A stretch of 53,734 bases of DNA from a virus (lineage: Duplodnaviria; Caudoviricetes), in IMG/VR virus record IMGVR_UViG_3300037245_000991, positions 1-53,734 of that record; one strand, written 5' to 3'. The notes beneath the pieces are model-generated. The model made no database searches. It had not been told where the DNA came from and saw nothing but the letters and a program-made list of their open reading frames with translations. Every line of letters starts with the position of its first letter. Position 1 is the stretch's first letter. This document shows, piece after piece, positions 1 to 53,734 of this stretch. The translations under genes and the position numbers were made by a program.

Positions 1-242
1 AGCGAATACTTCCACTTGCCGTTCTTTGTGCTGAAAGACCAATACTGCTTGATGAATGACCACTCATGGGGTGTACTATATTTCATGTCCATCGGGTAGA
101 GGAACTGGCGGATACCTCTGTCTATGATCCCATCGACTGTAGTTAGATTCGTTCCAGTCGGAACAACACCATTGCTAGTTAAAGCAAGGAAGTTTGAAAC
201 CCGTATTCTCAAATCATTATAAGGAAGAGTTAATTTACTCAT
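1..242 (-). CDS. Head-tail adaptor protein, 5' part (left copy, runs off window edge)
   Basis: Manual translation MSKLTLPYNDLRIRVSNFLALTSNG...RGIRQFLYPMDMKYSTPHEWSF is clearly homologous to 50994..51785; ATG at 242 overlaps the end of the HNH gene. Confidence 0.8.
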   Translation of the reverse strand, partial: MSKLTLPYNDLRIRVSNFLALTSNGVVPTGTNLTTVDGIIDRGIRQFLYPMDMKYSTPHEWSFIKQYWSFSTKNGKWKYS

Positions 243-759
243 TACAAACCTCAAAAACGCTTAAATCATTGTGTAACTCTCTATGACAATTTGAACATAA
301 CAAAATACATTTATCTAATTCTTTTTTGAACACAACCCACTTGCCTGTTTTTAATTTACTTGTTTCACCTTCTTTTTTACATGGGTCTATGTGGTGAAAC
401 TCAAGCGCCGCTAAACATTTATTGTATCCACAACACGAACACTTGCCACCTTTATAATCAACGGCTTTTTGTTTGTTCTTTTGTCTTCGTACAGAATTTT
501 GTTTAAGTCTCTTTATTTTTGATTCAGGCCGCTTTCTCCACTCCTTTTCATACGCCTTTCGTTCTTTTTGATGTTTTCGAGCATATTTTCTTTTCTTAAT
601 CTGTATCTGTGTTTTGTTTTCAGAGTAGTATTTCTTTTGTGCTGCTATCTCGCAAACTTTACAACGGGCTTTTGGTCGGGGTCTATCTGACCGCATATAG
701 AAATTATCCCAAGATTTTTCCTTATGGCACACAGAACATTTCTTGGTAAGTTTTGCCAT
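235..759 (-). CDS. HNH homing endonuclease
   Basis: CxxC zinc pairs and CSCCGY...LEFHHIDP...LLCSNCHRELH HNH motif; AT-rich; absent from the right-hand copy. Confidence 0.88.
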   Translation of the reverse strand: MAKLTKKCSVCHKEKSWDNFYMRSDRPRPKARCKVCEIAAQKKYYSENKTQIQIKKRKYARKHQKERKAYEKEWRKRPESKIKRLKQNSVRRQKNKQKAVDYKGGKCSCCGYNKCLAALEFHHIDPCKKEGETSKLKTGKWVVFKKELDKCILLCSNCHRELHNDLSVFEVCNE

Positions 760-775
760 TGTCGTTCCTTAAATT

Positions 776-801
776 GGGAGCGGGAGGAACGCACCGCTCC
801 C
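776..801 (-). terminator. Hairpin, possible terminator or processing site
   Basis: GGGAGCGG-10nt-CCGCTCCC between the small ORF and the HNH gene. Confidence 0.45.
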
Positions 802-814
802 CGGAGACAGAGTC

Positions 815-985
815 TTAATTATTACCGTCCGGTTCTTTCTTCTTCGCTTCCTTCGGTGTGTCGTCACACTTTGTTGCTTCTGTCACAACTTGCATCGACT
901 GTTGTAGCACCACATGGTCTGTTCGTGTGCCTTTGAACTCAGAACACACCTGATCCAGATTACCTAATGCTTCTTTGATTTCCAT
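815..985 (-). CDS. Small hypothetical protein, 56 aa (MEIKEALGNLDQVCSEFKG...)
   Basis: Manual translation; RBS AAGGAG; conserved in the right copy (51849..52028). Confidence 0.75.
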   Translation of the reverse strand: MEIKEALGNLDQVCSEFKGTRTDHVVLQQSMQVVTEATKCDDTPKEAKKKEPDGNN

Positions 986-1002
986 TTCTGTCTCCTTAAA
1001 AT

Positions 1003-1026
1003 GGGGAGAGCCAGATTGCTCTCCCC
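1003..1026 (-). terminator. Rho-independent terminator after the capsid genes
   Basis: GGGGAGAGC-6nt-GCTCTCCCC stem followed by ATTTT on the minus strand; stem conserved in the right copy while the loop differs. Confidence 0.7.
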
Positions 1027-1038
1027 GTGTTCATCTGA

Positions 1039-1860
1039 TTAACCGTGATCCGACATCATAAACAGCGGACCATTACCACCGATACTACCTGCGATGGCAT
1101 ACCCTGCGATTTGCGAACTATTCGCAGCTTGAACAGTAACACCTAACGCGGTATTGATGTCTGACACATTGCCATAGTCGTGCCACCAACCACTCGCATA
1201 TCCGCCAGAGTTGCCGAAACTACCCTGCGGAATAGGCCAACAAATTCCCTTGGTCTGGAGCCAGAAGTAATTGGCTGCAGCCGAAACTACGGTAGTGGGG
1301 ACACCAGCCTTTACCTGATCCCTCAGTAGAGACTCAACCATAACACTCCAGGGGTTCGCATAAACCTCTGATATGTGAGTACCAGCCACGATGGCTTGGT
1401 TAAGTTGGCCGTCTAGCTGAATGGTGAACGCTGCTCCATTATCAGCAGCGTTATTGCCAACGATTCCTCTGAGTGTGGTCTCGTAGTCTGTGGCACCGTC
1501 CATGATAATCACATATCCACCACGCAAGAAATCAGCAGTCAGGGCGTCATGTGTGCCAGCAGCAATTGTGATCTCCGTTGAACCAGCATCATGGGATGTG
1601 GCAAACGCAGTGTACCCCAAATAACCACTATCAGAGAAAGAGCACGCCCTTGACGCATAGAGAGCAGTAGCCCCAGTAGATTTGGCGTACCGATACTCCC
1701 TGCCGTCTGCCAATACAAGGCGATCACCAATGTCGAACTCCTTATCCTTGGTAGTCGTCGGGGTCACATACAAGAAATTGATATTGGGCACCTGCGTCTC
1801 GTAGATACCCTTCTTGAGAGTATCATCGAAATGCTTTGTGTAAGCAAAACCTTTAGCCAT
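1039..1860 (-). CDS. Capsid decoration/minor capsid protein (putative)
   Basis: Directly downstream of the MCP; DGREYRYAK and YFWLQTKG motifs typical of cement/decoration-like proteins. Confidence 0.6.
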   Translation of the reverse strand: MAKGFAYTKHFDDTLKKGIYETQVPNINFLYVTPTTTKDKEFDIGDRLVLADGREYRYAKSTGATALYASRACSFSDSGYLGYTAFATSHDAGSTEITIAAGTHDALTADFLRGGYVIIMDGATDYETTLRGIVGNNAADNGAAFTIQLDGQLNQAIVAGTHISEVYANPWSVMVESLLRDQVKAGVPTTVVSAAANYFWLQTKGICWPIPQGSFGNSGGYASGWWHDYGNVSDINTALGVTVQAANSSQIAGYAIAGSIGGNGPLFMMSDHG

Positions 1861-1892
1861 TTTCTTATTCCTTAAAAAGTGTTGTCACTCGA

Positions 1893-2990
1893 TTACGAAC
1901 TCGGATGTTGAGACACGAGGAAACCAGCGTTCTGTGGATCATTGCACCACATCTGATACCGGATGTAGACGAGTCGCTGCATCACAACAGCACGAGTCGG
2001 ATCAGTGCCAGTGAGTTCTTTGAAGTTCCAGTTCGAGTCAACGACCGGGAAGATGTTACTGTGGTTAAGACCGAAGATCGGGTCCGTGCCATACAGTGAC
2101 GTGCGGGCTGTGTCGAAGAGATCGACATACGCGAGCGGGATGCTCCTAAATGTGGGCGTACCCCAATGCGAATCTTCACGATACCCCATTTGATCGTCGG
2201 CCTTTGCGTAGAACGTGTTTAGTTTGGCGATCACGTTATCAGAGGTGTACATCGAAAAGTCGAGCAAACCGTTCTTGCCCTGACTCGGGTCCATTGGCAC
2301 AACAGGAGCCTGGAACCCAGTCTTGCGCACAGCACGATCCAACAGCGTGAGCAGAGACTCATCAATGTTGCCCAGATGGTCAGCGTAATAACTTGCCCAC
2401 CCAGAGTTGTTCGATGCGGACGAGTTCAAACCCGCCGTATCATAGGCTGTACCGGGGGTGCTGCCGTCGTTGTAGCGGGACTGATAACCAGTCCAACCAC
2501 CAGTACTGGAAGCAGTGCCAACTCGGAGCCAGGTGTTAATCGAGTTCGGGCTGAGGGAATCGTTTGCACCAGTAGGCCCAGTAAGCATCGAAAGATAAAC
2601 ACCTTCAAGGATGTCCTTCATCGCAGATCGGTACTGAGACGCTAGTACATCATAAATCTTCTGGGCACCGCTGTTGAGTGATGTTTCCATCGTGTTCCAA
2701 AGCATACCGCCCTTACCCTGACGCCAGTTGGCTGTATACCGCTTCTGGATGTTCACCTTTTTGAGTGTGTCCTGGTCCCAAATACCAACCAGCTTGAAGT
2801 TATCCTCTTTGTCAAGAGTGATATGACCCTCAAGATAGTCACCACTACTCTCTTTGGCCGCGTGCTGCCAGAACTTGTTGTACAACTGCCATCTTCGATA
2901 CGCGAACGTAGCCAAGGCGGGTTCTTTGGTTATGATATTCTGGAGTGTTGCATTCCAAATATCTGTTGCGAGACTAAAATCAGTAGCCAT
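1893..2990 (-). CDS. Major capsid protein
   Basis: 365 aa, after portal and scaffold, strongly conserved between the two copies, HK97-like size and C-terminus. Confidence 0.8.
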   Translation of the reverse strand: MATDFSLATDIWNATLQNIITKEPALATFAYRRWQLYNKFWQHAAKESSGDYLEGHITLDKEDNFKLVGIWDQDTLKKVNIQKRYTANWRQGKGGMLWNTMETSLNSGAQKIYDVLASQYRSAMKDILEGVYLSMLTGPTGANDSLSPNSINTWLRVGTASSTGGWTGYQSRYNDGSTPGTAYDTAGLNSSASNNSGWASYYADHLGNIDESLLTLLDRAVRKTGFQAPVVPMDPSQGKNGLLDFSMYTSDNVIAKLNTFYAKADDQMGYREDSHWGTPTFRSIPLAYVDLFDTARTSLYGTDPIFGLNHSNIFPVVDSNWNFKELTGTDPTRAVVMQRLVYIRYQMWCNDPQNAGFLVSQHPSS

Positions 2991-3007
2991 AATTGTGTTC
3001 CTTTATT

Positions 3008-3943
3008 CTAATCGTGTATTTCATGTCCGTGCCTCCGTGCTACTTCTTGAATGACTTCAGCACCAGACAAGTCTTTGCCACCACCTTCAGCTACTCCTTC
3101 GTGGCTCGAACGTCTACCGCCCAGCATCTGTTCATTCTTCTTCAATCCTTTTATGACATTCCGTTTTGTTTCTACCCCGAGGTTAGCACCCTTATAGGCA
3201 TTCAGGGAGATTTCCAGGACATCACCTAGTACTCCAGCCTCTTTGAGTTGCCGTGCCATACTGTAAACCTCAAGGCGGGCTTTCATCTGAGGACTGGTTG
3301 GTATAACCCGGCCATCAGGAAATTTTGGCAAGTCTTTCGTCTTGCCGAATACCTCGAAATCTTCAGACGTTTTGTCGAAGAGATCAGAAGCCCTCTGATC
3401 GAAACTGGCCTGCTCCTCTACTGCGGATTTTTCTTCACGGACACCTAAACGCTCTTTTAGGTCCGCAATATCCGCGAGGGCCTGCTTCAGTTCCTCGTCC
3501 TCCTGACTATCGTCAACCTTTTTCTCTTCTGTTTCAGTCTGAGTTTCCCCAGTCTTATCAGCGGTTTCCTCTGCCTTGGCAGTGTCCGCCCCAGTGAGTG
3601 AAGGTATCATTTCTAACAGTTGTTCGTTGGTATAGTCCCCGGCAAATTCTTCAATCTGCTCATCGGACCAACCCAACCCTGTTGCAGCAGTAGCGAACTC
3701 ATCAGAGATAATCTCTCCTTCATCACCACCACCAACAACAGCGTCTTTTGCGGCTGAGATCAGGGAACCGATTTTTTCTACGATTGATGTTTTGGTTTGC
3801 TCGGTCTGTTCAGTTTGCTCAATTTGCTCAGTTTGTTCGGTCTGTTCTGTTTGCTCGGTCTGTTCAGTCTGTTTGATCTGTACTGCTTGTGTTCCTTCCA
3901 CCTGTTCTGTCTGTTCTGTCTGTTCTGTCTCGTTCTCTGCCAT
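3008..3943 (-). CDS. Capsid scaffolding protein
   Basis: Very acidic, low-complexity/coiled-coil, immediately upstream of the MCP. Confidence 0.7.
   Translation of the reverse strand: MAENETEQTEQTEQVEGTQAVQIKQTEQTEQTEQTEQTEQIEQTEQTEQTKTSIVEKIGSLISAAKDAVVGGGDEGEIISDEFATAATGLGWSDEQIEEFAGDYTNEQLLEMIPSLTGADTAKAEETADKTGETQTETEEKKVDDSQEDEELKQALADIADLKERLGVREEKSAVEEQASFDQRASDLFDKTSEDFEVFGKTKDLPKFPDGRVIPTSPQMKARLEVYSMARQLKEAGVLGDVLEISLNAYKGANLGVETKRNVIKGLKKNEQMLGGRRSSHEGVAEGGGKDLSGAEVIQEVARRHGHEIHD
3791..3932 (-). repeat. 9-bp coding tandem repeat (TEQ)n in the scaffold
   Basis: Two runs of TEQ units at the N-terminus of 3008..3943. Confidence 0.9.
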
Positions 3944-4290
3944 TATTTATCCCCCTTATCACCAGCGACCTTCTTGGTCTCGGCATCGGCATCGCACACC
4001 TTGCACAACTCCTGCATCGGTTTGAGACGGAAGAATAGATTGTTGCATTTCTTGCATTCGTGACGAGTCAGACCAGCCTCGGTGAGTATCTCGTACACAA
4101 GCTCTTTGACTCGGTCTTCGTCCAGGGTACGGGCTTTGTTCTCATTCTTGACCTGGATGTCTTCCTGTTTGCGAGCCTTCGGCCACTTGTCTTCGCACGG
4201 TTGACACTTCTTCACGCCGCCGACACTCGTTACCAAAGCAGTGGGCCGAAAGTCAGCTTTGCACAGTACGCATTTTGTTTCTGTACTCAT
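3943..4290 (-). CDS. Zinc-finger hypothetical protein
   Basis: Four CxxC pairs, RBS GGAG, coupled to the scaffold gene. Confidence 0.7.
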   Translation of the reverse strand: MSTETKCVLCKADFRPTALVTSVGGVKKCQPCEDKWPKARKQEDIQVKNENKARTLDEDRVKELVYEILTEAGLTRHECKKCNNLFFRLKPMQELCKVCDADAETKKVAGDKGDK

Positions 4291-4307
4291 TTTTGGTTGT
4301 CTCCCAT

Positions 4308-4646
4308 TTAATAATAGTCGTTATGTGAAATCATACCACGTTCTTTTTGTTGTCTCCTCTTGTCTCTAAGGTTTCCAACCCATACATCTCCTTTATCATT
4401 GTAAGTACTATTCGGGAATCGTTTTCTGAACTCATCCACTTGACCCGGTGGAACGCCCATCGCCATACTCCAATGTCCAGTGTCAGCAGCCACCTTGACA
4501 TCCCTCATTGATGCTAACTCGGATTCCATGTCTCGATTGGCCCTGCCACCACACTCACACTTTGTAGGTTTGTCCCGGTCATCCATCAGGATGCAGTCCT
4601 GGAATACAGCGTCACAATCCTCGCATCTGTAGGTGTAGGTCGGCAT
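4308..4646 (-). CDS. FmdB-family zinc-ribbon protein
   Basis: MPTYTYRCEDC...CECGG signature; common next to phage portals. Confidence 0.8.
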   Translation of the reverse strand: MPTYTYRCEDCDAVFQDCILMDDRDKPTKCECGGRANRDMESELASMRDVKVAADTGHWSMAMGVPPGQVDEFRKRFPNSTYNDKGDVWVGNLRDKRRQQKERGMISHNDYY

Positions 4647-4864
4647 TACTCTACCACCGTGCTGTCTACGTGGATCGGTGGGCCACTGTCAGTGATCTGA
4701 AGAACACGAGGACCATCCTCAGCGTCTCTGATCTCAATCTGATCCAGCATGTGTTGTCGCATCTGGACTGCTCGTTCCTGCTCTGCGAACTGGGTACACC
4801 AAAACACTACTTCCGCGTCACTCATCTCGTTTACTTGTTCTTTGGTTAGTTCATCTGCGTTCAT
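4646..4864 (-). CDS. Hypothetical protein
   Basis: RBS AGGAG; translationally coupled. Confidence 0.6.
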   Translation of the reverse strand: MNADELTKEQVNEMSDAEVVFWCTQFAEQERAVQMRQHMLDQIEIRDAEDGPRVLQITDSGPPIHVDSTVVE

Positions 4865-4875
4865 TTCTCTGTCTC

Positions 4876-5016
4876 CTATTCAACAAGTGAATACTTTTTA
4901 ATCATGGCCTCTGACGCCGCCGATAAATCAGGCGACAAAATGTCTTTCATTGGCTTCACCCACTCATCATAAAACTTTTGTAATCTTGCTTTCTTTTGTT
5001 CAAAAGTCACTTCCAT
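4876..5016 (-). CDS. Small hypothetical protein (MEVTFEQ...)
   Basis: Start moved to 5016, behind a GGAGACAGAGAA leader. Confidence 0.5.
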   Translation of the reverse strand: MEVTFEQKKARLQKFYDEWVKPMKDILSPDLSAASEAMIKKYSLVE

Positions 5017-5036
5017 TTCTCTGTCTCCAAATTCAA

Positions 5037-5414
5037 TTACGTTGTTCCAATTACCCACACCTCAAACACCGGCGTCTCCGCCGCACCATTGTTCTTCACA
5101 TGTGTCACCCCGGCTGGATTCGTTATCACCGCACACGGCCCTCCGGCCTTGATCGTCATATCAACATCAAACGAAGCGGCATAATCAAGATCAATGTCGA
5201 GATCGAGAGTGACGGCCCGGATGATGATGCACGTCGCTACGGCCACGTCACCCTGGTCAATGACCTCGTCGGCATCAGCCGTGGTTAGCGTCCGGTACTG
5301 TCGTCCAGTCGTGGCTGTCGGGGTCGTCCCGTCTGTCCCTTTGTCGAGAAACGATATATCCTGGCCGAGTCCTTGTAGCTCGGCGATAACTGATACGTCC
5401 AGAGTGGCGGCCAT
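5037..5414 (-). CDS. Hypothetical virion-associated beta-rich protein
   Basis: Coupled to the portal stop; beta-strand composition. Confidence 0.6.
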   Translation of the reverse strand: MAATLDVSVIAELQGLGQDISFLDKGTDGTTPTATTGRQYRTLTTADADEVIDQGDVAVATCIIIRAVTLDLDIDLDYAASFDVDMTIKAGGPCAVITNPAGVTHVKNNGAAETPVFEVWVIGTT

Positions 5415-7186
5415 TATTTAACTCCCTTATCTGCGCCAATCGGCGATGCCGCCAACTGACCTTGCTTACTTGAACTATTAGCTTCACGACTCCCCACCAG
5501 AGCACCAAAACTATCGTTTCCCTGCCCAGGACTCTTATTACTCTCAGGTCGCTTCTGTCCAGTCGGCTGCATCGTGAATGGCACCACGTCGGTCTGACCT
5601 GGCACCGCAGTACGGTACAACTGATTGAAGTCATCGAACCCAAGATACGCTGCCATACGCTTGGTGGCTTCGGGTATGTCGAACTCAGCCCCTTGCTGTT
5701 CGGCCATCGGCATCGTGGGCAAAACCCACTGCGATGCAAACTGCATCATACGTTGATACTTGACTTCGGGTGACATGCGTTGCGTCGAGTATGGCACGAT
5801 CTTGAACACGAAGTCATAGAACTCACCGACCTTATCAGCCTGTGAGAAAACTTTCGGTAACGTCCCAACCCCAGGCACCTCATGGATCAGAGGGATGTAA
5901 ACTGTAGGATCAGTCCATATCCGCCAGGCCAGCTTCTTCAAGATCGAGGTCTGAAACCTATGGAACCGGGTGCCCATGTTGTTGATAATGCGGGATGCGT
6001 TTTGGTGAAGCATCTGATCCTGACCCAACGTGGGAGAGCCTGTTCCAGCCCCCCTCATAATCGGTTCAGTTCCACCTGATTTATCGAACACGCTCTCAAC
6101 GAAGGCCATCCATTCTGGTCCCGCAGGATTCATACCGCCGAGACTGATCTGTTTGATACCTTGTGTGTCCTTAACCTGCAACACGTCTACGTTCTTGGCG
6201 TTTGTGACCTGTTCGCCCAACTTCTTGTTCGGAGCTTCAGTCAAGATCAAATCCTTCTGTGACTCTGCCTGTTCTCTTGCTGTCTTACCAACGATGTTCA
6301 TCGACACATCAGCATCGTGCCAGAACCACGCCGGGGGTATTGGAACGGGATGGCCAGGGAAGTACTTGTACCCAAGATAATCGTAGGGCGATTCTTTGGG
6401 GCCGTCCTCTTCGACTGATCGTAGAATCTTGGCCGTCTTGCCCTCGGGCATAATCGTGACAGTACGATTCTCGTCGAACAGATAGATGTCAATGAATGTG
6501 GTCTGATCCCGAAGTGAGAGTTTGTTTCTGTTGAAATTGGGATCAGAGATTCTCTTCGGCGAGTAATCGCCAATCAATTTGCAATCGGGCTTAATGAGAT
6601 CAGCGTGCTTCGGGAACAACTCTTGAGCGTATGCGGTCGGTAATTTGTAGATGTCACCTTCAAAGGCGAAGTCTCCTCGATCTCTGGCTATTGGATCACC
6701 GACATAATCAGTATCGTGGATGACCTTGACAGTCGGTCGTCCGGCCTTGATGATCTCATCCTCCAATGTCACTCTGCGGTCGTACTCGGTGAACGTGCGC
6801 GTGATCGCAGCACCGAACATCGAGTTGATCGCCGCTGGGATCAATACTGTATCGGCGAGTTCCATCTGGCCGATGAAGAAGTTCAAGGCCAATTGGGTAG
6901 TGTACGCCCACGGCTTGTAATTACCAACCAGAGTTTCAACCATCACCTTCGGATCACCCTCGACCAGGAATGGAACGATAGTTCCTACGCCTCTGTCGAT
7001 CAGGTTGATGAGGTGTTCCCGGTTGTTGTTCGTGTTGAAGAACCCAGACGCCCAAAGCCGCAGCATCACCTGCTGGTGTTTGAACGGGGCTTCGTTCATT
7101 TGATACCACAGTTTAGTCAGCTTCTGTAGTCTCGCCGGGAAACTGAGTTTCTTGTTTAATTCGTGTATCGGGTGTGGGTGTGCCAT
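5414..7186 (-). CDS. Portal protein
   Basis: 590 aa, directly after the large terminase; P22-like portal size and helical C-terminus. Confidence 0.8.
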   Translation of the reverse strand: MAHPHPIHELNKKLSFPARLQKLTKLWYQMNEAPFKHQQVMLRLWASGFFNTNNNREHLINLIDRGVGTIVPFLVEGDPKVMVETLVGNYKPWAYTTQLALNFFIGQMELADTVLIPAAINSMFGAAITRTFTEYDRRVTLEDEIIKAGRPTVKVIHDTDYVGDPIARDRGDFAFEGDIYKLPTAYAQELFPKHADLIKPDCKLIGDYSPKRISDPNFNRNKLSLRDQTTFIDIYLFDENRTVTIMPEGKTAKILRSVEEDGPKESPYDYLGYKYFPGHPVPIPPAWFWHDADVSMNIVGKTAREQAESQKDLILTEAPNKKLGEQVTNAKNVDVLQVKDTQGIKQISLGGMNPAGPEWMAFVESVFDKSGGTEPIMRGAGTGSPTLGQDQMLHQNASRIINNMGTRFHRFQTSILKKLAWRIWTDPTVYIPLIHEVPGVGTLPKVFSQADKVGEFYDFVFKIVPYSTQRMSPEVKYQRMMQFASQWVLPTMPMAEQQGAEFDIPEATKRMAAYLGFDDFNQLYRTAVPGQTDVVPFTMQPTGQKRPESNKSPGQGNDSFGALVGSREANSSSKQGQLAASPIGADKGVK

Positions 7187-9183
7187 TAGAACAGTTCTCT
7201 CCGCATCTCACGTTTATCCTTCGCTTCCTTCGTCTTCCGCTCATTCTCGTAGTACGCAAAACTCCCGAACGGTCGATCCACGGCATCCTCTGTGTTCCCG
7301 GCCTGTTGCTCCTTATACGCCAACACACACAGTCCCGCAGCAATCACGCGGTCGCCGTGGCGTTCCAAGGCCCCGGTCGAGATGTCGGCCTTCTTCGACG
7401 CGACGGCCCCCTTGCCCTTCTCGCGGAAGATGTAGTCGCACAACTCTTCGTGCAGTTCTTTATCACGGATCACCAACGCCTTATACTCACTCACATCTGA
7501 TAACCCACCACTCAGGGCAATCCCCAATTCGCCCAAAAGGGCGTCCTTGGTGTTCCCAGTCGCGTTCCAGCCGTACTTGTTGATCTTCTTCCTGGTCTTC
7601 GAGTCTTCCCGTCGCTGGGTGTAGACGTTCGTGTACCCTTGAAACGTAATCCGCTGGCCCATCATAGACCCACAACCACCTGTGCTCTCCCAGATCAGAT
7701 AGCAGTCGGCGATCCCACCTACCCAGATCGCCAAGGCCACCAGTTGATCGGCGAACTCCTCGGGCTTGGTATTGGCATCGACCCATGACCCGACCTGTTC
7801 GTGGGTGTTCACATCAACGATCACAGCGGCGGAGTTGGCCGATCCAAGCCCGTAGGACGGATCAGCCGCGATGATGTAGTTGTGCCTCTGGTCCGGCCTG
7901 CCGAACGGGAGTTCGCCCCACCAGCGAAACCGTTTGGCTCCCCGGCCTGGACAGAACACCATACTGTCCTCTACGACGCGGTCGTCATCCAGTTCGAAGA
8001 GGAGTTCTCCTTTGAGATCAGGGGGCCGAAGGTGTTTCTTTTTGATGTCGGCGAGGACCGCGTGGTCAAATGGAGCATCGCTGGCCCCTAGAGCAGTCCC
8101 ACAAACGTTACATTTGAAGTCTCGCACATCACCTTTACGTTCATCTTGCTGTCGATCGAACCACGGTGCTCTATGTGGTGACGGCACACCTTTAAGTCCA
8201 TCAGCGATAAACTGGACCCGTGTTTCTGTAGGACTCCACTCATCCACACTATCTAATATAAGTGCGGTAGACAAATCTTTATCTTTGTAATATGCCTCGT
8301 CAAGAATCTTATACTGTCCGGGTTCCGACGTATTGTATAAACCCATATTTTCGGTCGGGTTTTCATACCACATAAGAACAATATTTTTAACACTGGGTCG
8401 CAATAGTGCCTTGTTGAAGGAATGTTCTTGTCCGAGCCAATGCGTAGAACTGTATACAATACAAGGAGACACATCGTGGATCGACCCCTCGATGGCTTTA
8501 GCCGTACTGTGGTCAACACGACCGTATTCATCGAGAAGCATAGCCGTTGATCGGCTACCAGCACTGAAACTCTCATTCGTTGTCTCGCCGCTGATTCGAC
8601 TGTTGTTATAAGGAATGCGCATCAAGAGATGTGTACGATCAACATCCTTATTATAACCACATTGTTTTTTCCACCATGAGGGCAAATAAGTCATCACAGA
8701 GTCAGCTTTCGCAAATAGTGAATATAAATCACCTGACTTATCTACAAGTTTTTCCACCCTTGATCCGAGAATAAAATGGCTTAATTCTTCCAACAACGCC
8801 TTGGCCACAAACGTTTTGACACATATCTCTGACGCTCCTTCGCCACGATTCTTGTTAATACCGACATTGCGACCAGTGTCGATACATTCGACCAAATCTT
8901 CTACTGCTCGTATTTGGTTAGGCCGCAAATTAAAAGGTGGGTTTCGTTCAGACGGTTTTCTGGGTGGTCGAGGATCAAAGGTGAAGAACGACGTATTGAA
9001 CGCTATGGGGATGTACGCCCGACACATGCCGAGGAAAAAATCCTGTGCTTTCTGATCCGCAGAGAGATATTCATGCAGTTTGATTCTAAAGTCGCAGTTC
9101 TCGTACAGATCAGTCGGGATAATGTCGAAGAACGCCTGTGGTGAATCACAAAGAGCGAGAAGTTTGGCCATCTTCTTATTCAT
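7186..9183 (-). CDS. terL: Terminase large subunit
   Basis: KNRGEGAS Walker A variant, LLDE Walker B, RNase H-like IAADPSYG and HGDRVIA nuclease motifs. Confidence 0.9.
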   Translation of the reverse strand: MNKKMAKLLALCDSPQAFFDIIPTDLYENCDFRIKLHEYLSADQKAQDFFLGMCRAYIPIAFNTSFFTFDPRPPRKPSERNPPFNLRPNQIRAVEDLVECIDTGRNVGINKNRGEGASEICVKTFVAKALLEELSHFILGSRVEKLVDKSGDLYSLFAKADSVMTYLPSWWKKQCGYNKDVDRTHLLMRIPYNNSRISGETTNESFSAGSRSTAMLLDEYGRVDHSTAKAIEGSIHDVSPCIVYSSTHWLGQEHSFNKALLRPSVKNIVLMWYENPTENMGLYNTSEPGQYKILDEAYYKDKDLSTALILDSVDEWSPTETRVQFIADGLKGVPSPHRAPWFDRQQDERKGDVRDFKCNVCGTALGASDAPFDHAVLADIKKKHLRPPDLKGELLFELDDDRVVEDSMVFCPGRGAKRFRWWGELPFGRPDQRHNYIIAADPSYGLGSANSAAVIVDVNTHEQVGSWVDANTKPEEFADQLVALAIWVGGIADCYLIWESTGGCGSMMGQRITFQGYTNVYTQRREDSKTRKKINKYGWNATGNTKDALLGELGIALSGGLSDVSEYKALVIRDKELHEELCDYIFREKGKGAVASKKADISTGALERHGDRVIAAGLCVLAYKEQQAGNTEDAVDRPFGSFAYYENERKTKEAKDKREMRRELF

Positions 9184-9862
9184 TCAATGACTCCACGAAC
9201 TCCGTCTCGACAACCTCACCACCGAATGCTTTCAAAACTCCGGCACAGAACCCAGTGATCTCAGCTTTGGCATCGGCCTTGATCTCAACCGTCCGCTTGT
9301 CGATCTTGATCTCCTTGCGATCCATGAAGTACTCAGGCATCCGACTGGACAACAGACGAAAGAGTAGAGTTGAATCAGCGGACTGATGTTTCGGCTTCCT
9401 TCGTTTCTTGACAACCTTAAATTCTCCAGTCTCTGTTCCCTCTGCGTCCACCACTGGTTCAAGTTCTTCCTCTGTGTCTACCCAACTGTACCCAGTCGCA
9501 GCCTTCACTGCAACACGGATCAGATCGATGTCTGCTCGGGTCTTGGCAACCTCCAAGAACTCCGCCACAGACAGGCCCTGGGCTTTCAGTTCGGCCAACC
9601 AGTCCTCGCCGCACACTTCTGCACATCCAAGAATCACCCCGATGTCCGGTACTGTCCCACCCTCGCGGACGATGGCTTTAGTAATGAGAGCCAGATTCGT
9701 GGTCTCCTTGACCTTCCTCGTTCTGTTATGCTTCGCGGAGGTCCGTTTCTTCTGTGGCAGTCGCTTGGGTTTGTTCTTCTGTGGTCCCGTCTTGGGCGGG
9801 TTACTCACCCGAGCCAGGGCTCTGTTCAAATCAGTTGTCTTGGGGGATTTGGGGGGCATCAA
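9176..9862 (-). CDS. Terminase small subunit (putative)
   Basis: Overlaps the TerL start; basic N-terminus, A(T)GY and LLFRLLSSRMPE motifs typical of TerS-like proteins. Confidence 0.65.
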   Translation of the reverse strand: MMPPKSPKTTDLNRALARVSNPPKTGPQKNKPKRLPQKKRTSAKHNRTRKVKETTNLALITKAIVREGGTVPDIGVILGCAEVCGEDWLAELKAQGLSVAEFLEVAKTRADIDLIRVAVKAATGYSWVDTEEELEPVVDAEGTETGEFKVVKKRRKPKHQSADSTLLFRLLSSRMPEYFMDRKEIKIDKRTVEIKADAKAEITGFCAGVLKAFGGEVVETEFVESLNE

Positions 9863-10743
9863 TCAAATCCCGGCCACGCTTCGTACACGTCGTAGAGGTT
9901 GTCTTCCCACGATTGGCCCACCACTTCTCGCTCATAGCGATCCATTGCAAATAACAAAGAAATCATGGATATGTCTTTCACAAACACATCCACTGGAATA
10001 CAATAATGTACGTTGGGCTGTCGGCTCCCAACCCAAACACCAATAATCTTACCATCAAGAGTGAATAAAGGGCATCCGCTGTTACCGCCCCCACCTTCTG
10101 CTGTATTGCTGAACAAGATTGCCCATCGGTAATCAGGAGAACACCCAAAGTTTTCAAGATCGAGGTTCAAGGTTTGGATAATGCCCGTAGCAACTGCGTT
10201 AAAATGCCTCTTGCCCAATGTGCTGCCTATTGAATACACCCTCTGGCCCAACACACAATCCTTAATAGAACCGAGGCGAAGTGGAGTGAGTACAACCTTG
10301 TGTTCACCGAGAACAAAAGACCTCTCTTCTGTCCCACCTACCCAACCTACTCGCTCACAATCACCGGCTATACATGTGAGATCATCAATCCAAATATGGG
10401 CGACATCATTATCTTTATTGCTGTGCACTCTATTTGCCCGGACTTGATGACCGTCGTGTGTGGTTATCAGAACGTCCTCTATGTCGTTTACAACATGCCA
10501 CGCGGTCACAATATGTCGAGGTCCGACCACAAACCCACTCCCCTGCCGTGACGAGGCCTGGAGGTGAACGACGCCCTTGAGACTGGTCTGGACGAGGTCG
10601 GTGAAGTTCGGCTCTACGGCGGGTTGCGGATCAGGGTGATCGTAGACCAGACCCGTGATGAACCACGCTGCTATAACCAAGGTAGTCAATAACAACCCTA
10701 TCATCACTATATTCGCTATTTTATACACTCGCCACTCAGTCAT
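9859..10743 (-). CDS. Membrane-anchored trypsin-like serine protease
   Basis: N-terminal TM helix; GSGF, TAWHV, DVA and GNSGCP catalytic triad motifs. Confidence 0.85.
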   Translation of the reverse strand: MTEWRVYKIANIVMIGLLLTTLVIAAWFITGLVYDHPDPQPAVEPNFTDLVQTSLKGVVHLQASSRQGSGFVVGPRHIVTAWHVVNDIEDVLITTHDGHQVRANRVHSNKDNDVAHIWIDDLTCIAGDCERVGWVGGTEERSFVLGEHKVVLTPLRLGSIKDCVLGQRVYSIGSTLGKRHFNAVATGIIQTLNLDLENFGCSPDYRWAILFSNTAEGGGGNSGCPLFTLDGKIIGVWVGSRQPNVHYCIPVDVFVKDISMISLLFAMDRYEREVVGQSWEDNLYDVYEAWPGFD

Positions 10744-10754
10744 CTCAGTCTCCT

Positions 10755-11285
10755 TTAGTCTATAGGCACTACCGACGTATCCCCTAGCACCCTGATGTTC
10801 CGTACCTTGCCTATGTCAGGCAAATACACCCGCATCAGCTTGATCCCCCATCCGCCCGCTGCTTCCCGCAGTCCCTTCCTGATCTCGGCCTTGATGGCCT
10901 CTCGGTCCTTCAACTCCTCGTAAGTGTGGGCCGAGACGAACTGCTCTATCACACCCCCAGCAACTGCTTCCAAACTCTTATCGAAGTTGTCGGTCTCGAA
11001 AATCGCCTTCTCAGCATCAGTGATCCGATAGAGGAGGGCTCCACGCACGGCCAGGTCCACCTCATCAGAGGTTGTGACTGACTGAGCCGCGAGCGTCAAA
11101 CCCTGTGTGGCCACATTCACCTTCACGAACTGGTGGATCAGAGGCCAATGGATATACCAACCGGGAGGTGTGGGGCTAACCCGACTCCCCAGCGTGATCC
11201 GCACTCCTGATTCATCAGGGTAGACGAAGTACAGTCGGGGTAGCCAACAGAACAGTAACTCGACCAGTTGGGTGATCCACGTCAT
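10755..11285 (-). CDS. SPFH/Band-7 domain protein
   Basis: DESGVRITLG...PGWYIHWP, QSVTTSD, YRITDAEKA and WGIKL motifs. Confidence 0.85.
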   Translation of the reverse strand: MTWITQLVELLFCWLPRLYFVYPDESGVRITLGSRVSPTPPGWYIHWPLIHQFVKVNVATQGLTLAAQSVTTSDEVDLAVRGALLYRITDAEKAIFETDNFDKSLEAVAGGVIEQFVSAHTYEELKDREAIKAEIRKGLREAAGGWGIKLMRVYLPDIGKVRNIRVLGDTSVVPID

Positions 11286-11411
11286 CTCATAGTCCTAAAA
11301 GGACCGGAGGGCCGAGGGGCAGTCGTGCCCTACTCCGCCCGTCCGGTCTATACTGTACGCGCACGGGGTCTCGGCCTGTAAGCTGGACTCCCGTTATGAT
11401 CGCGGTTGTGG

Positions 11412-11603
11412 TCATAGTAAACGCCCAGTCCGTTCAATCTCGTGGGCCTCTGAATCCTGCATCTGATGGGATATGATGCGGATCAGGTCATCTCTGGTAA
11501 ACTCTGTCAAGGGCACACCTCGATATGTCGGCATTTTACCTTCAGAAATATCTACTTCTTGTAGTAACATCTGCACTGCCCAAACCCGTTCTTTATCTGT
11601 CAT
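11412..11603 (-). CDS. Hypothetical protein
   Basis: AGGAGACAGAGAG leader. Confidence 0.6.
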   Translation of the reverse strand: MTDKERVWAVQMLLQEVDISEGKMPTYRGVPLTEFTRDDLIRIISHQMQDSEAHEIERTGRLL

Positions 11604-11781
11604 CTCTCTGTCTCCTTTGTGATCTCATAACCCCGTCACATGTTCCGATATCCACCGGGCCCTCTATTCCTTGGTGCGCCACATGATGAGGAAACACTGG
11701 ATGCTTTTTGGTGTTGGTGCCGTCATCTATACTGCCGCACTTCACGCAGACCCAAAACCACTGCCCCAGTTCATCACTCAT
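11593..11781 (-). CDS. Small Cys-containing hypothetical protein
   Basis: GGAGACAGAGAG leader; CVKCG. Confidence 0.55.
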   Translation of the reverse strand: MSDELGQWFWVCVKCGSIDDGTNTKKHPVFPHHVAHQGIEGPVDIGTCDGVMRSQRRQRDDR

Positions 11782-12388
11782 CTCTCTGTCTCCAACTCAC
11801 TGCGTTCGTTCGGGTGTTCTTCCTGGAGGGATGTTGTGTCGTAAGCAAGCAACCGAAACGTCATCTGGTTACTACTCCGAACTATCGCGGGTTTTTAATC
11901 TCCTCTGCGACACGCCTCCCCAGGAAAAACGCACGTCCACTGTATATAGGCGAACGACCCACCCATTCAGTCGGACCTACCCCCCGTTCCTGACCCGTGA
12001 GTGCGGGTCGTCAAAAAATAAATATAATTTTTCTACAGAGAGGGCGAATATTGTTCTTGACAAGGGGCATCCTTAGTGTTTTCGGTGGAAAATCTGGCGT
12101 CCGGTCTCGCTGGCTATTCACCACCCCTACCAACCCGCCCACACACAAGCCCACCTCCCCCTACCCTCAGCACGACCCTCACAAGCCCTACACACGGCAC
12201 ACATAGGCGTGGCATGGATAAGGGCCGAGCGTACGCCAGGCCAAGCGCGTCCTATAACAGAGGGGTGTGTCAACGTGTACTCTCTTCCTCTTATGTGTGT
12301 GCGTATGTACACGCGTCCTATAACCACATGCCCTAAGCCATGCACACACAATGGCTTACACCTATTTTCTTTTTATTTTATTTTGTTC

Positions 12389-12416
12389 TTGTATCTCTCT
12401 GATTGTATGTTATAGT
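12389..12416 (+). promoter_or_regulatory. Sigma70-type early promoter
   Basis: TTGTAT-16-TATAGT with extended -10 TG and an upstream T-tract UP element, at the start of the plus-strand gene block. Confidence 0.65.
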
Positions 12417-12427
12417 GTATGTAGGCA

Positions 12428-12634
12428 ATGGTGCCTATGAGGAGTAGAGAGAATATGAAAGAGCAATTCGACGTACAAGATGTGATTGATGCAGGTTGCA
12501 CACTTGAGCCACTTGTTTGCCGATCATGCCAATCAACTAAGGTAATGTTCAATCAAGCAATAGGTGATGCGTATTGTGCCACTTGTGGTCACTGGCAATT
12601 AGGGTTAACCAAACCCAATCAGCTGAGGAGCTAA
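12428..12634 (+). CDS. Small zinc-ribbon protein
   Basis: CRSC...CATC; first gene after the promoter (start may be the ATG at 12455). Confidence 0.55.
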   Translation: MVPMRSRENMKEQFDVQDVIDAGCTLEPLVCRSCQSTKVMFNQAIGDAYCATCGHWQLGLTKPNQLRS

Positions 12635-13198
12635 ATCATGACAACCTACACATACAACCGATGGTCGATCAGAAGTACGTTTTGGCTGGTGGTGGCCGCT
12701 TATGTGTCGTTGTGTTGAACGATCAAAGAGTAGATCAGGAGGAAGTGGGATGAAAGTATTACCAGGGCTTAAAAACGTTGTTCGTGGTAACACAGCTGCA
12801 ACACAAGGCAGTCGGTTGTATTCAGGGCTCATGTGCCATCTTGCCCGTATGAACAAACCGCGGTGGATGAACAGAATCAATCAAAGACTGAAATGGACGA
12901 CAAGCTAAACCCGCAAACCCGCAAACCGGGGCCATTGAGGCGGTCTCGGCTTATGGGTTTGTGCTGAATCAGAGAGTAGAGTAGGAGGTTAAATGATGTG
13001 GAAAGTGCAATGGTGTAACAACTATGGGAAACTAGTAACGTTGGTTTTGTCAACTCGTACGATCATGAAGTGCTTAGCATACGATCACGATTATTATTAC
13101 AGTATTGAGCCTTGCTGAATACTACGGGGCGTAGTAGGTTGTACGTTTGTACAAGGTGGAGTCTAGTCCCCTACATACAAGAAACAGGAGGCAGAACG

Positions 13199-13477
13199 AT
13201 GATTGTCAGAATCAGTACAGAACGCAAGCGTGTTAAATGGCTATGTGGTCTTATCAGCGAGTTTTTCGATGGGTTTACAGTCTACAAGACGACAGGCTAT
13301 TGGCAAGGTGTCCGTGAGAAGTCTATCGTATTTGAGATTGATACGCTGGGATTTTCCAGTACACAGACTCTGCTTCTCGATGCAAATATCAAAATGATAT
13401 GTCGCAAGATATGCGGTTATAACAGACAAGACGCGGTTCTTGTTCAGCGTATTGAATCAGAAACAGTATTATTGTAA
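13199..13477 (+). CDS. Hypothetical protein (GFTVYKTTGYWQG motif)
   Basis: RBS AGGAGG before the ATG at 13199. Confidence 0.65.
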   Translation: MIVRISTERKRVKWLCGLISEFFDGFTVYKTTGYWQGVREKSIVFEIDTLGFSSTQTLLLDANIKMICRKICGYNRQDAVLVQRIESETVLL

Positions 13478-13491
13478 AAGAGGATAAAACT

Positions 13492-13728
13492 ATGTTTTTA
13501 GTACTCAAACGTTTTCCAATGGACGATGTACCAATAGGACTGTGTAAAACCAAACGCGAGGCATTGGCTCTGATAATAAAGGATCAAAGTAACGACACAT
13601 TTATGACAAACGAACAGAGTAAACTCATGCAGTTGGACGCCGGTTTAGCATATTGTGGTGCGTATTTACTCGTAGAGTTTAACAAAACAGGCGAACCAAT
13701 CAAGAGTTCAGTGGAGGTAACACAATGA
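13492..13728 (+). CDS. Hypothetical protein
   Basis: RBS GAGG; in the early gene run. Confidence 0.55.
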   Translation: MFLVLKRFPMDDVPIGLCKTKREALALIIKDQSNDTFMTNEQSKLMQLDAGLAYCGAYLLVEFNKTGEPIKSSVEVTQ

Positions 13729-13895
13729 AACAACCAGATCAGAATCAGAAGAACGTCAAGAAATGCCCGAAATGTGGTGATACTATGGGTATAAACGCCA
13801 AAGGTAAGCCTGTTTGTATTTGCCAGCTTGAACACGGCAAGTAGAATGCCAAAATGACAGAGAATCAGGGAACCAGAGTATAAGAGGAGCTTATA

Positions 13896-14423
13896 ATGAG
13901 AGAAGACACAGTAACAACCAAAGTTTACAAATTCGATGAACTATCAGACGAGGCAAAAGAAACGACAATAGAGAAGCTGTACAACGTGAACGTCGATTAT
14001 GACTGGTGGGAATGCACCTACGAAGACGCGAGAACGATTGCGCTAACCCTCGAAGGGTTTGACCTTGACCGAAATCGCCATGCTACTGGCAAATGGCAAG
14101 AAGACGCGGAGGCCAGTGCAAACGCTATTCTTGAGAATCACGGAGAATCGTGTGAGACACACAAAGACGCTACAGAGTTTCTGTTTGCCATTGGTGAGGC
14201 AGCAATGGTGTTTGAAGCAAAAGACGACTACGATCCTGAATATGAGGAGTTCGACGAAACATACGAATACGAAACACTTTGCGCCGAGTTCCTCAAGACC
14301 ATACTGGAGGATTATTCGATTATGCTCCAAAAGGAATCCGAGTATTTACAATCAGAAGAGGCAATTATCGAGACAATTAAAGCAAACGAGTACGAGTTCA
14401 CAGTTGACGGAATTATGTATTGA
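13896..14423 (+). CDS. Acidic early phage protein (KVYKFDELSDEAKE family)
   Basis: Recurrent phage motif with NEYEFTxDG end; RBS GAGGAG. Confidence 0.75.
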   Translation: MREDTVTTKVYKFDELSDEAKETTIEKLYNVNVDYDWWECTYEDARTIALTLEGFDLDRNRHATGKWQEDAEASANAILENHGESCETHKDATEFLFAIGEAAMVFEAKDDYDPEYEEFDETYEYETLCAEFLKTILEDYSIMLQKESEYLQSEEAIIETIKANEYEFTVDGIMY

Positions 14424-14506
14424 GTAGTCTAGACTGTCGGACAGTCTCACACCTGTCTGGCGGTCTGTACTAACGCGAAGCCGATCAGAATAATGGAGAA
14501 ACGACG

Positions 14507-14737
14507 ATGAAAATAGAGAAAACAGGCACGACAGTCAAACTATGGTTGTCGGCTAACGACACCTATAATTGGGCAAATGCCCCAGGCAGGCGGTGGCCAT
14601 GCAGTCAACTAGCTGGGAAACGACTGTTCGCTGAGTTCGATCGGGGTGATCTGGTGGATTATACTGTTGACGATAAAGACGGTGTGGATATACCGGGCGA
14701 TGAGTTCACGGCTATAACCGACGATTATCTTGATTGA
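14507..14737 (+). CDS. Hypothetical protein
   Basis: RBS GGAG; WPCSQL motif. Confidence 0.65.
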   Translation: MKIEKTGTTVKLWLSANDTYNWANAPGRRWPCSQLAGKRLFAEFDRGDLVDYTVDDKDGVDIPGDEFTAITDDYLD

Positions 14738-14750
14738 GGAGAACAGAACG

Positions 14751-14939
14751 ATGAAAGAAGAGAAGATTAACATAGACGACCTCAAGCGTGAGTGTCTAGA
14801 GTGTGGCCAGGAGTTCATCCCAGACGAGTCTGGGCAAGAGTGTTGCGACAACGAGTGTGCGTCGGTGTACTACGGGTGGGATGAGGATGAGAACGACGGC
14901 CATGAATACGACTACGACTGCGATGAGGAGGGGATATGA
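14751..14939 (+). CDS. Acidic zinc-finger protein
   Basis: CLECG...CCDNEC; RBS GAGGAG. Confidence 0.6.
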   Translation: MKEEKINIDDLKRECLECGQEFIPDESGQECCDNECASVYYGWDEDENDGHEYDYDCDEEGI

Positions 14940-15145
14940 TAAAGACGTCAATTGAGATTATACAACACGACCACGACGAAACAGATTATCTCAAAGAGAT
15001 TGTATACCGACTTAATATACGGTTTACAACACAAGAGATAATGGAACAACGCTGGGAAATACATTGTCTTGCCATAGCAACAGAGCTTAATGGTACGATT
15101 TTAATTGCCAACAAAGGCCAGATTATGTTTGGTTTTACAGATTGA
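14936..15145 (+). CDS. Hypothetical protein
   Basis: ATGA coupling to the upstream gene. Confidence 0.5.
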   Translation: MIKTSIEIIQHDHDETDYLKEIVYRLNIRFTTQEIMEQRWEIHCLAIATELNGTILIANKGQIMFGFTD

Positions 15146-15157
15146 GGATTAGAGACT

Positions 15158-15388
15158 ATGAAACACGACACACACAACACAGAACAGGTCTACATCTGCG
15201 ACGGATGGCCAGCTACGACCGACAGACCAGCGATCCCCTGCGGAGTACTACATCAGGAGTCCACAGTCGCCGTTAGAGAGACGTTCACGGATCAGGGTGT
15301 AGAACGGACTATGTACTGCGATCAGTGTGGCAGCGGGCGTCTGAGGCTCTGCGATGAGACGATGGCGGTCGAGCAGGGACGAGAGTGA
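15158..15388 (+). CDS. Zinc-ribbon hypothetical protein
   Basis: CDQCG; RBS GAGG. Confidence 0.55.
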   Translation: MKHDTHNTEQVYICDGWPATTDRPAIPCGVLHQESTVAVRETFTDQGVERTMYCDQCGSGRLRLCDETMAVEQGRE

Positions 15389-15460
15389 GAGGGAGAGAGT
15401 ACACCGGCCAGAGTGAGTGGTAGTATAATCAATATAATCGTTATAAGTGGAGGCAGAACC

Positions 15461-15604
15461 ATGAGAATAACGTCAATCAACATAGCAGTATTTGTAATCG
15501 TGCCATTTGCTATTTGGCTCGGCTATACTGGTCGAGTCGATTGGTGGGTAATCGGATTTGTTGCAGCGACACATTTTAGTATCGACCTAAAACTGAGGGG
15601 ATAA
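15461..15604 (+). CDS. Small membrane protein
   Basis: RBS GGAGG before MRITS; two hydrophobic segments. Confidence 0.55.
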   Translation: MRITSINIAVFVIVPFAIWLGYTGRVDWWVIGFVAATHFSIDLKLRG

Positions 15605-15608
15605 CACA

Positions 15609-15983
15609 ATGAACACACCACCAACCAATATGGACGACGTTATCGACAGTAGAGATGTGATTGAGCGAATCGAGGAGTTAGAAGCGGAACTGGCACCGGC
15701 TATCAACGTCGGTGGAGCAGACGCCGACGAAATCGAGGAACTCACCACACTCAAAGCTCTGGCCGAAGAGGGCGAAGGCTCACCCGACTGGGAATATGGT
15801 GAAACACTGATCCGAGACAGCTACTTCGAGGAGTATGCACAACAACTGGCCGAGGACTGCGGTATGGTGGTCGAGACTGGTTGGCCCAACAACTGCATCG
15901 ACTGGAAACAAGCCGCCGAGGAGCTACAGCAGGACTATATGAGTGTGGAGTTCGACGATGTGGAGTATTGGATTAGGGCATAG
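15609..15983 (+). CDS. Acidic antirestriction (ArdA-like/DNA mimic) protein, putative
   Basis: Very acidic; LIRDSYFEEYAQQLAEDCG...IDWKQAAEELQQDY resembles the ArdA C-terminus. Confidence 0.55.
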   Translation: MNTPPTNMDDVIDSRDVIERIEELEAELAPAINVGGADADEIEELTTLKALAEEGEGSPDWEYGETLIRDSYFEEYAQQLAEDCGMVVETGWPNNCIDWKQAAEELQQDYMSVEFDDVEYWIRA

Positions 15984-16003
15984 AGTATACAGGAGAAACG
16001 ATC

Positions 16004-16198
16004 ATGTTAACCAGGAAACACTACAAGGCAATCGCGGAGATCGTGGAAACCACAACAGAGAAGCACAAGACTGAGGGTTTTGGTTCTTTGTTGTGCAACG
16101 AAGTCCGCAACAGTATTACAATTGAACTTGCCGACTACTTTGCGGCAGACAACCCACAGTTTGACCGGGATCGGTTCCTGGAGGCGTGTGGGTTGTGA
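16004..16198 (+). CDS. Conserved small phage protein
   Basis: TRKHYKAIA...DNPQFDRDRFLEACG motif; RBS AGGAG. Confidence 0.75.
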   Translation: MLTRKHYKAIAEIVETTTEKHKTEGFGSLLCNEVRNSITIELADYFAADNPQFDRDRFLEACGL

Positions 16199-16220
16199 GT
16201 GAGTGAGAGAGTGAGAGAGT

Positions 16221-16448
16221 ATGGAGGATAGAGTGATGAGATACGAAGCAGACTCAGACGCAGCAATGGCATACGACCGGCACAGACGCCAAGAAGAACG
16301 ACGGAGACGAAATCGAGAAGCAGTAAGAAAGAAAGCACGATACGACAAATACATCGAGATTACAGCCGAGGCCCAGATTCTAGGATACACCCTGGTCAAG
16401 CACTGCCCATACTGCAAGAGTATAAAGGCGTGTATGTGCAGCCGATGA
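16221..16448 (+). CDS. Basic zinc-finger hypothetical protein
   Basis: Arg-rich, with CPYC...CMC. Confidence 0.5.
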   Translation: MEDRVMRYEADSDAAMAYDRHRRQEERRRRNREAVRKKARYDKYIEITAEAQILGYTLVKHCPYCKSIKACMCSR

Positions 16449-16622
16449 CCACCCCCAGACCAACCGGGCACGGAGGCCCGGGGCGAGACCAGGAGACCCA
16501 CGTCCGATAACGAGATTTCATTTGTAAAAGAGCAAACAGTTTCAAAACCATTACATATATATATGATATCTTGTATACTTGTTATATATCACACAGGCTA
16601 TTCTTTTATAAAGGAAAATACA

Positions 16623-16958
16623 ATGGAAACAGGAGCAAATAAAATATGGTTGAACGCTGGCCGAACACAATGGTTGTTTGGGGATGGCACTATCAGAGAG
16701 CGTAGACTCTGGCTTGACGACCTTCAAACACAATGGATAGATCGCAGAGGGGTTGTACATACCACTATGAGTACATACGCCCCACTCTCAGACCGAAACC
16801 GATGGCGTGTTCTTCGTCAATATTCGTCTGGATCGTTCACACTGGCCCAATTGGCCTATGAGTATGAGGTGAGTGTTGGGATGGTGTGGCATATCGTATC
16901 AGGTAAAGGATGGCCATTTATCAAAACAACCAAACAGAGTAGGAGGTATGAGAGATGA
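16623..16958 (+). CDS. HTH protein related to the C-terminal domain of the NUMOD4-HNH endonuclease
   Basis: LSDRNR...QYSSGSFTLAQLAYEY...IVSGKGWPF aligns with the 20988..21524 C-terminus; no HNH core. Confidence 0.65.
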   Translation: METGANKIWLNAGRTQWLFGDGTIRERRLWLDDLQTQWIDRRGVVHTTMSTYAPLSDRNRWRVLRQYSSGSFTLAQLAYEYEVSVGMVWHIVSGKGWPFIKTTKQSRRYER

Positions 16959-17242
16959 GTGAGAGAACAGAGAGGCCGTGGATAGTTCTACGCAACGATC
17001 AAGACGACTGTTTCGATATTGTAGGTGAACAACCAGATGGTTACACTTTCATTTGTGATACGCGGGGCGAGGACAGTGAGGCCAACGCCCAACTCATAGC
17101 CGCCGCACCCGATCTGCTGGCGGCGTGTAAGGAGGTTCGGGAAGATATGCTCTTTGACGCACAAAACAACAATTTAGATGAAGAGCGAGATTTGATGTTT
17201 AATAATATCGAAGCCGCCATAGCCAAAGCCGAGGAGGTGTAA
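16955..17242 (+). CDS. Conserved phage protein (ANAQLIAAAPDLL family)
   Basis: Widely recurring phage motif; RBS AGGAGG. Confidence 0.75.
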   Translation: MSERTERPWIVLRNDQDDCFDIVGEQPDGYTFICDTRGEDSEANAQLIAAAPDLLAACKEVREDMLFDAQNNNLDEERDLMFNNIEAAIAKAEEV

Positions 17243-17415
17243 GGATGAAATTTTACAATAGATGGTTACTCGTGATGGGTGTTGTACTCAGTTTCTGTGC
17301 TGTATTTGGCGGTCTGTGTTATGTGGCTACTGTACACCCTATATATTTATGTGTTATTCTTTTTCTCGTGTTTACTTTTATGGTAGCATATTGGATAGAT
17401 TGAGGAGCCAACCCA

Positions 17416-17931
17416 ATGCCAAGACACAAACTAAAAACCCAGAAAATATGTGACCACCAGAACGGACTCTGTGCCCTGTGCAAACAGCCGATCCCAGAGG
17501 GACCGAACCGGATGTGCTACTACGAACCGAAGAATGTCGTGATCTGCCGGGTGTGCAACGTGGCAGTTCATAACTACGTGCGTCTGATCGAGCCTGGGGG
17601 TGTGTCGGTCGCCGATATGACCACGTTCCTGGAGCAGCCACGGACTGCGGACCCTGCACTTGCAACCAAACACAAGAAGCTGAACCCCGAGCAGTTGGCC
17701 AATAGACTCCTGGCTGCGAAGGGTGGGTGGACTCTGACCTTGGCCGAGCATGACGTGAGAACTGGCGGGTCCGGTCCAGTGATCGACCCTGATACCGAGT
17801 CGGAGTGGGTGAAGACAGAGGACTCACCACCTGATGCGAACGAAGAGAGCCGACAGTCTGATCGTCTGATGGTGGGTGGAGTAATGTGTGAGGTGGTTGA
17901 TGGGGAGTGGGTTCCAATCGAGAGTAAGTGA
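17416..17931 (+). CDS. Endonuclease VII-like zinc protein (possibly inactive)
   Basis: QNGLCALC...ICRVCN spacing as in Endo VII, but the DH(D/C)H catalytic segment is not evident. Confidence 0.5.
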   Translation: MPRHKLKTQKICDHQNGLCALCKQPIPEGPNRMCYYEPKNVVICRVCNVAVHNYVRLIEPGGVSVADMTTFLEQPRTADPALATKHKKLNPEQLANRLLAAKGGWTLTLAEHDVRTGGSGPVIDPDTESEWVKTEDSPPDANEESRQSDRLMVGGVMCEVVDGEWVPIESK

Positions 17932-17960
17932 GATAAATTCGCAGAATCTGGAGAATTTAG

Positions 17961-17989
17961 TTGGCGAGTGGTCGTTTATGGTGTATACT
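17961..17989 (+). promoter_or_regulatory. Sigma70-type promoter
   Basis: TTGGCG-17-TATACT in an intergenic gap. Confidence 0.6.
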
Positions 17990-18025
17990 ATAAGAAACGA
18001 AATTAGAGTAAGGGAGGTAACACAC

Positions 18026-18283
18026 ATGAACACAGTGAACACGAAACTAGTACCACCAATCACGAGCAAGACAACAGTGGGTGAGTTGATCGGCAGCAAT
18101 ATGCGAAGCCACGGACAGACTGCCTTTGTCGGTAGTATTGGTGGGGAGGAAGGGTTGTTCTTGATTACTTATGGGGCGGTTGTGAAGGCAAACCAACCGA
18201 ACCTGACCTGGAACTACAGTGGTAATCGCCGAGGTGTTGTCCACGTTGACCGCTACTGTGACGTGGTTATCACCGAAGAGTAA
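18026..18283 (+). CDS. Hypothetical protein
   Basis: GGAGGTAACACACATG leader. Confidence 0.6.
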   Translation: MNTVNTKLVPPITSKTTVGELIGSNMRSHGQTAFVGSIGGEEGLFLITYGAVVKANQPNLTWNYSGNRRGVVHVDRYCDVVITEE

Positions 18284-18311
18284 ACCGAAACAGAACGAGG
18301 AGGTAACACAC

Positions 18312-18584
18312 ATGGCATCACTACACTGCAAAGACGGAACAGTGGTACAGATCAGTACCGAAACAGAGATAGAGTTGAGGAAGGCGTTCGGGTCAAAACA
18401 AAAGTTGCGACACGGCGACTATGGGTATTATATGGAATGTAAGACCGATCCGTGTGTTGTGTGTAATGTGGACGGTCAACTTCAGGTAGTAAACAATTAC
18501 AGTTTGTGTTGCTTCACACTGTCAAAACATGGCCATCAAAAGTTCGACCGTCGTGGAAACATCTTCGATGATCTGAAGAAGTAA
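18312..18584 (+). CDS. Hypothetical protein with HGD...NIFDDL C-terminal module
   Basis: Same GGAGGTAACACACATG leader as 18026. Confidence 0.6.
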   Translation: MASLHCKDGTVVQISTETEIELRKAFGSKQKLRHGDYGYYMECKTDPCVVCNVDGQLQVVNNYSLCCFTLSKHGHQKFDRRGNIFDDLKK

Positions 18585-18706
18585 ACCCACAAAGCCGGGC
18601 TGCATTGGAACGGCATGATCTCGTTTTTGACATGGACCGCCAACCCGAACACGCAGCCTGTGCCTTATGAGTTCGAGAGTGAATGAGTTGAATAGGGGAT
18701 AGAGAG

Positions 18707-18937
18707 ATGAAGATCAAACCAGCGATCAGAGGGCCGAAGAACTATTGTGATTACAGCGAGTTGGCCATCGGGGACACATTCATTTATCATGGAGCACTGT
18801 GGATAAAATCTGACGACACAGGTAGTTTTGAGCAAACAGCCATAAATCTTGCGACAGGTGAGTGGGACTACAACCTATGTGGCATCCAAGTCTTCCCCGT
18901 CGATGCCGTGATAACGTGGACCAAACAGAAGGAGTAG
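18707..18937 (+). CDS. Hypothetical protein
   Basis: ELAIGDTF motif; purine-rich leader. Confidence 0.6.
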   Translation: MKIKPAIRGPKNYCDYSELAIGDTFIYHGALWIKSDDTGSFEQTAINLATGEWDYNLCGIQVFPVDAVITWTKQKE

Positions 18938-19150
18938 AGAGTATGGACACAGAAGAGACAACCCCACCACTGAACGAAGCAGAGTTAGCAGCACTGGACG
19001 ATCTGTTGAGTGAGAGTGACTGTCCGTGTGGGAGAGATTGTGGGGCGAAAGTGCCAACGAAACGGAGGGCCAAATGATCCGTTACATACTAGGACTACTC
19101 ACCGGACTCCTGATCTGTAATTGGAGTCCGGTGTGGGGACAAGTGATGGT

Positions 19151-19342
19151 TTGGTTGGAGGTAATAGAGAGATGATATTAGAGATAGTAGTATTGAGTTG
19201 GTTCGCCATACTGTTTCTCATTGGTGTTGGACAATGGATCGCGGATAATAGTGACGCTGATCTGATGCTCGGGGCTATTGTTGCCCTGGGGATACCAACC
19301 CTTATCGCGTTCGTAAGTCTGATCTGGAGGATAGTATCGTGA
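19151..19342 (+). CDS. Small two-TM membrane protein (start probably the ATG at 19172)
   Basis: RBS GGAGG; two hydrophobic helices. Confidence 0.5.
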   Translation: MVGGNREMILEIVVLSWFAILFLIGVGQWIADNSDADLMLGAIVALGIPTLIAFVSLIWRIVS

Positions 19343-19627
19343 ACCACGACCAATGGAAAGAAGACATGCACGACGGGGTAGTCGCAGCAGAGAGACTGCC
19401 GTTTCCTATCGGGTTTAGTATGATTGAAGCCCGAGCGCTCCACAAATCCATCGATGCCCCCATCGACCCCGAGCGGATGAAGGACGATACAATCTTCAGA
19501 ACGAATGGGGTATGTGGGGTGAATAAAACAGAAAGAATCAACGGGATCGCTGAATCTTTTGCTACGTTAAACCAAGGTAGGGATGGGGGATAGAGCGACA
19601 AGGGGTGTGTTGTTGAGGAAATTTTAG

Positions 19628-19656
19628 TTGCATTTGTGTGGTTTATGTGTTATACT
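19628..19656 (+). promoter_or_regulatory. Sigma70-type promoter
   Basis: TTGCAT-17-TATACT with extended -10 TG. Confidence 0.7.
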
Positions 19657-19690
19657 GTATACAGAGAAATACTTTTTGGAGATCAGAGAG

Positions 19691-20059
19691 ATGAGAAAAT
19701 TTGAAGTGAAAGAGTGCGATAACAGATGGGGCGCACAGGTATTCAAGATTGTCGATAACAACCACAACTACCTACACAGTGACGGGGTTGTGTATCCCTG
19801 TGGTGAATACTGGCCCACCCGAGAACAGGCCCAGGCCGTGTTGGATAAGTTCCAGCCTGCTCCTCCGCCGCATGTCTGGACGCATGGGGATGTGTTTGAG
19901 AATAGTGCCGGTGTATTTATTTATTTTGAGCCTTATGGTGGAAAGGTGACTATCAACGTTTTACGCTCCAAAGGCTCTGGCACACCTAACATACAACTGC
20001 CTGGTTCCACCTTCCTCTTCAACATCAAGGACGCCCTCTCTGACCGAGGACTCGTCTGA
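19691..20059 (+). CDS. Hypothetical protein with WxHGDVF...TFLFNIKD C-terminal module
   Basis: Start MRKFEV after the promoter; paralogous to 20482..20988. Confidence 0.7.
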   Translation: MRKFEVKECDNRWGAQVFKIVDNNHNYLHSDGVVYPCGEYWPTREQAQAVLDKFQPAPPPHVWTHGDVFENSAGVFIYFEPYGGKVTINVLRSKGSGTPNIQLPGSTFLFNIKDALSDRGLV

Positions 20060-20213
20060 TGTTGAAGCTCCCCGCACAAGCCGTCAAGGCGACAGCCAAG
20101 AAGAAGTTCGATGCGTGGGTAGCGTCGTTGAGTTTGGCCAACGCCTTGGCGGTATCGACGGAGTTGCAACGACTACTCAAGGCTGAGAAGAAGAGACGTA
20201 AAGGGCTAGAGAA

Positions 20214-20456
20214 ATGACACCGATCACGGACCTACAGTGGGAAGCGTACCGCCTGACCAATCAGGAGGGGTTGAGTCTCGAAGACGCAGCCAAGGAGATG
20301 GGGATATCCCCACAAGAATTGAGGTACATCTTGTACTCACTGCGGGCGAGAGAACCTGACCTCTTCACCGACATCAGTAGCGACGGTAGGAGATTCGACC
20401 ACGGTGTTTCGCGGTATGGTGGGTGGTGTGAAGATCAGATTGAAGAACGATTTTAA
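20214..20456 (+). CDS. Sigma70 region 4-like HTH regulator
   Basis: ITDLQWEAYRL...GLSLEDAAKEMGIS. Confidence 0.7.
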   Translation: MTPITDLQWEAYRLTNQEGLSLEDAAKEMGISPQELRYILYSLRAREPDLFTDISSDGRRFDHGVSRYGGWCEDQIEERF

Positions 20457-20481
20457 TAGAAACGATTTAGGAGGCAGAGAG

Positions 20482-20988
20482 ATGAGAAAACTGTCAATAG
20501 ACGAAACATGGGACTACACCAAGCGGATGTGGAAGTGGGTTGCGTTTCAGGTAGAAGTGTTGAAGGATGAGCGGAGTGTGTTCACGTTGAAGAAGGTGTG
20601 GTTGGAAGAGAATGAGCCGGAGTTCACAGGAATGGTAAGTGATTGTTTTTTCTGTCAGAACCGTGTGGGTGACTGTGACACTACCTGCCCCGGATCATTG
20701 GTAGAGAAGGGCTTCAGTTGCTGCAATTTAGCCCATCACTACGAAGACCACCCCGGAGCCTTCTACCGCGAGATACTCCGCCTCGACGCGATCAGGACGG
20801 CCGTGCCACCGGAGCATCAGTGGGAACATGGGGATGTGTTCTTGCACGGTGACATCACTATGATATATCTAACCCCCTACACAGGGCCAGAACTTCGTAG
20901 TATTAGTTGTGAGTGTATGGGGTGTTGTGAACCAAAAAATTATTTACCCGAAGCCACATTCCTCTTCAACATCAAGGACAAACTCTAA
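20482..20988 (+). CDS. Cys-rich hypothetical protein with WxHGDVF...TFLFNIKD C-terminal module
   Basis: RBS AGGAGG; CFFC...C..CP domain; paralogous C-terminus. Confidence 0.7.
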   Translation: MRKLSIDETWDYTKRMWKWVAFQVEVLKDERSVFTLKKVWLEENEPEFTGMVSDCFFCQNRVGDCDTTCPGSLVEKGFSCCNLAHHYEDHPGAFYREILRLDAIRTAVPPEHQWEHGDVFLHGDITMIYLTPYTGPELRSISCECMGCCEPKNYLPEATFLFNIKDKL

Positions 20989-21524
20989 TGAAACAGATAC
21001 CAAGGTTTCCAAACTACTCAGTGACCAAGGACGGTAGGGTGTGGTCGAAGAGACGACATGGAACGCTTGGCGGGTGGATTGTATCTGCAAAAGACTCGTG
21101 GGGATATTTTCGTATTGGTCTTCGGCAAAATGGTAAGCGGCATACATGTAAAGTTCATCGCCTTGTCTTGGAAACCTATGTTGGTCCGTGTCCTGCTGGA
21201 ATGCAGTGCAGACATCTGAATGATGTTAAGACAGACAATTGGCTTGGCAATCTATGTTGGGGAACACCTAAAGAAAATATGCAAGATAGTATACAGAATA
21301 GTACCCATTATTTTTCTGGTACTTTCGGAGAAGAACACCCTCGGTCTAAACTTTCTAATCGAGAGCGACGGTTGTTGATCTATCAATATTCAACAAGGTC
21401 ATTTTCTCGAAAAGAATTGGCCACCCAATACAACATTTCACTAGCTACCATTGATACCATAGTATCAGGTAAGCGGTGGCCCTTCGTTGACGCGAGAAAG
21501 ATAAGGGAGGTTGCTCATGTATAG
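20988..21524 (+). CDS. NUMOD4-HNH homing endonuclease
   Basis: FPNYSVTKDGRVWS, VHRLVLETYVGPCP, CRHLND...NWLGNLCWGTPKEN. Confidence 0.92.
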   Translation: MKQIPRFPNYSVTKDGRVWSKRRHGTLGGWIVSAKDSWGYFRIGLRQNGKRHTCKVHRLVLETYVGPCPAGMQCRHLNDVKTDNWLGNLCWGTPKENMQDSIQNSTHYFSGTFGEEHPRSKLSNRERRLLIYQYSTRSFSRKELATQYNISLATIDTIVSGKRWPFVDARKIREVAHV

Positions 21525-23409
21525 CTGGACAACTCCAGTGCGGTACATCAGGAAGATTGGTCCCACGAAGGCAAAAGAACTCATGTCCTGTGGTATTGAA
21601 ACAGTTGGCGACTTATTAGAAAAGCAGCCACTTAGTTATATATTTCCTGGAACCACGGACATCGCTGATGCCAAGGAGGGCATGGTTGTCATCCGAGCGA
21701 AGGTGGTGAGTATCAAGCGAGCCTACGATCAGGTTGTGAAGGCGGAGATCAGTGATGACACAGGGACGATTGAAGTGATATGGTATCACAGTCCTTGGCT
21801 ACTTGAACAGCTTCGCCCTGGCACAACGGCTACGTTCTATGGCAAATACAAGAACAAGGTGCTTTTACAACCCAAATGGACAACAGTAGAGTCCACGATG
21901 GAGAATATTTATGGCGGGCAATACGGTGTCCACCATGATACGATCAGAGCAGCATTGAAGGAGGTGCTGTCTAATCTGGACGTACCGAGGATGTATAACG
22001 GTGATAGTCGAGTAGGCACATTTAAGTTGTTTCATTTTCCACCTGATAGTCGGTTACAACGAGCGGCTGTGTTCCATCTTAAAAAAGACGAAGCGTTGAC
22101 CTTGCAGACAGCCCTAGCCGAGAAGCGGAAGGGGAGAGAAGGGGTGAAGGTGCCTTACATTTGTATTGGGGGGCCTAAAACAATATCGTATTTTCCCTAT
22201 CAGTTTACGGGAGATCAGAAGAAAGCTATAAACACTATTCGTAAAAGTTTGACATCTGGTAGAGTAATGCAACACCTTGTTCATGGGGAAGTTGGGAGCG
22301 GAAAATCAGCCGTGGCTTTCTATTGTGCAATTGGTTTCGCTGAACAAGATAAACGCACCCTGATCCTGTGTCCGACTACGATACTCGCCCAACAGCACTA
22401 CGACACGTTGAGGGGTATGGGGTGGGAGGATGTTATGTTGTATACGGATTGGAAGTCCGTGCCAAAATTATTGCCTAAGATCATCATAGGCACCCACGCT
22501 TTATTGAATTGGGATTGGCTACTTGAAGATGTGTCTTTAGTTATTACAGACGAGTTCCAGAAATTCGGTGTGGCCCAGCGTGCCACTGCCCAACGTCATC
22601 ATCCTCACCTCCTCCTGATGAGTGCCACGCCGATTCCCCGGACACTTGCAGCAACGGTGTTTGGCGACCTCGACGTGAGCACCATCAGGGAACTCCCGAT
22701 CAAGCGGGGAACTGTGGTGACGAAGTGGGTGCTGCCTGAGAAGCGGGAAGCGATGTACGAGATCATCGAGAAGGAACTGGCGAAGGGGAAACAGGCGTAT
22801 GTGGTCTACCCGAGGATCAGTGGGGATGAGGATGTGGTATCAGCGATCAGTGGTCTCACTGAGATTAGAAAAAGGTTCAATTGGTGTACCGTTGAAATGC
22901 TCACTGGTACTTGTGTACCTGAACAAAAATCACAGTATCTACGACAATTCAAAGCAGGTCGTACACAGATACTGGTGAGCACCATCATAGCCGAAGTAGG
23001 TCTTGATAATTCTAACGCCACCGTGATGGTGATCGAAGGCGCTGATCGGTTCGGCTTGAGTTCCCTTCATCAGTTGAGAGGCCGTGTGTGTCGGTCTACT
23101 GATACAGCGTTCTGCTTCCTGGTATCAGAGACGAGCAACCCCACGTCCATCGCCCGGTTGGAGGTGATCGAGAAGTGCAATTGTGGGTTTACTATTGCAG
23201 AGGAAGACTTGCGGTTGAGAGGTGCTGGTGAGGTGTTCAGCACTCGACAGACAGGACTCCCCGCCTTGCGATGGTGTTCCGTAGTCGATGACTATGACCT
23301 GATGATCGAAGCCAAAGAGATAGTCAACGCCGGGTCCGTGGGATCAGGTGTGGTGGAGATGGTACGATTGAAGTATGGTGAGAGTTTAGAGTTGGGAGGT
23401 GTAGTGTGA
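21517..23409 (+). CDS. recG: RecG-like SF2 DNA helicase
   Basis: OB/wedge N-terminus; GEVGSGKS, DEFQKFGVAQR, MSATPIPRTLA, ADRFGLSSLHQLRGRV and TRG motif EEDLRLRGAGE. Confidence 0.9.
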   Translation: MYSWTTPVRYIRKIGPTKAKELMSCGIETVGDLLEKQPLSYIFPGTTDIADAKEGMVVIRAKVVSIKRAYDQVVKAEISDDTGTIEVIWYHSPWLLEQLRPGTTATFYGKYKNKVLLQPKWTTVESTMENIYGGQYGVHHDTIRAALKEVLSNLDVPRMYNGDSRVGTFKLFHFPPDSRLQRAAVFHLKKDEALTLQTALAEKRKGREGVKVPYICIGGPKTISYFPYQFTGDQKKAINTIRKSLTSGRVMQHLVHGEVGSGKSAVAFYCAIGFAEQDKRTLILCPTTILAQQHYDTLRGMGWEDVMLYTDWKSVPKLLPKIIIGTHALLNWDWLLEDVSLVITDEFQKFGVAQRATAQRHHPHLLLMSATPIPRTLAATVFGDLDVSTIRELPIKRGTVVTKWVLPEKREAMYEIIEKELAKGKQAYVVYPRISGDEDVVSAISGLTEIRKRFNWCTVEMLTGTCVPEQKSQYLRQFKAGRTQILVSTIIAEVGLDNSNATVMVIEGADRFGLSSLHQLRGRVCRSTDTAFCFLVSETSNPTSIARLEVIEKCNCGFTIAEEDLRLRGAGEVFSTRQTGLPALRWCSVVDDYDLMIEAKEIVNAGSVGSGVVEMVRLKYGESLELGGVV

Positions 23410-23645
23410 GTGAGAGAAAACTGGAATTAGACGCAGTAGTGGTGGTCTTGCCACACACGAAAAAGAGTGATCTTAAACCAGGTGATTTGGTTGTTACAGC
23501 CGAGATCATGGAAGTTAGAAAAGTGATGCGAAAAGATTTCATCGAGTGTGTTAATGTAGGTGAGCAGTGTGGGTTCATTAAACACGTAGGTTGGGGGCAG
23601 CAAGGTATAATGAAAGTGGTGGCGGGTGCAAGACGAAAAAAGTAA
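23406..23645 (+). CDS. Hypothetical protein
   Basis: GTGA coupling to recG; RBS GGAGG. Confidence 0.55.
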   Translation: MSERKLELDAVVVVLPHTKKSDLKPGDLVVTAEIMEVRKVMRKDFIECVNVGEQCGFIKHVGWGQQGIMKVVAGARRKK

Positions 23646-23656
23646 GGAGGTGTGAT

Positions 23657-24400
23657 GTGCCAGATCATTATTGTAAAAACTGTAAACACGATGGCGACAA
23701 TATTTGTGAGTTCACAGGGGTTCGCCACGACACGGGGATTACTTGTCCGAGCTTTGGGCAGAAGGAGAGTGAGATGTTTAAGGTTGGTGACCAAGTAAAC
23801 ATCATAGTGACTGATGGGTGGTTGGAAATATTAAGTATACAACCAAGGCCGGAACATGGGTTTGTTAAACAGATCGCAGCATTTGAGACTGTTACTCCAT
23901 ATTTGATAGACGTTGGCCCAAGGTCGTGGTGGTTTGCAGCACAAGACCTCGAACTGGTCGAGGAGAAGAAGGCAACACTGGGACACATAGAGGGTCACGA
24001 TCCGTTGGACAACCCCAACGCCGGTGTCACCCGCACGTTCGACAGCGGAGCCACGCGGGACACGGATCAGGGGAAGTTGGACTACGTGAAAGCTCTGTCC
24101 CCGATAGTCCTGCGTCGATACGTTCAGTACCTCGATAAGCATCGGAAACAGTCTGATGGGTCATACCGGGACTTCGACAACTGGAAGCAGGGGATTCCCC
24201 AAGAGGCGTACATCAGTGGTGGTGGGCGTCATTTTTTGGATACCTGGTTGTTGACCGAGGGCTATGCTACCGAGGACAACCACGGGCCAGTCGAGATTGA
24301 AGATGCGATCTGTGCCCAGTTGTTCAACCTGATGGGGCGGCTGCATGAGATGCTCGACGCCCAGCGTTGCAACGGGGGTGGGTCTGATGAATCCAAATAA
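23657..24400 (+). CDS. dATP/dGTP diphosphohydrolase (DUF5664-like) with N-terminal Cys-rich and SH3/KOW-like modules
   Basis: RTFDSGATRD...KLDY, NWKQGIP and RHF motifs; GTG start after AAGGAGG; second in-frame RBS+ATG at 23774. Confidence 0.75.
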   Translation: MPDHYCKNCKHDGDNICEFTGVRHDTGITCPSFGQKESEMFKVGDQVNIIVTDGWLEILSIQPRPEHGFVKQIAAFETVTPYLIDVGPRSWWFAAQDLELVEEKKATLGHIEGHDPLDNPNAGVTRTFDSGATRDTDQGKLDYVKALSPIVLRRYVQYLDKHRKQSDGSYRDFDNWKQGIPQEAYISGGGRHFLDTWLLTEGYATEDNHGPVEIEDAICAQLFNLMGRLHEMLDAQRCNGGGSDESK

Positions 24401-24752
24401 ATTCATTGAATTTGTAGAGTCACTTGAGAACAATGATCTCGATCTCTCAAATACTCGTGTGCTACATGCTGTTTTGGGTATAGCTGGAGAATCAGGAGAA
24501 CTGGTTGATCTTGTGAAGAAGTCAGTTGTGTATCATCAACCATTGAAAACTGGTTTGGTCAAAGAAGAGTTGGGTGATCTTCTCCATTATATCGCTATGT
24601 TGATAAGTGCGAGTGGTTGGACATTTGAAGAAGTAATGGAAGGAAATTCTGTGAAACTCAAGAAGAGGTATCCCAATGGTTACTCAAATGAAGCTGCTGT
24701 TGCCCGAGCAGACAAGGTAGACCGCACAGCCCCCACGCCGGGAGGTTATTGA
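24387..24752 (+). CDS. MazG-like NTP pyrophosphohydrolase
   Basis: LGIAGESGELVDLVKK...EELGDLLHY...KLKKRYP. Confidence 0.9.
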   Translation: MNPNKFIEFVESLENNDLDLSNTRVLHAVLGIAGESGELVDLVKKSVVYHQPLKTGLVKEELGDLLHYIAMLISASGWTFEEVMEGNSVKLKKRYPNGYSNEAAVARADKVDRTAPTPGGY

Positions 24753-25030
24753 TGTGGCAGGATATAATCAATGGCTCGTTTGAATCAATGGGCTGCTTCT
24801 TCGTCCTGTTGCATGTGTTGAAGCTGCTGAAGGACAAGAAGGTGCGAGGTGTGAGTGTGGTAGCGACAGCCTACTTTACATTCTGGGGTTTCTGGAATTG
24901 CTATTACTACCCTCACCTCGGTCAGTGGGTTAGCTTCGTCGGCGGGACATCAATAGCTCTGATGAACAGTTTGTGGGTAGTGCTAATTATCCACTACATA
25001 CGGAAGGAAAAACATGAAAATCTATCTTGA
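24752..25030 (+). CDS. PQ-loop/SemiSWEET-like three-TM membrane protein
   Basis: Three hydrophobic helices with a KxxKDKKVRGVS loop. Confidence 0.6.
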   Translation: MWQDIINGSFESMGCFFVLLHVLKLLKDKKVRGVSVVATAYFTFWGFWNCYYYPHLGQWVSFVGGTSIALMNSLWVVLIIHYIRKEKHENLS

Positions 25031-25604
25031 CATGGACGGGGTGGTGGCTGACTTCACAGCGGGACTGTGCGCTGCATTCAACATACCCTTCACAAACCAC
25101 CCATATTCCATGCCACATGGGTTGTGGGACTACGTGGAGTACGTTAAAAAGCACTATGGCGTGCCTTGGGATCAGGTGAAACAGGCGTGTAGTGACCCGA
25201 GTTTCTGGACTGAGTTGCCTGCGTTGCCAAAAGCGGATCGGTTATACAATTACCTGAGCACACGTCACGATGTACAATTTTTGACTACACCTACTGGCGA
25301 TCCAACGTCAGTGTTTGGTGGCAAACGTAGGTGGCTGGAAAAGCGTGGGTGGGTAATGCCACATGACAAGCGGATGATCTTGTTGGAAAAAGGTGAGACA
25401 AAGGAACAGTATGCTCGGCCTGACACGGTGCTACTGGACGATCAGGATAAGAATGTTCAAGAGTTCAGACATGGTGGGGGGCTGGCCATCTTGGTTCCTC
25501 GCCCGTGGAATAACCGACATCGAGAGTGCAGGGGCAACGATCAGTTTCAAGCCTTTGGTGAGGCTAATGCGTTGGCCCTTGAAGAATTAAAGGAGATGTC
25601 CTGA
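25014..25604 (+). CDS. HAD-family 5'(3')-deoxyribonucleotidase
   Basis: IYLDMDGVVADF, GKRRW, LLDD..KN and RPWN motifs. Confidence 0.9.
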   Translation: MKIYLDMDGVVADFTAGLCAAFNIPFTNHPYSMPHGLWDYVEYVKKHYGVPWDQVKQACSDPSFWTELPALPKADRLYNYLSTRHDVQFLTTPTGDPTSVFGGKRRWLEKRGWVMPHDKRMILLEKGETKEQYARPDTVLLDDQDKNVQEFRHGGGLAILVPRPWNNRHRECRGNDQFQAFGEANALALEELKEMS

Positions 25605-26296
25605 TGAAAACACTCGTGATTGGAGACCCACATGAACCAGTTTGCCACCCTGGATACCGTCCGTGGTGCAGACACTTACGGAACAAATTCAAAACAACCA
25701 AAACAGTCATCATGGGTGACATCTGTGACCATCATGCAATCAGCTTCCATGCTGCGAACCCGATGTGTCCTGGTGCTGATGATGAGCGCATACTCACCAA
25801 GCACAAAATAAAAGGGTGGTACAGGGACTTTCCAAAAGCGATTGTTACTATAGGCAACCATGATGCACGGGTTATCCGTTTGGCTGAGTCAGTCAGCATT
25901 CCGTCCAAGTACCTACGCAATTACAGCTTTCAATGGAAGACCCCGAAGTGGAAATGGGTGGACGACATCATCATCGACGGTGTGTTCTACTTCCACGGCA
26001 CAGGCCGGAGTGGGTTGTACCCGGCATTCAACGCCATGAAGGACAACCTGATGTCCACTGTGATGGGCCATTGTCACAGCCAATCAGGGGTTAAGTGGCG
26101 AGCGAACCCCAATCAGAGGACGTTCGGCATGGATGTGGGTTGTGGGATCGACGTGACCGCTTGGCAGTTTGCCTATGGTAAGCACATGCGATCCCGTCCA
26201 ATCCTGTCTGCTGCTGTGATACTGGATGGCACACCTCAACACTTCATCATGCCTTGTGGGCGTGGTGAGAGATGGCACAGATCGAGGTTCGAGTGA
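25604..26296 (+). CDS. Calcineurin-like metallophosphoesterase
   Basis: GDPH, MGD, GNHD, FHG and GHCH motifs. Confidence 0.9.
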   Translation: MKTLVIGDPHEPVCHPGYRPWCRHLRNKFKTTKTVIMGDICDHHAISFHAANPMCPGADDERILTKHKIKGWYRDFPKAIVTIGNHDARVIRLAESVSIPSKYLRNYSFQWKTPKWKWVDDIIIDGVFYFHGTGRSGLYPAFNAMKDNLMSTVMGHCHSQSGVKWRANPNQRTFGMDVGCGIDVTAWQFAYGKHMRSRPILSAAVILDGTPQHFIMPCGRGERWHRSRFE

Positions 26297-26802
26297 TGGT
26301 TAAAGTTATTTTAGGTTTTCCAAATTACTCTGTTGCCAAAGATGGGCGAATGTGGAGCAAACAAAGGGCGGGTGCCAAGGGTGGTCGCATCCAAGGTGAA
26401 ACTTGTCGTGATGGACACATAAGAATGCGTTTGTTTAACCAGAATGGGTCTAAAAGAATAATGTTACACCGCCTCGTACTCGAAGCCTACGTTGGCCCCT
26501 GTCCAGAAGGAATGCAATGCAGGCATTTGAACGGGGACCCAGCAGACAATCGACTTGATAATTTGAAATGGGGGACACCTAAAGAAAATCATGCTGACGC
26601 TATCAGGCACGGGACGCATACTTGTTTGCACCAAGAGGGAGAGTTAGCTGGAAACCACAAATTGACTTCTAAACAAGTAGTTGAAATAAAGAAACTACTC
26701 ACGGAGGGGTTAACCCACAGGAAAATAGGGGTGTTATATAGGGTGGACAAAAGCACTATTGGTTTTATTAGCACAGGAAGGACTTGGAAACATGTGTGCT
26801 AA
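26296..26802 (+). CDS. NUMOD4-HNH homing endonuclease
   Basis: FPNYSVAKDG, HRLVLEAYVGPCP, CRHLNGDPADNRLDNL; C-terminal HTH. Confidence 0.92.
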   Translation: MVKVILGFPNYSVAKDGRMWSKQRAGAKGGRIQGETCRDGHIRMRLFNQNGSKRIMLHRLVLEAYVGPCPEGMQCRHLNGDPADNRLDNLKWGTPKENHADAIRHGTHTCLHQEGELAGNHKLTSKQVVEIKKLLTEGLTHRKIGVLYRVDKSTIGFISTGRTWKHVC

Positions 26803-26966
26803 GAGTAATTGCGGACTACCCGCCAGGAGTGGGGCTACCCAGATGCAGATCAGCCGGGCACACTATGATCTTAACTGTGCGTATGGCGAGGGGATGATGA
26901 CGTTCGCTGAGTATCGGCGGAAGCTACTGGAATTGAAACGTAAAGGTTTAATTAAGAGGAGATAAA

Positions 26967-27326
26967 ATGATTGAAGAACTAATAGGCAAGATACTAATCA
27001 ACATCGACAATGAAAGCGATGAAATTGTTTTTCACACGGAAGCCGGTGAAATATGGCGAATGAACCACTGTCAAGATTGTTGTGAGTCTGTTACAGTCGA
27101 AGATATTTGTGGGGATTTGGAAGATTTATTGAATACTCCGATTGTGCAAGCCTTTGAAAAAACGAACAGCGACGAAAATCCCCCCGGTGTCACACTTGAA
27201 TATCAAGACTCATTTACTTGGACCTTCTATACCTTAGCTACTATCAAAGGGACTGTCACTATCCGATGGTACGGTGAATCAAATGGTTACTATTCGGAAG
27301 AAGTCAGTGTGACAAAGGACAACTGA
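26967..27326 (+). CDS. Conserved phage protein (HxQDCCESV family)
   Basis: QDCCESVTVEDICGDL...TWTFY...RWYGESNGYYS. Confidence 0.8.
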   Translation: MIEELIGKILINIDNESDEIVFHTEAGEIWRMNHCQDCCESVTVEDICGDLEDLLNTPIVQAFEKTNSDENPPGVTLEYQDSFTWTFYTLATIKGTVTIRWYGESNGYYSEEVSVTKDN

Positions 27327-29395
27327 TGACTGCCTCTACCACCTACCAAACCATCCTAGCCGAAGCGGGCTACCCAACCACAGTGTTGTGTTTGGACGCA
27401 GAGTCCTACTATACGACCGAGTACAGTCTGAGCAAGATGCCGACGATCAACTACATTACTGATCCTCGGTTTGAATCACTGGGCTGGGGATACCAGGTTC
27501 TAGGAGAGGGGCTTGGTGGTCCCGGTGAGGACACAGCAGCTTTCATTGAACCAGATGATGTCGCTCTGTATTTCGAGGGGCTCAGCGATCAGGGTGTGTG
27601 GGACAACACCACTATCCTCATTAAGCACGCCCGCTTCGACATCACGATCCTCCAACACCACTTTGGCATTGTGCCCAAGTTCATCGTTGATCTGGAAGAC
27701 CTCACCCGGCACTATGACAGTCGTATGAAGCACGATCTCAAGATACTGGCCAAATTGCACAAACTCAAACCCAAGGGCGAGACCGAGGACTTCAAGGGGT
27801 TGAGATGGGTAGACATGGATGAAGCTAAACGCAAGGCCCTCGCCGAATACACGATCACTGATGTCGAACTCGAAATGGAATTGTTCAAAATCTACCTCCC
27901 GAAACTCTCGAACCCCGCAACTGAGTTGCGTCTGGCACGCCACACGTTAGACCTCTGGCTGCACAAACGCTTCGCAGTGGACCTTGATCTCGCCTCCAAG
28001 ATCAAGGTCCAGATGCGGGGCAAGATCGCGTCGGCCATTCAGGCATCAGGCCACACCCCTAAAGAGTTGCGATCAGGGAAGTTTGTGGGCTGGCTTCAAG
28101 ATGCACTCCCTGATGGCGAGGACGTGCCGATGAAGCAAGGCAAGAAGAAAATGATCCCGGCGTTGGCGAAGGCTGATGAAGCCTGTCAGCAGTTGCTCGT
28201 CCACTCCGAACAGAAGGTTCGAGACCTCCTGATCGGTAGATTGGCAGCGAAGTCCTGGCCCACACACCTCAAACGGGTGGGCAGTTTGGTCTCGCAGCAC
28301 ATAGCCAATGGCGGATCGCTCCGGGTGCCACTCAAGTACTACGCTTGTCATACAGGGCGTTTTGGCGGGGTAGAAAAGATCAACCTCCAGAACCTCGGAG
28401 GCAGAGGCCGGGGGATCGAGAACGATTATCTGATCCAAGTGGTGAAGCAATTGATTGGTATCCCTGATGGCTACAAGCTCTGTGTAGCAGATTCAGCCCA
28501 GATCGAGGCCCGAGTCTTGGCCTGGCTTGCTGGACAACAAGACTTGCTCGACGGGTTCGCGGCTGGTGAAGATATATATTCAGAGTTCGCCAAGGGTTTG
28601 TTCCGTTGTGAAGTTCGCAAACCAACGAAAGACGATCTTCCTGATCTCGTTATCGAGTTGAAGATCAAACGTGGGTTCGGCAAGGACGCCATCCTCGGTG
28701 CTGGATATGGTATGGGTGCAACTCGGTTCTACAACAACTGTCTGGCTAACCCTGGCCTTCGACCTTTGTTTGACAGTGGGCAATATGATTTCAAGTTTGT
28801 CAAGCAGTTAATCGACTTGTATCGAAGTAAGTACTCCAAGATACCGGCGTACTGGACATCAGTGGAGAAGGTGTTCAAGCGGGTGATCCGGTTCCCACAC
28901 CTCGAAGTCAAGGTCGGATGTGTCACGTTCCGCAACGATCACGGTACGGTCGAGATCGAACTACCTTCAGGTCGGATACTCTACTACCGCCATTGTAAGA
29001 TTGACCGGAAGAACACGATTAAGTGGCATCATGGGACGTTGTGGGGTGGGTCGATCACGGAGAACATCGACCAGTCCATCAGCCGTGACCTGTTGGGGTA
29101 CTGGATTTTGAAGTGCGAGGACGCTGGGTTGCCTGTGGTGCTTCATGTCCATGACGATATTAAGACGTTGTCACCAGGTGAGTTGTTGACAGTGTGTCCT
29201 GAGTGTAGGTGCGAACGGTTGAACACAGGTGAGATCGGTCCAAATGGAAGTGGGTATATGTGTAGTGAGGAGGAGTGCAATTGGACACAGGTTGACCCTG
29301 ATCTAACTGAGCAGATGGCGATCATGCGGTCGTTGCCGGAGTGGGCGCGTGGTCTTCCGGTGGATGTTGAAGGTGGGTTGTCGAAAACGTTATAG
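27326..29395 (+). CDS. polA: DNA polymerase family A with 3'-5' exonuclease
   Basis: Exo motifs LDAES, HARFD, YTITDV; HTGRF, NLQN, motif A DSAQIEARV, motif B RGFGKDAILGAGYG, ENIDQ, motif C VHDD. Confidence 0.92.
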   Translation: MTASTTYQTILAEAGYPTTVLCLDAESYYTTEYSLSKMPTINYITDPRFESLGWGYQVLGEGLGGPGEDTAAFIEPDDVALYFEGLSDQGVWDNTTILIKHARFDITILQHHFGIVPKFIVDLEDLTRHYDSRMKHDLKILAKLHKLKPKGETEDFKGLRWVDMDEAKRKALAEYTITDVELEMELFKIYLPKLSNPATELRLARHTLDLWLHKRFAVDLDLASKIKVQMRGKIASAIQASGHTPKELRSGKFVGWLQDALPDGEDVPMKQGKKKMIPALAKADEACQQLLVHSEQKVRDLLIGRLAAKSWPTHLKRVGSLVSQHIANGGSLRVPLKYYACHTGRFGGVEKINLQNLGGRGRGIENDYLIQVVKQLIGIPDGYKLCVADSAQIEARVLAWLAGQQDLLDGFAAGEDIYSEFAKGLFRCEVRKPTKDDLPDLVIELKIKRGFGKDAILGAGYGMGATRFYNNCLANPGLRPLFDSGQYDFKFVKQLIDLYRSKYSKIPAYWTSVEKVFKRVIRFPHLEVKVGCVTFRNDHGTVEIELPSGRILYYRHCKIDRKNTIKWHHGTLWGGSITENIDQSISRDLLGYWILKCEDAGLPVVLHVHDDIKTLSPGELLTVCPECRCERLNTGEIGPNGSGYMCSEEECNWTQVDPDLTEQMAIMRSLPEWARGLPVDVEGGLSKTL

Positions 29396-29411
29396 AGTTT
29401 GGGAGGTAGAG

Positions 29412-29600
29412 ATGGCTGAGTTTTGCAATCAATGTGCAAGGAAACCAGATTTGGCACTGCCAGAAGGGGATTTCGCTGGTTTGTGTGCTGCTGCTGGTGC
29501 TGAATGGGTGTGGGTTTTGTGTGAGGGTTGTGGAGAAATGATTGTTGTAGACAACCTTGGCAACAGAGTAGATGGTGAGACTACGGAGGATACACAATGA
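29412..29600 (+). CDS. Small zinc-finger protein (MAEFCNQC...LCEGCG)
   Basis: RBS GGAGG; two CxxC pairs. Confidence 0.65.
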   Translation: MAEFCNQCARKPDLALPEGDFAGLCAAAGAEWVWVLCEGCGEMIVVDNLGNRVDGETTEDTQ

Positions 29601-29872
29601 ACCGCAGACAATTCTTCAAAACCCTCGCAGCTACCGCAGCAGGTGTCGTCGCAGTGGGTGTGGCTCCGAGGGTGGTTGTGGCGAACAGTATGGACAGGTC
29701 AGTGGTGTGGGGTGGAGCAACACGCCATCCTTCTCCAGGCAAAGGGTGTTATTGGTTATATGTTCCATATCAGGGAAAAGTGTTCAACTATTGCTGGGTT
29801 CGGACTAATGAACCTATCAAGAAGGGCCAAGCCCTCATCTGGAACCCTGATGGCACAGTGAGGGGAGCATGA
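29597..29872 (+). CDS. Twin-arginine (Tat) signal protein
   Basis: MNRRQFFKTLAATAAGVVAVGVAP. Confidence 0.7.
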   Translation: MNRRQFFKTLAATAAGVVAVGVAPRVVVANSMDRSVVWGGATRHPSPGKGCYWLYVPYQGKVFNYCWVRTNEPIKKGQALIWNPDGTVRGA

Positions 29873-30300
29873 AAACCAAAAACCAAAAACTCGCCGAGGC
29901 GCACACGCTCTACACCGCAGCCAAGGCTGGGTCTAAACCCCATCGTGGGACCAAAGACGGCAGTATCCTGACCCATCCAGTCGTGCCATGTCCTGATCTG
30001 CCGGAGAAGGAGGTGCTGAAGCAGTGCCTCGCGTGGCTTCGAGCACGCCGGGTGTTCTGTGATCGCCATGATTGTGGATCAGGGCCCGGTCATGCTCGGT
30101 ATGGGATCAAGGGGGCTGGGGACATCATTGGTGTTCTATCTACAGGCAGACATTTTGAGGTTGAGGTCAAGAAGGGTAAGGGCGGTCGGTTGAGTAAAGG
30201 TCAACAGAAGCGGATGGATGGTGTGCATTACGCAGGGGGGTATTACTTTGTAGTGCATGGGGTCAAAGAACTTGAGTTCTATTTCGAGGGGTTGATATGA
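29869..30300 (+). CDS. VRR-NUC nuclease (Holliday junction resolvase-like)
   Basis: EKEV...GAGDIIG...EVEVK...GRLSKGQ motif. Confidence 0.85.
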   Translation: MKTKNQKLAEAHTLYTAAKAGSKPHRGTKDGSILTHPVVPCPDLPEKEVLKQCLAWLRARRVFCDRHDCGSGPGHARYGIKGAGDIIGVLSTGRHFEVEVKKGKGGRLSKGQQKRMDGVHYAGGYYFVVHGVKELEFYFEGLI

Positions 30301-30506
30301 AACACTACCAAGGGAAAATAGAAGTAACAACCACGTACACCATAGGGGTAGACGCTGAAGACCCTAAACACTGGAGAAGCATTGCGTGGAGCTTAGACAT
30401 GAACGAGATCGAGGCCCAAGGATCACCAGAGAGTACCGAGATCACAGCGGTCAGTGCTTTGAATGATATAGAAGAAATACAGCGGGAGGATGAGGAAGAT
30501 GAGTGA
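30297..30506 (+). CDS. Hypothetical acidic protein
   Basis: ATGA coupling. Confidence 0.55.
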   Translation: MKHYQGKIEVTTTYTIGVDAEDPKHWRSIAWSLDMNEIEAQGSPESTEITAVSALNDIEEIQREDEEDE

Positions 30507-30658
30507 AGCATTATTTCTCATAGTTGGTATGCTGGTGGGTGGGCTACTTGTCCTAGCTTTTATGGTGTGGGGTGCCATCATCACCGGTGATCGTGCAGTT
30601 AAGCTCCGCATCTGGTCGTACAACGGCAAGGCATACGTGTTAAAGGAGGTGGAACCCA

Positions 30659-31864
30659 ATGAGTGACATAATCAAAATGAGTGCAACCAGCATCGCGTGT
30701 TTCAAGAAATGTCCATCCTTATACCACAAACGCTACATCCTGGGCCTCGCACCCATCGAGGACTCAGATGCACTGAGGGTTGGCACGAATTACCATCGCG
30801 TACAGGAGATATACGACGCCGAGCCGGGTGGGGTGTGTGAGTGTGTACACCCTGTACCAGAATTTGAGTGTCTGACGGGAACAGGTCCGCCGTGTGTCCT
30901 CTGTGAAGGCACTGGTGTCAACCCCCAAGACCCGATGGACGCCGTGGTCCGCCACCTCAACGAACGGTACTCGGTTCCACCTATGTCCAAGACCGTCGAG
31001 GAGTGGGAAACTGAGAAGATCACGATCCTCTACACCCTGATCGGATACCGCTGGTGGTACGAGCAGCAGGATGCCGACTACACGGTCGAGAGTCTGGAGC
31101 AGTCGTTCGACATCCCGCTGCTCTCGCCGACCACAGGTAAGCAGCTTAGAGGCAGACTCCGGGGTAAGATCGACCGGGTGTTCGCGTGTGGGGCCAACCG
31201 ATTCGTCCACGATTACAAGTCTACGTCCAAGGCCATCGACCCTGATTCGTCGTTCTGGTCTCACCTCACGCTGGACACGCAGACCCGGCTCTACACCTAC
31301 GCTGCTGCTCAGTTGGGTCTGGGCATGTGCGGTGTGTTGTACGACGCATGGCATAAGCCGGGGATCAAGCCGAAGAAGCTGTCGCAGGGGGATAGTAAGA
31401 AGTTCGTGGAAGGGGAAGTGGATCAGGAGACTGGGGATCGCATCCACGAGTACTGTGGAGAGGAATTTATCCTTGCTATGCACTGGCAGGGAAACAATTT
31501 ACTGAAACTTCTCGTCAACAATAAAGAAGCGGAGATCAAACCCGGAGCCAAAGAGGGCACGTTCCAGATAGGTGAGACCCCCCAGATGTACGGCGCACGT
31601 CTACTCGAAGACATCACCGAACGACCGGAGTTCTACTTCGCCCGGAAGGAAGTCGTTCACCACTCGACCAGCATCGAGGCGTTCAAACACCAGTTGGTCA
31701 GTATCTATCGCACGATTCGCCACATGACGAACACGAACAACTGGTATGAGAACGAGCATGAGTGTGAGGCAACTTATACTTGCCCATTCGTTGAGTTCTG
31801 CTATAACAATATCGAGTTGGGGCCTGATGAATGCCCTGATAATTTCACAAAGAGAGGGAGGTGA
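30659..31864 (+). CDS. PD-(D/E)XK exonuclease (RecB/Cas4-like)
   Basis: SATSI..F..CP, GTNYH, RGKIDRV...HDYKS, QTRLY and C-terminal C..CPF..FC. Confidence 0.85.
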   Translation: MSDIIKMSATSIACFKKCPSLYHKRYILGLAPIEDSDALRVGTNYHRVQEIYDAEPGGVCECVHPVPEFECLTGTGPPCVLCEGTGVNPQDPMDAVVRHLNERYSVPPMSKTVEEWETEKITILYTLIGYRWWYEQQDADYTVESLEQSFDIPLLSPTTGKQLRGRLRGKIDRVFACGANRFVHDYKSTSKAIDPDSSFWSHLTLDTQTRLYTYAAAQLGLGMCGVLYDAWHKPGIKPKKLSQGDSKKFVEGEVDQETGDRIHEYCGEEFILAMHWQGNNLLKLLVNNKEAEIKPGAKEGTFQIGETPQMYGARLLEDITERPEFYFARKEVVHHSTSIEAFKHQLVSIYRTIRHMTNTNNWYENEHECEATYTCPFVEFCYNNIELGPDECPDNFTKRGR

Positions 31865-31869
31865 GAGAG

Positions 31870-32082
31870 ATGGAAGCGTTTGAGAAGTGGAAGAGGTCAT
31901 TCTATCGTGAAAATGATCCACTACCCACTCCTTCGGCAGAAGAAAGTTGGCGAGCCTTTGGAGAGTGGCTGCTGAGTAAGAACGGGCCACTAGATGAAAG
32001 AGTACAGAACTGCGATTATGTGAGAGCAAAAATCAGACAAGAATTGGAGGAAACCGATGCCACCACGACCAACACTACCTAA
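31870..32082 (+). CDS. Small MEA-family hypothetical protein 1
   Basis: MEAFE...WRAFGEW...IRQELEE; paralog of 36432 and 36735. Confidence 0.65.
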   Translation: MEAFEKWKRSFYRENDPLPTPSAEESWRAFGEWLLSKNGPLDERVQNCDYVRAKIRQELEETDATTTNTT

Positions 32083-32911
32083 ACCCGGAGCCAACACAAC
32101 CAGACCGGGCAAAGCCCCAGCCAAAACCTTCACCATAGCCCCTTGGGACGGGTCCATGTCCGGTGAAAAGATTATCATCTACGGTGATTACGGTATGGGT
32201 AAAACTACCCTTGCGTCAATGGCCCCGAACCCGGTGTTCATTGGCCTGGATGACGGGGGCCGGAAGCTGCACAACCCCCAGACGGGTGAGTTGCTGGCCC
32301 ATATTCCCGGTGTCGATACATTCAAAGACGTTCGTGACGCCCTTGATGCCTGTCTCGACCTCGACTGTCAGACCGTCGTGATCGACACCATCACAGAGTT
32401 GGAGATACTGGCCGAACCGTACACGTTCGATACGGTTCCACTCCCCAAGAACGCTGCTCGTCGGAACCTTGAGGCATACGGTTACGGCAAGGGCCGCAAT
32501 CACATGTACGACACCATGCGGTTGCCTCTACTCAACTGCGACAAACTGATCGCGGCTGGTAAAAATGTCATCGCCATTGCCCAATTAAGTTGTAACACAC
32601 GTACTAACGACATTGGTGAAAAATACGTAAAAGAAGGACCACAGTTGTTTCACAGTGAGAAGGGTACGTCGGTCCTCAACTTGTGGTGTCGTTGGTCGGA
32701 CCACATCTTTAGAATCGCACCGCAGAACATCGTTGTCCCTGATGGCAAGAAGAAGGCTTACGGGGACGTTATCAGAGTCATCAACACAGTTGGAGGGTTG
32801 TCGTATGAAGCTAAGAGTAGAACACTGGAGGAGCCGGTGATCTCGTTTGAAACCAAGGAGGATGATTCGTTATGGGTTATGTTGTTTGGAGGTGGAGAGG
32901 ATGGCGCGTAA
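32057..32911 (+). CDS. AAA_24/Sak4-like ATPase (recombinase)
   Basis: IYGDYGMGKTT, VVIDTITEL and GYGKG motifs; sits between exonuclease and SSB. Confidence 0.85.
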   Translation: MPPRPTLPKPGANTTRPGKAPAKTFTIAPWDGSMSGEKIIIYGDYGMGKTTLASMAPNPVFIGLDDGGRKLHNPQTGELLAHIPGVDTFKDVRDALDACLDLDCQTVVIDTITELEILAEPYTFDTVPLPKNAARRNLEAYGYGKGRNHMYDTMRLPLLNCDKLIAAGKNVIAIAQLSCNTRTNDIGEKYVKEGPQLFHSEKGTSVLNLWCRWSDHIFRIAPQNIVVPDGKKKAYGDVIRVINTVGGLSYEAKSRTLEEPVISFETKEDDSLWVMLFGGGEDGA

Positions 32912-33098
32912 GTTTCAGATAGGAGACACAGTTCGGGTTGTGCCAGGGGCGTGGGCGTGTAGGGAGTTTAAGGTCGGGCATAGAGGTAAAGTGACTGGGT
33001 TTAGTCGTAATTGTTACTTTCCATATACAGTAGAACGTAAAAACGGGTTCGATTATACTTTCAACGCTCGTGAACTCAAACTAATCAAGAAAAAGTAA
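32901..33098 (+). CDS. Small SH3/KOW-like protein
   Basis: KFQIGDTVRV...GKV...ELKL. Confidence 0.6.
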   Translation: MARKFQIGDTVRVVPGAWACREFKVGHRGKVTGFSRNCYFPYTVERKNGFDYTFNARELKLIKKK

Positions 33099-33113
33099 CA
33101 GGAGACAGAAAAA

Positions 33114-33878
33114 ATGGGTTTAATCAATCAAGAAGGCTACTACAAAGGCGTGATCGTAAGTGGTGGATTCGGCGTCACCCAGAAGGGATTGCCCCAGTCA
33201 ATATGGATGCTCAAAGCATCAGAGGTCTATGATCCAGAGGGCGAAGAATACCTCCCCGCCGACAGTGAAGCAGACGAGATGACCGCATATCTGTGCATGT
33301 TCAACCATGACGGGAAAGAGAACTTCAATAATCCGAAGATCAAGAAGATCACAGGTTGGGACGGGGGAGATTTCAACGATTTGTCCGAAATGGATTTAGA
33401 AGGTGTCGAACTGTCGTTCCGAGTTGAGTATGGCAAGGGCGACTATGCTGACAGGCTTGGCGTCAACGGTGTTGACATGCCGGACGCCTCGCCAACACGC
33501 ACTGTAACCAAGCTCGACAAACCTGAGATAGACGCCCTCCAAGCTCGATTCGCTGGAGCACTGGCCAAGGGCAAGGCCCCGGTTAAGGCCGCGTCGGCGA
33601 AGGGTAAGGGCAAGGGCAAAGGGAAGGGGAAACCCACAGGCAGACCGACCGCTCTGAAGACCGAGGCGGCAGTCGTGGGCAAGTGTACGAGCCAGGAAGC
33701 ATACGATGAGTGCTTCGCCCTTAGTGGTTCAGAAGGTGGTGACGAGTTGGAAGATAAACTGAACCAAGTGTGGACAGAGGAGGCGAAGAAGGTCAACGTG
33801 GACGAGGACAAGATCACGGATGAGGAGTGGTTTGAAATCAAAGGACGTGTGAGCAAGCGGACCAGTACGGTCGGTTAA
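33114..33878 (+). CDS. Single-stranded DNA-binding protein (DUF669-like), putative
   Basis: EGYYKGVI OB-fold-type start, position after Sak4, Lys/Gly linker. Confidence 0.6.
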   Translation: MGLINQEGYYKGVIVSGGFGVTQKGLPQSIWMLKASEVYDPEGEEYLPADSEADEMTAYLCMFNHDGKENFNNPKIKKITGWDGGDFNDLSEMDLEGVELSFRVEYGKGDYADRLGVNGVDMPDASPTRTVTKLDKPEIDALQARFAGALAKGKAPVKAASAKGKGKGKGKGKPTGRPTALKTEAAVVGKCTSQEAYDECFALSGSEGGDELEDKLNQVWTEEAKKVNVDEDKITDEEWFEIKGRVSKRTSTVG

Positions 33879-33965
33879 GGGAACTTGGGTGGGGCGGTGG
33901 CTGTGAAGAAACCCGATGTACAGTCGAACGATAAATCCGCCCCACCTATTTTTGGAGTGATTGAG

Positions 33966-34115
33966 ATGGAACAATGTGAAGTATGGATAGAAGGAGTTGA
34001 AGCTAGGTGTCCCCATTGTCACACATACCACACATACTTGCATGTTGGTGATGTAGGTGACATAGTAGATTGCCGCGAGTGTAGCAAACAATTCCAACTC
34101 GGCGAACAGAGGTAA
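33966..34115 (+). CDS. Small zinc-ribbon protein
   Basis: CPHC...CREC; RBS GGAG. Confidence 0.55.
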   Translation: MEQCEVWIEGVEARCPHCHTYHTYLHVGDVGDIVDCRECSKQFQLGEQR

Positions 34116-34118
34116 CTG

Positions 34119-36413
34119 ATGCCAGACATACAAAAAACCTACTCTTTCTACGCCGCTAACACAGCCCGTTTTCCAACTCTCTACGGCATACTCGCCTCCC
34201 AACTCGGGGTGAGTCCAGAGTCCGTTGCCAAGGCCGAGGTCGGGTTCATCCCTGTTGACCACAAAGGGAATCAGGCGTGGGCATTTGCTGAACGAGACGC
34301 CAAGGGCAGCACTGTCGGCATCCATCAACGACTCGACAATGGCGGCAAGTATGCAGTCCCTGGTTCCAAGCGTGGGTTGGCCTACATGGTCAACCGAGAC
34401 ACCACACAGTATGATGGAAACTATGGATGGGAGCGAACCTCGGCAGAGTATCCGTGCCCCCTTTGTAAAGGTGAAAGTTCTGATGGATCGTTCAAACCGA
34501 GTGGGTGTCTATACCCGAGAGACGAGTACACCAATCCCAACGCTGTGATCTGTGTCCGCACATCAGCAGGGGCGTCCAAGAAAATGGACCTTGGATATCT
34601 CCACATCTTCGATCTCGCCCGGCAGAAAGCGATAACCCAGAACTACTCATTCTTGTTACCTTCTGAGTATCCAGTTCTGATCGTAGAGGGGTGGACCGAT
34701 GTTCTCGCTGCCTATGACATAGGTTTCATAGCCGTGGGCAAACCATCAGGGGGTAGCAAGAAGACCGCTTCAGACCTTATCAAACTCGTCACTGATCGTG
34801 ATGTTGTTGTCATGGGCGAGAACGACGCCGGGGCTGGTATTGCTGGAATGGAAGCCACATCCATGTCGTTGATGAACGCCTGTAAAAACCTGACTAAGCT
34901 GATGCCGCCGAAGGGAGTGAAGGACATCAGGCAGTGGGTAGAGAAGGGACTGACCCAGGAAGAATTGCTGGGTCACATCGCAGGACGGGGCCAGCGGGTG
35001 ACAGATCGCCCTCTCAACGATGACCGATCTGTGACCATAGCTGATGTCTGGATCAAGGATCACAACACACTCGACGGCAAGCGGACATTCAGTATTCACA
35101 ACGAAGAGTACGTTGGGTTCGACGGGGTGGGTTACGAGCGACTACCCAAGAATAAAGTACATGGACAGTTATATCGTGACATTGGTAGTAAGTTATACTT
35201 GGATGGGGCCGGGGTAGTCAAACCTTACAAACTGACCCGCGCCAAGGTTCAGGATATTCTGGACGCCTGCACGGCAACCTGTCTTATCAATAATGATCCA
35301 CCATGCTGGCTCTCACCGGGGAATCATCCTGATCCGTCTCGGCTGATCGTATTCCAGAACGGCATCCTCGACGTGGATAGTTACTTTGCGGGTAAGGTTC
35401 ACATGATGAACCCTGATCCTAATTTCTTCACGTTCCACAAACTGCCTTACGCTTTCGATGAAGACGCCGAGTCACCACTATGGGACGACACAGCAGCGGA
35501 CATCTTCGGATCAGAAGACAAGATACAACTGGCATCAGAGTGGTATGGTTACAACCTCGTCCCTGATATGACCTACGAGAAGCTCGTCATACTCAAGGGA
35601 CTAACTCGTGCTGGCAAAGGGACTTATGGCAACACCTTACAAGCCTTGCTCGGGTACAAACCCAACTGCTCTGTCACCACCTTCCCCCAACTTGCAGGTC
35701 AGTTCGGTCTTCAGCCATTGAAGGATGCTCTGTCTGTTGTAGTTGGTGACGCCACCTCGACTGGTAGGCCGGGGAATGAGAACGCGATACTGCTGATGAT
35801 CCTGAATATCGTTGGCCGAGATCGAGGGATCGTCAACGTCAAACACATGAACCACCTCGACATGGTCAGATTTAGTTGTCGATTCACTTTCGCCATGAAC
35901 TTCTTCCCGACGTTCCGGGACGACAGTGGGTCACTTGAAGAACGTACCATGATCCTGACGTTTAATAACTCACACGCTGGCCGAGAAGACACCACACTCA
36001 AGGACGAACTCGAACGACAGGCATTAGAAGGTAGATTGATTAACTGGGCGTTGAAGGGGCTTGAACGACTGTATCAGAATCAAGGGTTCACAGTGCCTGA
36101 CGAATCAGCGGCAGCACTACAAGCGTTCGGCGAACTCGTGTCTCCACTCGGCCACTTCTCGCGTCGGTGTATCGAGCCTGATCCGACTGGGACTGGTGTC
36201 GTTGACGACACGGCGTATGATGTTTGGAAGATATGGTGCAAGAATGAAGGACTCAAGTATGGCGGTAAGAGCGACTTCATCCACAAGCTACTGGCTATGA
36301 CCCCAGGTATGATGCAGATTCTACCGGGTGAGGTCGGGAACGCCGAGCGGATGCTGATGGGAATCAAGATGACAGAGTGGGCCGAAGCGGTCCAGAATAA
36401 GGGAACAGGTTAG
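34119..36413 (+). CDS. Primase-helicase (TOPRIM primase + D5-like SF3 helicase)
   Basis: IVEGWTD, GEND.GAG, KDIRQW; FQNGILD; Walker A GLTRAGKGT. Confidence 0.88.
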   Translation: MPDIQKTYSFYAANTARFPTLYGILASQLGVSPESVAKAEVGFIPVDHKGNQAWAFAERDAKGSTVGIHQRLDNGGKYAVPGSKRGLAYMVNRDTTQYDGNYGWERTSAEYPCPLCKGESSDGSFKPSGCLYPRDEYTNPNAVICVRTSAGASKKMDLGYLHIFDLARQKAITQNYSFLLPSEYPVLIVEGWTDVLAAYDIGFIAVGKPSGGSKKTASDLIKLVTDRDVVVMGENDAGAGIAGMEATSMSLMNACKNLTKLMPPKGVKDIRQWVEKGLTQEELLGHIAGRGQRVTDRPLNDDRSVTIADVWIKDHNTLDGKRTFSIHNEEYVGFDGVGYERLPKNKVHGQLYRDIGSKLYLDGAGVVKPYKLTRAKVQDILDACTATCLINNDPPCWLSPGNHPDPSRLIVFQNGILDVDSYFAGKVHMMNPDPNFFTFHKLPYAFDEDAESPLWDDTAADIFGSEDKIQLASEWYGYNLVPDMTYEKLVILKGLTRAGKGTYGNTLQALLGYKPNCSVTTFPQLAGQFGLQPLKDALSVVVGDATSTGRPGNENAILLMILNIVGRDRGIVNVKHMNHLDMVRFSCRFTFAMNFFPTFRDDSGSLEERTMILTFNNSHAGREDTTLKDELERQALEGRLINWALKGLERLYQNQGFTVPDESAAALQAFGELVSPLGHFSRRCIEPDPTGTGVVDDTAYDVWKIWCKNEGLKYGGKSDFIHKLLAMTPGMMQILPGEVGNAERMLMGIKMTEWAEAVQNKGTG

Positions 36414-36431
36414 GATTGGGGGTGAGTGGAG

Positions 36432-36644
36432 ATGGAAGCGTTTGAGGATTACTGTAGGTTTGCCAGTCTAAATGGAACCGATGAACAATCAGTCGATAGA
36501 AAAGAACAACGCCGAATTGGTTTTTATACTGCTTTATTGTGGATGAAGAAAGAGGTCCAACGTTTCAACCGTGAAGAAGGATACCACCTGATAGATGTTT
36601 TTAAGTTGGCCAAGGTAATCGAAAAAGAACTGGAGACACCATGA
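36432..36644 (+). CDS. Small MEA-family hypothetical protein 2
   Basis: MEAFE...ALLW...IEKELE. Confidence 0.6.
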   Translation: MEAFEDYCRFASLNGTDEQSVDRKEQRRIGFYTALLWMKKEVQRFNREEGYHLIDVFKLAKVIEKELETP

Positions 36645-36748
36645 CCCAACTCCTAGCCCTACTCGTAGGAGCCCTGATAATCTGGCGGCTCGTGGATGTT
36701 GTGAAGCGGATCAAGAAGAAATTGGAGGATAGAGATGGAAGCGTGTGA
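36641..36748 (+). CDS. 35-aa single-TM peptide
   Basis: Manual translation MTQLLALLVGALIIWRLVDVVKRIKKK...; RBS GGAG. Confidence 0.5.
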   Translation: MTQLLALLVGALIIWRLVDVVKRIKKKLEDRDGSV

Positions 36749-36902
36749 TAAACAATTTGAAGTGTATGAAGGACATGATTTACCTAAAGACCCTCTGGAT
36801 GTTTGGGAAGATGCTTGGCGAGCCGCCTTGGAGTGGGCGTTGAACTACGAAGTCCCATCAGAGATCAAAGAGCGTATCTTAGATGAATTAAAAAATACTT
36901 AG
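36735..36902 (+). CDS. Small MEA-family hypothetical protein 3 (55 aa)
   Basis: Manual translation MEACDKQFE...WRAALEW...ILDELKNT; RBS GGAGG. Confidence 0.6.
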   Translation: MEACDKQFEVYEGHDLPKDPLDVWEDAWRAALEWALNYEVPSEIKERILDELKNT

Positions 36903-36919
36903 AAACAGGAGACAGAGAA

Positions 36920-37156
36920 ATGAAAATCGAAATATGGGACAAAGATCAGAAGGAAGAGGAGCAGCCATTGAGGTTGCGGTTAGAACGAGAATTTGGTAAT
37001 ATATATCTGAATGCCGTTGATGCTAAGGGGCATCGTATTATTCAAGGTAGACTACTTGTGTTCCGCCCAGATGGTTGTTTTGAAAGGTGCCATCGAGTCA
37101 ACACAACTCTTGGTTTACAACTTGATGATGTGGATAGAGTGGAGGTAATCCAATGA
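36920..37156 (+). CDS. Hypothetical protein
   Basis: AGGAGACAGAGAA leader. Confidence 0.65.
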   Translation: MKIEIWDKDQKEEEQPLRLRLEREFGNIYLNAVDAKGHRIIQGRLLVFRPDGCFERCHRVNTTLGLQLDDVDRVEVIQ

Positions 37157-37593
37157 AAACACTCAAAACACTATCAGCAGTACTGTGCCTCGCCGCGTTC
37201 GCCGTCCTGATGGGGGCGTGTGCGATGCAGGATTATCTCGTGCCGTGTTATATTGACGAGCGAATGGGTGAGTACACCGACGCGAACATGACCAGCCTGA
37301 ACCCCTTCTATACGACCCTCGCTGATGCGCAGCGGTTGGGCAGAAAGTTCAACTTCGTGAGTGTAGAGAAGCGGGAAGCCTTGTTACAAGAGATCGAGAA
37401 GGGTAGTCGATTCGATGCTTTCTTGGCTAAGGGACATGAGTTATACATGATCGACGCCAACGCCCTACGCGAGACAATGTTCGGTGCAAACGGAGTCGTT
37501 AGTGCAACAATGGGTATGTTGGGTCTCGGGGCTGGGTGGATGTTCCTGAAACGTCCTGGTGATCTACGTAAAGAAGATGTTGAGGAAGTGTAA
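37153..37593 (+). CDS. Lipoprotein with C-terminal hydrophobic segment
   Basis: Signal peptide ending LMGA-C; C-terminal GVVSATMGMLGLGAGWMFL-KR. Confidence 0.7.
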   Translation: MKTLKTLSAVLCLAAFAVLMGACAMQDYLVPCYIDERMGEYTDANMTSLNPFYTTLADAQRLGRKFNFVSVEKREALLQEIEKGSRFDAFLAKGHELYMIDANALRETMFGANGVVSATMGMLGLGAGWMFLKRPGDLRKEDVEEV

Positions 37594-37768
37594 AGGAGGT
37601 GAGAAGAGATGAGAACACTTAGAATGTATAAAAGGTCCGTGAAGTTCCTCTGTAGTTCGTGTGGCAACGCACAGACAGCAAAGACAACTTCACGCTGTTG
37701 TCGAGAAGAAAAGTGTTCACGGTGTTTGCAAAAACTGTATGAACTCGGTAAAGCAGCGTACTGGGGTT

Positions 37769-37827
37769 AACCCCACACCATCCCCCACACTCATCGGCCC
37801 CTTCGGGGTCGGTGGGTTGTGGGGTTA
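37769..37827 (+). terminator. Long hairpin with cUUCGg tetraloop near the convergence of the two transcription blocks
   Basis: CTCATCGGCCCC-TTCG-GGGTCGGTGGG with outer AACCCCAC/GTGGGGTT pairing. Confidence 0.55.
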
Positions 37828-37843
37828 GAGAAGGAGAAGAGAG

Positions 37844-38053
37844 ATGAAATCTCTGACAGAATTGCGTGCGTTAATTAAATTAACAGTAATAAATTGTCCT
37901 CTGCCTTGTATCGCCGACTTATTACAGAGTATAAGACCTGGTGATGTGGATGCAGAAACTATGTTTGATTTTATTAAATCACATTATACCAGAAAACAAA
38001 TGCTGATGGGGATAGAGGAATATCAAAAATGCACCTCAGATAATAATCAATAA
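37844..38053 (+). CDS. Hypothetical protein
   Basis: RBS AAGGAG; AT-rich. Confidence 0.5.
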   Translation: MKSLTELRALIKLTVINCPLPCIADLLQSIRPGDVDAETMFDFIKSHYTRKQMLMGIEEYQKCTSDNNQ

Positions 38054-38179
38054 GCGAATAATAAAGGGAGAGAGTAAAAGGTGAAACGTATGTGGGAATC
38101 TTATTACTTTGATATAGATGAGAACACGGATATAGAAAAAATCAAAGAGTTAAACCCAGACACCTGTTTGTTTGACATT

Positions 38180-38353
38180 TTACAAGGTCTCACTGACCCC
38201 ACCCAACCACTCAGCACACCCAGGCAGAGCAAAGAGGAAGACACCGACGACCAAAGCACTTAGGATGCCCATTGTCCAGCGTTGGTGGTAGATAAGTCCT
38301 TCGATCAGAGTCTCTACTCGGGCGAGTCTTTCTTTCACTGTTGGTTCGCTCAT
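38180..38353 (-). CDS. Small membrane protein, XhlA/holin-like (57 aa)
   Basis: Manual translation MSEPTVKERLARVETLIEGL..RWTMGILSALVVGVFLFALPGC..; last gene of the late operon, coupled to 38350..41625. Confidence 0.55.
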   Translation of the reverse strand: MSEPTVKERLARVETLIEGLIYHQRWTMGILSALVVGVFLFALPGCAEWLGGVSETL

Positions 38354-41300
38354 TGGATTCTCCTGAAGTCTTCAATCTGTGAGTTCATCAACAACTGAGC
38401 ACGAGCTTGATCTCGGACCATCTTAGCCACGTCTTCGATCAGCGTAGCCTTCATGTGATCTGGCATCCTGCTCCACAGCGGACGACTCCGCAGTCGAGTC
38501 AAATATTGGGTGAGCCCTTTCTGTATTTCCTTCTGATATGTCTTGTACCGTGCGTCGTTCAGATACCACCCGTTTGACACGTACCGACTCAGGCCAGGGA
38601 TTATCACATCAAGTCGGTCGATGTCATCTCGGATCGGAACTGGGAGTTTCTTTATGATGCCCTTCGTAACCGCGTGCTGTTCCTCCAATCGCCGGGCCAC
38701 CATATCGAAGTTCTCACGCTCACTCCGCCCCTGCCGTTCGAGCAGGGCGATGTCTGGGTTCCTCTCTCTGATATACGACTGCGCGAGTGGTCCGATCTGA
38801 TCCCAACCTATACCATACGCTTCTCGTGATTTCACGTCCTTGATCCGAGATGCCTCTGTGTTCGGTCGAACTGGATAAGTCATAGCTCCGATCCCGTGCA
38901 TGGCTAATGGAGCTACGATCCCGGCTGTCGTCAGGCCCTGATACCGGGCCGCGTCTACGACATCCTGGATGAATAAGGGGGTGAATCGCTCAAACGCTTG
39001 TTTGGTAATGCCCTCGGGCGTAAACTCAAGTTTTTCACCAAGGAAGGTCTCACCTTCAATCAAGTCCATAGTCATGCCAGACGCGGGGGAGAATTTGCTT
39101 TGGATAAAACGACGGATAACCAGACCACGATCAGTGGGCATGATCCGGCCTGTTGCTGTGCCCTTGGCTTCTGCTGTAATCAATCGGGCTGTCAACCGTG
39201 CGATCTGGGAATATCCACCCCAGAAGTCGATCCTCGTGTTGCCAAACCTGATCTTGCCGAAGTCCGAAGATCGAGGATCATCCTCGACATCGACACCCTT
39301 CATCAGACTGAGGAGTCCGAGGATGCCCGCACCACCGACGAAAAAGAACATGAGGTCTTGTGCGATGATCTTGCGAGTCGGGGAGAACTTCCCAGCTTTG
39401 ATGTCGCCAGTGGCCCCCTTGAACAGATCACCGAGAGCTTGGATGCGGCCCATCGTCAACCGAGGAGCGAAGAACAGGGCGTTCAGGGCAGGCATGAACT
39501 CTTCCAACCCTTTGACTGATCCTCGGCCTGTAGTGTGGTTGATGAACTTGGCCAGTAGCACGTAATCAGCATGGGTCTTGCCTGTACCCTGCCATTGCTC
39601 TGCGAATTTGACAAAGGTGTAGAATCGGAGGGCATTGAGCGTGGTCACATAGGCCCGCTCTGATGCCGGAATACCAGGGATTCGATGGGCAAGTTCAGAG
39701 ATGAAGACCTCTTCACCCTTGATAACGCTGCCCATCTCTGACAGGAATCCACCTACCTTTTTGAAAGTGGGGTACATCGGATGTGATTTGATCTGCAACT
39801 CATTATAGCTTGCATACTCAGGTGATGTCCATGCTCGATAACCAGCAGCTACTGCCTTAAACCATATTTTAGGAGCGATGGGTAGGAGCATCAAGCCCTG
39901 TCGGCCAGCGGCAGACATATCGAACGACGCCAATACGGCGCGAGGAAGGTTGGCAGCGTCGATAATTCTCTTAGATAGAGTATGAGACTCAGCCCGGAGA
40001 TCGTGCAGGGCCTTGGCGAACTCAGGTCCGAACACCTGTTCGAGCGCAGCGATCTGGTTGGGTTCCGGGAGCTTGATGTTGCCTTCAGCATCGGGGACGA
40101 ACAAGGCGTTGAGTCCTTCGTCGGCGTTCAGGGTCTCAAACGTATCGAGCCGAGCGGTCAGAACACGTTGTTTATAATAGGAAATTTGATTTTCATCGAA
40201 TTTCATCTGATTGAACCGTAGGCCGAGTTCCCCAGCTAGATGTGATCTGGCGGCGGCTGCTCGAATACTGGGGTGAATGTTCTCGTCAGCCATTGTTTTT
40301 TCCGCTGCTGCGATACGCTTGCCCTTCTCTTTCTTGATTTGGGCTTGGTGTTCCTCTCGGAATGAGGTGTCGATGTTCTTGACTGACTGGATCAGATGAG
40401 TGTCCCATTGTCGATTGAGAGCAGGGATTTCACCTTCAGGGGTTTTGGGGACTTCTAGTTCCGTTACGCCCTCAGTAGGCTCCCCAAACCGTAGGTCTAC
40501 TCGCAACTCCTCAAGTTGAGCCTTATGCAGTTCTTTTTGTTTGATTGTTAGATCGTCATACCCATCTATGGCGGCAATGGCCTTGTCAATCTCCTTATTA
40601 CTCGGACGTCCGATCTCGGGAGAAGCCCCGACCAAAGCACCACCCGCACCGAGAACACCACCGGCCAAAGCCCCGGCAGCAGCGGAGGCCCCAACCCGAT
40701 TGAGTATCTGGGACCAGTCCACCATACCGTTCGGCTTGCGGGGAACTTGTCCGCGTAGAGCAGCAGGAACACCGATAGACACACCCTCTTGGAAGGCTTC
40801 TTCTAACCCCTCTTCGATGGCGTGCTTGAGAACCTGACCGCCGAATTGTTTCGCATCTCCACCAACTAAGTCCCAGGCCCGGCCACGGACATTGCGGATG
40901 AAGGATCGGAGTGATCCAGCCCCGGTCTTGTGGAACTTCATAATAGACGAAATCTGTGCCGCCTCGATAGCTGCGTTAATCGTACCAACGATCAGGCGTT
41001 CAGCGTTGGCCTCATCCTCGGATGCACCTGTGGCGATGGCCTCGTCATAGGCGTTCTGGCCCTCGACGGCGAACCCTATTGATGCGGCTCCAGCCAGGCC
41101 ACCAGCGAACGCACCCTTGGCGATCCCGGCTCCAGCAGCCGCAGCGGCAGCACCAGTCAGCCCAGCAGTGCCTGCTCCAGCCGCAGCCCCACCTACAGCG
41201 GCTCCGGCGTATCCGCCAACCAGAGCGGCTCCCATGTATGGGAACGCCTCACCGAGTATCCGGCCAGCCCAACCAGCCCAGTTGCCATACTCCTGGGAGT

Positions 41301-41625
41301 AGTCAGCCTTGGCTGATTCGATCTTTCGTTTGGCTTCAATCAGGGATTCTTGTTTCCCAGGGATCAGGTACTCAGCCGTGCCAACGAGTCCGCCGCCCAC
41401 GTTGAAGAACCCCCGGACGAGACCTCGACCGAGTTCACCACCAAATGATTCGATGACTCCGCCTTCTTGGCTGATCCCGAGGGAAGCGTCTTGAGCAGAG
41501 GTAAACGTATTAGATGGTGTTATACCGAGGGCTGCGTCTTCATCGGATATGAAGCCGCCGCTGATAGGTGTTGTCGTGAGTCCACCAATGGGGGTGATGC
41601 CAAGTTCTTCGTCTGTTAATGCCAT
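38350..41625 (-). CDS. Large internal virion/DNA ejection protein
   Basis: 1091 aa, helical, Gly/Ala hydrophobic segments, DPRSSDFGK motif; terminal position in the tail operon. Confidence 0.7.
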   Translation of the reverse strand: MALTDEELGITPIGGLTTTPISGGFISDEDAALGITPSNTFTSAQDASLGISQEGGVIESFGGELGRGLVRGFFNVGGGLVGTAEYLIPGKQESLIEAKRKIESAKADYSQEYGNWAGWAGRILGEAFPYMGAALVGGYAGAAVGGAAAGAGTAGLTGAAAAAAGAGIAKGAFAGGLAGAASIGFAVEGQNAYDEAIATGASEDEANAERLIVGTINAAIEAAQISSIMKFHKTGAGSLRSFIRNVRGRAWDLVGGDAKQFGGQVLKHAIEEGLEEAFQEGVSIGVPAALRGQVPRKPNGMVDWSQILNRVGASAAAGALAGGVLGAGGALVGASPEIGRPSNKEIDKAIAAIDGYDDLTIKQKELHKAQLEELRVDLRFGEPTEGVTELEVPKTPEGEIPALNRQWDTHLIQSVKNIDTSFREEHQAQIKKEKGKRIAAAEKTMADENIHPSIRAAAARSHLAGELGLRFNQMKFDENQISYYKQRVLTARLDTFETLNADEGLNALFVPDAEGNIKLPEPNQIAALEQVFGPEFAKALHDLRAESHTLSKRIIDAANLPRAVLASFDMSAAGRQGLMLLPIAPKIWFKAVAAGYRAWTSPEYASYNELQIKSHPMYPTFKKVGGFLSEMGSVIKGEEVFISELAHRIPGIPASERAYVTTLNALRFYTFVKFAEQWQGTGKTHADYVLLAKFINHTTGRGSVKGLEEFMPALNALFFAPRLTMGRIQALGDLFKGATGDIKAGKFSPTRKIIAQDLMFFFVGGAGILGLLSLMKGVDVEDDPRSSDFGKIRFGNTRIDFWGGYSQIARLTARLITAEAKGTATGRIMPTDRGLVIRRFIQSKFSPASGMTMDLIEGETFLGEKLEFTPEGITKQAFERFTPLFIQDVVDAARYQGLTTAGIVAPLAMHGIGAMTYPVRPNTEASRIKDVKSREAYGIGWDQIGPLAQSYIRERNPDIALLERQGRSERENFDMVARRLEEQHAVTKGIIKKLPVPIRDDIDRLDVIIPGLSRYVSNGWYLNDARYKTYQKEIQKGLTQYLTRLRSRPLWSRMPDHMKATLIEDVAKMVRDQARAQLLMNSQIEDFRRIQ

Positions 41626-41637
41626 TCTCTGTCTCTC

Positions 41638-42465
41638 TTAGAACGTAAATGAACCCCGTTGGGGTTTGGCTGTTTCCTGTCGAACGATGTCGGGGAATTG
41701 TTTTTTCAACAACCCATCAGAGACACCTGACACACTCGGGAACGTAAATCGCCCCGTGTCTACAGCGTCTTTGGCTCGACCGATGGGTATCTCGACCAAT
41801 TCACCAGTGTCTTTCCGGCGTAGATATGTCTTACCTACAGCGGCTATCGCTTCCATGTGTTTGACAGTTAGTTCTCCAGTCGGAGGGGGTGGTCCTACAC
41901 CTGTGCCAAGACCAGTCGTACCACCACTGGCGTCGGCCTCACGCTGGCGCATCATCTGATCTAGTAATCGTTTCTGAGGATCAAGGGGTCTACTCGGGTT
42001 CTTAACACCATATCGTTGTTGTTCAAGATTGAATAACATACTCTCATACTCGAACTCCCGGCCAGTGAACATCCCGTCTTCCTGAGCTTTTTTAACTGCT
42101 GTGATCTTAGCATCAACCTGACCTATCTCCCTGATCCGCTCTTTCTCTTCCTGCTCAAAGTCTATGCGGGAACGGAGTTCCATCTTTTCGATGTCCCACT
42201 CTTTAGCCCGGTTGAACCGATCAAGGCTATATTGCGTGGTGCGGAGTTCCTGCTCGAACTCCTGTTGGGATCGCAATTGCATCTTCTGCAAGTCCCAGGC
42301 CATAGCTGTTTGCCGAGCTTTGCGTTGGGCAGCTTCCTGATCCGCACGAACCTGTTCACGTTCGACTCGGGCGCGGTCTTCCTTCTCTCGTGCGGCTGTG
42401 CCTACAACGACTCCAGTTGTGGCTGCTGCTTTGACTGCTCCGGGTTGTTGTTTTGTGATACCCAT
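41638..42465 (-). CDS. Internal virion/ejection protein (coiled-coil)
   Basis: E/Q/R-rich coiled coil directly upstream of the large ejection protein. Confidence 0.55.
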   Translation of the reverse strand: MGITKQQPGAVKAAATTGVVVGTAAREKEDRARVEREQVRADQEAAQRKARQTAMAWDLQKMQLRSQQEFEQELRTTQYSLDRFNRAKEWDIEKMELRSRIDFEQEEKERIREIGQVDAKITAVKKAQEDGMFTGREFEYESMLFNLEQQRYGVKNPSRPLDPQKRLLDQMMRQREADASGGTTGLGTGVGPPPPTGELTVKHMEAIAAVGKTYLRRKDTGELVEIPIGRAKDAVDTGRFTFPSVSGVSDGLLKKQFPDIVRQETAKPQRGSFTF

Positions 42466-42473
42466 TCTGGCTC

Positions 42474-44744
42474 CTATGCGTAAAAGTCTGGCGTCCTGGA
42501 TTTGGTTCCGAAAACACCTGTTGTTTGATAATGGATGTCAACGTAGTGGATAAAAGGAATTGATGGCGTCCCAGTTAAATTAGTAGCATCCATCTCAAGC
42601 GTCAATTCAATCACCCCATCAGGCTCAAAATCATCTCGATCAAACAAAGCTCCTGTTGCTGTTGCCGCAGATATAGTGACTTCTGTAAGATGTTGTTGAT
42701 ACTGGGCTAATCCAGAGTTTCCGTCATTGATGTCAATGCTCGAAAACAAAGCTGTAATTGGAACAGCAGTAAAAGTTCCACCAGATACTCGGTTGTGTCC
42801 TTTGGCATAGATAGCTGTATATCTAAAATCAACAGTTCCACCAGTTGCCCCCGCGTTATTTTGACTCCAATGAACATGAAGGTGGATGTCTGTCCCCGCA
42901 ACATAATCATGTGGAATATGATATGTAATAAAGGCTTCATCACCATTTCCAAACAACCAAGCGTTGACCACTCCGTTGTATGCAGTCAACGTGGGACGGG
43001 TTCCACCTGTGTTCTTACTGAATTGGTCCCCTATTATATCAGCAAACCCAAACGTCGGAGCAGCGAGATCAACTTTAATACCAACCCCTGATGTTTTGTT
43101 AATCACCCAGTCGGCTGTACTCATTAATGCCAGAGTATCAACAACTCCTGATCCGGTATTGACTCCGAGGACCAACTTGGCGAGTTGATCGTTGACTCCG
43201 GCCCCATCATGGGACATGGTAATCGTGCCAGTCTCAGTTTCTGTCCCTGCTCCGTCTTCTCGCTTACCTCTGAGTTTCCATGCTCCGCTATCATCGTCGT
43301 TGCTGCGTGTACTGACGTGGCCTGTTATTGTTGGGGCAGCACCAGTAATTTCTACCAGGGTTTCCGGGTCTTTTTCGTGAATCCCGACATTCAAATCCCC
43401 AGCAAACCTCATTACCTCTGTATTGCTTGCACCAAATATAAGAGGCATACCAGCAGCCGTATTTACGAGTATCCCCACAAGGGAATTGAACTCAAAGAGC
43501 GCCATATTGGCCTTGGAAATTCCAAATATCGTGCCCGCATGATTAGAGCCGAACATACTAAGACATAAGGTTCTATTAGCATTGTTTGTTATTTCTACTC
43601 CTGAACTGCCAGTACTGCTATTCGTTTTTACACGCAAACGGAATGTAGTACCAAACATCTCAAAATCAGTAACTGGGCTATTTGTGCCGAAACCAATCCG
43701 TTTATTCGTTGTATCAATATTCAGAAGGGGAGTGCCACCTCCTGATGCCAACCACTGATAAGCAGTAGTAGAATCCACCGTAGGTTGAAAGACAACATCC
43801 CCCGTACTCTGAATCGTCCCGGCAGGCCACTTCTGAACAGCAGTTGTATATGTCGCCCCCGTGAAATCTATCCCATAATCAAAAGCCTTGTTTCCAGCAG
43901 AGAGATTAGTTCCCTTAAAATAAATCCCGGCGTCATAAGCCTGACCGTTCCCACCGACAGCTTCATTCTCAATGTAGAGTGCGTACCCAGTCCCGAACGA
44001 TCCATCATCAGCAGCATTACGAGAGTGACCCCTAAGATGTAGAGTTTTGAGATTGGTGACAGTATCCTTCGCTCCCCACTCGGTTCCGATTAGACCACCC
44101 CGCATCGTGGTAATAGTAGAAGCGTTGGAAGTTGATTTGCCTATGGCTTCCGCCATGAAGCCCATCAGGACACCAGCATCAACACCGTCGTTGTTCGCCG
44201 CCTGGAAAAGCCCTCCGAGAGCGGTCGCTGTAGTGTCAGTGGTGACTAACTGTGCCCGAGATCGGATGCCTGTCACATCGTAATCGTTGCCGGAGTAATG
44301 GAACTCCAAACCATACTTCCTTGTGTTGGTGACATCAATGGGTGAAGCCTGTGAGCCTCCGTCGAGTTTACCTGTCCAGGTAGTCCCCACCCATGTAGGC
44401 GATGAAGTTGTGTTGATGTCTTGGACTGTACCGACAGTAACCGAACCAGCACCGTTAGTTATTGTTGTCTGGTCGGCAGTAGCTGTGAGTGTAGCCAACA
44501 CAGGAGCCGCCCCTGTGGAGCCAATAGGTATCTTACCGTTCGCAGCTACGCCCAACGAAGTCAACAACCCAGACACAGGATAGATCAGAGAGTTATCGGT
44601 CAACCCTGAAATCGTCAGTGTTGTGGTGGTGACACCGAGGAACGTCGGTGTCGAGGTCGGCCCGAGTTTAGACGATCCAAGCCGGGCTATCGCCTGTCGT
44701 ACACTAATCCAATCCTTATCTTTGGTGTTAGAAGTTAGTCCCAT
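42474..44744 (-). CDS. Tail fibre/spike protein
   Basis: G/T/S-rich; SPTW, RIGFGTNSP and NVGI repeats; beta-helix-like middle; C-terminal IPHDY...HVHW domain. Confidence 0.75.
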   Translation of the reverse strand: MGLTSNTKDKDWISVRQAIARLGSSKLGPTSTPTFLGVTTTTLTISGLTDNSLIYPVSGLLTSLGVAANGKIPIGSTGAAPVLATLTATADQTTITNGAGSVTVGTVQDINTTSSPTWVGTTWTGKLDGGSQASPIDVTNTRKYGLEFHYSGNDYDVTGIRSRAQLVTTDTTATALGGLFQAANNDGVDAGVLMGFMAEAIGKSTSNASTITTMRGGLIGTEWGAKDTVTNLKTLHLRGHSRNAADDGSFGTGYALYIENEAVGGNGQAYDAGIYFKGTNLSAGNKAFDYGIDFTGATYTTAVQKWPAGTIQSTGDVVFQPTVDSTTAYQWLASGGGTPLLNIDTTNKRIGFGTNSPVTDFEMFGTTFRLRVKTNSSTGSSGVEITNNANRTLCLSMFGSNHAGTIFGISKANMALFEFNSLVGILVNTAAGMPLIFGASNTEVMRFAGDLNVGIHEKDPETLVEITGAAPTITGHVSTRSNDDDSGAWKLRGKREDGAGTETETGTITMSHDGAGVNDQLAKLVLGVNTGSGVVDTLALMSTADWVINKTSGVGIKVDLAAPTFGFADIIGDQFSKNTGGTRPTLTAYNGVVNAWLFGNGDEAFITYHIPHDYVAGTDIHLHVHWSQNNAGATGGTVDFRYTAIYAKGHNRVSGGTFTAVPITALFSSIDINDGNSGLAQYQQHLTEVTISAATATGALFDRDDFEPDGVIELTLEMDATNLTGTPSIPFIHYVDIHYQTTGVFGTKSRTPDFYA

Positions 44745-45268
44745 TATCGACTTGCCTGTGCAGCCATCGCCTGTATCAATTGATTATAATCAGGGTACGG
44801 GTCTTCGATTCGTTCCACGAATCCAGCCTTGCCTAACTTGAGTTCAGATGTCCTCTGTTGAATGATGTCTTCAAGTTTCAACCGGGACAGTGCAGCCTGG
44901 TTCTCGGCCTGAACTGGGATACTGGCAGCAGTGGTCGTACCATATAGTCCAGACGAGACTAACTGCTGTGTGCCAGCCCCGACCGCTCGGGTTTTGGATT
45001 GTTCGATGTCAGCGAGGCCAGCAGTTCGGAATGCTCCCTGGCCCTGACCGATCAGTTGGTCGTAGATTCCTCTGATCTCGGTCTCGCGTTTGACGTTGGC
45101 TTTCAATGCACCCGCTTCTCTTTTCTGAGTGTCCGCGTAGAGGGATGCGTAGTTGATACCGCCACCAGAAGTGGTTCTGGCTGGACCTCGACCAGGCATA
45201 TATCCAAACAATGCTTTTTTGTTTATTACTCCAAAACTACCGCCGCCGAATGCAGTTCCTAATGCCAT
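44744..45268 (-). CDS. Small ejection/DNA transfer protein (putative)
   Basis: Start reassigned to MALGTAFGG (TAATG coupling); QQLVSSGLYGTT motif; follows the nozzle gene. Confidence 0.55.
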   Translation of the reverse strand: MALGTAFGGGSFGVINKKALFGYMPGRGPARTTSGGGINYASLYADTQKREAGALKANVKRETEIRGIYDQLIGQGQGAFRTAGLADIEQSKTRAVGAGTQQLVSSGLYGTTTAASIPVQAENQAALSRLKLEDIIQQRTSELKLGKAGFVERIEDPYPDYNQLIQAMAAQASR

Positions 45269-46815
45269 TATCGAACCCTTCCCGATTTCTGAGTGCCATA
45301 GAGCACTCGATTGATTGACCACGTTTCAGAGGCCGTGGAGTTATAGAGTTTCAGCCCCCAATATGCCCCCTTCATTCTTGGTTTTATTTTGCTCTTTCGT
45401 CCTGGACCCGACAGGGTATCAGAAGAAAAGGCAGTGTCTCCATCCACGATGGCTTCGAGAACAGTCTCCGCATCATCGCCTTTGTGGAGTTCGTATGTCA
45501 CTCCGTCGGTATCTCCAGCGTCTCCGCCAGAAGCTCCACCCGCCAGATCGAACACCAGTTCGGTCAGCTTACCGTTCTGATCGGCGATCTCGGACAGTAT
45601 ACCGTCTCGGCCTATACGTGCGGCCAACGGTGTGATTGGATACGTCACATAAGACGAGATCGCTTGATCTGATCCGCCGATGTCGTCGTCCTTGGCCGTC
45701 GTAAGGAACTTCCTGATGTATCCGTCCTTACACCCGACAAGGAGATCAGCAAAAGTAGTGTCGTTCGCGTCGTAGTAGAAAATCGAGTATGGCCCACACT
45801 CGTTGGGATAGGATTCGGGATAGAACCCCTTGGTCTTGAAACTGTAGAAGTAGTTCGAGTTCACTCCTGTTGCCAATACGGTGATGCACACCACGATTCC
45901 GTGCCGTTTCTTGTCATACCCCATTGTGATCCGGTGGGTTGTAGGATCAGCGGCTTCGTCGTCGATGATGTCTGGGAGGACCATCTCGGTCAAGTTCCTG
46001 ATCCCAGAGAAATCTGACTTGAGTTCATATAGACCACCCGACCCCCAGAAGTATAGATTACGGGAGTCATCGAAGCACCATGAGTTTGCTCCGAACATCC
46101 CGGTCGTATCACTGAGGTTGTCGAGTGAACCACCAGCCACCGGGTCGCCCCGGAGAACCCAGAGTGTCGAGGCGCAACCGAAGATCAGGTAATCGTCGTG
46201 GAAGGAGATCAGGGAGCGAACGATGTCTGGACACTGCCCGGCGTCGGCGTTGTTGCCTGCGACGGCAGACATAGGATCGTCTGCTCCATAGAGCCAATTG
46301 AATGGATCAGCGAGTTTCGACATGAACCATTGATTCGGATACTGTGGGTTGCCAGATAGAACCAAGCGACCTCGGTAGACTGTGATGAGGTATGCCTTCT
46401 CGGGCATCGCCCCAGATGTGCCACCAGGGTACACAGTCCAGTCGTACCAATGTGGCTGACTGGCCACAGCAGAGGGAACTCGTGTCGCGGGGTCCATGCC
46501 GCCACCTGACAGAGTGTATCCGCCAGTGGTAACGAACGTACCTGACGTGGTGTACCCATATATCTCGGTCTTGGCTGTATTCACGAAGTCCACGATCATG
46601 GTAGCTGTGGATGTAGCCTGAGTTACGATGGACCCCCGTGTGGGGGCAGTATCCAAGGTCGTGATCGTGAGTTTGGTGTTGATGAAGTCTGCCACCTTGA
46701 GGTTAGCCCCGTTGGCTATGAACACCTTCTGGAAGGCGGAGGCCATTGTGAGTTGGTCTGATGTGTCTATGTCATCTATGCTGTCTGTCAACACTACTTG
46801 AGTACCTGCTGCCAT
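45268..46815 (-). CDS. Tail nozzle/tubular protein B-like beta-propeller (main part)
   Basis: YRGRLVLSG...WFMS, DYLIFG...LWVLRGDP and LYFW repeats typical of P22 gp10/T7 gp12-like proteins; start at MAAGT by TAATG coupling. Confidence 0.75.
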   Translation of the reverse strand: MAAGTQVVLTDSIDDIDTSDQLTMASAFQKVFIANGANLKVADFINTKLTITTLDTAPTRGSIVTQATSTATMIVDFVNTAKTEIYGYTTSGTFVTTGGYTLSGGGMDPATRVPSAVASQPHWYDWTVYPGGTSGAMPEKAYLITVYRGRLVLSGNPQYPNQWFMSKLADPFNWLYGADDPMSAVAGNNADAGQCPDIVRSLISFHDDYLIFGCASTLWVLRGDPVAGGSLDNLSDTTGMFGANSWCFDDSRNLYFWGSGGLYELKSDFSGIRNLTEMVLPDIIDDEAADPTTHRITMGYDKKRHGIVVCITVLATGVNSNYFYSFKTKGFYPESYPNECGPYSIFYYDANDTTFADLLVGCKDGYIRKFLTTAKDDDIGGSDQAISSYVTYPITPLAARIGRDGILSEIADQNGKLTELVFDLAGGASGGDAGDTDGVTYELHKGDDAETVLEAIVDGDTAFSSDTLSGPGRKSKIKPRMKGAYWGLKLYNSTASETWSINRVLYGTQKSGRVR

Positions 46816-47534
46816 TAGATTGCCTCGTACCAAATTTGATTATTGCCCGCCACTACCAACCGTTTTATCACGGCGGTTGGTTGGCTTATGTCAACTGTCT
46901 CTGACCCTAGCGATGAGGGGCCGACTGTACTCTGGGCTGCTATCGTCCCCGACAATTCGACGCCACCCCCTATTGACAAATTAGCATTTTCAACTACACT
47001 TTGTGCTGCAATGGTTCCAGATAATTCTGTGTAGTCAACTCCCGCTGAACTTGAAGCATATATACCTCTCACCCATGTTGCTTCGTTACTTCCAGCATCC
47101 CACGGATTAGGCAAAGCAGTGCTTGGAGTATGTGTACTAACACGGTCGGCAGTAATACTATAATCTGTTTCGGTAATTGTGTCAGTGTCGTCAACTTGTA
47201 TTGCTATCCAATAAGTTGTTCCTGGTGTAACTGCCCAATTGACTGAAACAATTTTCCAACCAGCATCAGTACCTTTTGCATTGACATTGTCTACAAAAAG
47301 ACGGGCGTCTGGTTTGTCATTTCCAACGTGATGACTATAAAGACCAACTTCAAAATTAGCCTCTTCTGTGTTATTATTACACCACCAGCCTATTTCTAAA
47401 ATAGTTGTAACACCGCCAGGAACCACATCTTTTACGGCCATATCATAGGCGTCTATAATAGTAAGTGTTCCACCTGGGTCAGCAACCGGAGGTGTAGCAA
47501 CAAAACCACAATTTGTTCCTAATACGAGTGCCAT
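46815..47534 (-). CDS. Tail appendage protein B ending in KRLVVAGNNQIWYEAI
   Basis: Beta-sandwich N-domain (YWIA), two ELSGTIAAQS repeats, shared C-terminal motif. Confidence 0.7.
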   Translation of the reverse strand: MALVLGTNCGFVATPPVADPGGTLTIIDAYDMAVKDVVPGGVTTILEIGWWCNNNTEEANFEVGLYSHHVGNDKPDARLFVDNVNAKGTDAGWKIVSVNWAVTPGTTYWIAIQVDDTDTITETDYSITADRVSTHTPSTALPNPWDAGSNEATWVRGIYASSSAGVDYTELSGTIAAQSVVENANLSIGGGVELSGTIAAQSTVGPSSLGSETVDISQPTAVIKRLVVAGNNQIWYEAI

Positions 47535-47535
47535 A

Positions 47536-47931
47536 TTAGTCCAGCGTTATATCTAGTTCACCAATCCCAAATCTTGGAACTTGTGGAGATGTTATGACAC
47601 GAGAAGCGTCAAGAGTCCCGTGTGTCAACATATTTCCCCCAGATGAAGCGTCTGCCAAAAAGAAATGTGTCACAGTTCCCCACGCCCCGGACGCTTCTGG
47701 GAAAGTAACCACAGCAGCATTCGCAGTCGCTCCCCCAGACGCGGCATCCCAATCAGAACCTGATGTGGCAACACGAGCGTAGTTATTACCACTCGGTTCA
47801 GCGAGACCACTTGCATCATCAGTCGGGTCGGCAGTACTCAATCCTATATAAGCGGTCGGCTTGGTGAACGAAGTCTTGCCCGTGACGTGGTCAAGCACTT
47901 TGTTTTCTGTGTAGTTGTTGAAACTTCCCAT
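47536..47931 (-). CDS. Conserved small tail-fibre-associated protein
   Basis: ENKVLDH...YIGLSTADP...NYARV...VTFPEASGAWGTVTHF motif widespread in phage tail modules. Confidence 0.8.
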   Translation of the reverse strand: MGSFNNYTENKVLDHVTGKTSFTKPTAYIGLSTADPTDDASGLAEPSGNNYARVATSGSDWDAASGGATANAAVVTFPEASGAWGTVTHFFLADASSGGNMLTHGTLDASRVITSPQVPRFGIGELDITLD

Positions 47932-48945
47932 TTATATATCCTCATACCAAATTCGATTTTCGGCTGCGGCTACTAGTTTGCGATTTGTTGACACAAAATT
48001 GGCTTCGTATCCAGCGGCCAAGTACACGTAGTCAGTGTTCTCCACACCCACACCAGGAGGATCGCCATACGTACCGTCGTCTTGGATCAGGAGACGATAG
48101 TATCGTCCTGTTGTCGGGTAGAAATAGTTCACACCAACAGGGGTAAATCGGATTGTGACAAATGACCATTCATCTCCAGTTGTGGTTCCAACTACATTCG
48201 TGGAGTCAACACGCCAGTATCGTGTTGACAGATAGGAGTATGGGGCACCATCAGTGATTCCAGTTACAGTAAACGAGGTTCCTGCCTGGGCTGAGGATAC
48301 GAGGGAGAGACTCCCAGACGTCGTCCCGTAGTACACGTTGTATGTATCAGCACCACCACCGTCTGTCCAGGCTATCGTTGCTTGATCGAGGGTGACAGAC
48401 GTGTTGGCGTTAGTCGGCAAGGGAGTGTTGGCTTTAGTGGGGGCACCTTCAGTAGCCCTGATGCTTATTGTTATTGTTTCTGGTGAAGCCCCTGATAATC
48501 TACCTAATTTAAGATTTACTGCTGTGATTGTGTATGATGATGTAGCAGTAAAAGTTTGTGCTGTCCACTGTGTATCATAAGAAATAGAAGAAGCCCCTGC
48601 CCAAACTGGGTTGTAGCTGTCTCTCAACACATTAAAACCAGCACTAGTATATGTTTTGAACCAACAATCCTCGGCATCGCCCGACCAAGAAGAACCACTA
48701 TTACTACTGAGAAATCTTTGTCCACCAGCATAGTCACCTGGCGATTTCATTTGACACAAGCAGGCATTACTAAACCCTACGCCAGCAGATCGAATAACTA
48801 TCGCATATACAACACCAGAGGTCAATGCAGTTCCTGCGCCAAAAGTTATTTTAGTATCCTGGGGTTCTGCTGGAGCTTGTGGTAAACCGTTACCGGCTGT
48901 TGTACCACTCGCTAAATCTCCGCCTGTTGGATCACCTGCTGCCAT
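47932..48945 (-). CDS. Tail appendage protein A ending in RKLVAAAENRIWYEDI
   Basis: AQTFT beta-sandwich plus FN3-like YNVYYGT...YWRVD...WSF domain; shared C-terminal motif. Confidence 0.7.
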   Translation of the reverse strand: MAAGDPTGGDLASGTTAGNGLPQAPAEPQDTKITFGAGTALTSGVVYAIVIRSAGVGFSNACLCQMKSPGDYAGGQRFLSSNSGSSWSGDAEDCWFKTYTSAGFNVLRDSYNPVWAGASSISYDTQWTAQTFTATSSYTITAVNLKLGRLSGASPETITISIRATEGAPTKANTPLPTNANTSVTLDQATIAWTDGGGADTYNVYYGTTSGSLSLVSSAQAGTSFTVTGITDGAPYSYLSTRYWRVDSTNVVGTTTGDEWSFVTIRFTPVGVNYFYPTTGRYYRLLIQDDGTYGDPPGVGVENTDYVYLAAGYEANFVSTNRKLVAAAENRIWYEDI

Positions 48946-48957
48946 TCCGCCACTCTC

Positions 48958-49185
48958 CTACAATATCGCTGCCACGACGACCATCGCAACGACAGGCTGT
49001 TCACTTGAACCGATCTGAGTCCCCGCCCCCCATTTCTCAAGTCCCGGCCTTTGTCCCAGCCGGAGTCTTCGTTCGAGGGTGTCGATTGGTCTCACGTTGT
49101 TCGTGTACCCAGACGTAGTGGGCGGTTCCTTATCGACAGGAAGCCCCTTTGATACACCTTTGATCGGGGGAGTGAGTTCTAAAAT
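48958..49185 (-). CDS. Unannotated 75-aa ORF resembling a nozzle N-terminus, non-canonical ATT start
   Basis: Manual translation ILELTPPIKGVSKGLP...NNVRPIDTLERRLRLGQRPGLEKW...; AGGAG 7 nt upstream of ATT; fills the gap exactly. Confidence 0.65.
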   Translation of the reverse strand: MLELTPPIKGVSKGLPVDKEPPTTSGYTNNVRPIDTLERRLRLGQRPGLEKWGAGTQIGSSEQPVVAMVVVAAIL

Positions 49186-49187
49186 GA

Positions 49188-49691
49188 TTATTCTCCTAAT
49201 GAAAAAGTATAAACGTTTCTAATGTGGGATAAAAACTGTGAGACAGTCAGTTGGTGTTTCATCATATTACATGTAGAGCAGCACGGCACACAATTTTCCA
49301 TTGTGTATCCCAGAGAATTGTCGGTTCGATCTACCCCGTTAAATTTCAGACCAAAATCTCGTGCGTACCCACGATACTTGTTTGTTGGCTCGATGCCACA
49401 ATAGAAACAGTTTCTACGAGTCAAGTCATCAAATTGTTTTCGGGTTAAATCAAAAGTGTAATGCCTATTGTGAGCCGCTTTGCTATAACTACGAAACAAC
49501 TGTTTCCTTGCTGCTTGATGATCTGGCAATTTGCGAGTGCCGCAATTGCCCGGCTGTAATCCGAGCTTTTTTGCCTTGCTTTGAACCGCCGCGTAACTGC
49601 GATTCAATAACTTTGCCGTTTCAGCGAGTCCCAGGGGCTTGTATTTTTCTTCTAACAGTTCAACTTCCTTTTTAGACCACGGCGATCCCAT
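49188..49691 (-). CDS. HNH endonuclease with N-terminal Myb/HTH-like domain
   Basis: WSKKEVELL...LNRSYAAVQSKA; CFYCG...GVDRTDNSLGY...NCVPCCSTCNMMK. Confidence 0.88.
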   Translation of the reverse strand: MGSPWSKKEVELLEEKYKPLGLAETAKLLNRSYAAVQSKAKKLGLQPGNCGTRKLPDHQAARKQLFRSYSKAAHNRHYTFDLTRKQFDDLTRRNCFYCGIEPTNKYRGYARDFGLKFNGVDRTDNSLGYTMENCVPCCSTCNMMKHQLTVSQFLSHIRNVYTFSLGE

Positions 49692-49921
49692 CAGTCTTTC
49701 ATCCCTATCGCTTTTCTTTCTTTGCGTCTGAGATGTGCCGTGGCCGTAGTACTACCTGTGGCACCACCATAAGATGTTCTGCGACCACTACGTTCCCAGT
49801 GATACCGTGTCATTGGCTGTCGATCAGTACCAGTTCGTTTATTGTATTTGGATACATAGTCCAGATACTCTTTGTTGGTTTTGGTTTTTCTTTTAAGGCG
49901 TTTGGTTCGTACTGTAGCCAT
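49691..49921 (-). CDS. Small very basic protein
   Basis: K/R-rich 76 aa, coupled at both ends. Confidence 0.6.
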   Translation of the reverse strand: MATVRTKRLKRKTKTNKEYLDYVSKYNKRTGTDRQPMTRYHWERSGRRTSYGGATGSTTATAHLRRKERKAIGMKD

Positions 49922-50013
49922 TAGTACACCTTCGCTTTCTTACGCCTGAGTACTTTCTTCTTCATCTTACTCTTCGGTTTGATTTTCGGTCTATAGTCTG
50001 AAGTTTCTGGCAT
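49921..50013 (-). CDS. 30-aa Lys/Arg-rich peptide
   Basis: Manual translation MPETSDYRPKIKPKSKMKKKVLRRKKAKVY; RBS TAAGGAG; TAATG coupling. Confidence 0.6.
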   Translation of the reverse strand: MPETSDYRPKIKPKSKMKKKVLRRKKAKVY

Positions 50014-50030
50014 GTCATACTCCTTACTCG

Positions 50031-50543
50031 TTAAGCCCAATTCTTTTGTTCATAAATCCAGCATACATCTACATAAACAGTTGTGCTGTCAAGGTCACTG
50101 GCAATGATAATGAATCTGTCATTACCAAGTGTTCGCATGTAGTAGGTGCCTATCATATTGGTCAAACTACTTTCGGTGCCCTCGAACAGAACGTCTTCAC
50201 TAGCCGGAGTGATCGTGTCGATGAAGTGAATCGTTGACGTGTCGGTATCCTGTGTGCCAGTGACTATTGTGAGTTGTGCGTTTCTGTTGTAGTGATCCCC
50301 TGCTCCTCTGGCATTATACATCTGAAGAATTGAATCCAGATCAGCCGCCCCGTCCGCCCGGAACCGCAACAACATAGCATACGGTCCAGGCAGAGGAGGA
50401 GTGAGTTTGACTGTCTTGGCTGCGGCGAGAGCATCAACAGTAACGACGTCCCGACCTGTCACCGCCAAAGCGGCGGTTTCACTTGTGATTGATCCCGCAA
50501 CGTTCCATTTGGCGGGGAAACTGATTAAATTTTGACCACGCAT
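50031..50543 (-). CDS. Virion structural protein (hypothetical)
   Basis: Start reassigned to MRGQ behind AGGAG; beta-rich. Confidence 0.6.
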   Translation of the reverse strand: MRGQNLISFPAKWNVAGSITSETAALAVTGRDVVTVDALAAAKTVKLTPPLPGPYAMLLRFRADGAADLDSILQMYNARGAGDHYNRNAQLTIVTGTQDTDTSTIHFIDTITPASEDVLFEGTESSLTNMIGTYYMRTLGNDRFIIIASDLDSTTVYVDVCWIYEQKNWA

Positions 50544-50572
50544 GTCATTTCTCCTCTTTACGTTATAGTCTT

Positions 50573-50947
50573 TTATGTAGCCGAAGACGAGATTAAACAC
50601 CAACCGATTGTGGCTCCATGCCACTCGAAGCGGTTGTATCCACCGGCTGCGGTGAGTTGAGTTCCGTTATCACCAGTAGTGGTAGTGACGTCTACCGTGT
50701 CAGTGCCACCCTCTACTTCTAGCAGGACGTCGAGCTTCTGTGCGTAGTAGGTGCCATCGGGGACTGTGATCGTCATATCAAAGGTGCTGGTCGTAGTGAC
50801 ACGGATAAAACGATCCTGGATAAAATTATCTGGCGACCCACCCATTCGAGCCGTATATGTTACCTCACCTGACGCCGTGACGAGAGCCACTGTCCGAAGA
50901 TCGTGGGCTTTACGTTTTGTTTCAAACCAATTGACTGCGGTTGCCAT
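50573..50947 (-). CDS. Virion structural protein (hypothetical)
   Basis: RBS AGGAG/AAGG; T-rich beta protein. Confidence 0.6.
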   Translation of the reverse strand: MATAVNWFETKRKAHDLRTVALVTASGEVTYTARMGGSPDNFIQDRFIRVTTTSTFDMTITVPDGTYYAQKLDVLLEVEGGTDTVDVTTTTGDNGTQLTAAGGYNRFEWHGATIGWCLISSSAT

Positions 50948-50993
50948 GTCCTTACTCCTAATAACTGGTTAATTTGGTGGCCACCTTTGGGCC

Positions 50994-51785
50994 TTATCCT
51001 TGACTGTAAATATCACTCTGATCCACATAAGCGAATCGTGTACACGGTCCACCTCCAGCATTCTCATCCAATCCGAGGCCCTTCCTTGTATAAAGGTTGC
51101 CTATCGTGCCTGTGTCTGCTTTGCCTGAATCAAACCGGATCGCGGTCTGAATCAACCGAGCTGCTTCCTGTTGGTGATGTGTGGACGTGTTGTCCTCTTC
51201 CTGGGTCTCGGCCACGGCCAGACATGATTCCAGGATCGCTTCGATGGCCATAATCCCACCGATCATCAGATCAGTGGTTGCCGCCAGCTTAACAGGATCA
51301 ATACGGTAGAAGCAGCTAAACGTATACTTCTGACTGGGGTTTGGGTAGAGCCACAATTCGTAAGTAGTCCCGATCTCGATGTCATATCGCTGGGGGATGA
51401 CGGCGTAGTATAAGGGCCATCCACTTGTGATCGTGTAGCTCCTCATCTCCTTGATCTGCTGTGCGCTTCGTTTGCGTGGGGGTCGCAGTGCTTGGCTGTC
51501 GTTGTGTGAGAGATCAGTGAGCATATCAGAGAAGTCCACAGGAAGCGAATATTTCCACTGTCCATTGACCGTGCTGAACGACCAATACTGCTCGATGAAT
51601 GACCACTCATGGGGTGTACCATATTTCATATCCATCGGATAGAGGAACTGGCGGATGCCACGATCAACGAGGTTTTTACACGTCGTTAGGTTGGTCCCTG
51701 TTGGGGCCGTACCATTGGGTGTAAGAGCAAGGAAGTTAGAGACTCGCGTGTATAGGTCAGCGTATGAGAGTGTGAGTTTGGCCAT
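50994..51785 (-). CDS. Head-tail adaptor (tubular protein A/gp4-like)
   Basis: HEWSF, YSLPVDF and LWLYPNP...Y motifs of podovirus adaptors; start at MAKLT behind AAGGA. Confidence 0.75.
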   Translation of the reverse strand: MAKLTLSYADLYTRVSNFLALTPNGTAPTGTNLTTCKNLVDRGIRQFLYPMDMKYGTPHEWSFIEQYWSFSTVNGQWKYSLPVDFSDMLTDLSHNDSQALRPPRKRSAQQIKEMRSYTITSGWPLYYAVIPQRYDIEIGTTYELWLYPNPSQKYTFSCFYRIDPVKLAATTDLMIGGIMAIEAILESCLAVAETQEEDNTSTHHQQEAARLIQTAIRFDSGKADTGTIGNLYTRKGLGLDENAGGGPCTRFAYVDQSDIYSQG

Positions 51786-51848
51786 TGTCATTCCTTATCT
51801 TGATGCCAGCCGGGTAGTCCGCACCGGCCAACATCAGGAGACAGAGTC

Positions 51849-52028
51849 TTATTTCTTGTTGCCGTCTGATTCTTTTTTCTTGGGTTTGGCTTCTTTCGCA
51901 GTGTTATCCTGAACCGTAGCTGCTGTCACTACCTGCATCGACTGTTGTAATACCACATGATCTGTTCGTGTGCCTTTGAACTCAGAACACACCTGATCCA
52001 GATTACCTAATGCTTCTTTAACTTCCAT
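51849..52028 (-). CDS. Small hypothetical protein, 59 aa (right copy)
   Basis: MEVKEALGNLDQVCSEFKG..., homolog of 815..985. Confidence 0.75.
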   Translation of the reverse strand: MEVKEALGNLDQVCSEFKGTRTDHVVLQQSMQVVTAATVQDNTAKEAKPKKKESDGNKK

Positions 52029-52045
52029 TTCCTGTCTCCTTAAAA

Positions 52046-52070
52046 TGGGGAGAGCCGAATTGCTCTCCCC
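52046..52070 (-). terminator. Rho-independent terminator (right copy)
   Basis: GGGGAGAGC-loop-GCTCTCCCC. Confidence 0.7.
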
Positions 52071-52082
52071 GTGTTCATCTGA

Positions 52083-52904
52083 TTAACCGTGGTCCGCCAT
52101 CATAAACAGAGGACCGTTGCCGCCAATACTGCCCGCTATGGCGTATCCAGCGATCTGTGAAGAGTTCGCGGCGACTACAGAGACGCCCAACGCAGTTTCT
52201 ATATCAGAAACGTTACCGTAATCGTGCCACCAACCACTCGCCAATCCACCGGAATTGCCGAAACTACCCTGCGGAATAGGCCAACAGATTCCCTTGGTCT
52301 GTAGCCAGAAGTAATTGGCCGCAGCCGAAACTATGGTAGTGGGAACACCAGCCTTTACCTGATCTCGCAAGAGGGACTCAACCATAACACTCCAGGGGTT
52401 CTGATAAACCTCTGATATATGAGTACCTGCCACGATGGCCTGGTTAAGTTGGCCATCCAACTGGATGGTGAACGCTGCCCCATTATCAGCAGCGTTATTA
52501 CCAACGATTCCTCTGAGTGTAGTGTTGTAGTCCGTAGCACCATCCATGATAATCACATACCCACCACGCAAGAAATCAGCAGTCAGGGCATCGTGTGTGC
52601 CAGCCGCAATCGTAATTTCAGTTGAGCCAGCATCGTGGGATGTGGCGAACGCAGTGTACCCCAAATAACCACTGTCAGAGAAAGAGCACGCCCTTGACGC
52701 ATAGAGAGCAGTAGCCCCAGTAGATTTGGCGTACCGATACTCCCTGCCGTCTGCCAATACAAGGCGATCACCAATGTCGAACTCCTTATCCTTGGTAGTC
52801 GTAGGAGTCACATACAAGAAGTTAATATTGGGCACCTGTGTTTCGTAAATACCCTTCTTGAGGGTATCGTCAAAGTGCTTTGTGTAAGCAAAACCTTTAG
52901 CCAT
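52083..52904 (-). CDS. Capsid decoration/minor capsid protein (right copy)
   Basis: 273 aa; 8 substitutions vs 1039..1860 by my count. Confidence 0.6.
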   Translation of the reverse strand: MAKGFAYTKHFDDTLKKGIYETQVPNINFLYVTPTTTKDKEFDIGDRLVLADGREYRYAKSTGATALYASRACSFSDSGYLGYTAFATSHDAGSTEITIAAGTHDALTADFLRGGYVIIMDGATDYNTTLRGIVGNNAADNGAAFTIQLDGQLNQAIVAGTHISEVYQNPWSVMVESLLRDQVKAGVPTTIVSAAANYFWLQTKGICWPIPQGSFGNSGGLASGWWHDYGNVSDIETALGVSVVAANSSQIAGYAIAGSIGGNGPLFMMADHG

Positions 52905-52936
52905 TTTTCTATTCCTTAAAAAGTGTTGTCAATCGC

Positions 52937-53734
52937 TTACGAACTCGGGTGTTGGCTGACCAAGAACCCGGCGTTCTGTGGGTCGTTGCACCACATCTGA
53001 TACCGGATGTAGATGAGTCGCTGCATCACAACGGCACGAGTCGGATCAGTACCAGTGAGTTCTTTGAAGTTCCAGTTTGAGTCAACAATCGGGAAGAGGT
53101 TGCTATGGTTTATCCCGAAAATCGGATCAGTGCCATACAGTGACGTGCGGGCCTCATCAAAGAGATCGACATACGCGAGTGGGATGCTCCTAAACGTGGG
53201 CGTACCCCAATGCGAATCTTCACGATACCCCATTTGATCGTCGGCCTTCGCGTAGAACGAATTCAATTTAGCGATCACGTTATCAGAGGTGTACATCGAG
53301 AAGTCGAGCAAACCGTTCTTGCCCTGGCTCGGGTCCATCGGCACAACAGGAGCCTGGAACCCGGTCTTGCGCACAGCACGATCTAACAGCGTGAGCAGAG
53401 ACTCATCAATGTTGCCAAGGTGGTCGGCGTAGTAACTCGCCCACCCAGTGTTGTTCGACGCAGACGAGTTCAACCCTGCTGTATCATAAGCCGTGCCGGG
53501 GGTGCTGCCGTCATTGTAACGAGACTGATAACCAGTCCAACCACCAGTACTTGAGGCAGTGCCAACTCGGAGCCAAGTGTTAAGCGAGTTCGGGCTGAGA
53601 GAATCGTTTGCACTAGTAGGCCCAGTAACCATCGAAAGATAAACACCTTCGAGGATGTCCTTCATCGCAGAGCGATACTGAGACGCGAGTACGTCGTAAA
53701 TCTTCTGGGCACCACTGTTGAGCGACGTTTCCAT
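52937..53734 (-). CDS. Major capsid protein, 3' part (right copy, truncated by window edge)
   Basis: Matches residues 101-365 of 1893..2990 with about 10 conservative substitutions. Confidence 0.8.
   Translation of the reverse strand: METSLNSGAQKIYDVLASQYRSAMKDILEGVYLSMVTGPTSANDSLSPNSLNTWLRVGTASSTGGWTGYQSRYNDGSTPGTAYDTAGLNSSASNNTGWASYYADHLGNIDESLLTLLDRAVRKTGFQAPVVPMDPSQGKNGLLDFSMYTSDNVIAKLNSFYAKADDQMGYREDSHWGTPTFRSIPLAYVDLFDEARTSLYGTDPIFGINHSNLFPIVDSNWNFKELTGTDPTRAVVMQRLIYIRYQMWCNDPQNAGFLVSQHPSS

Follow-up and report, generated by a model that had tools for sequence, protein, structure and literature searches.

What makes two otherwise dissimilar proteins of a phage tail module end in nearly the same 16 residues, close to a gene for the body of the tail nozzle? 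The window, meaning the whole 53,734-nt stretch analyzed here (IMG/VR record IMGVR_UViG_3300037245_000991), belongs to a marine-sediment phage, and the original prediction had described its nozzle as split into pieces that two appendage proteins complete. The reading we favor, at a probability of about 0.7, is similar: a podophage nozzle is assembled from separately translated pieces, with the C-terminal hairpins of the proteins P2 and P1 as alternative donors to the body. All relevant ORFs lie on the minus strand, as first reported, and show the order of a tail module: the gene for the adaptor, the nozzle's partner ring (50994..51791, minus strand; Pfam PF24175 SU10_adaptor, E 5.1e-11), shares its strand with the downstream gene for the nozzle (tail hub) body (45268..46815, minus strand; 515 aa, MAAGTQ...), which lacks both the N-terminal piece and the hairpin of intact nozzles. 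An HNH endonuclease gene that had escaped earlier mention (49188..49691, minus strand; phrog_1035 endonuclease VII, E 1.5e-19, plus other HNH families) is inserted between a basic 76-aa ORF (49691..49921) and the N-terminal piece; no ORF occupies that position in relatives such as L001 and L003, and the gene is not part of the nozzle system.

The shared end itself is well defined. P1, a 337-aa appendage protein (47932..48945, minus strand), carries the tag RKLVAAAENRIWYEDI (47935..47982, minus strand), and P2, a 239-aa rope-like protein (46815..47534, minus strand), carries KRLVVAGNNQIWYEAI (46818..46865, minus strand). The final 16-mers of the two score 52 (ungapped BLOSUM62); when all 19,306 pairs of ORF C-termini in the window are compared, the next unrelated one reaches 22. 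Two pairs score 86, both from the duplicated ends of the window. The claim that P1 and P2 are dissimilar elsewhere also held: BLASTP found no similarity between them besides the shared end, and profile–profile comparison aligned the last 23 columns alone (probability 94%, E 1.2e-7), leaving only the final ~22 residues in common. Genes ending in this IWYE-type hairpin recur in related genomes, as had been expected: the hairpin closes 113 of the 120 P1 homologues listed (of 282) and is carried by at least 54 of 120 P2 homologues.

Intact relatives indicate where the hairpin comes from. Type-A relatives read MAVSIxxxxxIKRLVxAGNNxIWYE-DIDV-AAGTxxEL..DIDTSDQL, which equals the tail of P2 followed by the head of the body, and by homology the tail of P2 occupies the place that the N-terminal hairpin has in an intact nozzle. 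The family profile of the nozzle body drew 3212 proteins; the best 150 comprise 110 with an N-domain, hairpin and body, 14 with a leader, hairpin and body (an arrangement found as one chain in many loci), 17 split representatives that begin at the body, and 9 fragments. The idea that the pieces form one chain elsewhere is thus borne out by these 110 chains and by the colinear type-A loci. Judged by homology, one nozzle fold is here spread over at least two polypeptides, although the hairpin may belong to the N-terminal platform rather than to the propeller strands.

A third piece lies upstream. The 75-aa frame (48958..49185, minus strand) is open and holds the residues in which a nozzle N-terminus had been recognized, but it starts with ATT instead of ATG, GTG or TTG, with AGGAG 7 nt upstream; lacking a canonical start, it is reduced by ORF calling to a 45-aa GTG ORF. 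Its homology to the N-terminus of single-chain nozzles is confirmed by four of the best 150 family representatives (P0035, P0057, P0112 and P0145), which begin with this piece and continue into hairpin and body, and it is kept as a separate ORF in 20 aligned loci. A detachable N-terminal piece fits the single-chain nozzle of Pa223, since the adaptor-binding domain described there combines N-terminal residues 2-46 with C-terminal residues 403-512 (10.1101/2025.06.11.659172).

The nozzle fold was assessed on two relatives, L001 and P0112, rather than on the window's own body protein. The L001 nozzle, 85-86% identical to the window body, gave a model of moderate confidence (pLDDT 66.3) that matches the nozzle chains of LME-1, A4, SU10, Kp9 and GP4 (Foldseek, E 8e-11 to 1e-8). 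P0112 consists of the N-piece, an 8-residue linker, the hairpin and the body, and its model is better (pLDDT 84.7, pTM 0.84): the hairpin strands (residues 87-95 and 98-104) and the last strand of the N-piece (residues 70-79) all exceed pLDDT 90. It matches the Pa223 tail hub (9nwi_Y; E 3.5e-16, TM by target 0.70, Foldseek), VP1 (8zkk_O, 0.65), P22 gp10 (8eap_D, 0.63) and T7 gp12. The window nozzle resembles these by the fold of its relatives and by a gene placed after the adaptor gene; no sequence similarity to solved single-chain podophage nozzles was found, and the window proteins had no match in the phage collection searched. Whereas Pa223 gp59, VP1 gp16, P22 gp10, T7 gp12 and the SU10 nozzle are each one polypeptide, the window nozzle is split.

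Could the split come from faulty assembly or sequencing, or from gene decay? The contig ends overlap at 89.8% identity only, so two strains were merged somewhere in the contig, and the N-piece has no normal start. Against this, the predicted TAATG coupling is present (the TAA of P2 overlaps the ATG of the body gene), and the same type of split occurs in many separate contigs: in 6 of 7 type-B loci of the first set, in 20 split loci of the larger set, and among the 17 split representatives. Every piece is conserved, at 40-89% identity and with no frame breaks. Logan contigs, a separate assembly of the one public run in which the stretch occurs, are gap-free and letter-identical over 46600..49300; the run is probably the source sample, however, and the match is therefore not an independent confirmation. 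We consider error or decay barely credible. On the body tree, split forms were gained or lost at least 15-17 times, with frequent fission and fusion at the hairpin/body junction, and the window pairs with a type-A locus as its sister (support 99).

That changes of architecture so often fall at this junction could instead mean that the shared end is kept for nucleic-acid or expression reasons, as a ribosome-binding site, coupling signal or recombination joint, and not for docking. The DNA likeness noted earlier is real (22 of the last 27 nt identical; 35/69 over 23 codons), and at the ends of both genes the Y-E codons contain GAGG, spaced 7 nt from the ATG that follows; of the 31 distinct terminal hairpins of the first locus set, 18 likewise have GAGG. 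Yet ~16-22 residues are conserved as protein while codons vary, both between the window copies (Leu CTA/TTG, Tyr TAT/TAC, Ala GCA/GCG) and in the 7 of 31 terminal hairpins with GAA in place of GAG. The motif is also equally conserved within the 110 fused proteins, which have no gene start at that point, and it folds as a confident hairpin in P0112. A DNA-level recombination joint had been suggested, but synonymous sites differ between the two window copies and their longest exact run is 9 nt. Protein conservation alone suffices for the DNA likeness of the two gene ends, and a nucleic-acid role as the main reason seems highly improbable.

If docking is the function, what would be docked? The gene between P1 and P2 (47536..47931, minus strand) is, by its profile match, a fiber monomer of the GP4 gp80 type: residues 4-129 of its 131-aa product cover profile positions 2-128 of 128 in PF23140 ('Podophage GP4 fiber I protein gp80'; E 4.1e-39, 134.3 bits with a cut-off of 27), and the product also matches PDB 8jou_a (E 1.1e-11). 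Neither this gene nor the P2 repeats figured in the original prediction. P2 comprises a distal beta domain (residues 1-~165), two tandem repeats of period 23 (ELSGTIAAQS...; 46887..47033, minus strand) and the G-type hairpin. Because its two 23-residue repeats precede the hairpin, P2 looks like the "rope" of the chain-like fibers of GP4 and A1002, and we propose that the repeats are docking strands for gp80-type dimers.

The distribution of the repeats is consistent with this proposal. P2 homologues have 1-3 repeats and P2-type proteins beside gp80 genes 2-5, and repeats precede the hairpin in the window's P2 and in 7 of 7 distinct P2-type proteins examined, all of them from loci that include a gp80-type gene or from a contig truncated upstream. 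The P2-type protein of L019, a locus without a gp80 gene, has none. Similar repeats in 6-25 copies lie beside gp80-type genes in the unrelated contigs L034, L037, L044 and L046. Speaking against the rope reading, the P2 repeats match no solved rope chain by sequence, and P2 has only two of them.

Two described fibers offer close parallels. In the Ralstonia podophage GP4, gp80 dimers are reported on a separately encoded rope as a chain-like fiber (PDB 8jou; PMC13730344); the window likewise has a member of the gp80 family and an adjoining short-repeat protein, but sequence searches with the P2 repeats yielded no solved relative. A split nozzle was first described in 2026, in the Pseudomonas podophage A1002, as a nozzle-rope (gp39) and a nozzle-base (gp42), encoded in the order rope, fiber monomers, base (PMC13730344). 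According to that account, the rope has 11 docking sites, and its C-terminus completes the truncated base with added beta-strands, ~150 residues being donated that form platform-C and two partial blades. Set beside A1002 by description and not by sequence, the window shares a nozzle fold over two polypeptides, gp80-fold monomers encoded between rope and base, putative repeated docking sites on the rope-like protein and, presumably, a base completed by the C-terminus of that protein. It differs in donating a ~16-22-residue hairpin instead of ~150 residues, in having two repeats versus 11 docking sites, in a nozzle of three pieces with the N-piece also separate, and in a second donor, P1, that is not a rope.

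P1 consists of an N-terminal beta-rich domain, an FN3 domain (48154..48393; profile versus PDB, 3mpc_A, E 3.5e-4), a conserved C-module and the A-type hairpin, and its N-domain matches the N-extension in 40 of 110 fused nozzles. A classical N-terminally anchored tail fiber (T7 gp17 or SU10 gp12) was considered and rejected for P1 and P2, whose conserved part is C-terminal and whose N-terminal domains vary. Known podophage fibers attach by the fiber N-terminus to adaptor or nozzle loops, as is described for SU10 (PMC9509320), in contrast to the conserved C-terminal anchor of the window appendages.

How the pieces would fit together can be outlined as follows. The intact chain of relatives runs from the N-piece through an optional variable domain and a two-strand beta-hairpin (KRLVxAGNNxIWYE) into the beta-propeller body; in the window, N-piece and body are separate genes and the hairpin stands at the C-terminus of P2, from where it may rejoin the body by beta-strand complementation and so tether P2 to the nozzle. 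P2 would then be a rope with its distal domain, two repeats each holding a gp80-type dimer, and the anchor. P1 would be a second donor with a paralogous hairpin, most likely in competition for the slot that P2 would use on body subunits lacking a hairpin, so that one nozzle hexamer could bear both appendages. Docking, the slot, the rope function, the stoichiometry and any host-binding role are what we infer from the locus. The principle is that of donor-strand complementation in chaperone-usher pili, where another polypeptide supplies the strand that an incomplete beta fold lacks and donors can compete; the proteins and the cellular setting are unrelated, however, the pili use one strand and not a two-strand hairpin, and no exchange reaction is implied.

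The two tags are not equivalent, and this bears on whether they share a slot. Hairpin position 9 is Ala in 91% of 108 P1-type ends and Gly in 98% of 55 P2-type ends, a division between upstream donors and body-adjacent hairpins seen across the loci as well as the wider families. These two classes are not what one shared slot would predict; they fit two sites or simple paralogy. On a two-site arrangement, the G-type hairpin would fill the nozzle slot and the A-type hairpin of P1 would dock elsewhere, whether beside the first hairpin, adding two strands to the same sheet, on an unpaired N-piece or on the 12-fold adaptor, and P1 and P2 would sit on every subunit without competing. In keeping with this, most non-fused genomes have exactly two hairpins; the N-piece is fused in 4 of 110 chains and otherwise nearly always has its own gene, which may allow it a different copy number; and the SU10 nozzle platform is described as contacting two adaptor subunits (PMC9509320). 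But the three hairpins of L007 and L031 (A, A, G) would call for a third site or for competition in any case, and the second site would be empty in fused-nozzle genomes, 42 of 44 of which have one hairpin and no donor.

Two sites would also leave unexplained the conserved GTG/ATG and GAGG at the junction in donor-bearing genomes. The comparison covered 74 distinct nozzle genes that keep the hairpin in cis and have an N-piece gene upstream. At the junction, 28 of the 31 with a P1-like donor have ATG or GTG (in two of the three exceptions the column is shifted and GTG comes one codon later), as does 1 of the 43 without (42/43 have another codon), against a share of only 22% for GTG among Val codons in these cis-hairpin genes. 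Phylogenetically independent contrasts between donor and start codon are few, however: four when starred and six on all branches, with about three in the same direction and a median sign-test p of 0.25. Because the junction start codon tracks the donor gene, it suggests that a hairpin-less acceptor body is made in every donor-bearing genome, and the conserved GTG/ATG wherever a donor gene exists gives indirect support, from gene sequences, to P1 and P2 as alternative donors. We accordingly hold separate sites to be unlikely.

Alternative donors may reflect something more general, namely mosaic nozzles by design across a large family of uncultured phages: the one hairpin slot on each of the six body subunits could be filled by any tagged protein, with the mixture set by a hairpin-less body or an internal GTG start. 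This extension is tentative, at somewhat less than even odds. Two routes would lead to it: in the window, the body lacks a hairpin and the rope fiber P2 would compete with the FN3 appendage P1, while in type-A relatives a self-filled long form would coexist with a hairpin-less short form made from the internal GTG. If the mosaic reading is true, the ~16-residue tag would be a portable C-terminal docking module for receptor-binding domains on the podophage tail.

What a phage can attach to depends on its tail appendages, and the probable anchor here, a short hairpin at the C-terminus, is itself a nozzle part that has become detached. The window is of the split-nozzle and rope-fiber kind, differing from the 2026 example by its three-piece nozzle and two hairpin donors that probably plug in. 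In a family of more than 3000 proteins from environmental viromes, the gene has been cut and rejoined at the hairpin junction many times. Confirmation of docking would widen the single split-nozzle example to a widespread and far more minimal form, define a ~16-residue tag by which domains could be fixed to the tail of a phage, and provide a testable case of programmed subunit heterogeneity in which an internal start yields the acceptor isoform.

In this virus, the tail nozzle is indeed encoded in several parts, alongside appendage proteins that bear a hairpin tag. On the minus strand, an SU10-type adaptor (50994..51791) is followed by two small ORFs and a basic 76-aa ORF, an HNH endonuclease gene (49188..49691), the 75-aa frame of the nozzle's N-terminal piece (N-piece; 48958..49185), the 337-aa appendage protein P1 (47932..48945), a 131-aa fibre monomer of the type of gp80 from the Ralstonia podophage GP4 (47536..47931), the 239-aa appendage protein P2 (46815..47534), and the 515-aa nozzle body (45268..46815). 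P1 ends in RKLVAAAENRIWYEDI and P2 in KRLVVAGNNQIWYEAI, forms of one two-strand beta-hairpin. The similarity of these ends is far above chance, with a score of 52 where the next unrelated pair of 19,306 reaches 22, and is the sole likeness found between the two proteins, just as the original prediction had it; the TAATG overlap of P2 with the body gene and the GAGG within the Y-E codons were likewise as described. The further suggestion of a DNA recombination joint fared worse: since synonymous sites differ between the two hairpin ends and no exact run exceeds 9 nt, they bear no trace of a joint or of gene conversion. A -1 programmed frameshift, which would give back the spacing seen in fused forms, was dropped as a way of joining P2 to the body because GCA ATC TAA contains no slippery sequence. 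Likening the hairpin to internal blade strands also found no support in the sequence: a position matrix scanned over the body scored at best -2.0 (shuffle 95th percentile, 3.8), with no internal blade repeat above the shuffles.

Positions 46600..49300 are identical in an independent assembly of the sole public run holding the stretch (probably the source sample), which is labeled as a marine sediment metagenome. No RNA data were listed among the public runs holding the stretch, and searches of the INPHARED phage collection for isolated relatives returned 0 matches for the DNA, the nozzle, or P1. The window spans the entire 53.7-kb record, whose ends (873..2690 and 51916..53734) repeat the capsid/portal region with 89.8% DNA identity over 1821 bases. 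The contig probably wraps a circularly permuted genome, joining two strain variants, in which case the true genome size would be about 51 kb.

Single-chain counterparts of the split nozzle are common. Scanning viral contigs with the nozzle body yielded 31 loci, in many of which the nozzle (type-A) begins MAVSIxxxxxIKRLVxAGNNxIWYE-DIDV-AAGT..., exactly the end of P2 followed by the start of the window's body; two others (L018 and L021) join a 176-316-residue domain, the hairpin, and the body in one protein. Among 1.84 billion representatives, searching with a profile identified 3212 family members, the best 150 of which comprised 110 chains with N-domain, hairpin, and body, 14 with leader, hairpin, and body, 17 proteins starting at the body, and nine fragments. 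The N-piece stands at the start of four of these 150 (P0035, P0057, P0112, and P0145), and in P0112 it is followed by eight residues, the hairpin, and the body, so the predicted single chain carrying all three segments does exist. The P0112 model (mean pLDDT 84.7, pTM 0.84) exceeds a pLDDT of 90 at the end of the N-piece (strand 70-79) and in the hairpin (87-95 and 98-104), and matches the Pa223 tail hub (E 3.5e-16; TM by target 0.70), with further matches to VP1, P22 gp10, and T7 gp12. The L001 nozzle, 85-86% identical to that of the window, gave a weaker model (pLDDT 66.3) with matches of the same kind; by sequence, the nozzle had no match in the PDB. In these models, the hairpin may form part of either the first propeller blade or the platform. 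Complex prediction with the body, N-piece, P2 residues 190-239, and, as partner, P1 residues 266-337 gave an ipSAE of 0.00 in both runs, which were made without controls and weigh on binding in neither direction.

When 147 bodies are placed on a tree, 17 changes are required to explain the split state, and branches with good support force at least 15 of these; the window's body is sister to type-A locus L001 (support 99), its nearest relative along the whole length. Judged from this tree, the cut between hairpin and body is recurrent, and recent in the window. L029 (5917..7501) and L028 (4894..7394) each have an interrupted nozzle frame, read as two ORFs; the cause may be a frameshift or an error in sequencing, or the gene may have been split once more.

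The separate 75-aa ORF proposed for the N-piece held up in part: the frame is present, but it contains no ATG, GTG, or TTG, and its putative start is an ATT 7 nt past AGGAG. Relatives have ATG at this start. The HNH gene separates the basic 76-aa ORF from the N-piece, a site that is empty in close relatives; it appears to encode a free-standing homing endonuclease and, on insertion, to have deprived the N-piece of its start codon. Sequence searches of the PDB with the N-piece returned chance nanobody matches only (E 0.13 or worse), local Pfam returned no nozzle family for the N-piece or the fused chains, and the ESM Atlas offered, as a lead only, one 80-aa cluster with PF25675 (Phage_nozzle) in 14% of its members. 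In the available portion of the Pa223 report, N-terminal residues 2-46 and a C-terminal part together make up the adaptor-binding domain (10.1101/2025.06.11.659172), which by analogy makes a detachable N-terminal nozzle piece plausible.

P1, with 282 homologues, has a central FN3 domain and a conserved module of about 55 residues preceding the hairpin, which ends 113 of the 120 homologues listed. The N-terminal domain of P1 is also found in 40 of the 110 fused nozzles, as their N-extension, so that P1 looks like a fused nozzle's domain and hairpin that became detached as a unit. In fused nozzles such as P0012 and P0020, the two halves of this domain (profile positions 4-104 and 107-165) appear in reversed order, sometimes in tandem, suggesting that the domain was circularly permuted or that a tandem domain was cut at a shifted position.

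The 131-aa protein is clearly a member of the gp80 family. According to the accessible text of the A1002 report, gp80 dimers in GP4 are threaded on a separately encoded rope, and the Pseudomonas podophage A1002 carries such dimers on a nozzle-rope protein, which uses its C-terminus to complete an otherwise truncated nozzle base, with genes ordered rope, fibre monomers, base (PMC13730344). P2 carries two 23-residue repeats (residues 168-216) directly ahead of the hairpin. Its homologues have one to three, and repeats occur in all P2-type proteins examined that adjoin gp80-type genes (L004, L005, L007, which has five, L020, L022, L025, and L030); L019 has neither a gp80 gene nor repeats in its P2-type protein. 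The repeats match no solved chain by sequence, so that reading P2 as the rope is an inference from architecture and neighborhood. Against the PDB, P2 gave a weak CpcN match in which no single stretch passes alone, and its domain found only unnamed viral clusters in the ESM Atlas, with DUF4082 and lectin-like clusters at 0.89-0.90 as leads only. About half of the proteins with P2's N-terminal domain (P0307-P0364) have non-hairpin tails (such as HYYQKLL... or KINIGDxWK repeats); thus, other phage groups combine the domain with other anchors. Among unrelated contigs, gp80-type genes adjoin proteins composed mostly of 6-25 tandem repeats with a period of 20-23 (L034 5512..7656; L037 4..771; L044 391..3930; L046 4910..6586), possibly rope proteins of long chain-like fibres; the L037 protein matched only antibody chains in the PDB, and other gp80-type loci had no repeats by the pattern used. 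The gp80-type gene is longer in several contigs (L040-L045, match regions about 4501..5286): its product of about 260 aa has close to twice the length of a monomer and may be a covalent dimer.

The closest known systems are the split nozzle of A1002 and the chain-like fibre of GP4. The window's nozzle differs from them in being cut at other points, in a shared part reduced to a tag of about 16 residues, in its second donor of the hairpin, and in being of a type widespread in environmental viromes. In the literature searched, the A1002 report, in its accessible text (PMC13730344), was the only account of a split nozzle, and neither a hairpin-only split nor a C-terminal hairpin tag was found in print.

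Hairpin position 9 is Ala in upstream donors and Gly in body-adjacent hairpins. This difference fits two sites, or else just a pair of paralogous lineages, and the codon at the hairpin/body junction, where the window's body gene starts, points the opposite way in donor-bearing relatives. In the first set of relatives with the hairpin in cis, the junction Val was GTG in 13 of 13 loci (with Met in one more), compared with a 22% share of GTG among Val codons of these nozzle genes, and GAGG or GGAGG lay 6-9 nt upstream in most. Type-A genes carry a conserved GAGGA, 7 nt, and GTG exactly at the junction (L001 4173..4187, with a like placement in L003, L007, L010, L013, L026, L029, L031, and others), a candidate internal start for a second, shorter nozzle isoform. 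Adding 80 loci brought the survey to 115 loci with 96 distinct nozzle ORFs, including 74 cis-hairpin genes with an upstream N-piece gene; P0012 as sole query for related loci gave three. ATG or GTG occupied the junction in 28 of 31 genes with an upstream donor, two of the three misses being column shifts with GTG one codon further, and in one of 43 without a donor. Both fused genes with a donor (L063 and L104) had ATG. The naive Fisher p of 6e-16 ignores kinship: the two traits change six and eight times on the tree, leaving 4-6 independent contrasts, about three concordant, with which a sign test cannot reach significance. We read the conserved junction codon as a sign that, in genomes with a trans donor, selection maintains an internal start from which a hairpin-less body would be made. 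This reading favors one slot, filled in cis or by alternative donors, and lends indirect support to the plug-in arrangement originally proposed, in which P1 and P2 would compete for the window's separately encoded body.
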